Notes under the pieces: generated by a model | Told to the model about the DNA's origin: nothing | What the model saw: the letters and a program-made list of their open reading frames with translations, nothing else | The model's database searches: none | Origin: a virus | Lineage: Duplodnaviria; Heunggongvirae; Uroviricota; Caudoviricetes | Reading direction: 5' to 3' (one strand) | Length of the DNA: 41,144 nt | IMG/VR virus record: IMGVR_UViG_2579778538_000003 | Translations under genes and position numbers: made by a program | In this document: piece by piece, positions 1 through 41,144 of the stretch | Layout: each line of letters opens with the position of its first letter | Position numbering within the stretch: position 1 is the stretch's first letter

Positions 1-411
1 CAGCCGGGCAGTGATGTGATTGTCTGCGCTGAAATGGACGAACAGTGGGGCTACGTCGGTGCTAAATCACGTCAGCGCTGGCTGTTTTACGCGTATGACA
101 GGATACGGAGGACGGTTGTGGCGCACGTCTTCGGTGAACGCACTCTGGCCACACTGGAGCGTCTTCTGAGCCTGCTGTCGGCCTTTGAGGTCGTGGTATG
201 GATGACGGATGGCTGGCCGCTGTATGAATCCCGCCTGAAGGGAAAGCTGCACGTAATCAGCAAGCGTTACACTCAGCGCATTGAGCGACATAACCTGAAT
301 CTGAGACAACATCTGGCAAGGCTGGGACGGAAGTCACTGTCGTTCTCAAAATCGGTGGAGCTGCATGACAAAGTCATCGGGCATTATCTGAACATAAAAC
401 ACTATCAGTAA
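1..411 (+). CDS. insB: IS1 transposase InsB, C-terminal part (5' end outside window)
   Basis: ORF 16..411 extends in frame back to position 1 (QPGSD...); sequence recognised as IS1 InsB. Confidence 0.9.
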
Positions 412-426
412 GTTGGAGTCATTACC
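1..426 (+). mobile_element. IS1: IS1 insertion sequence, 3' portion (cut by window edge), with right terminal inverted repeat
   Basis: Translation from position 1 (..[36 protein letters not shown]) matches IS1 InsB as recalled; 409-426 TAAGTTGGAGTCATTACC is the reverse complement of the IS1 terminal repeat GGTAATGACTCCAACTTA. Confidence 0.9.
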
Positions 427-457
427 GAGAAATGCAGTATTGAATTTATCAATTTTT

Positions 458-697
458 CTATTTCCTGCGCATGTCACGTAACTTCTTAATGTGTTCTGCC
501 GTTTCGATCTCTTCTGCTATCCGATCTGCATCAGCTTTATTCACAGGTTCAAAGTCATGATTAAAGCGGAACATGCTGGCGATACATGTTCTGCCTTTTC
601 GGATGTAGTGAACTTTGTTGTGGGTAGAACGCAGGATTTTGCAGGGAGTGCCGTGGTGGTCGACGTACCAGGTGTTAGGGTCAATCACTCTGAACAT
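458..697 (-). CDS. hypothetical small prophage protein (79 aa)
   Basis: ORF with ATG start, leftward orientation shared with the exo-side early genes; no recognisable motif. Confidence 0.4.
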   Translation of the reverse strand: MFRVIDPNTWYVDHHGTPCKILRSTHNKVHYIRKGRTCIASMFRFNHDFEPVNKADADRIAEEIETAEHIKKLRDMRRK

Positions 698-1010
698 TCT
701 TGACCTTGTGTTGTGCGGATTGATATTCAGTGCTGATATTCACCTTTATAGCGAACACCTTTACCGGTTTATCGCCAAAGTGCGGATGTGTGATTGTCTT
801 CACTTCATATCCGTCATACGGAACATCAATTCTGCGACTGGAATCGTCGCGCTTCGGATATCCCTTTGTGATAATCAGGCGGTCATATTCCCGGAACATA
901 ATTCGCTTATTCCAGTAGTCATTACACAAGCGATACTCTTCCGTTTTCTCTCCGCGAATCATGGCATCGAAGTATTCACTTTTAACAGCAAGTTGCAGGT
1001 TAGCTATCAC
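681..1010 (-). CDS. small protein, possibly ASCH/PUA-like (109 aa from GTG; alternative ATG at 962 gives 93 aa)
   Basis: GTG start overlaps the upstream gene's stop (GTGA), suggesting translational coupling; N-terminal LQLAVKSEYFDAMIRGEKTEEYR resembles ASCH-type domains (from memory, unverified). Confidence 0.4.
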   Translation of the reverse strand: MIANLQLAVKSEYFDAMIRGEKTEEYRLCNDYWNKRIMFREYDRLIITKGYPKRDDSSRRIDVPYDGYEVKTITHPHFGDKPVKVFAIKVNISTEYQSAQHKVKNVQSD

Positions 1011-1228
1011 TTAATCCCCCTTTGTTTGCGGATAAGCTCCAGATCTTGCTGGCAACTGGCGCAAGTCCGACAACCCTGAACGGCCAGGCGTCTTCGTTCA
1101 TCTATCGGATCGCCACACTCACAACAATGAGTGGCAGATACAGCCAGGTAGTTCAGGCGGCGCATTTTTATTGCTGTGTTGCGCTGTAATTCTTCTATTT
1201 CTGATGCTGAATCAATGATGTCTGCCAT
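1007..1228 (-). CDS. TraR/DksA-family C4 zinc-finger protein (lambda Orf73-like), 73 aa
   Basis: CxxC...CxxC motif (HCCECGDPIDERRRLAVQGCRTCASC), 73-aa size and position left of the Red genes, as in lambda. Confidence 0.75.
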   Translation of the reverse strand: MADIIDSASEIEELQRNTAIKMRRLNYLAVSATHCCECGDPIDERRRLAVQGCRTCASCQQDLELIRKQRGIK

Positions 1229-1326
1229 CTTTCATTAATCCCTGAACTGTTGGTTAATACGCTTGAGGGTGAATGCGAACAATAAAAAAGGAGCCTGTAG
1301 CTCCCTGATAATTTTGCTTTTCATGT

Positions 1327-1608
1327 TCATCGTTCCTTAAAGACGCCGTTTAACATGCCGATTGCCAGGCTTAAATGAGTCGGTGTGAATCCCTTCAGCG
1401 TTACCGTTTCGCGGTGCTTCTTCAGTACGCTACGGCAAATGTCATTGACGTTTTTATCCGGAAACTGCTGTCTGACTTTTTTGATTTCAGAATTAGCCTG
1501 ACGGGCAATGCTGCGAAGGGCATTTTCTTGCTGAGGTGTCACTGAACAAGCCCCATGTCGGCAAGCATAAGCACACAGAATATGAAGCCCGCTGCCAGAA
1601 AAATGCAT
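1327..1608 (-). CDS. hypothetical protein (possibly lambda orf61 equivalent; start uncertain, in-frame GTG at 1542)
   Basis: ORF in the lambda ea/orf region left of exo; weak ribosome-binding site at the first ATG. Confidence 0.35.
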   Translation of the reverse strand: MHFSGSGLHILCAYACRHGACSVTPQQENALRSIARQANSEIKKVRQQFPDKNVNDICRSVLKKHRETVTLKGFTPTHLSLAIGMLNGVFKER

Positions 1609-1618
1609 TCAGTGGTTG

Positions 1619-1810
1619 TCATACCTGGTCTCTCTCATCTGCTTCTGCTTTCGCCACCATCATTTCCAGCTTTTGTGAAAGGGATGTGGCTAACGTATGA
1701 AATTCTTCGTCTGTTTCTGCTGGTATTGGCACAAACCTGACTCCAATTTGAGCAAGGCTATGTGCCAAATCAATACTCGTTCTTAACTCAACAGGAGATG
1801 CTTTGTGCAT
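1619..1810 (-). CDS. lambda Orf63-like protein (63 aa)
   Basis: 63-aa ORF at the lambda orf63 position; sequence looks familiar as lambda Orf63 (from memory). Confidence 0.6.
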   Translation of the reverse strand: MHKASPVELRTSIDLAHSLAQIGVRFVPIPAETDEEFHTLATSLSQKLEMMVAKAEADERDQV

Positions 1811-1971
1811 ACCGCCCCCCGTTTATTATTTATCTCCTCAGCCAGCCGCTGGGCTTTCAGCGGATTTCGGATAACAGAAAGACCGTGAAATACCCAGCCT
1901 CGCTTTGTAACGGAGTAGACGAAAGTGATCGCGCCTACCCGGATATTATCGTGAGGATGGGTCATCGCCAT
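1783..1971 (-). CDS. lambda orf60a-like protein (62 aa; 60 aa if started at second ATG 1965)
   Basis: ORF overlapping orf63 and the exo stop; GGAG ribosome-binding site upstream of the ATG at 1971. Confidence 0.5.
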
Positions 1972-2642
1972 TGCTCTCCAAATACAAAACCAATTTCAGC
2001 CAGTGCTTCGTCCATTTTTTCGATGAACTCCGGCACCATCTCGTCAAAACTCGCCATGTACTTTTCATCCCGCTCAACCACGACATAATGCAGGCCTTCA
2101 CGCTTCATTCGTGGGTCATAGTTGGCAAAGTACCAGGCATCTTTTCGTGTCACCCACATGCTGTACTGCACCTGGGCCATGTAAGCCGACTTTATGGCCT
2201 CGAAACCACCGAGCCGGAACTTCATGAAATCCCGGGAGGTAAACGGGCATTTCAGCTCAAGGCCATTGCCGTCACTGCATAAACCATCGGGAGAGCAGGC
2301 GGTGCGCATACTTTCGTCGCGATAGATGATCGGGGATTCAGTAACATTCACGCCGGAAGTGAATTCAAACAGGGTTCTGGCGTCGTTCTCGTACTGTTTT
2401 CCCCACGCCAGCGCCTTAGCATTAACTTCCGGAGCCACACCGGTGCAAACCTCAGCCAGCAGGGTGTGGAAGTAGGACATTTTCATGTCAGGCCACTTCT
2501 TTCCTGAGCGGGGCTTTGCTATCACGTTGTGAACTTCTGAAGCGGTGATGACGCCGAGCCGTAATTTGTGCCATGCATCATCCCCCTGTTCGACAGCTCT
2601 CACGTCGATCCCGGTACGCTGCAGGATAATGTCCGGTGTCAT
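1962..2642 (-). CDS. exo: lambda exonuclease (Red-alpha), 226 aa
   Basis: Translation [36 protein letters not shown]... essentially identical to lambda Exo as recalled. Confidence 0.97.
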
Positions 2643-3424
2643 GCTGCCACCTTCTGCTCAGTGGCTTTCTGTTTCAGGAATCCAAGAGCTTTCACTGCTT
2701 CGGCCTGTGTCAGTTCTGACGATGCGCGAATGTCGCGGCGAAATATCTGGGAACAGAGCGGCAATAAGTCGTCATCCCATGTTTTGTCCAGGGCAATCAG
2801 CAGAGTGTTAATCTCCTGCATGGTTTCATCGTTAACCGGAGTGATGTCGCGTTCCGGCTGACGTTCCGCAGTGTATGCAGTATTTTCGACAATGCGCTCG
2901 GCTTCATCCTTGTCATAGATACCAGCAAATCCGAAGGCCAGACGGGCACACTGAATCATGGCTTTATGCCGTAACATCCGTTTGGGATGCGACTGCCACG
3001 GCCCCGTGATTTCTCTGCCTTCGCGAGTTTTGAATGGTTCGCGGCGGCATTCATCCATCCATTCGGTAACGCAGATCGGATGATTGCGGTCTTTGCGGTA
3101 AATCCGGCACGTACATGATTCATTGTCCTGCTCAAAGTCCATGCCATCAAACTGCTGGTTTTCATTGATGATGCGGGACCAGCCATCAACGCCCACCACC
3201 GGAACGATGCCGTTCTGCTTATCAGGGAAGGCGTAAATTTCTTTCGTCCACGGATTAAGGCCGTACTGGTTGGCGACGATCAGCAATGCGATGAACTGCG
3301 CATCGCTGGCATCACCTTTAAATGCCGTCTGACGAAGAGTGGTGATCAGTTCCTGTGGGTCGACAGAATCCATGCCGACACGTTCAGCCAGCTTCCCAGC
3401 CAGCGTTGCGAGTGCTGTACTCAT
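2639..3424 (-). CDS. bet: lambda Bet (Red-beta) single-strand annealing protein, 261 aa
   Basis: Translation [48 protein letters not shown]... matches lambda Bet; overlaps exo start by 4 nt. Confidence 0.97.
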
Positions 3425-3429
3425 CCGTT

Positions 3430-3726
3430 TTATACCTCTGAATCAATATCAACATGGTGGTGAGCAATGGTTTCAACCATGTACCGGATGTGTTCTGCCA
3501 TGCGCTCCTGAAACTCAACATCGTCATCAAACGCACGGGTAATGGCTTTTTTGCTGGCCCCGCAGCGTTGCAAATGATCGATGCAGAGTGATTCAAACAG
3601 GTGCTGTGGAAGACCTTTTTCCATGTCGTCTGCCAGTTCTGCCTCTTTCTCTTCACGGGCGATCTGCTGGTAGTGACGCGCCCAGCTTTGAGCCTCAAGA
3701 CGATCCTGAATGTAATAAGCGTTCAT
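3430..3726 (-). CDS. gam: Gam host RecBCD inhibitor (short GamS-length form, 98 aa)
   Basis: Translation [54 protein letters not shown]... matches lambda Gam; no in-frame upstream start for the longer form. Confidence 0.95.
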
Positions 3727-3801
3727 GGCTGAACTCCTGAAAATGGCTGTGAAAATATCGCCTGCGAAATGCCGGGCTGATTAGGTAAACAGGAAAGGGG
3801 A

Positions 3802-4092
3802 TTAGTGATTCAGGCCGTTGCCGCGTCCGTCGAGAAAAACTTCCACGAGCAAATCACGGGTATAAGTGCGCTCGATGCCGCGATGCAGATAAAGCCGTCC
3901 GCGTAAATTAGCTGATGCAGTCCAGGTACCATCTTTGTGTTTGACCAGCATTCCTGGCATGACCGCACCGCGATTAACGGTCTGCGTTCCGTAATGTTGA
4001 TGAACCATAAAAACTCCTGCCCGTAAGCTGGGCTGCTGAACATATAGAGACTTCTGCGCGTATTCAGGCGGTGGATGGCCGCCGGTTGTCAT
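3802..4092 (-). CDS. hypothetical protein in the kil/cIII position (96 aa)
   Basis: First ORF downstream of the putative pL/OL region on the leftward strand; identity not recognised; an alternative overlapping frame exists (3810..4043). Confidence 0.35.
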
Positions 4093-4261
4093 AACTAAGC
4101 CGCCTCGTTGAAGCGACTAAGGTATGAAATGTTGAGTTAATTTCAGCTGGTCACACCGACGTTCACGCGTCCGTTTCACCCCTCGCACTCCCCGAAGCCT
4201 GCTGAAATTCAAACTGCGGATCTAAGCGGTCATCGCAACGGTGAATCAGGTAGTTGCCGTA

Positions 4262-4360
4262 TCGTTGTGTTGTTGCGATGAACTTATTTAAAACTATAGT
4301 TGTTTTATCGTCAACAACAAAAGTTGTTTTATTGGTTGTTTTAGATATAACTGGTTGTAT
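4262..4360 (-). promoter_or_regulatory. putative OL/pL operator-promoter region
   Basis: Several copies of the GGTTGTT/AACAACC half-site also found at OR, including palindrome AACAACAAAAGTTGTT; possible -35 TTGACG on the minus strand. Confidence 0.45.
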
Positions 4361-4450
4361 TTAGGATGGATTTATTTTGTGACTTGAATCGCATAGCGAT
4401 AACTGAAGCGAGGTTATGGTGGTTTTTTTAACGGTGTGTGTGATGAGGGG

Positions 4451-4482
4451 AGGGCAAAAGAAAACCCGGCACGGTGACCGGG
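4451..4482 (-). terminator. rho-independent terminator on the leftward strand just downstream of the repressor gene (t_imm-like)
   Basis: Minus-strand hairpin CCCGG-TCACCGTG-CCGGG followed by TTTTCTTTTG. Confidence 0.6.
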
Positions 4483-4603
4483 ATTCTTACGCCGTTAGGT
4501 AAAGATATTATTGCGGTGGCTTAATATTACTACCTAGAGCAAAGATAGGAATTAGTTCTTTACTGAATGAGCACAATGCCCAGTTGATAATTTTTAATTG
4601 GTA

Positions 4604-5293
4604 CTACCCATGCTTCCTATATGTCTGCGGCATGCTCCCAATAACCTTACCGAAGATGAACACCCGGTTCATCTCGTCTTTCTCGATCGGGTCCCACGGT
4701 GAGTAGCTTTTGTTATCAGAGATGACCAGCAGCTTATCCTTCATCATTTGCAGGCGCTTTACATGGGCTGTGTCGTCGTACAGAAACGCATAGATACCAT
4801 CACCGTCGAAAGATTTAACTGTGATATCAACGAACAGCAGATCACCTGGTTCGATCGTTCCTGACATGCTGTCACCACGCACGTTAATGATGCGGATATT
4901 TTCCGCCTTCCTACCATCGAACATGTGACGAGCATCGTCAAACGAGTACTCAACCGAGCGTAGAACTTCTACAAACTCACGGTTGATGACTCCCGGCCCA
5001 GCACTGACTTCTATATCAAGAACGTCAATCTTGAAGTATTTGGAATGGCTGACAGTTGATTGTATTGGTTGCACTGTACTGTCTGACATATTTCCAACGC
5101 CAGAAGATAACCATTCTGCGCGCACACCCAAAGCGTTCGCGATCTCCACGATTTTAGTTGTTTGATTAGCTTTCCCTGTTTCGATTTTCTGAATAGCAGC
5201 CTGGCTAACCCCGACCAAATCCCCAAGCGCCTTTTGTGTAAGGCCTCGCGCTAATCTGGCTTCTTTAAGTCTTTCTGAGAGTGTTGTTTTCAT
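4604..5293 (-). CDS. CI-like prophage repressor (N-terminal XRE-type HTH plus C-terminal S24/LexA-like autopeptidase), 229 aa
   Basis: HTH segment LTQKALGDLVGVSQAAIQKIETGK; C-terminal GDSMSGTIEPGDLLFVD with downstream lysine as in LexA/CI; ATG at 5293 chosen because MKTTLSERLK begins the HTH domain; divergent from the cro-like gene. Confidence 0.85.
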   Translation of the reverse strand: MKTTLSERLKEARLARGLTQKALGDLVGVSQAAIQKIETGKANQTTKIVEIANALGVRAEWLSSGVGNMSDSTVQPIQSTVSHSKYFKIDVLDIEVSAGPGVINREFVEVLRSVEYSFDDARHMFDGRKAENIRIINVRGDSMSGTIEPGDLLFVDITVKSFDGDGIYAFLYDDTAHVKRLQMMKDKLLVISDNKSYSPWDPIEKDEMNRVFIFGKVIGSMPQTYRKHG

Positions 5294-5397
5294 AGTCCAA
5301 ATGTACAACCAAGGTTTTATTCCATCAAACGAAAATGGTTGTTGACTAAAAACAACCATAGTTTTAATCTTGATTCAAATTAACCACGGAGGTTGTT
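5294..5397. promoter_or_regulatory. putative OR operator/pR-pRM divergent promoter region
   Basis: 25-bp palindrome ATGGTTGTT-GACTAAA-AACAACCAT (5335-5359) with embedded TTGACT -35-like hexamer; extra GGTTGTT half-sites; GGAGG ribosome-binding site before the cro-like ATG. Confidence 0.6.
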
Positions 5398-5628
5398 ATG
5401 AACCCAGCTATCAAAACAGCGATCAATATCGTTGGTTCACAAAAGAAACTGGGCGCTGCTTGCGAAGTTTCACAGCAGGCCGTCTATAAGTGGCTTCACA
5501 ACAAAGCAAAGGTATCCCCTGAACATGTCGGCAGCATTGTTACGGCTACTGGTGGAGTAGTGAAGGCATACCAGATTCGCCCGGATCTTCCGAAGTTGTT
5601 TCCACACACCGAAAAGAACGCAGCTTAA
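5398..5628 (+). CDS. Cro-like / YdaS-like HTH regulator (76 aa)
   Basis: Small HTH protein (LGAACEVSQQAVYKWL) transcribed divergently from the repressor, immediately right of the operator region. Confidence 0.7.
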   Translation: MNPAIKTAINIVGSQKKLGAACEVSQQAVYKWLHNKAKVSPEHVGSIVTATGGVVKAYQIRPDLPKLFPHTEKNAA

Positions 5629-5697
5629 ATTTCCATTTCACGCTCTTTAACAATAAGCAATCAACTTAACAGTCAATTCAAACTAAAGGAGTCAATT

Positions 5698-6237
5698 ATG
5701 CAACCACTTACATACCAACAGACTAGCGGATTTAGCCCGACTGCGGTGATAAATCGTTCTCAAACAAAACAGGTGCCAGGCCACGAAAAAATCCGTGATG
5801 CCGTCCGCGCCTGGTCGGCTGTAGATAATCAGGATGTCGTTGCCACACTCATTGTGAATGAGTATCTGGAGCAGGGCGGCGGCACCATCGATTTCCCTGA
5901 TGATGTCAGCCGTGCACGCCAGAAGCTGTTCCGCTTCCTCGATAACAAATTCGATTCTGAAAAATACCGAAATAACGTGCGTGAACTGACCCCGGCAATT
6001 CTGGCGGTACTACCGCTGGAATATCGCGGTTACCTGGTTGAGCAGGATAGCTTCATGGCTAGGTTGGCTGAAATGGAAAAGGAACTCAGTGAGGCAAAAC
6101 AGGCTGTCATTCTCAACGCACCACGCCACCAGAAACTGAAGGAAATTAGTGAAGGTATTGTGTCGATGTTTCGTGTGGACCCAGATCTGGCTGGTCCATT
6201 GATGGCGATGGTTACTACCATGCTGGGGGCGATATGA
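5698..6237 (+). CDS. YdaT-like protein (proposed CII functional analogue), 179 aa
   Basis: Occupies the cII position between cro-like and O; motifs EYLEQGGG and TPAILAVLP resemble Rac YdaT as recalled (unverified). Confidence 0.5.
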   Translation: MQPLTYQQTSGFSPTAVINRSQTKQVPGHEKIRDAVRAWSAVDNQDVVATLIVNEYLEQGGGTIDFPDDVSRARQKLFRFLDNKFDSEKYRNNVRELTPAILAVLPLEYRGYLVEQDSFMARLAEMEKELSEAKQAVILNAPRHQKLKEISEGIVSMFRVDPDLAGPLMAMVTTMLGAI

Positions 6238-6323
6238 CAGGTTCAGAAATGGCGAAAGCCGGTCTGCTGGAACAGAACCGACTTTCAGGTGCAAATCGTA
6301 ACACACTCATTGCGGGAGGAATT

Positions 6324-7253
6324 ATGGCAAACACTGCTGAGATATTCAATTTTCCAGTGCCGGATGCGGCACAAAAGGAGCCGCGCGTGGCAGATCTCGA
6401 TGATGGTTATACGCGCATTGCAAATGAGTTGCTGGAAGCTGTGATGCTGGCCGGATTAACACAGCACCAGCTTCTGGTCTTTCTGGCTGTCATGCGCAAA
6501 ACATATGGCTTTAATAAAAAACTGGATTGGGTTAGCAACGAGCAACTTTCCGAATTAACCGGGATATTGCCGCACAAGTGTTCTGCTGCAAAAAGTGTTC
6601 TGGTAAAGCGTGGGATTTTTATTCAGAGCGGGCGGAATACCGGCATTAATAATGTGGTCAGTGAATGGTCAACATTACCCGAATCAGGTAAGAAAAATAA
6701 AGTTTACCTGAAAGAGGTAAATTTACCTGAATCAGGTAAAAAAAGTTTACCCAAATCAGGTAAAGGCGTTTACCCGAATCAGGTAAACACAAAAGACAAA
6801 CTAACAAAAGACAATATAAAACCTTTTTCGTCCGAGAATTCTGGCGAATCCTCTGACCAACCAGAAAACGATCTTCCTGTGGTGAAACCGGATGCTGCAA
6901 TTCAGAGCGGCAGCAAGTGGGGGACAGCAGAAGACCTGACCGCCGCAGAGTGGATGTTTGACATGGTGAAGACCATCGCGCCATCAGCCAGAAAACCGAA
7001 TTTTGCAGGGTGGGCTAACGATATCCGCCTGATGCGTGAACGTGACGGACGTAACCACCGCGACATGTGCGTGCTGTTCCGCTGGGCATGCCAGGACAAC
7101 TTCTGGTCCGGTAACGTGCTAAGTCCGGCCAAACTCCGCGACAAGTGGACCCAACTCGAAATCAACCGTAACAAGCAACAGGCAGGCGTGACAGCTAGCA
7201 AACCAAAACTCGACCTGACAAACACAGACTGGATTTACGGGGTGGATCTATGA
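6324..7253 (+). CDS. O: lambda-type replication initiator O (start at ATG 6324 with GGAGG ribosome-binding site; longer ORF opens at 6234)
   Basis: N-terminus MANTAEIFNFPV...VADLDDGYTRIANELLEA...RKTYGFNK parallels lambda O; C-terminus nearly identical to lambda O; ori iterons lie inside the gene. Confidence 0.85.
   Translation: MANTAEIFNFPVPDAAQKEPRVADLDDGYTRIANELLEAVMLAGLTQHQLLVFLAVMRKTYGFNKKLDWVSNEQLSELTGILPHKCSAAKSVLVKRGIFIQSGRNTGINNVVSEWSTLPESGKKNKVYLKEVNLPESGKKSLPKSGKGVYPNQVNTKDKLTKDNIKPFSSENSGESSDQPENDLPVVKPDAAIQSGSKWGTAEDLTAAEWMFDMVKTIAPSARKPNFAGWANDIRLMRERDGRNHRDMCVLFRWACQDNFWSGNVLSPAKLRDKWTQLEINRNKQQAGVTASKPKLDLTNTDWIYGVDL
6675..6785. repeat. replication origin iterons: five 17-bp palindromic repeats TTACC(C/T)(G/A/T)AA(T/A)(C/G)AGGTAA inside O, followed by an AT-rich stretch
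   Basis: Direct reading: iterons at 6675-6691, 6704-6720, 6723-6739, 6747-6763, 6769-6785; AT-rich segment 6786-6830; same architecture as lambda ori. Confidence 0.75.
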
Positions 7254-7951
7254 AAAACATCGCCGCACAGATGATTAACTTTGACCGTGAGCAGATGCGT
7301 CGGATCGCCAACAACATGCCGGAACAGTACGACGAAAAGCCGCAGGTACAGCAGGTAGCGCAGATAATCAACGGTGTATTCAGCCAGTTACTGGCAACTT
7401 TCCCGGCGAGCCTGGCTAATCGTGACCAGAACGAACTGAACGAAATCCGCCGCCAGTGGGTTCTGGCTTTCCGGGAAAACGGGATCACCACGATGGAGCA
7501 GGTGAGCGACGGAATGCGTGTTGCCCGTCGGCAGAATAGACCATTTCTGCCATCACCCGGGCAGTTTGTTGCATGGTGCCGGGAAGAAGCATCCGTTACC
7601 GCCGGGCTGCCAAACGTCAGCGAGCTGGTTGATATGGTTTACGAGTATTGCCGGAAGCGTGGTCTGTATCCGGATGCAGAGTCTTATCCGTGGAAATCAA
7701 ACGCGCACTACTGGCTGGTTACCAACCTGTATCAGAACATGCGGGCCAATGCGTTGACTGACGCGGAATTACGGCGCAAGGCTGCCGATGAACTGGCCTG
7801 TATGACCGCGCGAATTAACCGTGGTGAGGCTATACCTGAACCAGTAAAACAACTTCCTGTCATGGGCGGTAGGCCTCTAAATCGTGCACAGGCTCTGGCG
7901 AAGATCGCAGAAATCAAAGCTAAGTTCGGGCTGAAAGGAGCGATGAAATAG
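7250..7951 (+). CDS. P: lambda replication protein P (DnaB loader), 233 aa
   Basis: Translation MKNIAAQMINFDREQMRRIANNMPEQYDEKPQVQQVAQIINGVF... essentially identical to lambda P; ATG overlaps the O stop. Confidence 0.97.
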   Translation: MKNIAAQMINFDREQMRRIANNMPEQYDEKPQVQQVAQIINGVFSQLLATFPASLANRDQNELNEIRRQWVLAFRENGITTMEQVSDGMRVARRQNRPFLPSPGQFVAWCREEASVTAGLPNVSELVDMVYEYCRKRGLYPDAESYPWKSNAHYWLVTNLYQNMRANALTDAELRRKAADELACMTARINRGEAIPEPVKQLPVMGGRPLNRAQALAKIAEIKAKFGLKGAMK

Positions 7952-8200
7952 AGCTAAAGTATTAGCTTAAAAATAAAGTATACCTAGCGAATATAATCTA
8001 GGACTAGTTGTAACGCCCGAAATGATTGATTGCGTGAGCAACAAAATTTTTCTTCCATTGTTGTGAAATCATTTAGCCATAAAGTTTATGCAGAGATTTT
8101 ATTTTATTTTTGAGTTGATTTTTTTGTAACGAGCTGTATATTTCGCGCCTCTTGTCATACCAGTTATTTTTTTCATTATATTCATAACGTTGATTGAACT

Positions 8201-17663: not shown

Positions 17664-17957
17664 TTATTGTGAGCAATACACACGCGCTTCCAGCGGAGTA
17701 TAAATGCCTAAAGTAATAAAACCGAGCAATCCATTTACGAATGTTTGCTGGGTTTCTGTTTTAACAACATTTTCTGCACCACCACAAATTTTTGCTGCAT
17801 CGACAGTTTTCTTCTGCCCAATTCCCGAAACGAAGAAATGATGGGTGATGGTTTCCTTTGGTGTTACTGCTGTAGGTTTGTTTCCAACAGTAAACGTCTG
17901 TTGAGCACATCCTGTAATAAGCATTGCCAGAGCGGCAGAAAACAACATTTTTTTCAT
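17664..17957 (-). CDS. bor: Bor lipoprotein (serum-resistance moron), 97 aa from ATG 17957
   Basis: MKKMLFSAALAMLITGCAQQTFTV...ICGGAENVVKTETQQTFVNGLLGFITLGIYTPLEARVYCSQ matches lambda Bor. Confidence 0.95.
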   Translation of the reverse strand: MKKMLFSAALAMLITGCAQQTFTVGNKPTAVTPKETITHHFFVSGIGQKKTVDAAKICGGAENVVKTETQQTFVNGLLGFITLGIYTPLEARVYCSQ

Positions 17958-18437
17958 CTTATTATCCTGCATTGTTAAAAACGGCAGAATCCTATGTGAC
18001 AACAATTAAACGATAGTTAAATGGATTGATGAAAATTAAAACTACACAGGTGGGCTCAGACTATTGGAGGAAGTTGGGGACACTCAGAATCCTGTGGAAT
18101 GAAATAAACCGGTCTATCCGTCCATTACCCTTTTAGCTGCGCTGTATCGTCGCCGTATTCCCGCATTAACCATGACCGTAGCCCGACGGGGAATTCCTTC
18201 TGCGTGAGTGTGCGGGAATAATTAAAAACGATGCACACCGGGTTTTTACCGCGTTAATGATTCGCGGGTTTATCCCGGTGCGATGGTGGAAGAAACAGGA
18301 AGCTGTATTACAGAAAGTGCTACTACTGTATCCCGATGCGATGTATGTAATGTGAGTCAGATAATGGCACAGGATGTGGTGATGTGGCAGTCTGGAACAC
18401 AGGATATATTGTCAGAATAAGACCCGTAGGAATAAAA

Positions 18438-18764
18438 ATGAAAAGACGCCTTTTACTACTTTTTCTGTTATCTGTCCTGGCAGTGGGATGCTCGCAGCAA
18501 AAAGCTGATGAGCCCCGGCAATTAGTGACGGTGTATCCACGATATCCGGAATATGCTGCAGCAAATTATATCAAGGGGCTGGTTGAGGTTAAGTTCGATA
18601 TTGGTGCTGATGGGACTGTGACACGGATCGTTTTTCTCCGCTCAGAGCCTCATAATTTGTTTCGTGATGAAGTGGTGAAGGCCATGGCGAAATGGCGATT
18701 TGAAAAGAATCGCCCCTGTCAGGGAGTGAAGAGACAATTTATCTTTACGCCGTCACGTCCTTGA
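18438..18764 (+). CDS. small lipoprotein consisting largely of a TonB C-terminal-domain-like fold (109 aa)
   Basis: Lipoprotein signal MKRRLLLLFLLSVLAVGC; mature part VYPRYPEYAAANYIKGLVEVKFDIGADGTVTRIVFLRSEPHNLFRDEVVKAMAKWRFE resembles the E. coli TonB C-terminal domain (motif pattern recalled from memory, not computed); AGGAA ribosome-binding site. Confidence 0.6.
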   Translation: MKRRLLLLFLLSVLAVGCSQQKADEPRQLVTVYPRYPEYAAANYIKGLVEVKFDIGADGTVTRIVFLRSEPHNLFRDEVVKAMAKWRFEKNRPCQGVKRQFIFTPSRP

Positions 18765-18886
18765 TGCTTCCAGGTAGAGAGGGGCTGGAAGCAGGAGAAA
18801 AATGAAAGAGCCAGCGGTTATATTTTTGTCATGGCTGACGAGGAATGATGGAAGAAGGCGTTGTATGCCACACAACGCCTCACTGT

Positions 18887-19066
18887 TCATTTCTTCTTTT
18901 TCTCTGGTGGAACCCGATGAATAAGAGTTGCACTGGTTTCCGATGAGATGGCGATATACTCGGGCAAAGTATGCTGGCAGTTTTCCAACTGGTCAAAAAT
19001 ACCTGCTCTCGTCTGTTGCAATGCCTGCAGCATGCGGCGGCAATGCGCCTTGCTTTTACTAACCAT
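18887..19066 (-). CDS. hypothetical small protein (59 aa from ATG 19066 with strong AGGAAGGA ribosome-binding site)
   Basis: Internal ATG preceded by AGGAAGGA; the longer ORF 18887..19240 overlaps the upstream gene and was trimmed. Confidence 0.35.
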   Translation of the reverse strand: MVSKSKAHCRRMLQALQQTRAGIFDQLENCQHTLPEYIAISSETSATLIHRVPPEKKKK

Positions 19067-19127
19067 CTTTCCTTCCTCTATCAGTCGCTGCGTGAACTCA
19101 TCATGGAATACCAGGTAAATGCGGATG

Positions 19128-19379
19128 TTATCGGTTTTGGCTACGCAGCATAGTACAAAACGGACAGGTGCATCCCGGGACGGGGGAGGCGTCACATGTC
19201 CCTGTGATGGTTGTTCCGGGTAATGTACTGTGTGGGGCATAAAAATGTCCGATAATTTTACTTTCTACCGCAGTTAGTTGATTCGTTGGTCCTGGTAGCA
19301 CATTGGGCGAGGATTTAAATGCCAGGCAACTGAAGGATGATGTCGCAAGGGAGATAGCGAGAATATTTCTGATTTTCAT
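19128..19379 (-). CDS. small secreted Cys-rich protein (83 aa; signal peptide MKIRNILAISLATSSFSCLA)
   Basis: N-terminal signal-like segment; four cysteines clustered near the C-terminus (GTCDASPVPGCTCPFC). Confidence 0.4.
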   Translation of the reverse strand: MKIRNILAISLATSSFSCLAFKSSPNVLPGPTNQLTAVESKIIGHFYAPHSTLPGTTITGTCDASPVPGCTCPFCTMLRSQNR

Positions 19380-19499
19380 TTGATGATGCCTCTGTGTGAA
19401 ATGACGGTAAACGACGCACTTGTGCCGGCACATAATAGCAAGCACCATAATAGATCAGATTCGATTCTTGCTGTAAGTGATAATTATTCTCGTTTTCGG

Positions 19500-19716
19500 G
19501 TCCTTTCCGTCGATCCAACAGGTTACGGGGCGGCGACCTCGCGGGTTTTCGCTATTTATGAAAATTTTCCGGTTTAAGGCGTTTCCGTTCTTCTTCGCCG
19601 TAACTTAATGTTTTTATTTAAAACACTCCCTGAAAAGAAAGGAAACGACAGGTGCTGAAAACGGGCTTTTTGGCCTCTGTCGTTTCCTTTCTCTGTTTTT
19701 GTCCGTGGAATGAACA
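19500..19716. other. cos: cos site: cosN 12-nt cohesive end GGGCGGCGACCT at 19528-19539 with flanking terminase-binding (cosB) region
   Basis: Sequence GGTTACG|GGGCGGCGACCTCGCGGGTTTTCGCTATTTATGAAAATTTTCCGG... matches the lambda genome end junction and left-end leader up to the Nu1 start. Confidence 0.9.
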
Positions 19717-20236
19717 ATGGAAGTCAACAAAAAGCAGCTGGCTGACATTTTCGGCGCGAGTATCCGTACTATTCAGAACTGGCAGGAGCAGGGAATGCCC
19801 GTTCTGCGAGGCGGTGGGAAGGGTAATGAGGTGCTTTATGACTCTGCCGACGTCATAAAATGGTATGCCGAAAGGGATGCTGAAATTGAGAACGAAAAGC
19901 TGCGCCGGGAGGTTGAAGAACTGCGACAGGCCAGCGAGACAGATCTCCAGCCAGGGACTATTGAGTACGAACGCCATCGACTTACGCGTGCGCAGGCCGA
20001 CGCACAGGAGCTGAAAAATGCCAGAGACTCCGCTGAAGTGGTGGAAACCGCATTCTGTACTTTCGTGCTGTCGCGGATCGCAGGTGAAATTGCCAGTATT
20101 CTCGACGGGATCCCCCTGTCGGTGCAGCGGCGTTTTCCGGAACTGGAAAACCGACATGTTGATTTCCTGAAACGGGATATCATCAAAGCCATGAACAAAG
20201 CAGCCGCGCTGGATGAACTGATACCGGGGTTGCTGA

Positions 20237-20262
<26 letters not shown>
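19717..20262 (+). CDS. nu1: terminase small subunit Nu1, 181 aa
   Basis: MEVNKKQLADIFGASIRTIQNWQEQGMPVLRGGGKGNEVLYDSADVIKWYAERD... matches lambda Nu1. Confidence 0.97.
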
Positions 20263-23943
<3,681 letters not shown>

Positions 23944-23963
<20 letters not shown>

Positions 23964-25263
23964 TCTCCCGCATATTGCCAGTATGGCCTTTAATGAGCCG
24001 CTGATGCTTGAACCCGCCTATGCGCGGGTTTTCTTTTGTGCGCTTGCAGGCCAGCTTGGGATCAGCCGCCTGACGGATGCGGTATCCGGCGACAGCCTGA
24101 CTGCCGGAGAGGCACCCGCGGCGCTGGCGTTATCCGTTGATGATGACGGACCACGACAGGCCCGCAGTTATCAGGTCATGAACGGCATCGCCGTGCTGCC
24201 GGTGTCCGGCACGCTGGTCAGTCGGACGCGAGCGCTGCAGCCGTATTCGGGGATGACCGGTTACAACGGCATTATCGCCCGTCTGCAACAGGCTGCCAGC
24301 GACCCGATGGTGGACGGCATTCTGCTCGATATGGATACGCCAGGCGGGATGGTGGCAGGGGCATTTGACTGCGCTGACATCATCGCCCGTGTGCGTGACA
24401 TAAAGCCGGTATGGGCGCTGGCCAACGACATGAACTGCAGTGCAGGTCAGTTGCTTGCCAGCGCCGCCTCCCGACGTCTGGTCACGCAGACCGCCCGGAC
24501 AGGCTCCATCGGCGTCATGATGGCTCACAGTAATTACGGTGCTGCGCTGGAGAAACAGGGCGTGGAAATCACGCTGATTTACAGCGGCAGCCATAAGGTG
24601 GATGGCAACCCCTACAGCCATCTACCGGATGATGTCCGGGAAACACTGCAGTCCCGGATGGATGCAACCCGCCGGATGTTTGCACAGAAGGTGTCGGCAT
24701 ATACCGGCCTGTCCGTGCAGGCTGTGCTGGATACCGAGGCTGCAGTGTACAGCGGTCAGGAGGCCATTGATGCCGGACTGGCTGATGAACTTGTTAACAG
24801 TACCGATGCGATCACCGTCATGCGTGATGCACTGGATGCACGTAAATCCCGTCTCTCAGGAGGGCGAATGACCAAAGAGACTCAATCAACAACTGTTTCA
24901 GCCACTGCTTCGCAGGCTGACGTTACTGGCGTGGTGCCAGCGACGGAGGGCGAGAACGCCAGCGCTGCGCAGCCGGACGTGAACGCGCAGATCACCGCAG
25001 CGGTTGCGGCAGAAAACAGTCGCATTATGGGGATCCTCAACTGTGAGGAAGCTCACGGACGCGAAGAACAGGCACGCGTGCTGGCCGAAACCCCTGGTAT
25101 GACCGTGGAAACGGCCCGCCGCATTCTGGCAGTTGCACCACAGAGTGCACAGGCGCGCAGTGACACTGCGCTGGATCGTCTGATGCAGGGGGCACCGGCA
25201 CCGCTGGCTGCAGGTAACCTGGCATCTGATGCCGTTAACGATTTGCTGAACACACCAGTGTAA
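23944..25263 (+). CDS. C: capsid assembly protease C, 439 aa (GTG start inside the B 3' end)
   Basis: Translation from GTG 23944: TAELRNLPHIASMAFNEPLMLEPAYARVFFCALAGQLG... matches lambda gpC; same coordinate offset from lambda as neighbouring genes. Confidence 0.93.
24658..25263 (+). CDS. nu3: scaffold protein Nu3, nested in frame within the C 3' portion, 201 aa
   Basis: In-frame ATG at 24658 (MDATRRMFAQKVSAYTGLSVQ...) 714 nt after the C start, exactly as in lambda. Confidence 0.85.
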   Translation: MDATRRMFAQKVSAYTGLSVQAVLDTEAAVYSGQEAIDAGLADELVNSTDAITVMRDALDARKSRLSGGRMTKETQSTTVSATASQADVTGVVPATEGENASAAQPDVNAQITAAVAAENSRIMGILNCEEAHGREEQARVLAETPGMTVETARRILAVAPQSAQARSDTALDRLMQGAPAPLAAGNLASDAVNDLLNTPV

Positions 25264-25272
25264 GGGATGTTT

Positions 25273-25605
25273 ATGACGAGCAAAGAAACCTTTACCCATT
25301 ACCAGCCGCTGGGCAACAGTGACCCGGCTCATACCGCAACCGCGCCCGGCGGATTGAGTGCGAAAGCGCCTGCAATGACCCCGCTGATGCTGGACACCTC
25401 CAGCCGTAAGCTGGTTGCGTGGGATGGCACCACCGACGGTGCTGCCGTTGGCATTCTTGCGGTTGCTGCTGACCAGACCAGCACCACGCTGACGTTCTAC
25501 AAGTCCGGCACGTTCCGTTATGAGGATGTGCTCTGGCCGGAGGCTGCCAGCGACGAGACGAAAAAACGGACCGCGTTTGCCGGAACGGCAATCAGCATCG
25601 TTTAA
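25273..25605 (+). CDS. D: head decoration protein D, 110 aa
   Basis: [52 protein letters not shown]... matches lambda gpD. Confidence 0.97.
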
Positions 25606-25623
25606 CTTTACCCTTCATCACTA

Positions 25624-25647
25624 AAGGCCGCCTGTGCGGCTTTTTTT
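25624..25647 (+). terminator. hairpin plus T-tract between D and E (terminator/attenuator-like)
   Basis: GCCGC-ctgt-GCGGC followed by TTTTTTT. Confidence 0.5.
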
Positions 25648-25660
25648 ACGGGATTTTTTT

Positions 25661-26686
25661 ATGTCGATGTACACAACCGCCCAGCTGCTGGCGGCAAATG
25701 AGCAGAAATTTAAGTTTGATCCGCTGTTTCTGCGTCTCTTTTTCCGTGAGAGCTATCCCTTCACCACGGAGAAAGTCTATCTCTCACAAATTCCGGGACT
25801 GGTAAACATGGCGCTGTACGTTTCGCCGATTGTTTCCGGTGAGGTTATCCGTTCCCGTGGCGGCTCCACCTCTGAATTTACGCCGGGATATGTCAAGCCG
25901 AAGCATGAAGTGAATCCGCAGATGACCCTGCGTCGCCTGCCGGATGAAGATCCGCAGAATCTGGTGGACCCGGCTTACCGCCGCCGTCGCATCATCATGC
26001 AGAACATGCGTGACGAAGAGCTGGCCATTGCTCAGGTCGAAGAGATGCAGGCAGTTTCTGCCGTGCTTAAGGGCAAATACACCATGACCGGTGAAGCCTT
26101 CGATCCGGTTGAGGTGGATATGGGCCGCAGTGAGGAGAATAACATCACGCAGTCCGGCGGCACGGAGTGGAGCAAGCGTGACAAGTCCACGTATGACCCG
26201 ACCGACGATATCGAAGCCTACGCGCTGAACGCCAGCGGTGTGGTGAATATCATCGTGTTCGATCCGAAAGGCTGGGCGCTGTTCCGTTCCTTCAAAGCCG
26301 TCAAGGAGAAGCTGGATACCCGTCGTGGTTCTAATTCCGAGCTGGAGACAGCGGTGAAAGACCTGGGTAAAGCGGTGTCCTATAAGGGGATGTATGGCGA
26401 TGTGGCCATCGTCGTGTATTCCGGACAGTACGTGGAAAACGGCGTCAAAAAGAACTTCCTGCCGGACAACACGATGGTGCTGGGGAACACTCAGGCACGC
26501 GGTCTGCGCACCTATGGCTGCATTCAGGATGCGGACGCACAGCTCGAAGGCATTAACGCCTCTGCCCGTTACCCGAAAAACTGGGTGACCACCGGCGATC
26601 CGGCGCGTGAGTTCACCATGATTCAGTCAGCACCGCTGATGCTGCTGGCTGACCCTGATGAGTTCGTGTCCGTACAACTGGCGTAA
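25661..26686 (+). CDS. E: major capsid protein E, 341 aa
   Basis: MSMYTTAQLLAANEQKFKFDPLFLRLFFRESYPFTTEKVYLSQIPGLVNMALYVSP... matches lambda gpE. Confidence 0.97.
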   Translation: MSMYTTAQLLAANEQKFKFDPLFLRLFFRESYPFTTEKVYLSQIPGLVNMALYVSPIVSGEVIRSRGGSTSEFTPGYVKPKHEVNPQMTLRRLPDEDPQNLVDPAYRRRRIIMQNMRDEELAIAQVEEMQAVSAVLKGKYTMTGEAFDPVEVDMGRSEENNITQSGGTEWSKRDKSTYDPTDDIEAYALNASGVVNIIVFDPKGWALFRSFKAVKEKLDTRRGSNSELETAVKDLGKAVSYKGMYGDVAIVVYSGQYVENGVKKNFLPDNTMVLGNTQARGLRTYGCIQDADAQLEGINASARYPKNWVTTGDPAREFTMIQSAPLMLLADPDEFVSVQLA

Positions 26687-26727
26687 TCATGGCCCTTCGG
26701 GGCCATTGTTTCTCTGTGGAGGAGTCC

Positions 26728-27126
26728 ATGACGAAAGATGAACTGATTGCCCGTCTCCGCTCGCTGGGTGAACAACTGAACCGTGATGTCAGCCTGACGG
26801 GGACGAAAGAAGAACTGGCGCTCCGTGTGGCAGAGCTGGAAGAGGAGCTTGATGACACGGATGAAACTGCCGGTCAGGACACCCCTCTCAGCCGGGAAAA
26901 TGTGCTGACCGGACATGAAAATGAGGTGGGATCAGCGCAGCCGGATACCGTGATTCTGGATACGTCTGAACTGGTCACGGTCGTGGCACTGGTGACGCTG
27001 CATACTGATGCACTTCACGCCACGCGGGATGAACCTGTGGCATTTGTGCTTCCGGGAACGGCGTTCCGTGTCTCTGCCGGTGTGGCAGCCGAAATGACAG
27101 AACGTGGCCTGGCCAGAATGCAATAA
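26728..27126 (+). CDS. FI: DNA-packaging accessory protein FI, 132 aa
   Basis: MTKDELIARLRSLGEQLNRDVSLTGTKEELALRVAELEEELDD... matches lambda gpFI; GGAGG ribosome-binding site. Confidence 0.95.
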   Translation: MTKDELIARLRSLGEQLNRDVSLTGTKEELALRVAELEEELDDTDETAGQDTPLSRENVLTGHENEVGSAQPDTVILDTSELVTVVALVTLHTDALHATRDEPVAFVLPGTAFRVSAGVAAEMTERGLARMQ

Positions 27127-27137
27127 CGGGAGGCGCT

Positions 27138-27491
27138 GTGGCTGATTTCGATAACCTGTTCGATGCTGCCATTGTCCGCGCCGATGAAACGATACGCGGG
27201 TACATGGGAACGTCAGCCACCATGACATCCGGTGAGCAGTCCGGCGCAGTAATACGTGGTGTTTTTGATGACCCTGAAAATATCAGCTATGCCGGACAGG
27301 GCGTGCGCGTTGAAGGCTCCAGCCCGTCCCTGTTTGTCCGGACTGATGATGTGCGGCAGCTGCGGCGCGGCGACACGCTGACCATCGGTGAGGAAAACTT
27401 CTGGATAGACCGGATTTCGACGGATGATGGCGGAAGCTGTCATCTCTGGCTTGGGCGTGGCGTGCCGCCTGCCGTTAACCGTCGTCGCTGA
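27138..27491 (+). CDS. FII: head completion protein FII, 117 aa (GTG start)
   Basis: ADFDNLFDAAIVRADETIRGYMGTSATMTSGEQSGAVIRGVFDDPENISYAGQGVRVEG... matches lambda gpFII. Confidence 0.95.
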   Translation: MADFDNLFDAAIVRADETIRGYMGTSATMTSGEQSGAVIRGVFDDPENISYAGQGVRVEGSSPSLFVRTDDVRQLRRGDTLTIGEENFWIDRISTDDGGSCHLWLGRGVPPAVNRRR

Positions 27492-27502
27492 AGGGGGGAT
27501 GT

Positions 27503-28081
27503 ATGGCCATAAAAGGTCTTGAGCAGGCCGTTGAAAACCTCAGCCGTATCAGCAGAACGGCGGTGCCCGGTGCCGCCGCAATGGCCATTAACCGCGTTGC
27601 TTCATCCGCGATATCGCAGTCGGCGTCACAGGTTGCCCGTGAGACAAAGGTACGCCGGAAACTGGTAAAGGAAAGGGCCAGGCTGAAAAGGGCCACGGTC
27701 AAAAATCCGCAGGCCAGAATCAAGGTTAACCGGGGGGATTTGCCCGTAATCAGGCTGGGTAACGCGCGGGTTGTCCTGTCCCGACGCAGGCGTCGTAAAA
27801 AGGGGCAGCGTTCATCCCTGAAAGGTGGCGACAGCGTGCTTGTGGTGGGAAACCGTCGTATTCCCGGCGCGTTTATTCAGCAACTGAAAAATGGCCGATG
27901 GCATGTCATGCAGCGTGTGGCCGGGAAAAACCGTTACCCCATTGATGTGGTGAAAATCCCGATGGCAGTGCCGCTGACCACGGCGTTTAAACAGAATATT
28001 GAGCGGATACGGCGTGAACGTCTTCCGAAAGAGCTGGGCTATGCGCTGCAGCATCAACTGAGGATGGTAATAAAGCGATGA
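27503..28081 (+). CDS. Z: tail completion protein Z, 192 aa
   Basis: MAIKGLEQAVENLSRISRTAVPGAAAMAINRVASSAISQSASQVARETKVRRKLV... matches lambda gpZ. Confidence 0.95.
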   Translation: MAIKGLEQAVENLSRISRTAVPGAAAMAINRVASSAISQSASQVARETKVRRKLVKERARLKRATVKNPQARIKVNRGDLPVIRLGNARVVLSRRRRRKKGQRSSLKGGDSVLVVGNRRIPGAFIQQLKNGRWHVMQRVAGKNRYPIDVVKIPMAVPLTTAFKQNIERIRRERLPKELGYALQHQLRMVIKR

Positions 28082-28473
28082 AACATACAGAACTCCGTGC
28101 AGCCGTACTGGATGCACTGGAAAAACATGACACCGGGGCGACGCTTTTTGATGGTCGCCCCGCTGTTTTTGATGAGGAGGATTTTCCGGCAGTTGCCGTT
28201 TATCTCACCGGCGCTGAATACACGGGCGAAGAGCTGGACAGCGATACCTGGCAGGCGGAGCTGCATATTGAAGTTTTCCTGCCTGCTCAGGTGCCGGATT
28301 CAGAGCTGGATTCGTGGATGGAGTCCCGGATTTATCCGGTGATGAGCGATGTCCCGGCACTGTCAGATTTGATCACCAGTATGGTGGCCAGTGGCTATGA
28401 CTACCGGCGCGACGATGATGCGGGCCTGTGGAGTTCAGCCGATCTGACTTATGTCATTACCTATGAAATGTGA
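28078..28473 (+). CDS. U: tail tube terminator U, 131 aa
   Basis: [54 protein letters not shown]... matches lambda gpU. Confidence 0.95.
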
Positions 28474-28480
28474 GGACGAT

Positions 28481-29221
28481 ATGCCTGTACCAAATCCAGT
28501 AATGCCGGTGAAAGGGGCCGGGACCACCCTGTGGGTTTATAAGGGGAACGGTGACCCTTATGCGAACCCGCTTTCAGACGTTGACTGGTCGCGTCTGGCT
28601 AAAGTTAAAGACCTGACGCCCGGCGAACTGAGCGCTGAGTCCTATGACGACAGCTATCTCGATGATGAAGATGCGGACTGGACTGCGACCGGGCAGGGGC
28701 AGAAATCTGCCGGAGATACCAGCTTCACGCTGGCGTGGATGCCCGGAGAGCAGGGGCAGCAGGCGCTGCTGGCGTGGTTTAATGAAGGGGATACCCGTGC
28801 CTATAAAATCCGCTTCCCGAACGGCACGGTCGATGTGTTCCGCGGCTGGGTCAGCAGTATCGGTAAGGCGGTGACGGCGAAGGAAGTGATCACCCGCACG
28901 GTGAAAGTCACCAACGTGGGACGTCCGTCGATGGCAGAAGATCGCAGCACGGTGACGGCGACAACCGGCATGACGGTGACACCCGCCAGTGCTTCCGTAG
29001 TGAAAGGGCAGAGCACTACGCTGACCGTGGCATTCCAGCCGGAGGGCGCAACCGACAAGAGCTTCCGTGCGGTGTCTGCGGATAAAACAAAAGCCACCGT
29101 GTCGGTCAGCGGTATGACCATCACCGTGAACGGCGTTGCTGCAGGCAAGGTCAACATTCCGGTTGTATCCGGTAATGGTGAGTTTGCTGCGGTTGCAGAA
29201 ATCACCGTCACCGCCAGTTAA
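28481..29221 (+). CDS. V: major tail tube protein V (with C-terminal Ig-like domain), 246 aa
   Basis: [57 protein letters not shown]... matches lambda gpV. Confidence 0.97.
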
Positions 29222-29236
29222 TCCGGAGAGTCAGCG

Positions 29237-29659
29237 ATGTTCCTGAAAACCGAATCATTTGAATATAACGGCGTGACCGTCACGCTTTCTGAACTGTCAG
29301 CCCTGCAGCGTATTGAGCATCTTGCCCTGATGAAACGGCAGGCAGAACCGGCGGGATCCGACAGCAACCGGCAGGTTACTGTGGAAGACGTCATCAGAAC
29401 CGGCGCGTTTCTGGTGGCGATGTCCCTGTGGCATAACCATCCGAAGAAGACGCAGATGCCGTCCATGAATGAAGCCGTTAAACAGATTGAGCAGGAAGTG
29501 CTTACCACCTGGCCCACAGAGGCAATTTCTCATGCTGAAAACGTGGTGTACCGGCTGTCCGGTATGTATGAGTTTGTGGTGAATAATGCCCCCGAACAGG
29601 CAGAGGACGCCGGGCCTGCAGAGCCTGTTTCTGCGGGAAAGTGTTCGACGGTGAGCTGA
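29237..29659 (+). CDS. G: tail assembly chaperone G, 140 aa
   Basis: MFLKTESFEYNGVTVTLSELSALQRIEHLALMKRQAEPAGSDSNRQVTVEDVIRTG... matches lambda gpG. Confidence 0.95.
   Translation: MFLKTESFEYNGVTVTLSELSALQRIEHLALMKRQAEPAGSDSNRQVTVEDVIRTGAFLVAMSLWHNHPKKTQMPSMNEAVKQIEQEVLTTWPTEAISHAENVVYRLSGMYEFVVNNAPEQAEDAGPAEPVSAGKCSTVS
29635..29641 (+). other. programmed -1 ribosomal frameshift slippery heptamer G-GGA-AAG producing the G-T fusion
   Basis: GGGAAAG at 29635-29641 with GGA and AAG in the G zero frame; the T reading frame opens in the -1 frame at 29641. Confidence 0.85.
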
Positions 29660-30075
29660 GTTTTGCCCTGAAACTGGCGCGTGAGATGGGGCGACCCGAC
29701 TGGCGTGCCATGCTTGCCGGGATGTCATCCACGGAGTATGCCGACTGGCACCGCTTTTACAGTACCCATTATTTTCATGATGTTCTGCTGGATATGCACT
29801 TTTCCGGGCTGACGTACACCGTGCTCAGCCTGTTTTTCAGCGATCCGGATATGCATCCGCTGGATTTCAGTCTGCTGAACCGGCGCGAGGCTGACGAAGA
29901 GCCTGAAGATGATGTGCTGATGCAGAAAGCGGCAGGGCTTGCCGGAGGTGTCCGCTTTGGCCCGGACGGGAATGAAGTTATCCCCGCTTCCCCGGATGTG
30001 GCGGACATGACGGAGGATGACGTAATGCTGATGACAGTATCAGAAGGGATCGCAGGAGGAGTCCGGTATGGCTGA
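29641..30075 (+). CDS. T: tail assembly protein T reading frame (expressed as G-T fusion via -1 frameshift)
   Basis: ORF in -1 frame relative to G, translation ...ELSFALKLAREMGRPDWRAMLAGMSSTEYADWHRFYSTHYFHDVLLDMHFSGL matches lambda gpT. Confidence 0.9.
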   Translation: MFDGELSFALKLAREMGRPDWRAMLAGMSSTEYADWHRFYSTHYFHDVLLDMHFSGLTYTVLSLFFSDPDMHPLDFSLLNRREADEEPEDDVLMQKAAGLAGGVRFGPDGNEVIPASPDVADMTEDDVMLMTVSEGIAGGVRYG

Positions 30076-32629
30076 ACCGGTAGGCGATCTGGTCGTTGAT
30101 TTGAGTCTGGATGCGGCCAGATTTGACGAGCAGATGGCCAGAGTCAGGCGTCATTTTTCCGGTACGGAAAGTGATGCGAAAAAAACAGCGGCAGTCGTTG
30201 AACAGTCGCTGAGCCGACAGGCGCTGGCTGCACAGAAAGCGGGGATTTCCGTCGGGCAGTATAAAGCCGCCATGCGTATGCTGCCTGCACAGTTCACCGA
30301 CGTGGCCACGCAGCTTGCAGGCGGGCAAAGTCCGTGGCTGATCCTGCTGCAACAGGGGGGGCAGGTGAAGGACTCCTTCGGCGGGATGATCCCCATGTTC
30401 AGGGGGCTTGCCGGTGCGATCACCCTGCCGATGGTGGGGGCCACCTCGCTGGCGGTGGCGACCGGTGCGCTGGCGTATGCCTGGTATCAGGGCAACTCAA
30501 CCCTGTCCGATTTCAACAAAACGCTGGTCCTTTCCGGCAATCAGGCGGGTCTGACGGCAGATCGTATGCTGGTCCTGTCCAGAGCCGGGCAGGCGGCAGG
30601 GCTGACGTTTAACCAGACCAGCGAGTCACTCAGCGCACTGGTTAAGGCGGGGGTAAGCGGTGAGGCTCAGATTGCGTCCATCAGCCAGAGTGTGGCGCGT
30701 TTCTCCTCTGCATCCGGCGTGGAGGTGGACAAGGTCGCTGAAGCCTTCGGGAAGCTGACCACAGACCCGACGTCGGGGCTGACGGCGATGGCACGCCAGT
30801 TCCATAACGTGACGGCGGAGCAGATTGCGTATGTTGCTCAGTTGCAGCGTTCCGGCGATGAAGCCGGGGCATTGCAGGCGGCGAACGAGGCCGCAACGAA
30901 AGGGTTTGATGACCAGACCCGCCGCCTGAAAGAGAACATGGGCACGCTGGAGACCTGGGCAGACAGGACTGCGCGGGCATTCAAATCCATGTGGGATGCG
31001 GTGCTGGATATTGGTCGTCCTGATACCGCGCAGGAGATGCTGATTAAGGCAGAGGCTGCGTTTAAGAAAGCAGACGACATCTGGAATCTGCGCAAGGATG
31101 ATTATTTTGTTAACGATGAAGCGCGGGCGCGTTACTGGGATGATCGTGAAAAGGCCCGTCTTGCGCTTGAAGCCGCCCGAAAGAAGGCTGAACAGCAGAG
31201 TCAACAGGACAAAAATGCGCAGCAGCAGAGCGATACCGAAGCGTCACGGCTGAAATATACCGAAGAGGCGCAGAAGGCTTACGAACGGCTGCAGACGCCG
31301 CTGGAGAAATATGCCGCCCGTCAGGAAGAACTGAATAAGGCCCTGAAAGACGGAAAAATCCTGCAGGCAGATTACAACACGCTGATGGCGGCAGCGAAAA
31401 AGGACTATGAAACGACACTGAAAAAGCCGAAGCAGTCCGGCGTGAAGGTGTCTGCGGGCGATCGTCAGGAAGACAGTGCTCATGCTGCCCTGCTGACGCT
31501 TCAGGCTGAACTCCGGACGCTGGAGAAGCATGCCGGAGCAAATGAGAAAATCAGCCAGCAGCGCCGGGATTTGTGGAAGGCGGAGAGTCAGTTCGCGGTA
31601 CTGGAGGAGGCGGCGCAACGTCGCCAGCTGTCTGTACAGGAGAAATCCCTGCTGGCGCATAAAGATGAGACGCTGGAGTACAAACGCCAGCTGGCTGCAC
31701 TTGGCGACAAGGTTACGTATCAGGAGCGCCTGAACGCGCTGGCGCAGCAGGCGGATAAATTCGCACAGCAGCAACGGGCAAAACGGGCCGCCATTGATGC
31801 GAAAAGCCGGGGGCTGACTGACCGGCAGGCAGAACGGGAAGCCACGGAACAGCGCCTGAAGGAACAGTATGGCGATAATCCGCTGGCGCTGAATAACGTC
31901 ATGTCAGAGCAGAAAAAGACCTGGGCGGCTGAAGACCAGCTTCGCGGGAACTGGATGGCAGGCCTGAAGTCCGGCTGGAGTGAGTGGGAAGAGAGCGCCA
32001 CGGACAGTATGTCGCAGGTAAAAAGTGCAGCCACGCAGACCTTTGATGGTATTGCACAGAATATGGCGGCGATGCTGACCGGCAGTGAGCAGAACTGGCG
32101 CAGCTTCACCCGTTCCGTGCTGTCCATGATGACAGAAATTCTGCTTAAGCAGGCAATGGTGGGGATTGTCGGGAGTATCGGCAGCGCCATTGGCGGGGCT
32201 GTTGGTGGCGGCGCATCCGCGTCAGGCGGTACAGCCATTCAGGCCGCTGCGGCGAAATTCCATTTTGCAACCGGAGGATTTACGGGAACCGGCGGCAAAT
32301 ATGAGCCAGCGGGGATTGTTCACCGTGGTGAGTTTGTCTTCACGAAGGAGGCAACCAGCCGGATTGGCGTGGGGAATCTTTACCGGCTGATGCGCGGCTA
32401 TGCCACCGGCGGTTATGTCGGTACACCGGGCAGCATGGCAGACAGCCGGTCGCAGGCGTCCGGGACGTTTGAGCAGAATAACCATGTGGTGATTAACAAC
32501 GACGGCACGAACGGGCAGATAGGTCCGGCTGCTCTGAAGGCGGTGTATGACATGGCCCGCAAGGGTGCCCGTGATGAAATTCAGACACAGATGCGTGATG
32601 GTGGCCTGTTCTCCGGAGGTGGACGATGA
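30068..32629 (+). CDS. H: tail tape-measure protein H, 853 aa
   Basis: MAEPVGDLVVDLSLDAARFDEQMARVRRHFSGTESDAKKTAAVVEQSLSRQAL... matches lambda gpH; length equals lambda H. Confidence 0.97.
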   Translation: MAEPVGDLVVDLSLDAARFDEQMARVRRHFSGTESDAKKTAAVVEQSLSRQALAAQKAGISVGQYKAAMRMLPAQFTDVATQLAGGQSPWLILLQQGGQVKDSFGGMIPMFRGLAGAITLPMVGATSLAVATGALAYAWYQGNSTLSDFNKTLVLSGNQAGLTADRMLVLSRAGQAAGLTFNQTSESLSALVKAGVSGEAQIASISQSVARFSSASGVEVDKVAEAFGKLTTDPTSGLTAMARQFHNVTAEQIAYVAQLQRSGDEAGALQAANEAATKGFDDQTRRLKENMGTLETWADRTARAFKSMWDAVLDIGRPDTAQEMLIKAEAAFKKADDIWNLRKDDYFVNDEARARYWDDREKARLALEAARKKAEQQSQQDKNAQQQSDTEASRLKYTEEAQKAYERLQTPLEKYAARQEELNKALKDGKILQADYNTLMAAAKKDYETTLKKPKQSGVKVSAGDRQEDSAHAALLTLQAELRTLEKHAGANEKISQQRRDLWKAESQFAVLEEAAQRRQLSVQEKSLLAHKDETLEYKRQLAALGDKVTYQERLNALAQQADKFAQQQRAKRAAIDAKSRGLTDRQAEREATEQRLKEQYGDNPLALNNVMSEQKKTWAAEDQLRGNWMAGLKSGWSEWEESATDSMSQVKSAATQTFDGIAQNMAAMLTGSEQNWRSFTRSVLSMMTEILLKQAMVGIVGSIGSAIGGAVGGGASASGGTAIQAAAAKFHFATGGFTGTGGKYEPAGIVHRGEFVFTKEATSRIGVGNLYRLMRGYATGGYVGTPGSMADSRSQASGTFEQNNHVVINNDGTNGQIGPAALKAVYDMARKGARDEIQTQMRDGGLFSGGGR

Positions 32630-32955
32630 AGACCTTCCGCTGGAAAGTGAAACCCGGTATGGATGTGGCTTCGGTCCCTTCTGTAAGAAAGGTGCGCTTT
32701 GGTGATGGCTATTCTCAGCGAGCGCCTGCCGGGCTGAATGCCAACCTGAAAACGTACAGCGTGACGCTTTCTGTCCCCCGTGAGGAGGCCACGGTACTGG
32801 AGTCGTTTCTGGAAGAGCACGGGGGCTGGAAATCCTTTCTGTGGACGCCGCCTTATGAGTGGCAGCAGATAAAGGTGACCTGCGCAAAATGGTCGTCGCG
32901 GGTCAGTATGCTGCGTGTTGAGTTCAGCGCAGAGTTTGAACAGGTGGTGAACTGA
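32626..32955 (+). CDS. M: tail tip protein M, 109 aa
   Basis: MKTFRWKVKPGMDVASVPSVRKVRFGDGYSQRAPAGLNANLKTYSVTLSV... matches lambda gpM. Confidence 0.95.
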   Translation: MKTFRWKVKPGMDVASVPSVRKVRFGDGYSQRAPAGLNANLKTYSVTLSVPREEATVLESFLEEHGGWKSFLWTPPYEWQQIKVTCAKWSSRVSMLRVEFSAEFEQVVN

Positions 32956-33653
32956 TGCAGGATATCCGGCAGGAAACACTGAATGAATGCACCCGTGCGG
33001 AGCAGTCGGCCAGCGTGGTGCTCTGGGAAATCGACCTGACAGAGGTCGGTGGAGAACGTTATTTTTTCTGTAATGAGCAGAACGAAAAAGGTGAGCCGGT
33101 CACCTGGCAGGGGCGACAGTATCAGCCGTATCCCATTCAGGGGAGCGGTTTTGAACTGAATGGCAAAGGCACCAGTACGCGCCCCACGCTGACGGTTTCT
33201 AACCTGTACGGTATGGTCACCGGGATGGCGGAAGATCTGCAGAGTCTGGTCGGCGGAACGGTGGTCCGGCGTAAGGTTTACGCCCGTTTTCTGGATGCGG
33301 TGAACTTCGTCAACGGAAACAGTTATGCCGATCCGGAGCAGGAGGTGATCAGCCGCTGGCGCATTGAGCAGTGCAGCGAACTGAGCGCGGTGAGTGCCTC
33401 CTTTGTACTGTCCACGCCGACGGAAACGGATGGCGCTGTTTTTCCGGGACGTATCATGCTGGCCAACACCTGCACCTGGACCTATCGCGGTGACGAGTGC
33501 GGTTATAGCGGTCCGGCTGTCGCGGATGAATATGACCAGCCAACGTCCGATATCACGAAGGATAAATGCAGCAAATGCCTGAGCGGTTGTAAGTTCCGCA
33601 ATAACGTCGGCAACTTTGGCGGCTTCCTTTCCATTAACAAACTTTCGCAGTAA
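32955..33653 (+). CDS. L: tail tip protein L, 232 aa
   Basis: MQDIRQETLNECTRAEQSASVVLWEIDLTEVGGERYFFCNEQNEKGEPVTWQGRQYQPYP... matches lambda gpL. Confidence 0.95.
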   Translation: MQDIRQETLNECTRAEQSASVVLWEIDLTEVGGERYFFCNEQNEKGEPVTWQGRQYQPYPIQGSGFELNGKGTSTRPTLTVSNLYGMVTGMAEDLQSLVGGTVVRRKVYARFLDAVNFVNGNSYADPEQEVISRWRIEQCSELSAVSASFVLSTPTETDGAVFPGRIMLANTCTWTYRGDECGYSGPAVADEYDQPTSDITKDKCSKCLSGCKFRNNVGNFGGFLSINKLSQ

Positions 33654-33657
33654 TCCC

Positions 33658-34401
33658 ATGACACAGACAGAATCAGCGATTCTGGCGCACGCCCGGCGAT
33701 GTGCGCCAGCGGAGTCGTGTGGCTTCGTGGTGAGAACGCCGAAGGGGGAAAGATATTTTCCCTGCGTGAATATCTCCGGTGAGCCGGAGGCGTATTTCCG
33801 GATGTCGCCGGAGGACTGGCTGCGGGCAGAGATGCAGGGTGAGATTGTGGCGCTGGTCCACAGCCACCCCGGTGGTCTGCCCTGGCTGAGTGAGGCTGAC
33901 AGGCGGCTGCAGGTGCAGAGCGATTTGCCGTGGTGGCTGGTCTGCCGGGGTGAGATTCATAAATTCCGCTGTGTGCCGCATCTTACCGGGCGGTGCTTTG
34001 AGCACGGGGTGACGGACTGTTACACGCTGTTCCGGGATGCTTATCATCTGGCGGGGATTGAGATGCCGGATTTTCATCGCGGGGATGACTGGTGGCGTCA
34101 CGGTCAGAATCTCTATCTGGATAATCTGGAGGCCACAGGGCTGTATCAGGTGCCGTTGTCATCAGCACAACCGGGCGATGTGCTGCTGTGCTGTTTTGGT
34201 TCATCGGTGCCGAATCATGCCGCCATTTACTGTGGTGATGGCGAGCTGCTGCACCATATTCCTGAACAACTGAGCAAACGAGAGAGGTATACCGACAAAT
34301 GGCAGCGACGCACACACTCCCTCTGGCGTCACCGGGCATGGCGCGCATCTGCCTTTACGGGGATTTACAACGATTTGGCCGCCGCATCGACCTTCGTGTG
34401 A
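33658..34401 (+). CDS. K: tail tip assembly protein K (247 aa from ATG 33658; classical lambda annotation begins at internal ATG 33802, 199 aa)
   Basis: MTQTESAILAHARRCAPAESCGFVV...HSHPGG (JAMM/MPN-like motif)...GDVLLCCFGSSVPNHAAIYCGDG (NlpC/P60-like); start directly after L stop. Confidence 0.85.
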   Translation: MTQTESAILAHARRCAPAESCGFVVRTPKGERYFPCVNISGEPEAYFRMSPEDWLRAEMQGEIVALVHSHPGGLPWLSEADRRLQVQSDLPWWLVCRGEIHKFRCVPHLTGRCFEHGVTDCYTLFRDAYHLAGIEMPDFHRGDDWWRHGQNLYLDNLEATGLYQVPLSSAQPGDVLLCCFGSSVPNHAAIYCGDGELLHHIPEQLSKRERYTDKWQRRTHSLWRHRAWRASAFTGIYNDLAAASTFV

Positions 34402-34940
34402 AAACGGGGGCTGAAGCCATCCGGGCGCTGGCCACACAGCTCCCGGCGTTTCGTCAGAAACTGAGCGACGGCTGGTATCAGGTACGGATTGCCGGGCGTG
34501 ATACAGGTGAAACGGAATTATCAGCCCGTCTTAATGAACCGCTGGCAAATGGTGCTGTGATCCATATCGTGCCGCGTCTGGCAGGAGCCAAAAGTGGCGG
34601 TGTGTTTCAGGCTGTGCTGGGGGCGGCTGTTATGGCGGTTGCTATATGGATGCCGGGGGTAGGAATTATGGCGAGTAATCTGCTGTTTTCTCTCGGTGCC
34701 AGTATGACGCTTGGCGGTGTTGCACAGATGCTGGCCCCTAAACCCAGAACCCCCCGCACACAGACAACGGATAACGGCAAACAGAACACCTATTTTTCTT
34801 CACTGGATAATATGGTTGCCCAGGGCAATGTTCTGCCCGTTCTGTACGGTGAAATGCGCGTGGGATCACGTGTGGTATCTCAGGAGATCAGCACAGCAGA
34901 TGAAGGTGATGGTGGTCAGGTTGTGGTGATTGGTCGCTGA
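34299..34940 (+). CDS. I: tail tip assembly protein I, 213 aa (about 10 aa shorter than lambda I)
   Basis: MAATHTLPLASPGMARICLYGDLQRFGRRIDLRVKTGAEAIRALATQLPAFRQKLSDGWYQVRIAGRD... matches lambda gpI; start at the lambda-equivalent coordinate. Confidence 0.9.
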   Translation: MAATHTLPLASPGMARICLYGDLQRFGRRIDLRVKTGAEAIRALATQLPAFRQKLSDGWYQVRIAGRDTGETELSARLNEPLANGAVIHIVPRLAGAKSGGVFQAVLGAAVMAVAIWMPGVGIMASNLLFSLGASMTLGGVAQMLAPKPRTPRTQTTDNGKQNTYFSSLDNMVAQGNVLPVLYGEMRVGSRVVSQEISTADEGDGGQVVVIGR

Positions 34941-35000
34941 TGAAAAACGTTTTATGTGAAACCGCCTCCGGGCGGTTTTATCGTTTATGGAGCATGACGA

Positions 35001-38000
35001 ATGGGTAAAGGCAGCAGTAAGGGGCATACCCCGCGCGAAGCGAAGGACAACCTGAAGTCCACGCAGCTGCTGAGTGTGATCGATGCCATCAGCGAAGGGC
35101 CGGTTGAAGGTCCGGTGGATGGATTAAAAAGCGTGCTGCTGAACAGTACGCCGGTGCTGGACAGTGAGGGGAATACCAATATATCCGGCGTCACGGTGGT
35201 GTTCCGGGCCGGTGAGCAGGAGCAGTCACCGCCGGAGGGATTTGAATCCTCCGGCTCCGAGACGGTGCTGGGTACGGAAGTGAAATATGACACGCCGATC
35301 ACCCGGACCATCACGTCGGCAAACATCGACCGTCTGCGCTTTACCTTCGGTGTACAGGCACTGGTGGAAACCACCTCAAAGGGAGACAGGAATCCGTCGG
35401 AAGTTCGCCTGCTGGTTCAGATACAGCGTAACGGTGGCTGGGTGACGGAAAAAGACATCACCATTAAGGGCAAAACCACCTCGCAGTATCTGGCCTCGGT
35501 GGTGGTGGATAACCTGCCGCCGCGCCCGTTTAATATCCGGATGCGCAGGATGACGCCGGACAGCACCACAGACCAGCTGCTGAACAAAACGCTCTGGTCG
35601 TCATACACCGAAATCATCGATGTGAAACAGTGCTACCCGAACACGGCACTGGTTGGCGTGCAGGTGGACTCGGAGCAGTTCGGCAGCCAGCAGGTGAGCC
35701 GTAATTATCATCTTCGCGGGCGCATTCTGCAGGTGCCGTCGAACTATAACCCGCAGACGCGGCAATACAGCGGTATCTGGGACGGAACGTTAAAACCGGC
35801 ATACAGCAACAACATGGCCTGGTGTCTGTGGGATATGCTGACCCATCCGCGCTACGGCATGGGGAAACGTCTTGGTGCGGCGGATGTGGATAAATGGGCG
35901 CTGTATGTCATCGGCCAGTACTGCGACCAGTCGGTGCCGGACGGCTTTGGCGGCACGGAGCCGCGCATTACCTGTAATGCGTACCTGACCACACAGCGCA
36001 AGGCGTGGGATGTGCTCAGTGATTTCTGCTCGGCGATGCGCTGTATGCCGGTATGGAACGGGCAGACGCTGACGTTCGTGCAGGACCGACCATCAGATAA
36101 GGTGTGGACCTATAACCGCAGTAATGTGGTGATGCCGGATGATGGCGCGCCGTTCCGCTACAGCTTCAGCGCCCTGAAGGACCGCCATAATGCCGTTGAG
36201 GTGAACTGGATTGACCCGGATAACGGCTGGGAGACGGCGACAGAGCTCGTGGAGGATACGCAGGCCATTGCCCGTTACGGCCGTAACGTCACGAAGATGG
36301 ATGCCTTTGGCTGTACCAGCCGGGGGCAGGCACACCGCGCCGGGCTGTGGCTGATTAAAACGGAGCTGCTGGAAACGCAGACCGTGGACTTCAGCGTGGG
36401 TGCTGAAGGGCTTCGCCATGTACCGGGGGATGTCATTGAAATCTGCGATGATGACTATGCCGGTATCAGCACCGGTGGTCGTGTGCTGGCGGTGAACAGC
36501 CAGACCCGGACGCTGACGCTCGACCGTGAAATCACGCTGCCATCCTCCGGTACCACGCTGATAAGCCTGGTTGACGGAAGTGGCAATCCGGTCAGCGTGG
36601 AGGTTCAGTCCGTCACCGACGGCGTGAAGGTGAAAGTGAGCCGTGTTCCTGACGGTGTTGCTGAATACAGCGTATGGGGGCTGAAGCTGCCGACGCTGCG
36701 CCAGCGACTGTTCCGCTGCGTGAGTATCCGTGAAAACGACGACGGCACGTATGCCATCACCGCCGTGCAGCATGTGCCGGAAAAAGAGACCATCGTGGAT
36801 AACGGGGCGCACTTTGACGGCGAACAGAGTGGCACGGTGAATGGTGTCACGCCGCCCGCGGTGCAGCACCTGACCGCAGAAGTCACCGCAGACAGCGGGG
36901 AATATCAGGTGCTGGCGCGATGGGACACACCGAAGGTGGTGAAGGGGGTGAGCTTTATGCTTCGCCTGACCGTGGCAGCGGATGACGGCAGTGAGCGGCT
37001 GGTCAGCACGGCCAGGACGACGGAAACCACATACCGCTTCAGGCAACTGGCGCTGGGGAACTACAGGCTGACAGTCCGGGCGGTAAATGCGTGGGGGCAG
37101 CAGGGGGATCCGGCGTCGGTATCGTTCCGGATTGCCGCACCGGCAGCGCCATCGCGGATTGAGCTGACGCCGGGCTATTTTCAGATAACCGCAACGCCGC
37201 ATCTTGCCGTTTATGATCCGACGGTACAGTTTGAGTTCTGGTTCTCGGAAAAGCGGATTGCGGATATCAGGCAGGTTGAAGCCAGCGCGCGTTATCTTGG
37301 TACGGCGCTGTACTGGATAGCCGCCAGTATCAATATCAAACCGGGCCATGATTATTATTTTTACATTCGCAGTGTGAACACCGTTGGCAAATCGGCATTT
37401 GTGGAGGCTGTTGGCCAGCCGAGTGATGATGCATCCGGCTATCTGGATTTTTTCAAAGGAGAGATAGGGAAAACCCATCTGGCTCAGGAGTTGTGGACGC
37501 AGATTGATAACGGTCAGCTTGCGCCTGACCTGGCTGAAATCAGGACGTCCATTACGGATGTCAGCAATGAAATCACGCAGACCGTCAATAAGAAACTGGA
37601 AGACCAGAGTGCAGCGATCCAGCAGATACAGAAGGTTCAGGTTGATACAAATAATAACCTGAACAGCATGTGGGCTGTGAAGCTGCAGCAGATGCAGGAC
37701 GGACGCCTTTATATCGCGGGTATTGGTGCCGGTATTGAGAATACCCCTGACGGTATGCAGAGTCAGGTGCTGCTGGCGGCGGACAGGATTGCGATGATTA
37801 ATCCTGCGAATGGCAATACAAAGCCGATGTTTGTTGGGCAGGGCGATCAGATATTCATGAACGAAGTGTTCCTGAAATATCTGACGGCTCCCACCATTAC
37901 CAGCGGTGGCAATCCCCCAACGTTTTCACTGACACCTGATGGTCGACTTTCTGCGAGAAATGCGGATATCAGCGGTAACGTGAATGCGAACTCCGGGACG

Positions 38001-38483
38001 CTCAATAATGTCACGATTAACCAGAACTGTCGGATTCTGGGAAAACTGTCAGCTAACCAGATTGAAGGTGATATTGTCAAAACGGTGGGAAAAGCCTTTC
38101 CGAGAAATGGCAGTTATGCCAGCGGTACAATAACGGTCACTGTGTACGATGACCAGGCTTTTGACCGTCAGATAGTCGTCCCCCCCGTTCTGTTTCGCGG
38201 TGGTAAGCATGAAAACTTCAACAGCAACAACCAACAGTCATACTGGTATTCAACCTGTAAGCTGCAGGTGCTGAAGAACGGACAGGAAATCTTTCAGCAA
38301 CCCGCGACGGATGTCAGCAGGGTATTTTCATCAGTCATTGATATGCCTGCCGGACACGGCCATGTCACCCTGACTTTCAATGTTTCTTCATATGGTGCAA
38401 ATAACTGGACGCCAACGACCAGTATCAGCGACCTTCTTGTTGTCGTGATGAAGAAATCAACAGCCGGCATCAGTATCAGTTGA
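35001..38483 (+). CDS. J: central tail fiber / host-specificity protein J, 1160 aa
   Basis: [54 protein letters not shown]... matches lambda gpJ N-terminus; ORF is 28 codons longer than lambda J (1132 aa, from memory). Confidence 0.93.
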
Positions 38484-38502
38484 ATTTTAAAACCCAAATT
38501 CG

Positions 38503-38527
38503 GGCACCAGAAATGGTGCCTTTTTTA
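38503..38527 (+). terminator. rho-independent terminator downstream of J
   Basis: GGCACC-agaaat-GGTGCC followed by TTTTTTATTT. Confidence 0.75.
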
Positions 38528-38541
38528 TTTGTGGAGTGAAT

Positions 38542-40563
38542 ATGGCAGTACAGATTTCAGGTGTGCTGAAAGACGGTGCAGGAAAACCGATACAGAACTG
38601 CACCATTCAGCTCAAAGCAAAACGTAACAGCACCACAGTTGTGGTGAACACGGTGGCCTCAGAAAATCCGGATGAAGCCGGACGTTACAGCATGGATGTT
38701 GAGTATGGCCAGTACAGCGTCGCCCTGCTGGTTGAAGGTTTTCCGCCTTCACATGCCGGGACCATCACCGTGTATGAGGATTCTAAGCCGGGGACATTGA
38801 ATGATTTTCTGGGCGCTGCAACAGAAGATGATGTTTGTCCGGAGGCACTGTATCGTTTTGAAAAGATGGTGGAAGAGGCGGCACGCAACGCTGAAGCCGC
38901 CTCTCAGAGCGCAGCGGCAGCAAAGAAATCAGAAACAGCAGCGGCATCGTCCAGGAACGCGGCGAAAACATCAGAGACGAATGCAGGTAACAGCGCGAAA
39001 GCGGCAGCTTCTTCAAAAACAGCCGCACAAAACGCAGCAACAGCGGCAGAACGTTCAGAGACAAATGCCCGTGCGTCAGAAGAAGCCTCCGCAGACAGTG
39101 AAGAGGCTTCCCGCCGTAATGCAGAGTCAGCCGCTGAAAATGCCGGAGTCGCCACCACAAAAGCGCGGGAGGCCGCAGCAGACGCAACAAAGGCCGGGCA
39201 GAAAAAGGATGAGGCTCTGTCGGCAGCGACACGAGCTGAAAAGGCGGCAGACCGCGCAGAAGCCGCAGCGGAAGTGACTGCAGAGCCCTGTGCGAATATA
39301 GTGCCGCCGCTGCCTGATGTGTGGATACCGTTTAACGATTCACTGGATATGATTACGGGTTTTTCGCCATCTTATAAAAAGATAGTTATTGGTGACGATG
39401 AAATAACAATGCCAGGCGACAAGATTGTTAAGTTTAAACGTGCTTCAACAGCAACGTATATTAATAAGTCCGGCCAACTCAAGCTTGCTGAAGTTGACGA
39501 ACCGCGATTTGAGCGCGATGGCTTATTGATTGAAGGACAGAGGACAAATTATCTGAGGAACTCAAATAAACCAGACTCATGGACTGTTCATTCCGCACTG
39601 AATAAAACATTTGGCACTGATAAACAGGGGTTCAATTATGCCACGGTGACACCCACGGAAAGTATAGTGGGAACAACAGGTGGCTATACTGTGCATGGTG
39701 TGGTTGCAGCAGACAGATTCCCGCTGGCAAGTGGTGAATGTTTCACTTTTTCGTGCCGGGTTAAAGGCGCTAAAGCACGATGCAGGTTAAGAGTTTCAGT
39801 TATTATTGGTGGAACAGATACCTTCTCTGCTGACTCTTATCTTGATCTGGATACCCGGATCGCAACAGTAAGCGGTAATACATCCCTTATAACAGCCAAA
39901 GCTGAACAACAGGGCGAGTGGACCTACTATGAGGCCACTTATACAGCTAATACGGACATTGATACCGTTAACTGTGCTTTTTATATGACAAATAAAATAA
40001 GTAATGAGACATTCTATGATGACTCAACATTAACCATGACGACGCCGCAAATTGAACTGGGCAATACGGCATCGTCATTTATTGTAACTACAATGCCAAC
40101 AACACGCGCAAGTGATGTAGTTACTATCCCATCGCAGAATAACCTGTCAACACGGCCTTTTACGGTATTGTGCGAAGTAAGCAGGAACTGGAGTACACCG
40201 CCCAATGTTGCGCCAAGGATATTTGATGTTGGAGGGCACAGTATTGATGATAATTATTTATCGCTGGGGTTTGTTGCAACAGGAAAGATAAGCGCCAACG
40301 TAGGAATGGTTCAGCCACAAATTGCCTCAGATGGAGAAAGGTTCATTGTGGGTGTGAGAGCTAAATCTGATTTATCAGTAAATGCAATATGCAATGGTAA
40401 TTATACAACAAACCTTAATGGTAAAATATTTGGAGTTACAGCAACATCGTACCGGTTTGGTGGGCAGACCGCAGCAGGAACGCGTCATTTGTTTGGACAC
40501 ATCAGAAATTTCAGAGTCTGGTTTAAAGAATTAAATGACAGGCAAATCAAGGAGGCAGTATGA
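38542..40563 (+). CDS. side tail fiber protein (Stf-like N-terminus, Ala-rich shaft, distinct C-terminal lectin/LamG-like domain), 673 aa from ATG 38542
   Basis: N-terminus MAVQISGVLKDGAGKPIQNCTIQLKAKRNSTTVVVNTVASENPDEAGRYSMDVEYGQYSV... resembles lambda Stf; Ala/Ser/Glu-rich region; C-terminal ...GHIRNFRVWFKELNDRQIKEA resembles a concanavalin/LamG-type terminal motif (from memory); GGAG ribosome-binding site. Confidence 0.75.
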   Translation: MAVQISGVLKDGAGKPIQNCTIQLKAKRNSTTVVVNTVASENPDEAGRYSMDVEYGQYSVALLVEGFPPSHAGTITVYEDSKPGTLNDFLGAATEDDVCPEALYRFEKMVEEAARNAEAASQSAAAAKKSETAAASSRNAAKTSETNAGNSAKAAASSKTAAQNAATAAERSETNARASEEASADSEEASRRNAESAAENAGVATTKAREAAADATKAGQKKDEALSAATRAEKAADRAEAAAEVTAEPCANIVPPLPDVWIPFNDSLDMITGFSPSYKKIVIGDDEITMPGDKIVKFKRASTATYINKSGQLKLAEVDEPRFERDGLLIEGQRTNYLRNSNKPDSWTVHSALNKTFGTDKQGFNYATVTPTESIVGTTGGYTVHGVVAADRFPLASGECFTFSCRVKGAKARCRLRVSVIIGGTDTFSADSYLDLDTRIATVSGNTSLITAKAEQQGEWTYYEATYTANTDIDTVNCAFYMTNKISNETFYDDSTLTMTTPQIELGNTASSFIVTTMPTTRASDVVTIPSQNNLSTRPFTVLCEVSRNWSTPPNVAPRIFDVGGHSIDDNYLSLGFVATGKISANVGMVQPQIASDGERFIVGVRAKSDLSVNAICNGNYTTNLNGKIFGVTATSYRFGGQTAAGTRHLFGHIRNFRVWFKELNDRQIKEAV

Positions 40564-40838
40564 AAGATTTAACTTTGAAATTTCCTGGTAACAGAGAGTT
40601 TAAATCCTTCCTGTCATCTCTTGACTGGGAGGAGGATGAAGACCTCCAGAATAAACTGTTAGTCGATGAAATTGGTTTCACCTACACAGAAACAGGGGTA
40701 ACAGAAGAGGGAGAACCTGTCTGTGTCCGGAATGACGGTTATTTTGTCAACATTCGCATTCTTGATGACTTGTTTGATGTTTCTGTATTCTCTGATTATG
40801 TCGTGGAGCTGGAAACACCGCTTCGGGAATGGAGCTGA
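40560..40838 (+). CDS. hypothetical acidic small protein (92 aa), translationally coupled to the tail fiber gene
   Basis: ATG overlaps the stf stop (ATGA); AAGGAGG ribosome-binding site; Asp/Glu-rich; occupies the position where a tail fiber assembly gene is expected but is too short and not recognisably Tfa. Confidence 0.5.
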   Translation: MKDLTLKFPGNREFKSFLSSLDWEEDEDLQNKLLVDEIGFTYTETGVTEEGEPVCVRNDGYFVNIRILDDLFDVSVFSDYVVELETPLREWS

Positions 40839-40850
40839 AAGGAGGAAATA

Positions 40851-41144
40851 ATGGATATAAGCCCCTTACTTCATGCACTTTGTGCTGTGGCTGCGCAGAT
40901 ACTGGTTGGTCTTTTTACCGGAAACTGGGCTTACGGAGCGATAGCCGGTTGTACGTTCTTCATTGCGCGTGAACATACCCAGGCAGAATATCGCTGGATT
41001 GAAATGTTCGGGCATGGCAAGCGAATGAATATGCCGTGGTGGGGCGGTTTTGATCCGCGAGCTTGGGATGTGGCAAGCCTGATGGATTTTGCTGTGCCGG
41101 TGGTGGCGTGTCTGCTGGTCTGGCTGTTGGTTAATCGTGGGTGA
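40851..41144 (+). CDS. hypothetical small membrane protein (97 aa)
   Basis: AAGGAGGAAATAATG ribosome-binding site and start; hydrophobic segments LLHALCAVAAQILVGLFTG and FAVPVVACLLVWLLV; stop at the window end. Confidence 0.5.
   Translation: MDISPLLHALCAVAAQILVGLFTGNWAYGAIAGCTFFIAREHTQAEYRWIEMFGHGKRMNMPWWGGFDPRAWDVASLMDFAVPVVACLLVWLLVNRG

What the first reader, a model, noticed from the sequence alone, without database searches (positions are those of the whole stretch)
4093..5397. Non-lambda immunity region with no N gene between the leftward promoter region and the Red operon
The repressor is an S24-peptidase CI-like protein with a distinct operator half-site (GGTTGTT/AACAACC) repeated at both putative OR and OL. 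Leftward of the repressor there is a terminator-like hairpin, the OL-like repeats, and then only about 170 bp before the first leftward ORF. No ORF of N-like size is present on either strand, although the downstream Red genes are lambda-identical. Early-left expression must therefore use either no antitermination, an RNA-based (put-like) mechanism, or a factor encoded elsewhere.
Basis: partly seen in the sequence, partly recalled or inferred. Interest (0 to 1): 0.5.

Follow-up and report, generated by a model that had tools for sequence, protein, structure and literature searches.

The report
Candidate antiterminator RNA replacing gene N
This lambda-like E. coli prophage has no N antitermination gene; where relatives carry an N-type signal or the HK022/HK639 "put" antiterminator RNA, it carries a conserved, structured, non-coding ~150-nt leader RNA, found in about 40% of complete E. 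coli genomes, that is probably a new cis-acting antitermination signal.

Summary
A CI-like HTH+S24 repressor (4604-5293, -), GTTGTT/AACAAC operators at OL and OR, a cI terminator (4482-4465, -) and PL (start ~4279) are followed by no N-sized ORF before a Red block 96.6% identical to lambda. The "first ORF" 3802-4092 is a KilR-type Kil that really starts at 4008, so the untranslated leader is ~270 nt.

The leader has two conserved RNA modules.
- E1 (4279-4130) is non-coding. It has no Rfam match and is not hit by an HK022/HK639 put covariance model. It occurs in 2210 of 5426 complete E. coli genomes, downstream of at least 10 different operator types.
- E2 (4126-~4040) is a covarying hairpin that buries the SD and AUG of a small uORF.

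A divergent E1 clade replaces HK639 putL exactly, with near-identical flanks on both sides. Among 130 loci sharing that leader, the slot holds a boxA-like element (~76), put (~42) or E1 (11). E1 folds into two stem-loops with three compensatory pairs.

Best reading (~0.45): E1 is a new, put-unrelated cis-acting antitermination RNA for the PL operon. This is untested, and the window holds no second copy downstream of PR, only a perfect boxA after cro.

The parts
4604..5293 (-). CI-like repressor (HTH + S24 autopeptidase), 229 aa
   Evidence: Pfam HTH_3 and Peptidase_S24; phrog_4 and phrog_6201; same length as the cI annotated in PhiR47_2.
5294..5397 (.). OR region with PRM/PR; operators built on GGTTGTT/AACAACC, including the palindrome at 5335-5359
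5398..5628 (+). Cro analogue (YdaS family)
   Evidence: Pfam YdaS_toxin 4e-17 and P22_Cro 8e-5.
5642..5653 (+). Perfect boxA (GCTCTTTAACAA) 14 nt after the cro stop, in the nutR position; no boxB hairpin follows
   Evidence: The only match in the window within 2 mismatches; the intergenic RNA is unstructured; lambda nutR comparison; present only in this immunity type.
4465..4482 (-). Intrinsic terminator ending the cI (PRM) transcript
   Evidence: conserved in PhiR34_1, PhiR47_2 and 4A7.
4285..4364 (-). OL operators and PL: -35 TTGACG 4314-4309, -10 TTAAAT 4291-4286, inferred start A4279
   Evidence: Read from the sequence. Heteroimmune relatives keep the sequence only from (A/G)TCGCAAC onward, with their own -10 placed 7 nt upstream. 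The start is inferred, not mapped.
4130..4279 (-). E1: conserved non-coding leader RNA; the core, two stem-loops, lies at 4228-4149
   Evidence: In 2210 of 5426 E. coli genomes, unannotated. Indels and stop-codon variation exclude coding. Structure shows 98.6% pairing and 3 compensatory pairs. Single copy by covariance model R2. Replaces putL in related loci.
4040..4129 (-). E2: hairpin 4126-4090 (CAUA...UAUG) burying the SD and AUG of the u[12 protein letters not shown]..., then the invariant ACAACCGGCGGCCAUCCACCGCC and GCGCAGAAGUCU
   Evidence: Shared with phi80, HK225, and Klebsiella and Enterobacter phages. At least 7 different stem sequences keep the fold.
3802..4008 (-). kil (KilR-type FtsZ inhibitor), 68 aa
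   Evidence: phrog_294 1e-37; NCBIfam PRK11354 aligned to residues 29-96 of the longer ORF.
1017..3808 (-). Lambda-like block: gam, bet, exo, orf60a/63/61 (96.6% identical to lambda)
1288..1306 (-). Intrinsic terminator inside the leftward operon, distal to exo; the same hairpin occurs in lambda
   Evidence: PhiR34_1 has this terminator plus another just after exo.

Best explanation
The PL transcript starts at about 4279 with E1, a ~150-nt non-coding RNA. Its conserved core (4228-4149) folds into two adjacent stem-loops joined by purine-rich conserved strands. I propose that E1 acts in cis, like the put RNAs of HK022 and HK639: the nascent RNA stays with the RNA polymerase that made it and makes that polymerase resistant to termination, intrinsic and/or Rho-dependent. 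The leftward operon (kil, gam, bet, exo and onward through the lambda-type terminators towards xis/int) would then be expressed without an N protein. E1 is not homologous to put; it would be a separate RNA family filling the same role. E2, just downstream, is a separate module that controls translation at the kil leader. Shown here: absence of N; conservation, non-coding nature and structure of E1; its placement at +1 of PL behind many different operators; and its exact replacement of putL. Inferred: the antitermination activity itself and its target on RNA polymerase.
For: (1) No N-like ORF lies between PL and the Red genes. The three related phage genomes examined (PhiR34_1, PhiR47_2, 4A7) show no N, and in PhiR34_1, read in full, Q is the only annotated antiterminator. 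(2) E1 begins at the inferred +1 and is kept behind at least 3 operator/promoter types in the window's clade and at least 7 in a divergent clade, while the operators differ. (3) E1 is non-coding: 5-nt and 1-nt indels, a variable stop codon, and an early UGA in the divergent clade. (4) Structure: two stem-loops, 98.6% of cells paired, 3 pairs with compensatory changes between clades, several G-U-compatible one-sided changes, and variation concentrated at unpaired positions; slid controls pair at only 24-37%. (5) Cassette replacement: HK639 and L199 share the first 55 nt of the PL transcript (2 mismatches) and 38 nt downstream, but HK639's 85-nt putL segment (annotated 'putL-like antiterminator RNA') is replaced by a 105-nt E1 segment. 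L143 (putL followed by E2) and the window (E1 followed by E2) show the same equivalence on the other flank. (6) Slot census: of 130 loci with the shared leader, the next element is boxA-like in about 76, put in about 42 and E1 in 11, with one unrelated hit. (7) Need: L199 has two canonical intrinsic terminators between E1 and kil/gam/recT and no recognisable N. The window and PhiR34_1 keep lambda-type terminators distal to exo.
Against: There is no experimental evidence. The put covariance model does not detect E1, and the E1 model does not detect put, so any analogy is functional only. HK022 has a second put downstream of PR, whereas no second E1 copy exists in the window or in the rest of PhiR34_1. 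In the window itself no strong terminator lies between PL and exo, so Red expression may not need antitermination. The covariation rests on only two clades: three compensatory pairs amount to about three events. An alternative long helix (4208-4198 with 4150-4139) is invariant and cannot be excluded. Whole-leader folding energy is not unusual (z = -0.55). Mosaic junctions could place unrelated modules in the same slot by chance.
Confidence: 0.45

Rival explanations
1. No processive antitermination operates. E1 plus E2 form a long 5' UTR that controls stability and/or translation of the toxic kil gene and the genes after it, for example through a protective 5' structure, an RNase III/E processing site, or a uORF gate. 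The leftward operon would simply have few terminators, and xis/int would use their own promoter.
For: E2 is clearly a translational structure: SD and AUG are buried in a covarying hairpin. It sits directly before kil in many phages. No strong terminator lies between PL and exo in the window. E1 is single copy and confined to PL.
Against: E2 alone precedes kil in phages that lack E1, so E1 is not needed for that role. In the divergent clade E1 lies 1.9 kb and two terminators upstream of E2 and kil, and is followed by unrelated genes. This reading does not explain why E1 swaps exactly with putL or boxA-type elements.
Confidence: 0.25
2. E1 is a nut-like recruitment site for a trans-acting factor not recognised here. 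This could be an unannotated small phage protein, a protein of a co-resident prophage, or host Nus factors. Antitermination would then be protein-mediated, as with N/nut or rrn boxA.
For: The commonest occupant of the same slot is a boxA-like sequence. This immunity region has a perfect boxA after cro, so Nus factors are probably used on the right. Several small early ORFs of related phages have no known function.
Against: E1 contains no boxA within 2 mismatches. No ARM-type or N-like ORF occurs in the window's early region or in PhiR34_1. E1 is linked to many different early gene sets, so no partner gene travels with it. The heteroimmune relative 4A7 has E1 but no boxA after cro.
Confidence: 0.15
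3. E1 is a non-functional remnant, for example of a deleted N/nut region, that hitch-hikes with a successful prophage lineage.
For: Most copies are over 95% identical, so much of the conservation reflects recent spread. A chance Arg-rich 31-aa ORF could hint at a decayed gene.
Against: Two clades about 82% identical keep the core and compensate their stem changes. E1 is retained at +1 behind at least 10 unrelated operator sets. It has no similarity to lambda, phi80 or HK225 N regions. Variation avoids paired positions.
Confidence: 0.05

Closest known systems
put RNAs of phages HK022 and HK639 (putL/putR; RNA-mediated processive antitermination)
   Same: Cis-acting non-coding RNA near the start of the PL transcript in an N-less lambdoid phage. 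The core is about 80-90 nt, with two stem-loops that carry bulges and conserved purine-rich strands. E1 is an exact allelic replacement of HK639 putL between near-identical flanks.
   Different: No detectable homology: the put model scores nothing at the leader and the E1 model scores nothing on put. The invariant put motifs (GAACG, GUCGG, GGCGGG, CAAU) are absent from the window's E1. No second (putR-like) copy exists. Activity is untested.
Lambda N / nutL-nutR (boxA + boxB) antitermination
   Same: Same genome position as nutL + N, between PL/OL and the recombination genes. A perfect boxA sits after cro, as in nutR.
   Different: No N gene, no ARM protein, no boxA or boxB in the PL leader, and no boxB after the cro-proximal boxA. 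Relative to lambda, about 2.4 kb (kil-cIII-ea10-ral-sieB-N-nutL) is replaced by about 0.47 kb.
phi80 / HK225-type early-left leaders (shared 5' leader followed by boxA-like UGCUUUUUAACAA)
   Same: They share E2 and KilR-type kil with the window. They share the 5' leader with the divergent E1 clade.
   Different: Those phages carry a boxA-like element, genes (including the phi80 'N' gene) and intrinsic terminators upstream of E2, where the window has E1.
rrn-type (boxA/Nus factor) antitermination
   Different: It lies on the rightward operon only and is absent from heteroimmune relatives that still carry E1. It does not explain the leftward operon.

Membership tests
Lambda N/nut system | N-type protein (about 100 aa, N-terminal arginine-rich motif) encoded just downstream of PL | tested here: not met
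   No ORF of at least 30 aa except a 31-aa TTG ORF that is not conserved. No Pfam, PHROG or NCBIfam hit. Q is the only antiterminator annotated in the complete relative PhiR34_1.
Lambda N/nut system | nutL: boxA plus boxB hairpin in the PL leader | tested here: not met
   No boxA within 2 mismatches on the minus strand. I saw no boxB-type hairpin (5-bp stem with a GNRA-like pentaloop) in the leader sequence or its predicted fold.
Lambda N/nut system | nutR: boxA plus boxB just after cro | tested here: inconclusive
   boxA is perfect at 5642-5653, but the following 45 nt are AT-rich and unstructured: MFE -5.2 kcal/mol, z = 0.13.
HK022-type put RNA | Sequence/structure homology to putL/putR | tested here: not met
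   Model R1 (8 put RNAs including HK639) finds putL, putR and L143 at 53-98 bits but nothing in 4000-4290; the best window hits are 8.7 bits and lie elsewhere.
HK022-type put RNA | Located in the initial transcribed region of PL in an N-less lambdoid phage | tested here: met
   E1 starts at the inferred +1 and occupies the HK639 putL slot.
HK022-type put RNA | Two stem-loops supported by covariation | tested here: inconclusive
   The two-stem-loop model has 3 compensatory pairs and 98.6% pairing, but from only two clades, and a competing invariant helix exists.
HK022-type put RNA | Second copy downstream of PR (putR) | tested here: not met
   Model R2 with filters off finds one copy in the window (115.7 bits; the next hit is 10.4 bits inside the adhesin gene) and none in the rest of PhiR34_1.
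HK022-type put RNA | Terminator readthrough in cis, blocked by RNA polymerase beta' zinc-binding-domain mutations | not testable with these tools
   Requires reporter assays or in vitro transcription; the property is described for put in PMC9378689.
KilR/Kil FtsZ-inhibitor family (ORF 3802-4092) | Profile match over the full family length | tested here: met
   phrog_294 1.2e-38; NCBIfam PRK11354 4e-17, below its curated cut-off and aligned to residues 29-96. Relatives annotate Kil.
CI/LexA-type phage repressors | N-terminal HTH plus C-terminal S24 autopeptidase, divergent from cro across operators repeated at OL | tested here: met
Any curated Rfam family | Covariance-model match at or near the gathering score | tested here: not met
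   Best hits in 3400-6400 have E of at least 1 and are unrelated microRNA, ctRNA and similar families.

The most novel reading that the evidence does not exclude
E1 is a second, evolutionarily independent class of RNA polymerase-modifying antiterminator RNA, a functional analogue of put with an unrelated sequence and fold. It is carried by prophages in roughly 40% of complete E. coli genomes, and it is interchangeable by recombination with putL and with boxA/N-type nut signals at one defined slot of the lambdoid PL leader.
Probability: 0.4. Interest if true: 0.85.

Novelty: new variant of a known kind. Interest (0 to 1): 0.66.

Why it matters
Protein-free, RNA-mediated processive antitermination in phages is known from essentially one RNA family, put of HK022 and its relatives. 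A second, unrelated RNA doing the same job would show that nascent RNAs have evolved more than once to reprogram bacterial RNA polymerase. It would also give a second structure for comparing how RNA suppresses pausing and termination, and it would explain how a very common group of E. coli prophages (DLP12/lambda-like, N-less) expresses recombination and excision genes. The three-way swap of boxA, put and E1 at one leader position is a natural experiment that makes the hypothesis directly testable. Even if E1 proves to be only a regulatory 5' UTR, it is an unannotated structured RNA present in thousands of sequenced E. coli genomes.

Tried and rejected
1. Rfam scan of 3400-6400 at E up to 10: only chance hits.
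2. Put covariance model built from HK022 putL/putR, HK639, phiEt88, CobraSix, UPF_BP1, S9-5 and PdC23: no hit in the leader. An eye-level resemblance (UCGGGGAGUGCGAGGGGU against put UCGGGAGCGCGGCGGGU, and CGGGCAAUGG in the divergent clade) was therefore not accepted as homology.
3. Second copy of E1 in the window: none by blastn-short, nhmmer or model R2.
4. The 31-aa Arg-rich ORF (RLRGVRGVKRTRERRCDQLK) as a mini-N: rejected. It has no SD or ATG, its stop codon varies, indels shift the frame, and the divergent clade has an early stop.
5. The N-terminal extension of Kil (start at 4092) as a real protein part: rejected. The profiles start at about residue 29. The conserved stretch varies at non-synonymous but not synonymous sites. 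The downstream motif GAAGUCU is kept in three different frames, and the uORF ends at different places in different phages.
6. My first fold, helix A (4279-4272 with 4239-4232) plus a long helix B: helix A breaks in the divergent clade and helix B never varies. The RNAalifold model is better supported.
7. Search for more E1 clades: an exact-core scan of GTDB species genomes gave one chance hit in an Acidobacteriota MAG. Two relaxed 16-nt probes of IMG/VR gave only chance hits.
8. Literature: King et al. 2011 (J Bacteriol 193:5784) could not be read. No held paper describes antitermination in this phage group.
9. Whole-leader folding energy is not distinctive (z = -0.55).
Full report
**What the region is.** The window is a lambda/DLP12-like prophage.
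- From left to right it holds an IS1 fragment (16-411), lambda-type leftward genes, and exo (1962-2642), bet (2639-3424) and gam (3430-3726).
- Then come a short ORF (3802-4092), a non-coding stretch, and a CI-like repressor (4604-5293, -).
- Rightward lie a YdaS-type Cro (5398-5628), a YdaT-type CII analogue (5698-6237), O and P, an inserted adhesin island, nin genes and Q (15395-16084).
- Window 1017-3808 is 96.6% identical to lambda 30402-33193, and 6787-7941 is 94.9% identical to lambda O/P.
- Near-identical isolated phages exist: PhiR34_1, Turner, PhiR47_2, and the heteroimmune 4A7, 4C10 and Perceval.

**Check of the observation.**
- The repressor has HTH_3 and Peptidase_S24 domains.
- GTTGTT/AACAAC occurs 8 times in the 237 bp of OL plus OR, against 0.19 expected. 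OR contains a 9-7-9 palindrome.
- A good intrinsic terminator (4482-4465, -) ends the cI transcript. In PhiR47_2 and 4A7 the same terminator follows a toxin-antitoxin pair inserted after cI, as rexAB follows cI in lambda.
- PL reads TTGACG (4314-4309), a 17-nt spacer, TTAAAT (4291-4286), giving an inferred start at A4279. Heteroimmune relatives have different operators and their own -10, yet become identical exactly from (A/G)TCGCAAC onward. This supports the inferred start.
- No N-sized ORF exists on either strand.
- The ORF 3802-4092 is a KilR-type Kil: phrog_294 at 1e-38, and NCBIfam PRK11354 aligned from residue 29. A strong SD lies before ATG 4008. It is therefore not an antiterminator, and the untranslated leader is about 270 nt.
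- Compared with lambda, kil-cIII-ea10-ral-sieB-N-nutL (about 2.4 kb) is replaced by about 0.47 kb.

**The leader consists of two modules.**
- E2 (4129-~4040) matches phi80, HK225, and Klebsiella and Enterobacter phages. There it follows a gene and an intrinsic terminator and precedes kil or another gene.
- E2 forms a hairpin (4126-4090) whose base pairs CAUA with UAUG. It therefore buries the AUG, and in its upper 3' arm the GAGG Shine-Dalgarno, of a uORF beginning MTTGGHPPP. At least seven different stem sequences keep the fold.
- The next 23 nt are nucleotide-invariant, while the uORF's length and frame differ between phages. E2 is therefore an RNA-level element.
- E1 (4279-4130) is specific to this lineage. 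It occurs in 2210 of 5426 complete E. coli genomes and carries no RefSeq annotation in all but one of the 40 hits listed.
- E1 is also present in 16 phage records, where it is either unannotated or swallowed by over-long 'Kil' ORF calls.
- E1 is non-coding. Its only ORF lacks an SD. The stop is TAG in just 14 of 55 variants. Variants carry 5-nt and 1-nt indels, and the divergent clade has an early UGA.

**Known RNA families.** Rfam gives nothing. I built a covariance model from eight put RNAs (HK022 putL and putR, HK639, phiEt88, CobraSix, UPF_BP1, S9-5, PdC23). Their stem II covaries well. The model recovers put RNAs at 53-98 bits but scores nothing in the leader. E1 is therefore not a member of the put family.

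**A second E1 clade and the slot argument.**
- nhmmer found a copy about 82% identical in IMG/VR locus L199, and a pattern scan found 14 more loci. These sit behind at least seven different operator sets.
- In these loci the PL transcript starts with a 47-55 nt leader (AUCGAAACGAAACAUCGACAGCUGAGCGAAGUUAGCCAGCGGCG...). The first 44-52 nt are 96-100% identical to those of phi80, HK225, HK639, CobraSix, ENT1 and KO-TP1.
- HK639 and L199 share the first 55 nt (2 mismatches) and a 38-nt block downstream. In between, HK639 has its 85-nt putL segment, annotated 'putL-like antiterminator RNA', and L199 has a 105-nt E1 segment.
- L143 and L214 share OL/PL and the first ~60 nt of the transcript, then diverge into putL and E1 respectively.
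- L143 reads putL then E2, where the window reads E1 then E2.
- In a census of 130 loci with the shared leader, the next element is boxA-like (UGCUUUUUAACAA or UGCUCAUUAA) in about 76, put in about 42 and E1 in 11, with one unrelated hit.
- The two characterised occupants of this slot are both cis-acting antitermination signals. E1 is the third.

**Structure.**
- RNAalifold on 49 unique sequences, and explicit pair counting on 46, give two stem-loops.
- Stem-loop I: 4228-4226 pairs with 4186-4184, enclosing P2 (4219-4210 with 4201-4192; loop AAUUUCAG).
- Stem-loop II: 4181-4180 pairs with 4150-4149, enclosing 4174-4169 with 4160-4155.
- 98.6% of cells pair. Three pairs change on both sides between the clades (A-U to C-G, G-C to A-U, A-U to G-C). 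Several changes are G-U compatible, and the most variable positions are unpaired. Slid controls pair at 24-37%.
- The evidence is modest: only two clades, so about three compensatory events.
- A competing invariant helix (4208-4198 with 4150-4139) cannot be excluded and might be an alternative conformer.
- The strands CGGGGAGUGCGAGGGGUG and GUGUGACC are nearly invariant across both clades (three of 46 sequences differ at one position in the first).

**Is antitermination needed?**
- In L199 two canonical intrinsic terminators (7627-7611 and 6734-6717) lie between E1 and kil/gam/recT. The intervening ORFs are an HNH endonuclease and small unknowns, none N-like.
- In the window a lambda-type terminator lies at 1306-1288, and lambda has the same hairpin. 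PhiR34_1 has a further terminator just after exo.
- From established lambda biology, PL transcripts must pass such sites to express xis and int. That step is inference here.
- Between PL and exo the window has no strong terminator, so Red expression alone may not require E1.

**The rightward operon.**
- A perfect boxA (GCTCTTTAACAA, 5642-5653) lies 14 nt after the cro stop. No boxB follows.
- The boxA belongs to this immunity type only; heteroimmune 4A7 has a different hairpin there.
- No E1 copy lies downstream of PR.
- A strong terminator (12478-12498) in the adhesin island lies between P and Q.
- How PR transcription reaches Q is unresolved. HK639 annotates a different 'M3-like RNA' in its rightward operon.

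**Verdict.**
- The most likely explanation (about 0.45) is that E1 is a new, put-unrelated cis-acting antitermination RNA of the PL operon.
- The main rival (about 0.25) is a purely post-transcriptional 5' UTR function.
- A nut-like site for an unrecognised factor has about 0.15, and a non-functional remnant about 0.05.
- I found no description of E1 in Rfam, in the phage records matched, in the RefSeq hits listed, or in the searchable literature. King et al. 2011 could not be read, so prior description is not fully excluded.

Noticed in passing
window 8201-13546: A 1421-aa inverse autotransporter (intimin/invasin-type adhesin: IAT_beta plus Big_1/Invasin_D3 domains, with three near-identical ~119-aa repeats) and a convergent esterase (BD-FAE/Abhydrolase_3, 12503-13546, -) are inserted between P and the nin genes. 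They are separated by a strong bidirectional terminator at 12478-12498, which lies between PR and Q.
   Followed up: partly
window 16-411: An IS1 transposase (DDE_Tnp_IS1) ORF lies at the left end of the window. No int, xis or attL sequence appears to its right, so the prophage's left arm may be truncated there.
   Followed up: partly
window 5642-5653: Perfect boxA GCTCTTTAACAA directly after cro, without a boxB hairpin. It is present only in this immunity type and may give Nus-factor (rrn-like) anti-Rho protection to the PR operon.
   Followed up: partly
window 4040-4129 (-); also L005, L006, L013, L014 and about 190 IMG/VR loci: E2: a strongly covarying hairpin that sequesters the SD and AUG of a uORF starting MTTGGHPPP (a polyproline stall motif). 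It is followed by nucleotide-invariant ACAACCGGCGGCCAUCCACCGCC and by GCGCAGAAGUCU, which is conserved in three reading frames. It looks like an undescribed regulatory leader upstream of kil in many enterobacterial lambdoid phages.
   Followed up: partly
L004-L007, L013, L014, L199, L214 (start of PL transcripts): A ~47-55 nt 5' leader (AUCGAAACGAAACAUCGACAGCUGAGCGAAGUUAGCCAGCGGCG) is shared, at 96-100% identity over the first 44-52 nt, by phi80, HK225, HK639, CobraSix, ENT1, KO-TP1 and the divergent E1 clade, whatever antitermination signal follows it. Its own function is unknown.
   Followed up: partly
L229 1011-1070 (HK639 37910-37969): The HK639 GenBank record annotates an 'M3-like RNA' just after its cII-like gene in the rightward operon. 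It is unrelated to put and to E1 by the models used here. The window has no room for such an element, because ydaT overlaps O.
   Followed up: partly
L214 11308-11354: A 47-nt stretch in the early-left region of an IMG/VR prophage matches 16S rRNA positions 237-283 (32 bits, E = 3e-7). It could be an rRNA-helix mimic or a captured fragment.
   Followed up: no
many IMG/VR loci (e.g. L014, L153, L187, L205); Early-left operons of these phages are built of cassettes. Each has a conserved pre-ORF linker (...CCCGCAUCAGCGGGUAAC...GAGGG...AUG, which reads as KAFLPHQRVTTEGK in ORF lists), a variable gene, and one of two recurring intrinsic terminators (GCCGCCUAACCAGCGGCUUUUUU or GACCCGCUCCGGCGGGUUUUUU).
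   Followed up: no
L002 3790-5218; L003 3785-5201: Relatives carry a toxin-antitoxin or defence pair (annotated GevT/GevA in one record, ASCH domain plus hypothetical protein in the other) between cI and its terminator, the position of rexAB in lambda. The window has only ~120 bp there.
   Followed up: no
window 4273-4300 (+): A promoter-like site (TTGCGA-16-TATAGT) lies on the plus strand, overlapping PL face to face and pointing towards cI. It might give an antisense or OL-proximal transcript.
   Followed up: no

Follow-up and report, generated by a model that had tools for sequence, protein, structure and literature searches.

A phage 21-type prophage gene encodes a predicted lipoprotein with a free-standing TonB C-terminal domain, a candidate decoy for TonB boxes

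What is the role of a short prophage gene which lies between the lysis genes and the terminase genes and whose product resembles only the C-terminal tip of the host protein TonB? The question was raised by an earlier note on a stretch of 41,144 nucleotides of viral DNA (the whole stretch analysed is called the window here), in which the product was described as a lipoprotein that is essentially a TonB C-terminal domain and might compete for TonB boxes. In our analysis the window was found to be a phage 21-type prophage, and in many chromosomes of E. coli an identical region occupies the icd integration site. The prophage order runs through int, xis, the recombination genes, the repressor, O/P, a large cargo insert, the nin region, Q, holin and endolysin, and then through Rz, bor/iss, the TonB_C gene, nohD/Nu1, terminase and the head and tail genes to J. 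In the window the gene follows holin, endolysin, Rz/Rz1 and bor and precedes Nu1 and terminase A, so that its earlier placement in the bor region is correct. The open reading frame at 18438-18764 on the plus strand exists as described, with an ATG, an upstream AGGA and a terminal TGA; its product has 108 residues and not 109. The coordinates of the gene, of its parts and of its neighbours are collected in Table 1.

Table 1. Positions of the TonB_C lipoprotein gene, its sequence features and the neighbouring genes in the window
Feature	Coordinates	Strand	Basis or remark
TonB_C lipoprotein gene	18438..18764 incl. TGA	+	ATG start, 108 codons; same as CPT_21_73 / UMO75484.1 / WP_000830178.1
Shine-Dalgarno AGGA, 6 nt 5' of ATG	18428..18431	+	sequence; same site annotated in the phage 21 record
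Lipoprotein signal, residues 1-18 (MKRR, hydrophobic core, L14-A-V-G-C18), predicted	18438..18491	+	read from sequence
Polar tether SQQKADE, residues 19-25	18492..18512	+	low pLDDT to about residue 24; alignment to TonB 151 onward
TonB_C domain, residues 26-105, helix-strand-strand-helix-strand	18513..18752	+	profile, PDB alignment, model, residue comparison
Conserved non-coding element upstream of the TonB_C gene	18135..18290	+	candidate promoter/regulatory region, assignment uncertain
bor	17664-17960	minus	5' neighbour of the TonB_C gene, opposite strand
Rz with embedded Rz1	17171-17632 (Rz), 17391-17573 (Rz1)		both complete, in the window
Nu1, then terminase A	from 19717		3' of the TonB_C gene

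The protein is 100% identical to CPT_21_73 of phage 21, which is annotated as "TonB C-terminal domain protein", and the identical protein is also found in phages ev017, Perceval, PhiR47_2, PhiR57_1 and PhiR63_2. The labels of the identical copies vary between "TonB family protein", which is also the label of RefSeq WP_000830178.1, "TonB fragment" and "partial tonB-like". At the annotation level the architecture is already recorded in the databases. A full-text literature search returned no functional study of the TonB_C lipoprotein, only annotation and an RNA-seq listing.

The product begins with MKRRLLLLFLLSVLAVGC, followed by SQQKADE; three basic residues and a hydrophobic core lead to the lipobox L-A-V-G-C18, with Ser in the +2 position, and the lipoprotein signal LAVGC named in the earlier note could thus be read directly. 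LAVGC18-S19 was accepted as an instance of the lipoprotein pattern [LVI][ASTVI][GAS]C with a residue other than Asp at +2. Cys18 is predicted to be the lipidated first residue of the mature protein, and the presence of Ser19 and not Asp at +2 predicts sorting to the outer membrane. All phage-family variants compared, including those with as little as 30% identity, keep the lipobox Cys and have S, A, T or V and never Asp at +2; C94, the other Cys of the window protein, shows no such conservation. Only seven polar residues lie between Cys18 and the TonB_C domain, and the tether together with an extended stretch to about residue 30 leaves approximately 12 residues between the membrane and the globular part.

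The assignment of the remaining part to the TonB C-terminal domain is certain. Residues 24-103 form an ungapped alignment with residues 151-230 of E. coli TonB (80 residues, 38-40% identity). The Pfam model TonB_C (PF03544), which had been proposed as a check, scored 49.2 bits (cutoff 24.6; E=7e-13), far beyond chance, and TIGR01352 (tonB_Cterm) gave 47.4 bits against a cutoff of 27.1. With phmmer the PDB chains 1U07, 1XX3, 2GSK_B and 2GRX_C were matched at E=1.4e-14 to 6e-14. The full-length TonB equivalog models matched only over their C-terminal ~85 positions, with 45-69 bits against cutoffs of 265-448. In the Pfam search of the 108-residue protein TonB_C was the sole family, with no match to a TonB N-terminal or proline-rich family, whereas the true enterobacterial TonBs in the same search carry PF16031 in addition to PF03544 and the phage protein is without PF16031. 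The N-terminus is an 18-residue lipoprotein signal ending LAVG/C in place of the TonB transmembrane anchor, and the phage 21-type protein has no proline-rich periplasm-spanning spacer, which bears out the earlier statement that both are missing. All the TonB motifs that had been listed are present, namely P34-x-Y36-P37, V51-K-F-D54, D58-G-x-V61 and F75..E78-V79..A82-M83..W86-R87-x-E89. The YP motif corresponds to Y36-P37, and F53, F75, W86, F88 and F103 correspond to F180, F202, W213, Y215 and F230 of TonB. Strand beta3 is formed by residues 94-103; the protein stops five residues beyond it, with a proline in this tail, and is without the last four residues of TonB (236-239).

The structure predicted with AlphaFold from a deeper alignment, made of diverse relatives including enterobacterial TonBs from a profile search, has a mean pLDDT of 85.7, with block means of 96-98 over residues 31-100 and high values from about residue 25. 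A first run with a shallow alignment had given a pLDDT of 64, and yet TonB structures were already retrieved by its model. The deeper model was compared with known structures using Foldseek, and the expected likeness to the TonB C-terminal domain was recovered at a TM score of 0.90-0.92 and an rmsd of about 1 Å: 1u07_A was matched at E=4e-8, TM 0.90 and rmsd 1.1 Å over 84 columns, TonB bound to BtuB (2gsk_B) at TM 0.92 and 1.0 Å, and TonB bound to FhuA (2grx_C) at TM 0.92 and 1.2 Å. FusB and the Salmonella and Pseudomonas TonB domains came next, and HasB and TolA domain III ranked far lower. A fold search of the viral structure library BFVD gave no significant match; as judged from the predicted model, the fold is absent from the catalogued viral protein structures.

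An exhaustive search of 1.84 billion representatives gave 2795 TonB_C relatives. Among the best of these are many proteins of ~110 residues with 30-47% identity and an N-terminal lipobox or plain signal peptide, and the family at this level of identity spans several genera. Two relatives used as probes in IMG/VR led to 47 viral contigs. In the contigs with a recognisable phage 21-type holin, endolysin, Rz or terminase, which are many, the gene lies between the lysis genes and the terminase on the same strand. The same slot is occupied in phages of unrelated backbone: JLK-2012 (HK97-type terminase with HNH), the Klebsiella phage ST13-OXA48phi12.4, and a Rahnella prophage whose holins differ and which has a GH19 endolysin and a GpA terminase; all three are without bor. 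The dN/dS ratio (Nei-Gojobori) was found to be 0.12 between two E. coli alleles (dN 0.18, dS 1.5) and 0.09-0.32 among Klebsiella-type alleles, and on this account the gene is under purifying selection and no decaying "TonB fragment". A related secreted TonB_C form in Erwinia sits among ordinary chromosomal genes, and hence free-standing periplasmic TonB_C proteins are not exclusively phage-borne. An ancestral phage may have captured the C-terminal domain of an enterobacterial TonB, which would then have been fused to a lipoprotein signal.

In E. coli the gene is widespread. It is carried by 1617 of 5426 complete genomes, where it is annotated as "TonB family protein", with up to four copies per genome; 1225 of the carriers have the protein at 95% identity or more and 392 have a diverged allele, and the match is full length in 1612 of the 1617. 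The carriers include UTI89, ATCC 25922, O157:H7 and O111. A 72%-identical allele is present in Stx1a phages, JLK-2012 and Lys8385Vzw. Using tblastn the protein was detected in 15 phage records, none of which is lambda. The suggestion that it corresponds to an uncharacterised ORF conserved in the right arm of lambda did not hold, as both tblastn and a direct search of lambda 45000-48502 gave no TonB_C homologue; lambdap78 and lambdap79 occupy that interval. Between the window and lambda the identity is 92% in the R-Rz-bor block and 83% in a stretch of ~110 bp just past bor, after which there is no similarity until the cos end. The gene would appear to be dispensable for the phage cycle; it is absent from lambda and from many phages that share the phage 21 J and sit region.

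Published RNA-seq of a lysogen of strain LF82 is available for an identical gene, LF82_160 of prophage Perceval, which was expressed 8-fold above the prophage background in LB and was listed as a moron (Misson et al., PMC9928086). Its log2 fpkm was 5.0-6.6 in all conditions (supplementary table of PMC9928086), whereas the upstream Rz on the same strand had 2.3-3.7 and the downstream terminase small subunit 2.3-4.3 (PMC9928086). The gene was not differentially expressed (log2FC 0.26), while bor in the same strain rose from ~4 to 11 in DMEM and in macrophages (PMC9928086). The transcript levels of LF82_160 are modest. As they exceed those of the flanking late genes, the gene has its own constitutive promoter of moderate strength between bor and the start codon, and a promoter of its own that is active in the lysogen makes the TonB_C gene a moron, in agreement with its earlier placement in the bor moron region. 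A search of the plus strand for the sigma-70 consensus gave nothing at 9 or more of 12 positions and only weak candidates at 8/12, and a search upstream for a Fur box gave a best match of 11/19, so that no Fur box was found. The non-coding element upstream of the gene is ~95% identical between the window and JLK-2012, while the downstream genes are only 72.5% identical. This element is present in 3080 of the 5426 E. coli genomes, where it is never annotated, and it has an 83% match in lambda, beside bor. It has no Rfam match, and its fold z-scores of about -1 on both strands are not significant.

The TonB C-terminal domain binds the TonB box of a transporter by strand addition to its beta3 edge, as seen in the 2GSK and 2GRX complexes. 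In free TonB this edge, later taken by the TonB box, is lined by the C-terminal residues. If these residues cover the edge in free TonB, the missing tail of the phage protein would leave its edge permanently open. The best available hypothesis, to which we would give a probability of roughly 0.4, is that the protein may act as a lipidated TonB-tip decoy competing with TonB for TonB boxes. With its tether of about 12 residues, the domain would be kept at the periplasmic mouths of the TonB-dependent transporters, and the free beta3 edge would pair with a TonB-box strand, supplied by one or more transporters or by incoming colicins, in competition with TonB. Having no anchor and no spacer with which to couple to ExbB/ExbD, the TonB_C lipoprotein cannot transduce energy. 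As a result of the competition, TonB-dependent phages (T1 and phi80 types), colicins and microcins would enter the cell less readily. It is more doubtful whether the protein is a natural anti-TonB mimic on the outer membrane that gives the lysogen broad resistance to TonB-dependent phages, colicins and microcins.

Several observations on TonB itself are consistent with such competition. According to the account in PMC9841981, FhuA and FecA transport and TonB-dependent iron import are inhibited when the periplasmic domain of TonB is over-produced (Howard et al. 2001, cited there), and a TonB-box pentapeptide lowers both infection by phi80 and killing by colicins (Tuckman and Osburne 1992, likewise cited there). 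Soluble TonB fragments bind FhuA with a KD of 20-200 nM (PMC11658791). Phage T5 provides a precedent with Llp, a lipoprotein which is located in the outer membrane's inner leaflet and acts on the periplasmic face of a TonB-dependent transporter.

The surface of the domain calls for caution. When 18 proteins of the phage family were compared with 16 TonB domains of enterobacteria, strict retention in the phage family was found for the core, for the YP motif and at the positions of F202, W213 and F230, and the positions of TonB F180 and Y215 stay aromatic. Several residues that are invariant in TonB are replaced, namely R166 by Tyr (89%), L170 by Asn, A196 by Ser and M201 by Leu; R166 is a residue which we take to be a FhuA contact. 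Conservation is lost at N190, N200, R204, K207 and N227, and the position of Q160, a TonB residue implicated in TonB-box recognition, varies. These replacements could mean a changed partner. As far as can be judged from the residues, the pattern would fit a decoy freed from the other contacts of TonB and a module with a new or narrower partner equally well. Moreover, the carriers UTI89 and ATCC 25922 presumably have functional TonB-dependent uptake, and carriage by strains with working uptake makes a strong global block unlikely. Any effect on TonB function is probably partial, selective or conditional. In a search of PADLOC-DB, neither the TonB_C protein nor its small neighbours matched a defence model at E<=0.1.

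Two further ideas on the phage side were considered and set aside. The operon sitABCD, which encodes a TonB-independent Fe/Mn importer, is located just past the right end of the window and could be imagined as compensation for a TonB blocker. The gene sitA is present in all seven phage records with the identical allele, in none of the eight other TonB_C records, and in 20 phage records without TonB_C. The two cargoes therefore occur independently across phages, which points to hitch-hiking within a lineage and not to an obligate pairing. Self-exclusion at the phage's own receptor was the other idea. The C-terminus of the window J is lambda-like, with ~50% identity across its final ~150 residues, and J is not followed by a cor gene, so that nothing points to a TonB-dependent receptor for this phage.

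The altered surface would suit two other readings of the gene. The TonB_C scaffold may have been turned to another target, such as peptidoglycan, an envelope protein or a host factor, and serve the envelope fitness or virulence of the lysogen in the manner of bor/iss, with no part in excluding phages or colicins. We regard this as rather unlikely, although the replaced TonB-invariant residues (R166Y, L170N, A196S, M201L, with R204, K207 and N227 lost) would suit it, the gene adjoins bor/iss in both the window and LF82, and the carriers listed are enriched in extraintestinal and adherent-invasive lineages, such as UTI89, LF82 and clinical isolates that are presumably ST131; secreted TonB_C proteins outside prophages, e.g. 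in Erwinia, also imply that the fold is used outside phage conflict. The frame of the TonB-box site is nevertheless retained (YP motif, aromatics and exposed beta3 edge), the linkage to bor is not obligatory in view of JLK-2012, the Klebsiella phage and the Rahnella prophage, and our searches indicated no alternative ligand. A different possibility, which we hold to be slightly less likely still, is that the protein binds the periplasmic face of one transporter and masks it allosterically as Llp and Cor do, so that one phage group would be excluded and TonB function left intact. Such selectivity would reconcile a prevalence of 30% with normal iron uptake in the carriers, and it could be encoded by the altered surface residues; Llp and Cor are themselves inner-leaflet lipoproteins of the outer membrane that act on FhuA from the periplasm, and the footprints of TonB and Llp overlap. 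This reading is opposed by the lack of any likeness to Llp or Cor in sequence or fold (in the PDB nothing but TonB, HasB and TolA was hit, and the BFVD search gave nothing significant), by the position of the gene ~16 kb upstream of J and not beside the receptor-binding gene as is typical for cor and llp, and by the lambda-like J with no cor after it.

The position of the gene and its database labels suggest two more readings, both of which fare poorly. The best PHROG match is phrog_1267 (E=5e-43), labelled "Rz-like spanin", and the gene is invariably located directly after the lysis cassette, on the strand of the late operon, where Q-modified late transcription would presumably also read it; it could accordingly be imagined as a late outer-membrane lipoprotein that aids envelope disruption like a spanin. 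Intact Rz and Rz1 are present in the window, however, and related phages have separate spanin candidates; the protein has a globular TonB_C domain and not the form of a short proline-rich o-spanin, and it is transcribed in the lysogen while Rz remains at background. We regard a role in lysis as most improbable, and the PHROG label looks like a positional mis-annotation which most likely reflects the position of the gene and its lipobox. It is hardly credible either that the gene is what remains, without function, of a host tonB once captured by a phage. The labels "TonB fragment" and "partial tonB-like" (EDL933-derived annotation and Perceval) and some truncated and frameshifted copies among the cluster representatives would agree with decay, but the dN/dS of 0.09-0.32, the full length of 1612 of the 1617 genome hits, the spread over several genera at 30-47% identity, the ribosome-binding site and independent transcription of the gene, and a lipoprotein signal that is foreign to TonB and was acquired and kept all argue against it.

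Comparison with known systems places the candidate decoy more exactly. With the C-terminal domain of E. coli TonB (residues ~150-239; 1U07, 1XX3, 2GSK_B and 2GRX_C) the protein shares the fold, the YP motif, the aromatic residues and beta3, whereas it differs in the predicted lipid anchor, the absence of transmembrane helix and spacer, the missing residues 236-239 and the replaced surface residues. The engineered periplasmic fragments described by Howard et al. 2001, as cited in PMC9841981, are likewise TonB domains without energy coupling, and they inhibit transport through FhuA and FecA competitively, as is proposed for the phage protein; as portrayed there, they are soluble, over-produced and of authentic TonB sequence, whereas the phage gene is natural and diverged, has a predicted lipid anchor and is expressed modestly. 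Llp of T5 and Cor of phi80, N15 and HK022 are also small phage lipoproteins and exclude phages through a TonB-dependent transporter. They are unrelated in sequence and fold, specific for FhuA and encoded beside the receptor-binding gene, whereas the TonB_C gene lies between the lysis genes and cos; a PHROG search gave no match to Llp/Cor-type families. FusB and HasB are again TonB_C domains with surfaces that have diverged for particular partners (FusB 7zc8, TM 0.81), but unlike the phage protein they are full-length energy transducers anchored in the inner membrane. Lambda Bor, Iss and other morons between lysis genes and cos share the niche, the expression in the lysogen and the nature of an outer-membrane lipoprotein, which for the TonB_C protein is predicted. 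Bor belongs to an unrelated family and is encoded on the opposite strand, and bor is strongly induced in DMEM and macrophages whereas the TonB_C gene is constitutive.

If the decoy hypothesis is true, all TonB-dependent processes would be modulated by a gene that almost one in three E. coli genomes carries. It would affect infection by T1- and phi80-type phages and by many phages that are therapeutic candidates, killing by colicins and microcins, and the uptake of siderophores, vitamin B12 and siderophore-antibiotic conjugates, in carriers that span uropathogenic, adherent-invasive and Shiga-toxin-producing lineages. The protein would then be a natural counterpart of the inhibitors of TonB interaction that are pursued as antibiotics, and it would represent a second and mechanistically different phage action from the periplasmic side on TonB-dependent transporters, after Llp and Cor. 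Should it prove to be an anti-TonB mimic, superinfection exclusion would be achieved by mimicking the energy transducer of the host and not by masking a single receptor. Even if the decoy hypothesis fails, the gene still encodes a widespread, selected, lysogen-expressed and predicted outer-membrane lipoprotein beside the serum-resistance gene bor/iss, and as such it would be a candidate factor for virulence or fitness.

In the published RNA-seq data of E. coli LF82 (PMC9928086), bor/iss was induced about 100-fold in DMEM and in macrophages; expression of the adjoining TonB_C lipoprotein gene, by contrast, was constitutive. These two lipoprotein morons, although neighbours, are regulated independently of each other. 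The coordinates of bor and of the other features discussed here are collected in the table.

Features in and around the prophage and its relatives
Feature	Location	Strand	Description
Inverse autotransporter, 1421 aa	window 8201-12466	+	intimin/invasin-like; IAT_beta and repeated Big_1/Invasin_D3 domains
Alpha/beta hydrolase (BD-FAE/esterase)	window 12503-13546	-	convergent with inverse autotransporter gene
bor homologue	window 17664-17960	-	RefSeq annotation iss (increased serum survival)
Non-coding element	window 18135-18290		between bor and TonB_C gene; without annotation
Small ORF, 92 aa	window 40560-40838	+	3' of side tail fibre gene; PHROG 1361, function unknown
Small ORF, 97 aa	window 40851-41144	+	3' of 92-aa ORF; PHROG 1443, function unknown
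sitABCD, iron/manganese ABC transporter operon	L053 2816-6265 (identical prophage)		just past right end of window
sitABCD in phage 21	L002 6968-10417
TonB_C protein, 113 aa	L055/L056 6001-6342 (Erwinia rhapontici chromosome)		ordinary (non-lipoprotein) signal peptide

The non-coding element separating these two genes shares about 95% identity with the corresponding stretch of phage JLK-2012, whereas the neighbouring genes share just 72.5%. Its lambda counterpart, an 83% match, also lies beside bor, and 3080 of 5426 E. coli genomes contain the element. A perfect 9-bp inverted repeat (ATTCCCGCA...TGCGGGAAT) lies within it; no Rfam match was obtained for the element and its predicted fold was no better than that of shuffled sequences. 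The element could be the promoter or a regulatory region of a moron, or else a mosaic-boundary sequence.

Further cargo is carried elsewhere in the prophage. The inverse autotransporter and the alpha/beta hydrolase form an insert flanked by the replication gene P on one side and the nin region on the other. The sitABCD operon lies 3' of the genes for the side tail fibre; this holds for phage 21, for Perceval and for the prophages that match the window exactly. The operon and the identical TonB_C allele occur together in all seven phage records (7/7); outside the identical-allele records, the two cargoes are independent. In the phage 21 annotation, the 97-aa ORF encodes a membrane protein that has a signal sequence; this ORF occupies roughly the position at which lom or cor-type host-range/exclusion genes are found in other lambdoid phages. 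In phage 21, the interval from the late promoter to the holin gene also contains genes for tRNA-Asn and tRNA-Thr. No RNA family reached the Rfam gathering threshold in a scan of the whole window, and hence the present prophage lacks these tRNAs in the Q-holin interval (about 16085-16393), although the lysis-to-cos region of the two is near-identical.

Free-standing periplasmic TonB C-terminal domains are also encoded by chromosomal genes, as the Erwinia rhapontici gene lies in a metabolic neighbourhood free of phage genes.

The prophage TonB_C protein (window 18438-18764) belongs to phrog_1267, a family filed under lysis with the label 'Rz-like spanin'. This protein, which is expressed in lysogeny, consists of a globular TonB_C domain, and both Rz and Rz1 are intact in the phage bearing its gene. 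The spanin label looks like a mis-annotation driven by position or by the lipobox, and it will spread through phage annotation pipelines.

Follow-up and report, generated by a model that had tools for sequence, protein, structure and literature searches.

A lambda-type tail fibre with a very probably swapped lectin-type distal half and two uncharacterised small genes behind it

What follows the host specificity gene J in this virus, at the place where lambda carries lom, stf and tfa, and how did it get there? The window, meaning the whole stretch of 41,144 nucleotides that was analysed, ends in a short receptor-binding cluster. The original prediction saw there a lambda-like fibre with an exchanged end, a novel chaperone and a membrane protein that blocks receptors or superinfection. 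We find that the arrangement is real, and that it amounts to ordinary modular exchange plus two uncharacterised accessory families.

The order of the elements is J, a terminator-like hairpin, an Stf-like fibre of 673 aminoacids, an ORF of 92 aminoacids and an ORF of 97 aminoacids (Table 1). Phage 21 and PhiR47_2 carry the upstream gene too, under the name J. The hairpin (GGGCACC-AGAA-ATGGTGCCT, with a T-run behind) has a stem of 8 bp with 5 GC pairs and is followed by TTTTTTATTTG; its site carries a terminator annotation in phage 21. Lambda Lom, orf-314 (the C-terminal half of Stf) and Tfa were searched against the whole window by tblastn, with a best E of 0.47. The predicted succession of J, terminator and Stf-like fibre is present, and Lom has no match in the window. 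The 3' edge of the window is an artefact, because it coincides with the stop codon of the 97-aa gene, a pattern shared by many IMG/VR prophage calls. Directly beyond this gene, outside the window, identical phages carry a relic of the 3' end of tfa.

Table 1. Features of the receptor-binding cluster at the 3' end of the window.
Feature	Coordinates	Strand	Remarks
J (central tail fibre / host specificity protein)	35001..38483	+	1160-aa ORF
Intrinsic-terminator-like hairpin and T-run between J and stf	38502..38531	+	in the place of lambda lom
Stf-like fibre ORF	38542..40563	+	673 aa; ATG start
Fibre residues 1-131, lambda-Stf-type N-terminal attachment domain	38542..38934	+	PF08400
Fibre residues ~107-250, Ala/Glu-rich shaft, lambda/phage 21 type, high GC	38860..39291	+	
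Fibre residues 251-328, swap junction and conserved module start (PLPDVWIPFNDSLDMITGF...)	39292..39525	+	
Fibre residues 329-523, CBM-like jelly-roll, "phage head spike fibre" (GhsB-like), hypervariable core	39526..40110	+	
Fibre residues 524-673 and stop, LamG / pentraxin / concanavalin-A-like terminal domain	40111..40563	+	
92-aa acidic soluble protein, phrog_1361, translationally coupled to the fibre	40560..40838	+	candidate assembly/partner protein
97-aa small inner-membrane protein (predicted), phrog_1443, last gene of the fibre cluster	40851..41144	+	

The proximal half of the fibre is of lambda type. Its start was placed at the ATG at 38542 (MAVQISG...), which matches residue 1 of lambda Stf in PDB 9e7m; the GTG upstream at 38536 was rejected. 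The N-terminus matches PF08400 with an E of 2.8e-67 (225 bits, cut-off 26.6), residues 1-94 align with the lambda Stf chain of PDB 9e7m/9mgh (E 1.5e-49), and tblastn gives 85% identity to lambda orf-401 over 110 aa. The Ala/Glu-rich shaft behind it, with a GC content of 54-58%, is 97-98% identical to that of phage 21 Stf and 53% identical to residues 239-336 of lambda orf-401.

At residues 251-328 this picture changes. The GC content falls from about 55% to about 43% (55.5% for the N-terminal part of the fibre vs 42.8% for the module), and identity to phage 21 and relatives drops from 97-100% over the N-terminal 250 aa to 41-46% in the module. The junction stretch itself is 72-91% conserved among E. 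coli variants, and the motif P[LF]PDVW[IA]P[LF]xDSL forms the opening of the module in 55 distant relatives. In a non-lambdoid prophage, the same module stands behind an unrelated N-terminus, with homology starting at residue 251-253 of the window fibre. The module is found behind P2-type N-termini (PF12571) too, and the entire module lies at the extreme C-terminus in 121 of the 150 best representative clusters; the module has ~1,380 representative clusters in all. As for the lambda distal half, orf-314 has no significant match to the C-terminus of the fibre or to the window (blastp/tblastn, best E 0.22-1.2). The tfa relic behind the 97-aa gene of identical phages also speaks for an exchange. 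The distal half was thus very probably replaced through a module swap that brought in a lectin fold. The predicted exchange stands, with a lambda-like N-terminus and a C-terminus lacking homology to that of lambda Stf.

The module contains two jelly-roll domains. The first, at residues 329-523, matches NCBIfam NF048003 with 65.7 bits (cut-off 36) over model positions 1-181 of 182. In addition, the family profile of the module matches the head spike fibre GhsB (Rcc01080) of the gene transfer agent RcGTA (E 4e-41), in a match that ends near position 385 of 528. For the terminal domain, the window fibre covers positions 4-151 of 151 of PF13385 (Laminin_G_3) with 20.3 bits, which is below the gathering score of 27.6; among relatives of the module, 23 of 32 match at E <= 0.01, the best at 1.6e-8. 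The predicted fold of the fibre has a two-sheet jelly-roll superimposable on LamG/pentraxin domains. A different C-terminal domain with a LamG/concanavalin-like end had been proposed, and both the LamG-type fold in the model and the GhsB-like domain above cut-off bear this out. The AF2 model of the fibre has a pLDDT of 66 overall and below 50 in module residues 1-86. We considered and rejected the idea that the latter values mark a partner-dependent stretch, as the alignment has little depth (30 sequences) and GhsB contains part of this stretch as well.

Both jelly-roll cores are hypervariable and flanked by conserved arms. We infer from this a surface glycan (O-antigen or capsule) as primary receptor, for which such a pattern is expected. 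Homology to a capsule-binding head-spike fibre likewise makes a carbohydrate receptor plausible, by analogy: GhsB binds capsular polysaccharide and is seated on the capsid vertices via its N-terminal 10 residues (PMC10218006), and its homologues are scattered among phages (PMC5026251).

The 92-aa ORF starts within the fibre stop codon (ATGA overlap), with the ribosome-binding site AAGGAGG, and has the GC content of the module. It encodes a protein with a pI of 4.05 (22 acidic vs 8 basic residues) that matches phrog_1361 over its full length (E 1.6e-39). Pfam has no family for it at E below 0.1, Caudo_TAP included, and a BFVD search matched only uncharacterised phage proteins. Pfam, NCBIfam, PADLOC and PDB-sequence searches gave nothing usable for either small protein. 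In terms of Tfa, neither sequence nor fold homology was found, no solved structure is related to the protein, and Tfa has no match in the window; the possibility that the 92-aa protein is an ordinary Tfa finds no support in these searches.

Its linkage to the module is strict. A homologue of the 92-aa protein is encoded behind the module at all Enterobacterales and Aeromonas loci examined, whether the surroundings are lambda-like, of another sipho-type or Mu-like. Wherever an intact IMG/VR or phage locus carries a homologue, it comes immediately behind the module, with an overlap of -4 or -1, the sole exceptions being IS-interrupted fibres. A small gene also follows 16 of 16 complete modules from Silvania, Buttiauxella, Leclercia, Atlantibacter, Aeromonas and Escherichia; two Aeromonas loci (L098, L101) have a short ORF in between. 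The remote small ORFs match phrog_1361, phrog_18574 or both, with E from about 1e-3 to 1e-30. Among the variants compared, the 92-aa protein remains 90-93% identical where fibre cores drop to about 33%. Its co-variation correlates best with the adjacent C-terminus of the fibre (rho 0.90); we do not read an interaction from this value, which is confounded by physical linkage.

The balance tips slightly towards the 92-aa protein being a fibre assembly or partner protein, judging from gene order and sequence. Of the predicted novel chaperone, the association with the fibre is strengthened by this linkage across distant phages, and the role itself rests on synteny. Two further observations touch on this role. 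Globular lectin heads may fold without a chaperone, which counts against assembly, and in roughly half of the contexts the small gene has a short Peptidase_S74 fibre gene behind it, which would suit an adaptor instead.

Finally, the 97-aa ORF begins 12 nt after the 92-aa ORF, behind its own AGGAGG, and its product matches phrog_1443 over positions 1-96 of 97 (E 2.4e-58). It was expected to be a membrane protein, and this agrees with two hydrophobic segments (about 5-39 and 74-96) and with the annotators of phage 21, who give a putative membrane protein with 2 TMDs, N-in/C-in. The alignment of homologues has 17 invariant residues, mostly polar or aromatic, and the loop between the hydrophobic segments holds invariant R40, E41, Q44, E46, Y47, R48, W63 and W72. 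The hydrophobicity pattern, the C-terminal Arg and the phage 21 topology suggest that this loop probably faces the periplasm. A lipoprotein was considered, on account of the sole lipobox-like motif (IAGC, residues 31-34), and rejected, since Cys34 is not conserved among homologues and the N-terminal region has no positive charge.

The distribution of the 97-aa gene differs from that of the module. It is missing from the non-lambdoid cassette, and homologues stand after a P22-like tailspike gene (JEP4) and after the tail-fibre-assembly gene of a Halomonas phage, overlapping both. Where a Peptidase_S74 fibre gene is inserted before it, it remains the last gene (47 of 80 loci). The family thus closes receptor-binding clusters in lambdoid, P22-like and Halomonas phages and moves independently of the module. 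Homologues are also present in large, apparently virulent Aeromonas phages, and no promoter-like site was found within or before the gene, which together argue against a purely lysogenic-conversion role. The protein has no match to known exclusion, conversion or defence proteins in Pfam, NCBIfam, PADLOC or PDB. That it is an exclusion or masking factor is doubtful.

The explanation that we prefer, with a probability of roughly 0.6, combines a swapped cassette, a cognate 92-aa partner and a separate 97-aa element. A phage-21-like (Jouyvirus) lambdoid prophage would have exchanged, by recombination, the distal half of its Stf for a widespread receptor-binding cassette. The fibre retains the Ala-rich shaft and, for docking to the tail tip, an N-terminal domain of lambda type. 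From residue ~251 it continues as a mobile module of ~420 aa, made of the conserved junction, the CBM-like jelly-roll and the LamG/pentraxin-like terminal lectin domain. The 92-aa gene would have arrived with the module as one low-GC unit, at the position of tfa in lambda, and its product would most likely be a dedicated assembly factor, kept stoichiometric with the fibre through translational coupling and targeting those parts of the module that are conserved, not those that vary. The 97-aa protein, with its conserved Trp/Arg/Glu-rich loop, would be a separate element, encoded at the end of the late operon and transcribed together with it. Its likeliest role, tentatively, would be to shield infected cells or progeny against adsorption or DNA entry, by exclusion or receptor masking.

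Other explanations concern the small genes. The 92-aa protein could be structural, a fibre cap or an adaptor that docks a second short Peptidase_S74 fibre into a branched complex, the second fibre being absent in the window. Many relatives indeed encode a Peptidase_S74 protein of 227-358 aa directly after the small gene (matches in L003-5, L091, L092, L094 and 47 of 80 E. coli loci), and similar proteins, which the S74 scan left out, are encoded in L093, L097, L103 and L104. A small protein that stays conserved while the receptor-binding cores vary is also what a docking piece would look like. However, the small gene is equally conserved in many lineages that lack S74, including the window and phage 21, and no similarity to known adaptor domains was found; we regard an adaptor as unlikely. 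Less probable still is that both small genes are passenger genes (morons) without a fibre function, placed where they are by recombination joints only. Accessory genes classically sit at the end of a late operon, in related phages convergent sitABCD cargo comes next, and both genes are annotated as hypothetical everywhere, neither belonging to a family with known function. Yet the 92-aa gene overlaps the fibre stop, shares the GC content of the module and keeps its linkage through transfer among lambda-like, other sipho-type and Mu-like phages of Enterobacterales and Aeromonas, while the 97-aa gene is repeatedly coupled translationally to receptor-binding genes in unrelated phages. Cargo without a fibre role is very unlikely.

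For the 97-aa protein, an alternative to blocking entry is that it alters the cell surface, for example by interfering with O-antigen polymerisation or ligation, so that progeny with a non-enzymatic lectin fibre are not trapped and the lysogen is sero-converted. Small hydrophobic polymerase inhibitors are encoded beside the tailspike genes of phages epsilon15 and D3, and P22-like phages often carry O-antigen modification genes at the spot of the homologue in JEP4. The gene adjoins genes for glycan-type receptor-binding proteins, namely the lectin fibre in the window and, in JEP4, a tailspike like that of P22, and the invariant polar/aromatic loop, probably periplasmic in the predicted topology, would fit such a function. 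Against this, there is no homology to any such protein and no promoter for expression in a lysogen, and a surface-altering role seems rather improbable, more so than an adaptor role for the 92-aa protein.

A bolder form of the preferred explanation, to which we give only tentative credence, is that the 92-aa protein founds an undescribed family of partners of receptor-binding proteins for lectin-headed fibres, jointly with a new family of late-expressed, protective membrane proteins. The 92-aa family would then comprise dedicated chaperones or caps for fibres that combine GhsB-like and LamG domains, with no relation to Tfa, gp38, gp57A or S74, and would co-transfer with the module among siphophages and myophages that infect Enterobacterales and Aeromonas. 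The 97-aa family would be periplasm-facing, would close receptor-binding clusters and would guard against self-adsorption or superinfection.

In terms of novelty, the cassette had been overrated. It is 100% identical at the nucleotide level to that of Jouyvirus phages 1H12, Lambda_2E9, ev087 and others, phage 21 has the same layout, and hundreds of complete E. coli genomes (about 10%) carry it; some part of it is present in about a third of all complete E. coli genomes. That fibre tips are exchanged along with their accessory genes is a textbook phenomenon. On the other hand, phrog_1361/18574 and phrog_1443 are families both abundant and conserved, yet unstudied: a literature search on phage 21 Stf, on chaperones of lambdoid Stf proteins and on homologues of GhsB turned up no work on these genes, and the genome announcement of phage 21 does not discuss them. 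As phage 21 is a classical laboratory phage, a simple knockout there would assign their function. If the preferred explanation is true, re-targeting lambda-type particles with these fibre heads, a class very common in E. coli, would require moving the 92-aa gene along with the module from residue ~251, and this co-transfer rule would be a practical guide to engineering host range. The hypervariable lectin cores, flanked by their conserved arms, offer a ready-made library of probable glycan specificities.

Among known systems, T5 Llp, phi80/N15 Cor, HK97 gp15 and the epsilon15 polymerase inhibitor resemble the 97-aa protein in size, membrane location and neighbourhood to receptor-binding genes. 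None is homologous to it, and it has neither its own promoter nor a conserved lipobox. The 92-aa gene recalls Tfa (lambda, P2, Mu), T4 gp38 and gp57A and the intramolecular Peptidase_S74, where a small gene downstream of the fibre is exchanged with the receptor-binding end.

GhsB of RcGTA shares with the window module a homologous CBM-like jelly-roll. However, its 325 aa do not suffice for the 423-aa module, the genes behind ghsB are capsule genes and not a small partner gene, and in the window fibre the GhsB-like domain sits in the middle of a tail fibre. The baseplate wedge/triplex proteins of Pseudomonas myophages, E217 gp45 (8env) and Pa193 gp46 (9b45), and the tail fibre gp17 (9occ) differ in domain order. 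Such baseplate wedge/triplex subunits anchor fibres (PMC10329688) and are not distal fibre heads.

The stf-tfa pair of lambda (Ur-lambda) is like the window in its PF08400 N-terminus, its position after J and a small gene directly downstream, but its orf-314 distal half is unrelated to the module, and its Tfa, of 194 aa, is unrelated to the 92-aa protein. Phage 21 (OL657228) and the Jouyvirus phages, whose records assign no function to the small genes, have the same order of J, terminator, stf, 92-aa and 97-aa genes, followed by convergent sitDCBA. The phage 21 fibre carries another variant of the hypervariable core, with a module 44% identical to that of the window, and its two small genes are 93% and 100% identical.

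The locus was found as the original prediction described it: an Stf-like fibre gene follows J and a terminator, and is itself followed by a coupled, acidic 92-aa ORF and a 97-aa ORF, each in its predicted place. Strong Shine-Dalgarno sequences precede both small ORFs. The 92-aa protein (pI 4.05) lacks hydrophobic segments, of which the 97-aa protein has two, roughly at residues 5-39 and 74-96. The start GTG 38536 from a mechanical ORF list was rejected for the fibre gene, since MAVQISG, at ATG 38542, aligns with residue 1 of lambda Stf (PDB 9e7m). The predicted loss of lom, tfa and the lambda Stf C-terminus held across the whole window, where lambda Lom, orf-314 and Tfa have no homologue (best E 0.47). 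In the same search lambda orf-401 matched the fibre N-terminus; together with PF08400 and the alignment to 9e7m, this bears out a retained lambda-Stf-like N-terminus.

Features of the fibre locus in the window and in related database loci (L-numbers; L189 and L001 are phage records)
Feature	Location	Strand	Remarks
J end	38483	+	18 nt before hairpin
GC-rich hairpin and T-run	38502-38531	+	between J and fibre gene
Fibre gene start	ATG 38542	+	GGAG upstream; product 673 aa
PF08400, prophage tail fibre N-terminal domain	fibre residues 1-131		E 2.8e-67
92-aa ORF	40560-40838	+	own ATG overlaps fibre TGA
97-aa ORF	40851-41144	+	starts 12 nt after 92-aa ORF; ends on the window's last base
tfa 3' relic	L189 7170-7230; L001 6700-6790; L090 4870-4992		directly after 97-aa gene
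Short fibre gene with Peptidase_S74 intramolecular chaperone domain	L091 4617-5657; L092 4593-5297; L094 4527-5486		confirmed in the three scanned

The fibre is chimeric, its two parts meeting abruptly at about residue 251. Identity to phage 21 and its relatives is 97-100% over residues 1-250, and beyond them identity to other variants is 41-46%; GC content is 55.9% in J, 55.5% in the N-terminal part of the fibre and 42.8% in its distal part. A prophage of very different type (loci L003-5), reached through a divergent homologue of the 92-aa gene, has the order lambda-type portal, fused protease-capsid, fibre, Peptidase_S74 fibre and tail-tube gene. The gene 5' of its small gene encodes a 671-704-aa protein with an N-terminus unrelated to that of the window fibre, and the last ~430 residues are 45% identical to window fibre residues 251-673. 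Searched exhaustively with HMMER, these residues, the module, matched 1,380 representative clusters (E <= 1e-3). Among the best 150, 121 have the complete module at the very C-terminal end, and the N-termini that precede it differ widely in length. The motif P[LF]PDVW[IA]P[LF]xDSL opens the module in 55 distant relatives and is also found at the joint of the window fibre, and some relatives carry a P2-type PF12571 N-terminus in place of the lambda type. Judged from sequence, the distal ~420 residues are a mobile unit on different fibre stalks, because they are C-terminal in varied N-terminal contexts, share an opening motif and occur on PF12571 stalks.

In terms of fold, NCBIfam NF048003 ("phage head spike fiber domain") matches fibre residues 329-523 above cut-off. 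A profile of 32 diverse relatives matched the RcGTA head-spike fibre Rcc01080 (6tb9) at E 4e-41, and tail fibre gp17 (9occ), E217 gp45 (8env) and Pa193 gp46 (9b45) at about 1e-16 each, with weak matches to pentraxins, a sialidase carbohydrate-binding module and clostridial neurotoxin binding domains. Pfam Laminin_G_3 spans the last 147 fibre residues end to end, below threshold here and significantly in 23 of the 32 relatives. The AlphaFold2 model of the module (30 variants) has a middle jelly-roll with pLDDT 80-93, a terminal domain at 60-84 and poor values for the first 86 residues. The LamG/concanavalin-like C-terminus that had been proposed is thus supported at fold level; the fibre finding is real, its description correct and the structural guess right.

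GhsB (Rcc01080) binds the Rhodobacter capsule (PMC10218006), and homologues with names such as "putative carbohydrate-binding" have been noted here and there in phages (PMC5026251). For the module, the receptor most naturally inferred is a surface glycan. Among E. coli variants the junction is 72-91% conserved and, leaving out the incomplete fibre of locus L093, the last 33 residues 61-79%, while the two jelly-roll cores share 29-39% identity. Variable cores between conserved arms are the pattern of a specificity cassette exchanged through its arms.

The 92-aa protein matches phrog_1361, a PHROG family without assigned function, and word-indexed searches placed its relatives in E. coli and Shigella only. 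Wherever IMG/VR loci or phage records have a homologue, its start falls on the stop of a fibre gene of the module type; fibres split by IS elements are the sole exceptions. A scan of one genome per species yielded 16 complete modules, in Escherichia, Silvania, Buttiauxella, Leclercia, Atlantibacter and Aeromonas. All but one are 25-54% identical to the window's, the exception being a 99% copy in Escherichia ruysiae, and some have Mu-like myophage surroundings. An ORF of 93-104 aa follows in 16/16, mostly with an offset of -4 or -1. Common to these ORFs are the motifs M[KR]D[LI]xL[KR]F, [LI]D[VI][IV]G, GY[HF][VA]N[LIV]R and PxR[VE]W[AS]; they match phrog_18574 and/or phrog_1361 (E ~1e-3 to 1e-30), and an iterated profile recovers them. 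With a GC content of 41.9%, the 92-aa gene is module-like and unlike its flanks. Gene arrangement across these genomes shows that the 92-aa gene is linked to the module and belongs with it; in the literature searched, we found no description of such strict coupling across distant phages.

In two Aeromonas loci (L098 4185-4415 and L101 4191-4490), a short Cys-rich ORF of 76-99 aa lies between the module and the 93-104-aa ORF. It had no Pfam match and contains CCKQHDNDY, which by eye resembles a phospholipase A2 catalytic motif.

As for the possible function of the 92-aa protein, identity with Tfa was rejected, with no match in Pfam, NCBIfam or direct comparison with lambda Tfa. The protein is 90-93% identical across loci whose fibre cores are only a third identical. 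Its gene stands where lambda has tfa, its synthesis keeps pace with that of the fibre, and it stays conserved while serving divergent cores; we therefore infer a cognate partner, most likely an assembly factor, that works on the module's conserved parts. The main rival, a structural or adaptor protein, is suggested by the short Peptidase_S74 fibre gene directly after the small gene in many contexts.

The 92-aa and 97-aa genes enclose a gene for a short fibre protein (227-358 aa) in over half of the related E. coli loci (47/80, L108-L187) and in several other genera; the three of these proteins that were scanned (L091, L092, L094) have a Peptidase_S74 domain. Such a cluster may give rise to a side fibre that is branched and has two specificities.

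The 97-aa gene stands apart from the cassette: its GC content is 52.7%, unlike the cassette, and it is missing from the non-lambdoid copy (L003-5). Its product matches phrog_1443, likewise without assigned function. In JEP4, a P22-like phage, homologues with 77% identity come straight after the tailspike gene and overlap it; in Halomonas phage phiHAP-1, one with 39% identity overlaps the end of the tail-fibre-assembly gene, and Aeromonas phages, jumbo phages included, encode 44-47% homologues. The gene lies 3' of the module and small gene in 79 of 80 close E. coli loci, and stays last in the 47 where the short fibre gene is inserted ahead. Seventeen residues are invariant across Escherichia, Halomonas and Aeromonas, clustering in the loop between the hydrophobic stretches (R40, E41, Q44, E46, Y47, R48, W63, G66, F67, W72). 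No promoter-like site was seen in or before the gene, which should therefore be read with the late operon. Pfam, NCBIfam, PADLOC and PDB gave no match to exclusion, conversion, lysis or defence families. From position alone, exclusion or receptor masking is a reasonable guess; alternatively, the protein may affect O-antigen synthesis.

Just after the 97-aa stop in phages identical over the window, another frame encodes ATEEETPLLEARKKYRVLL (1H12 and phage 21), and the same spot in E. ruysiae encodes a stretch comparable to the lambda Tfa C-terminus. Lying just beyond the window end, this relic of 20-38 codons is very similar to the C-terminus of lambda Tfa; in both phage records it is followed by convergent cargo, the iron/manganese transporter genes sitDCBA. 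The relic thus indicates that incoming DNA with the module, 92-aa and 97-aa genes took the place of the distal part of stf and of most of tfa, sparing only the 3' end of the latter. Although outside the window, the relic supports the predicted swap.

Elsewhere in the prophage, downstream of the replication genes (O 6234-7253; 233-aa ORF 7250-7951), are a 1421-aa inverse autotransporter (8201-12466, +), an intimin/invasin-type adhesin with IAT_beta (E 5.6e-101) and Big_1/Invasin_D3 repeats, and a convergent 347-aa BD-FAE alpha/beta hydrolase (12503-13546, -). Both look like virulence-type cargo.

The window ends on the last base of the 97-aa stop codon. Many IMG/VR UViG contigs with the locus stop at the same point, so the end is probably a boundary-calling artefact, a prophage call trimmed at a gene boundary, rather than natural.

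IS elements repeatedly split the distal module and leave the small genes intact (phage 4A7, L043, Lambda_4B5, several E. coli chromosomes): three transposase ORFs lie in 4A7 (L006 3126-5542), IS4 inside the matched region of Lambda_4B5, and ISEc52 inside the match in several E. coli chromosomes. The fibre is therefore often inactivated in prophages.

Phages are well known to evolve by exchanging fibre tips along with a downstream accessory gene, and this cassette is not unusual: a large share of E. coli genomes carry it, as does a classical laboratory phage. At least 80% of 39292-41144 occurs in 515 of 5,426 complete E. coli genomes, and some part in 1,906. The fibre type is already covered by a curated domain model, and RefSeq annotates the region as a "phage head spike fiber domain-containing protein" and two hypothetical proteins. 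The remaining interest lies in these two abundant, conserved and unstudied small proteins. Across the 2.66-kb region, a dozen sequenced lambdoid coliphages, among them 1H12, Lambda_2E9 and ev087, show 100% identity to the window, and PhiR47_2 shows 99.8%; 1H12 is classified, like phage 21, in Jouyvirus. Compared with relatives carrying the inserted short fibre, the window holds a minimal version of the cluster. The genes of phage 21 are arranged alike: J, terminator, side tail fibre, a hypothetical protein of 92 aa, a "putative membrane protein" of 97 aa and convergent sitDCBA.
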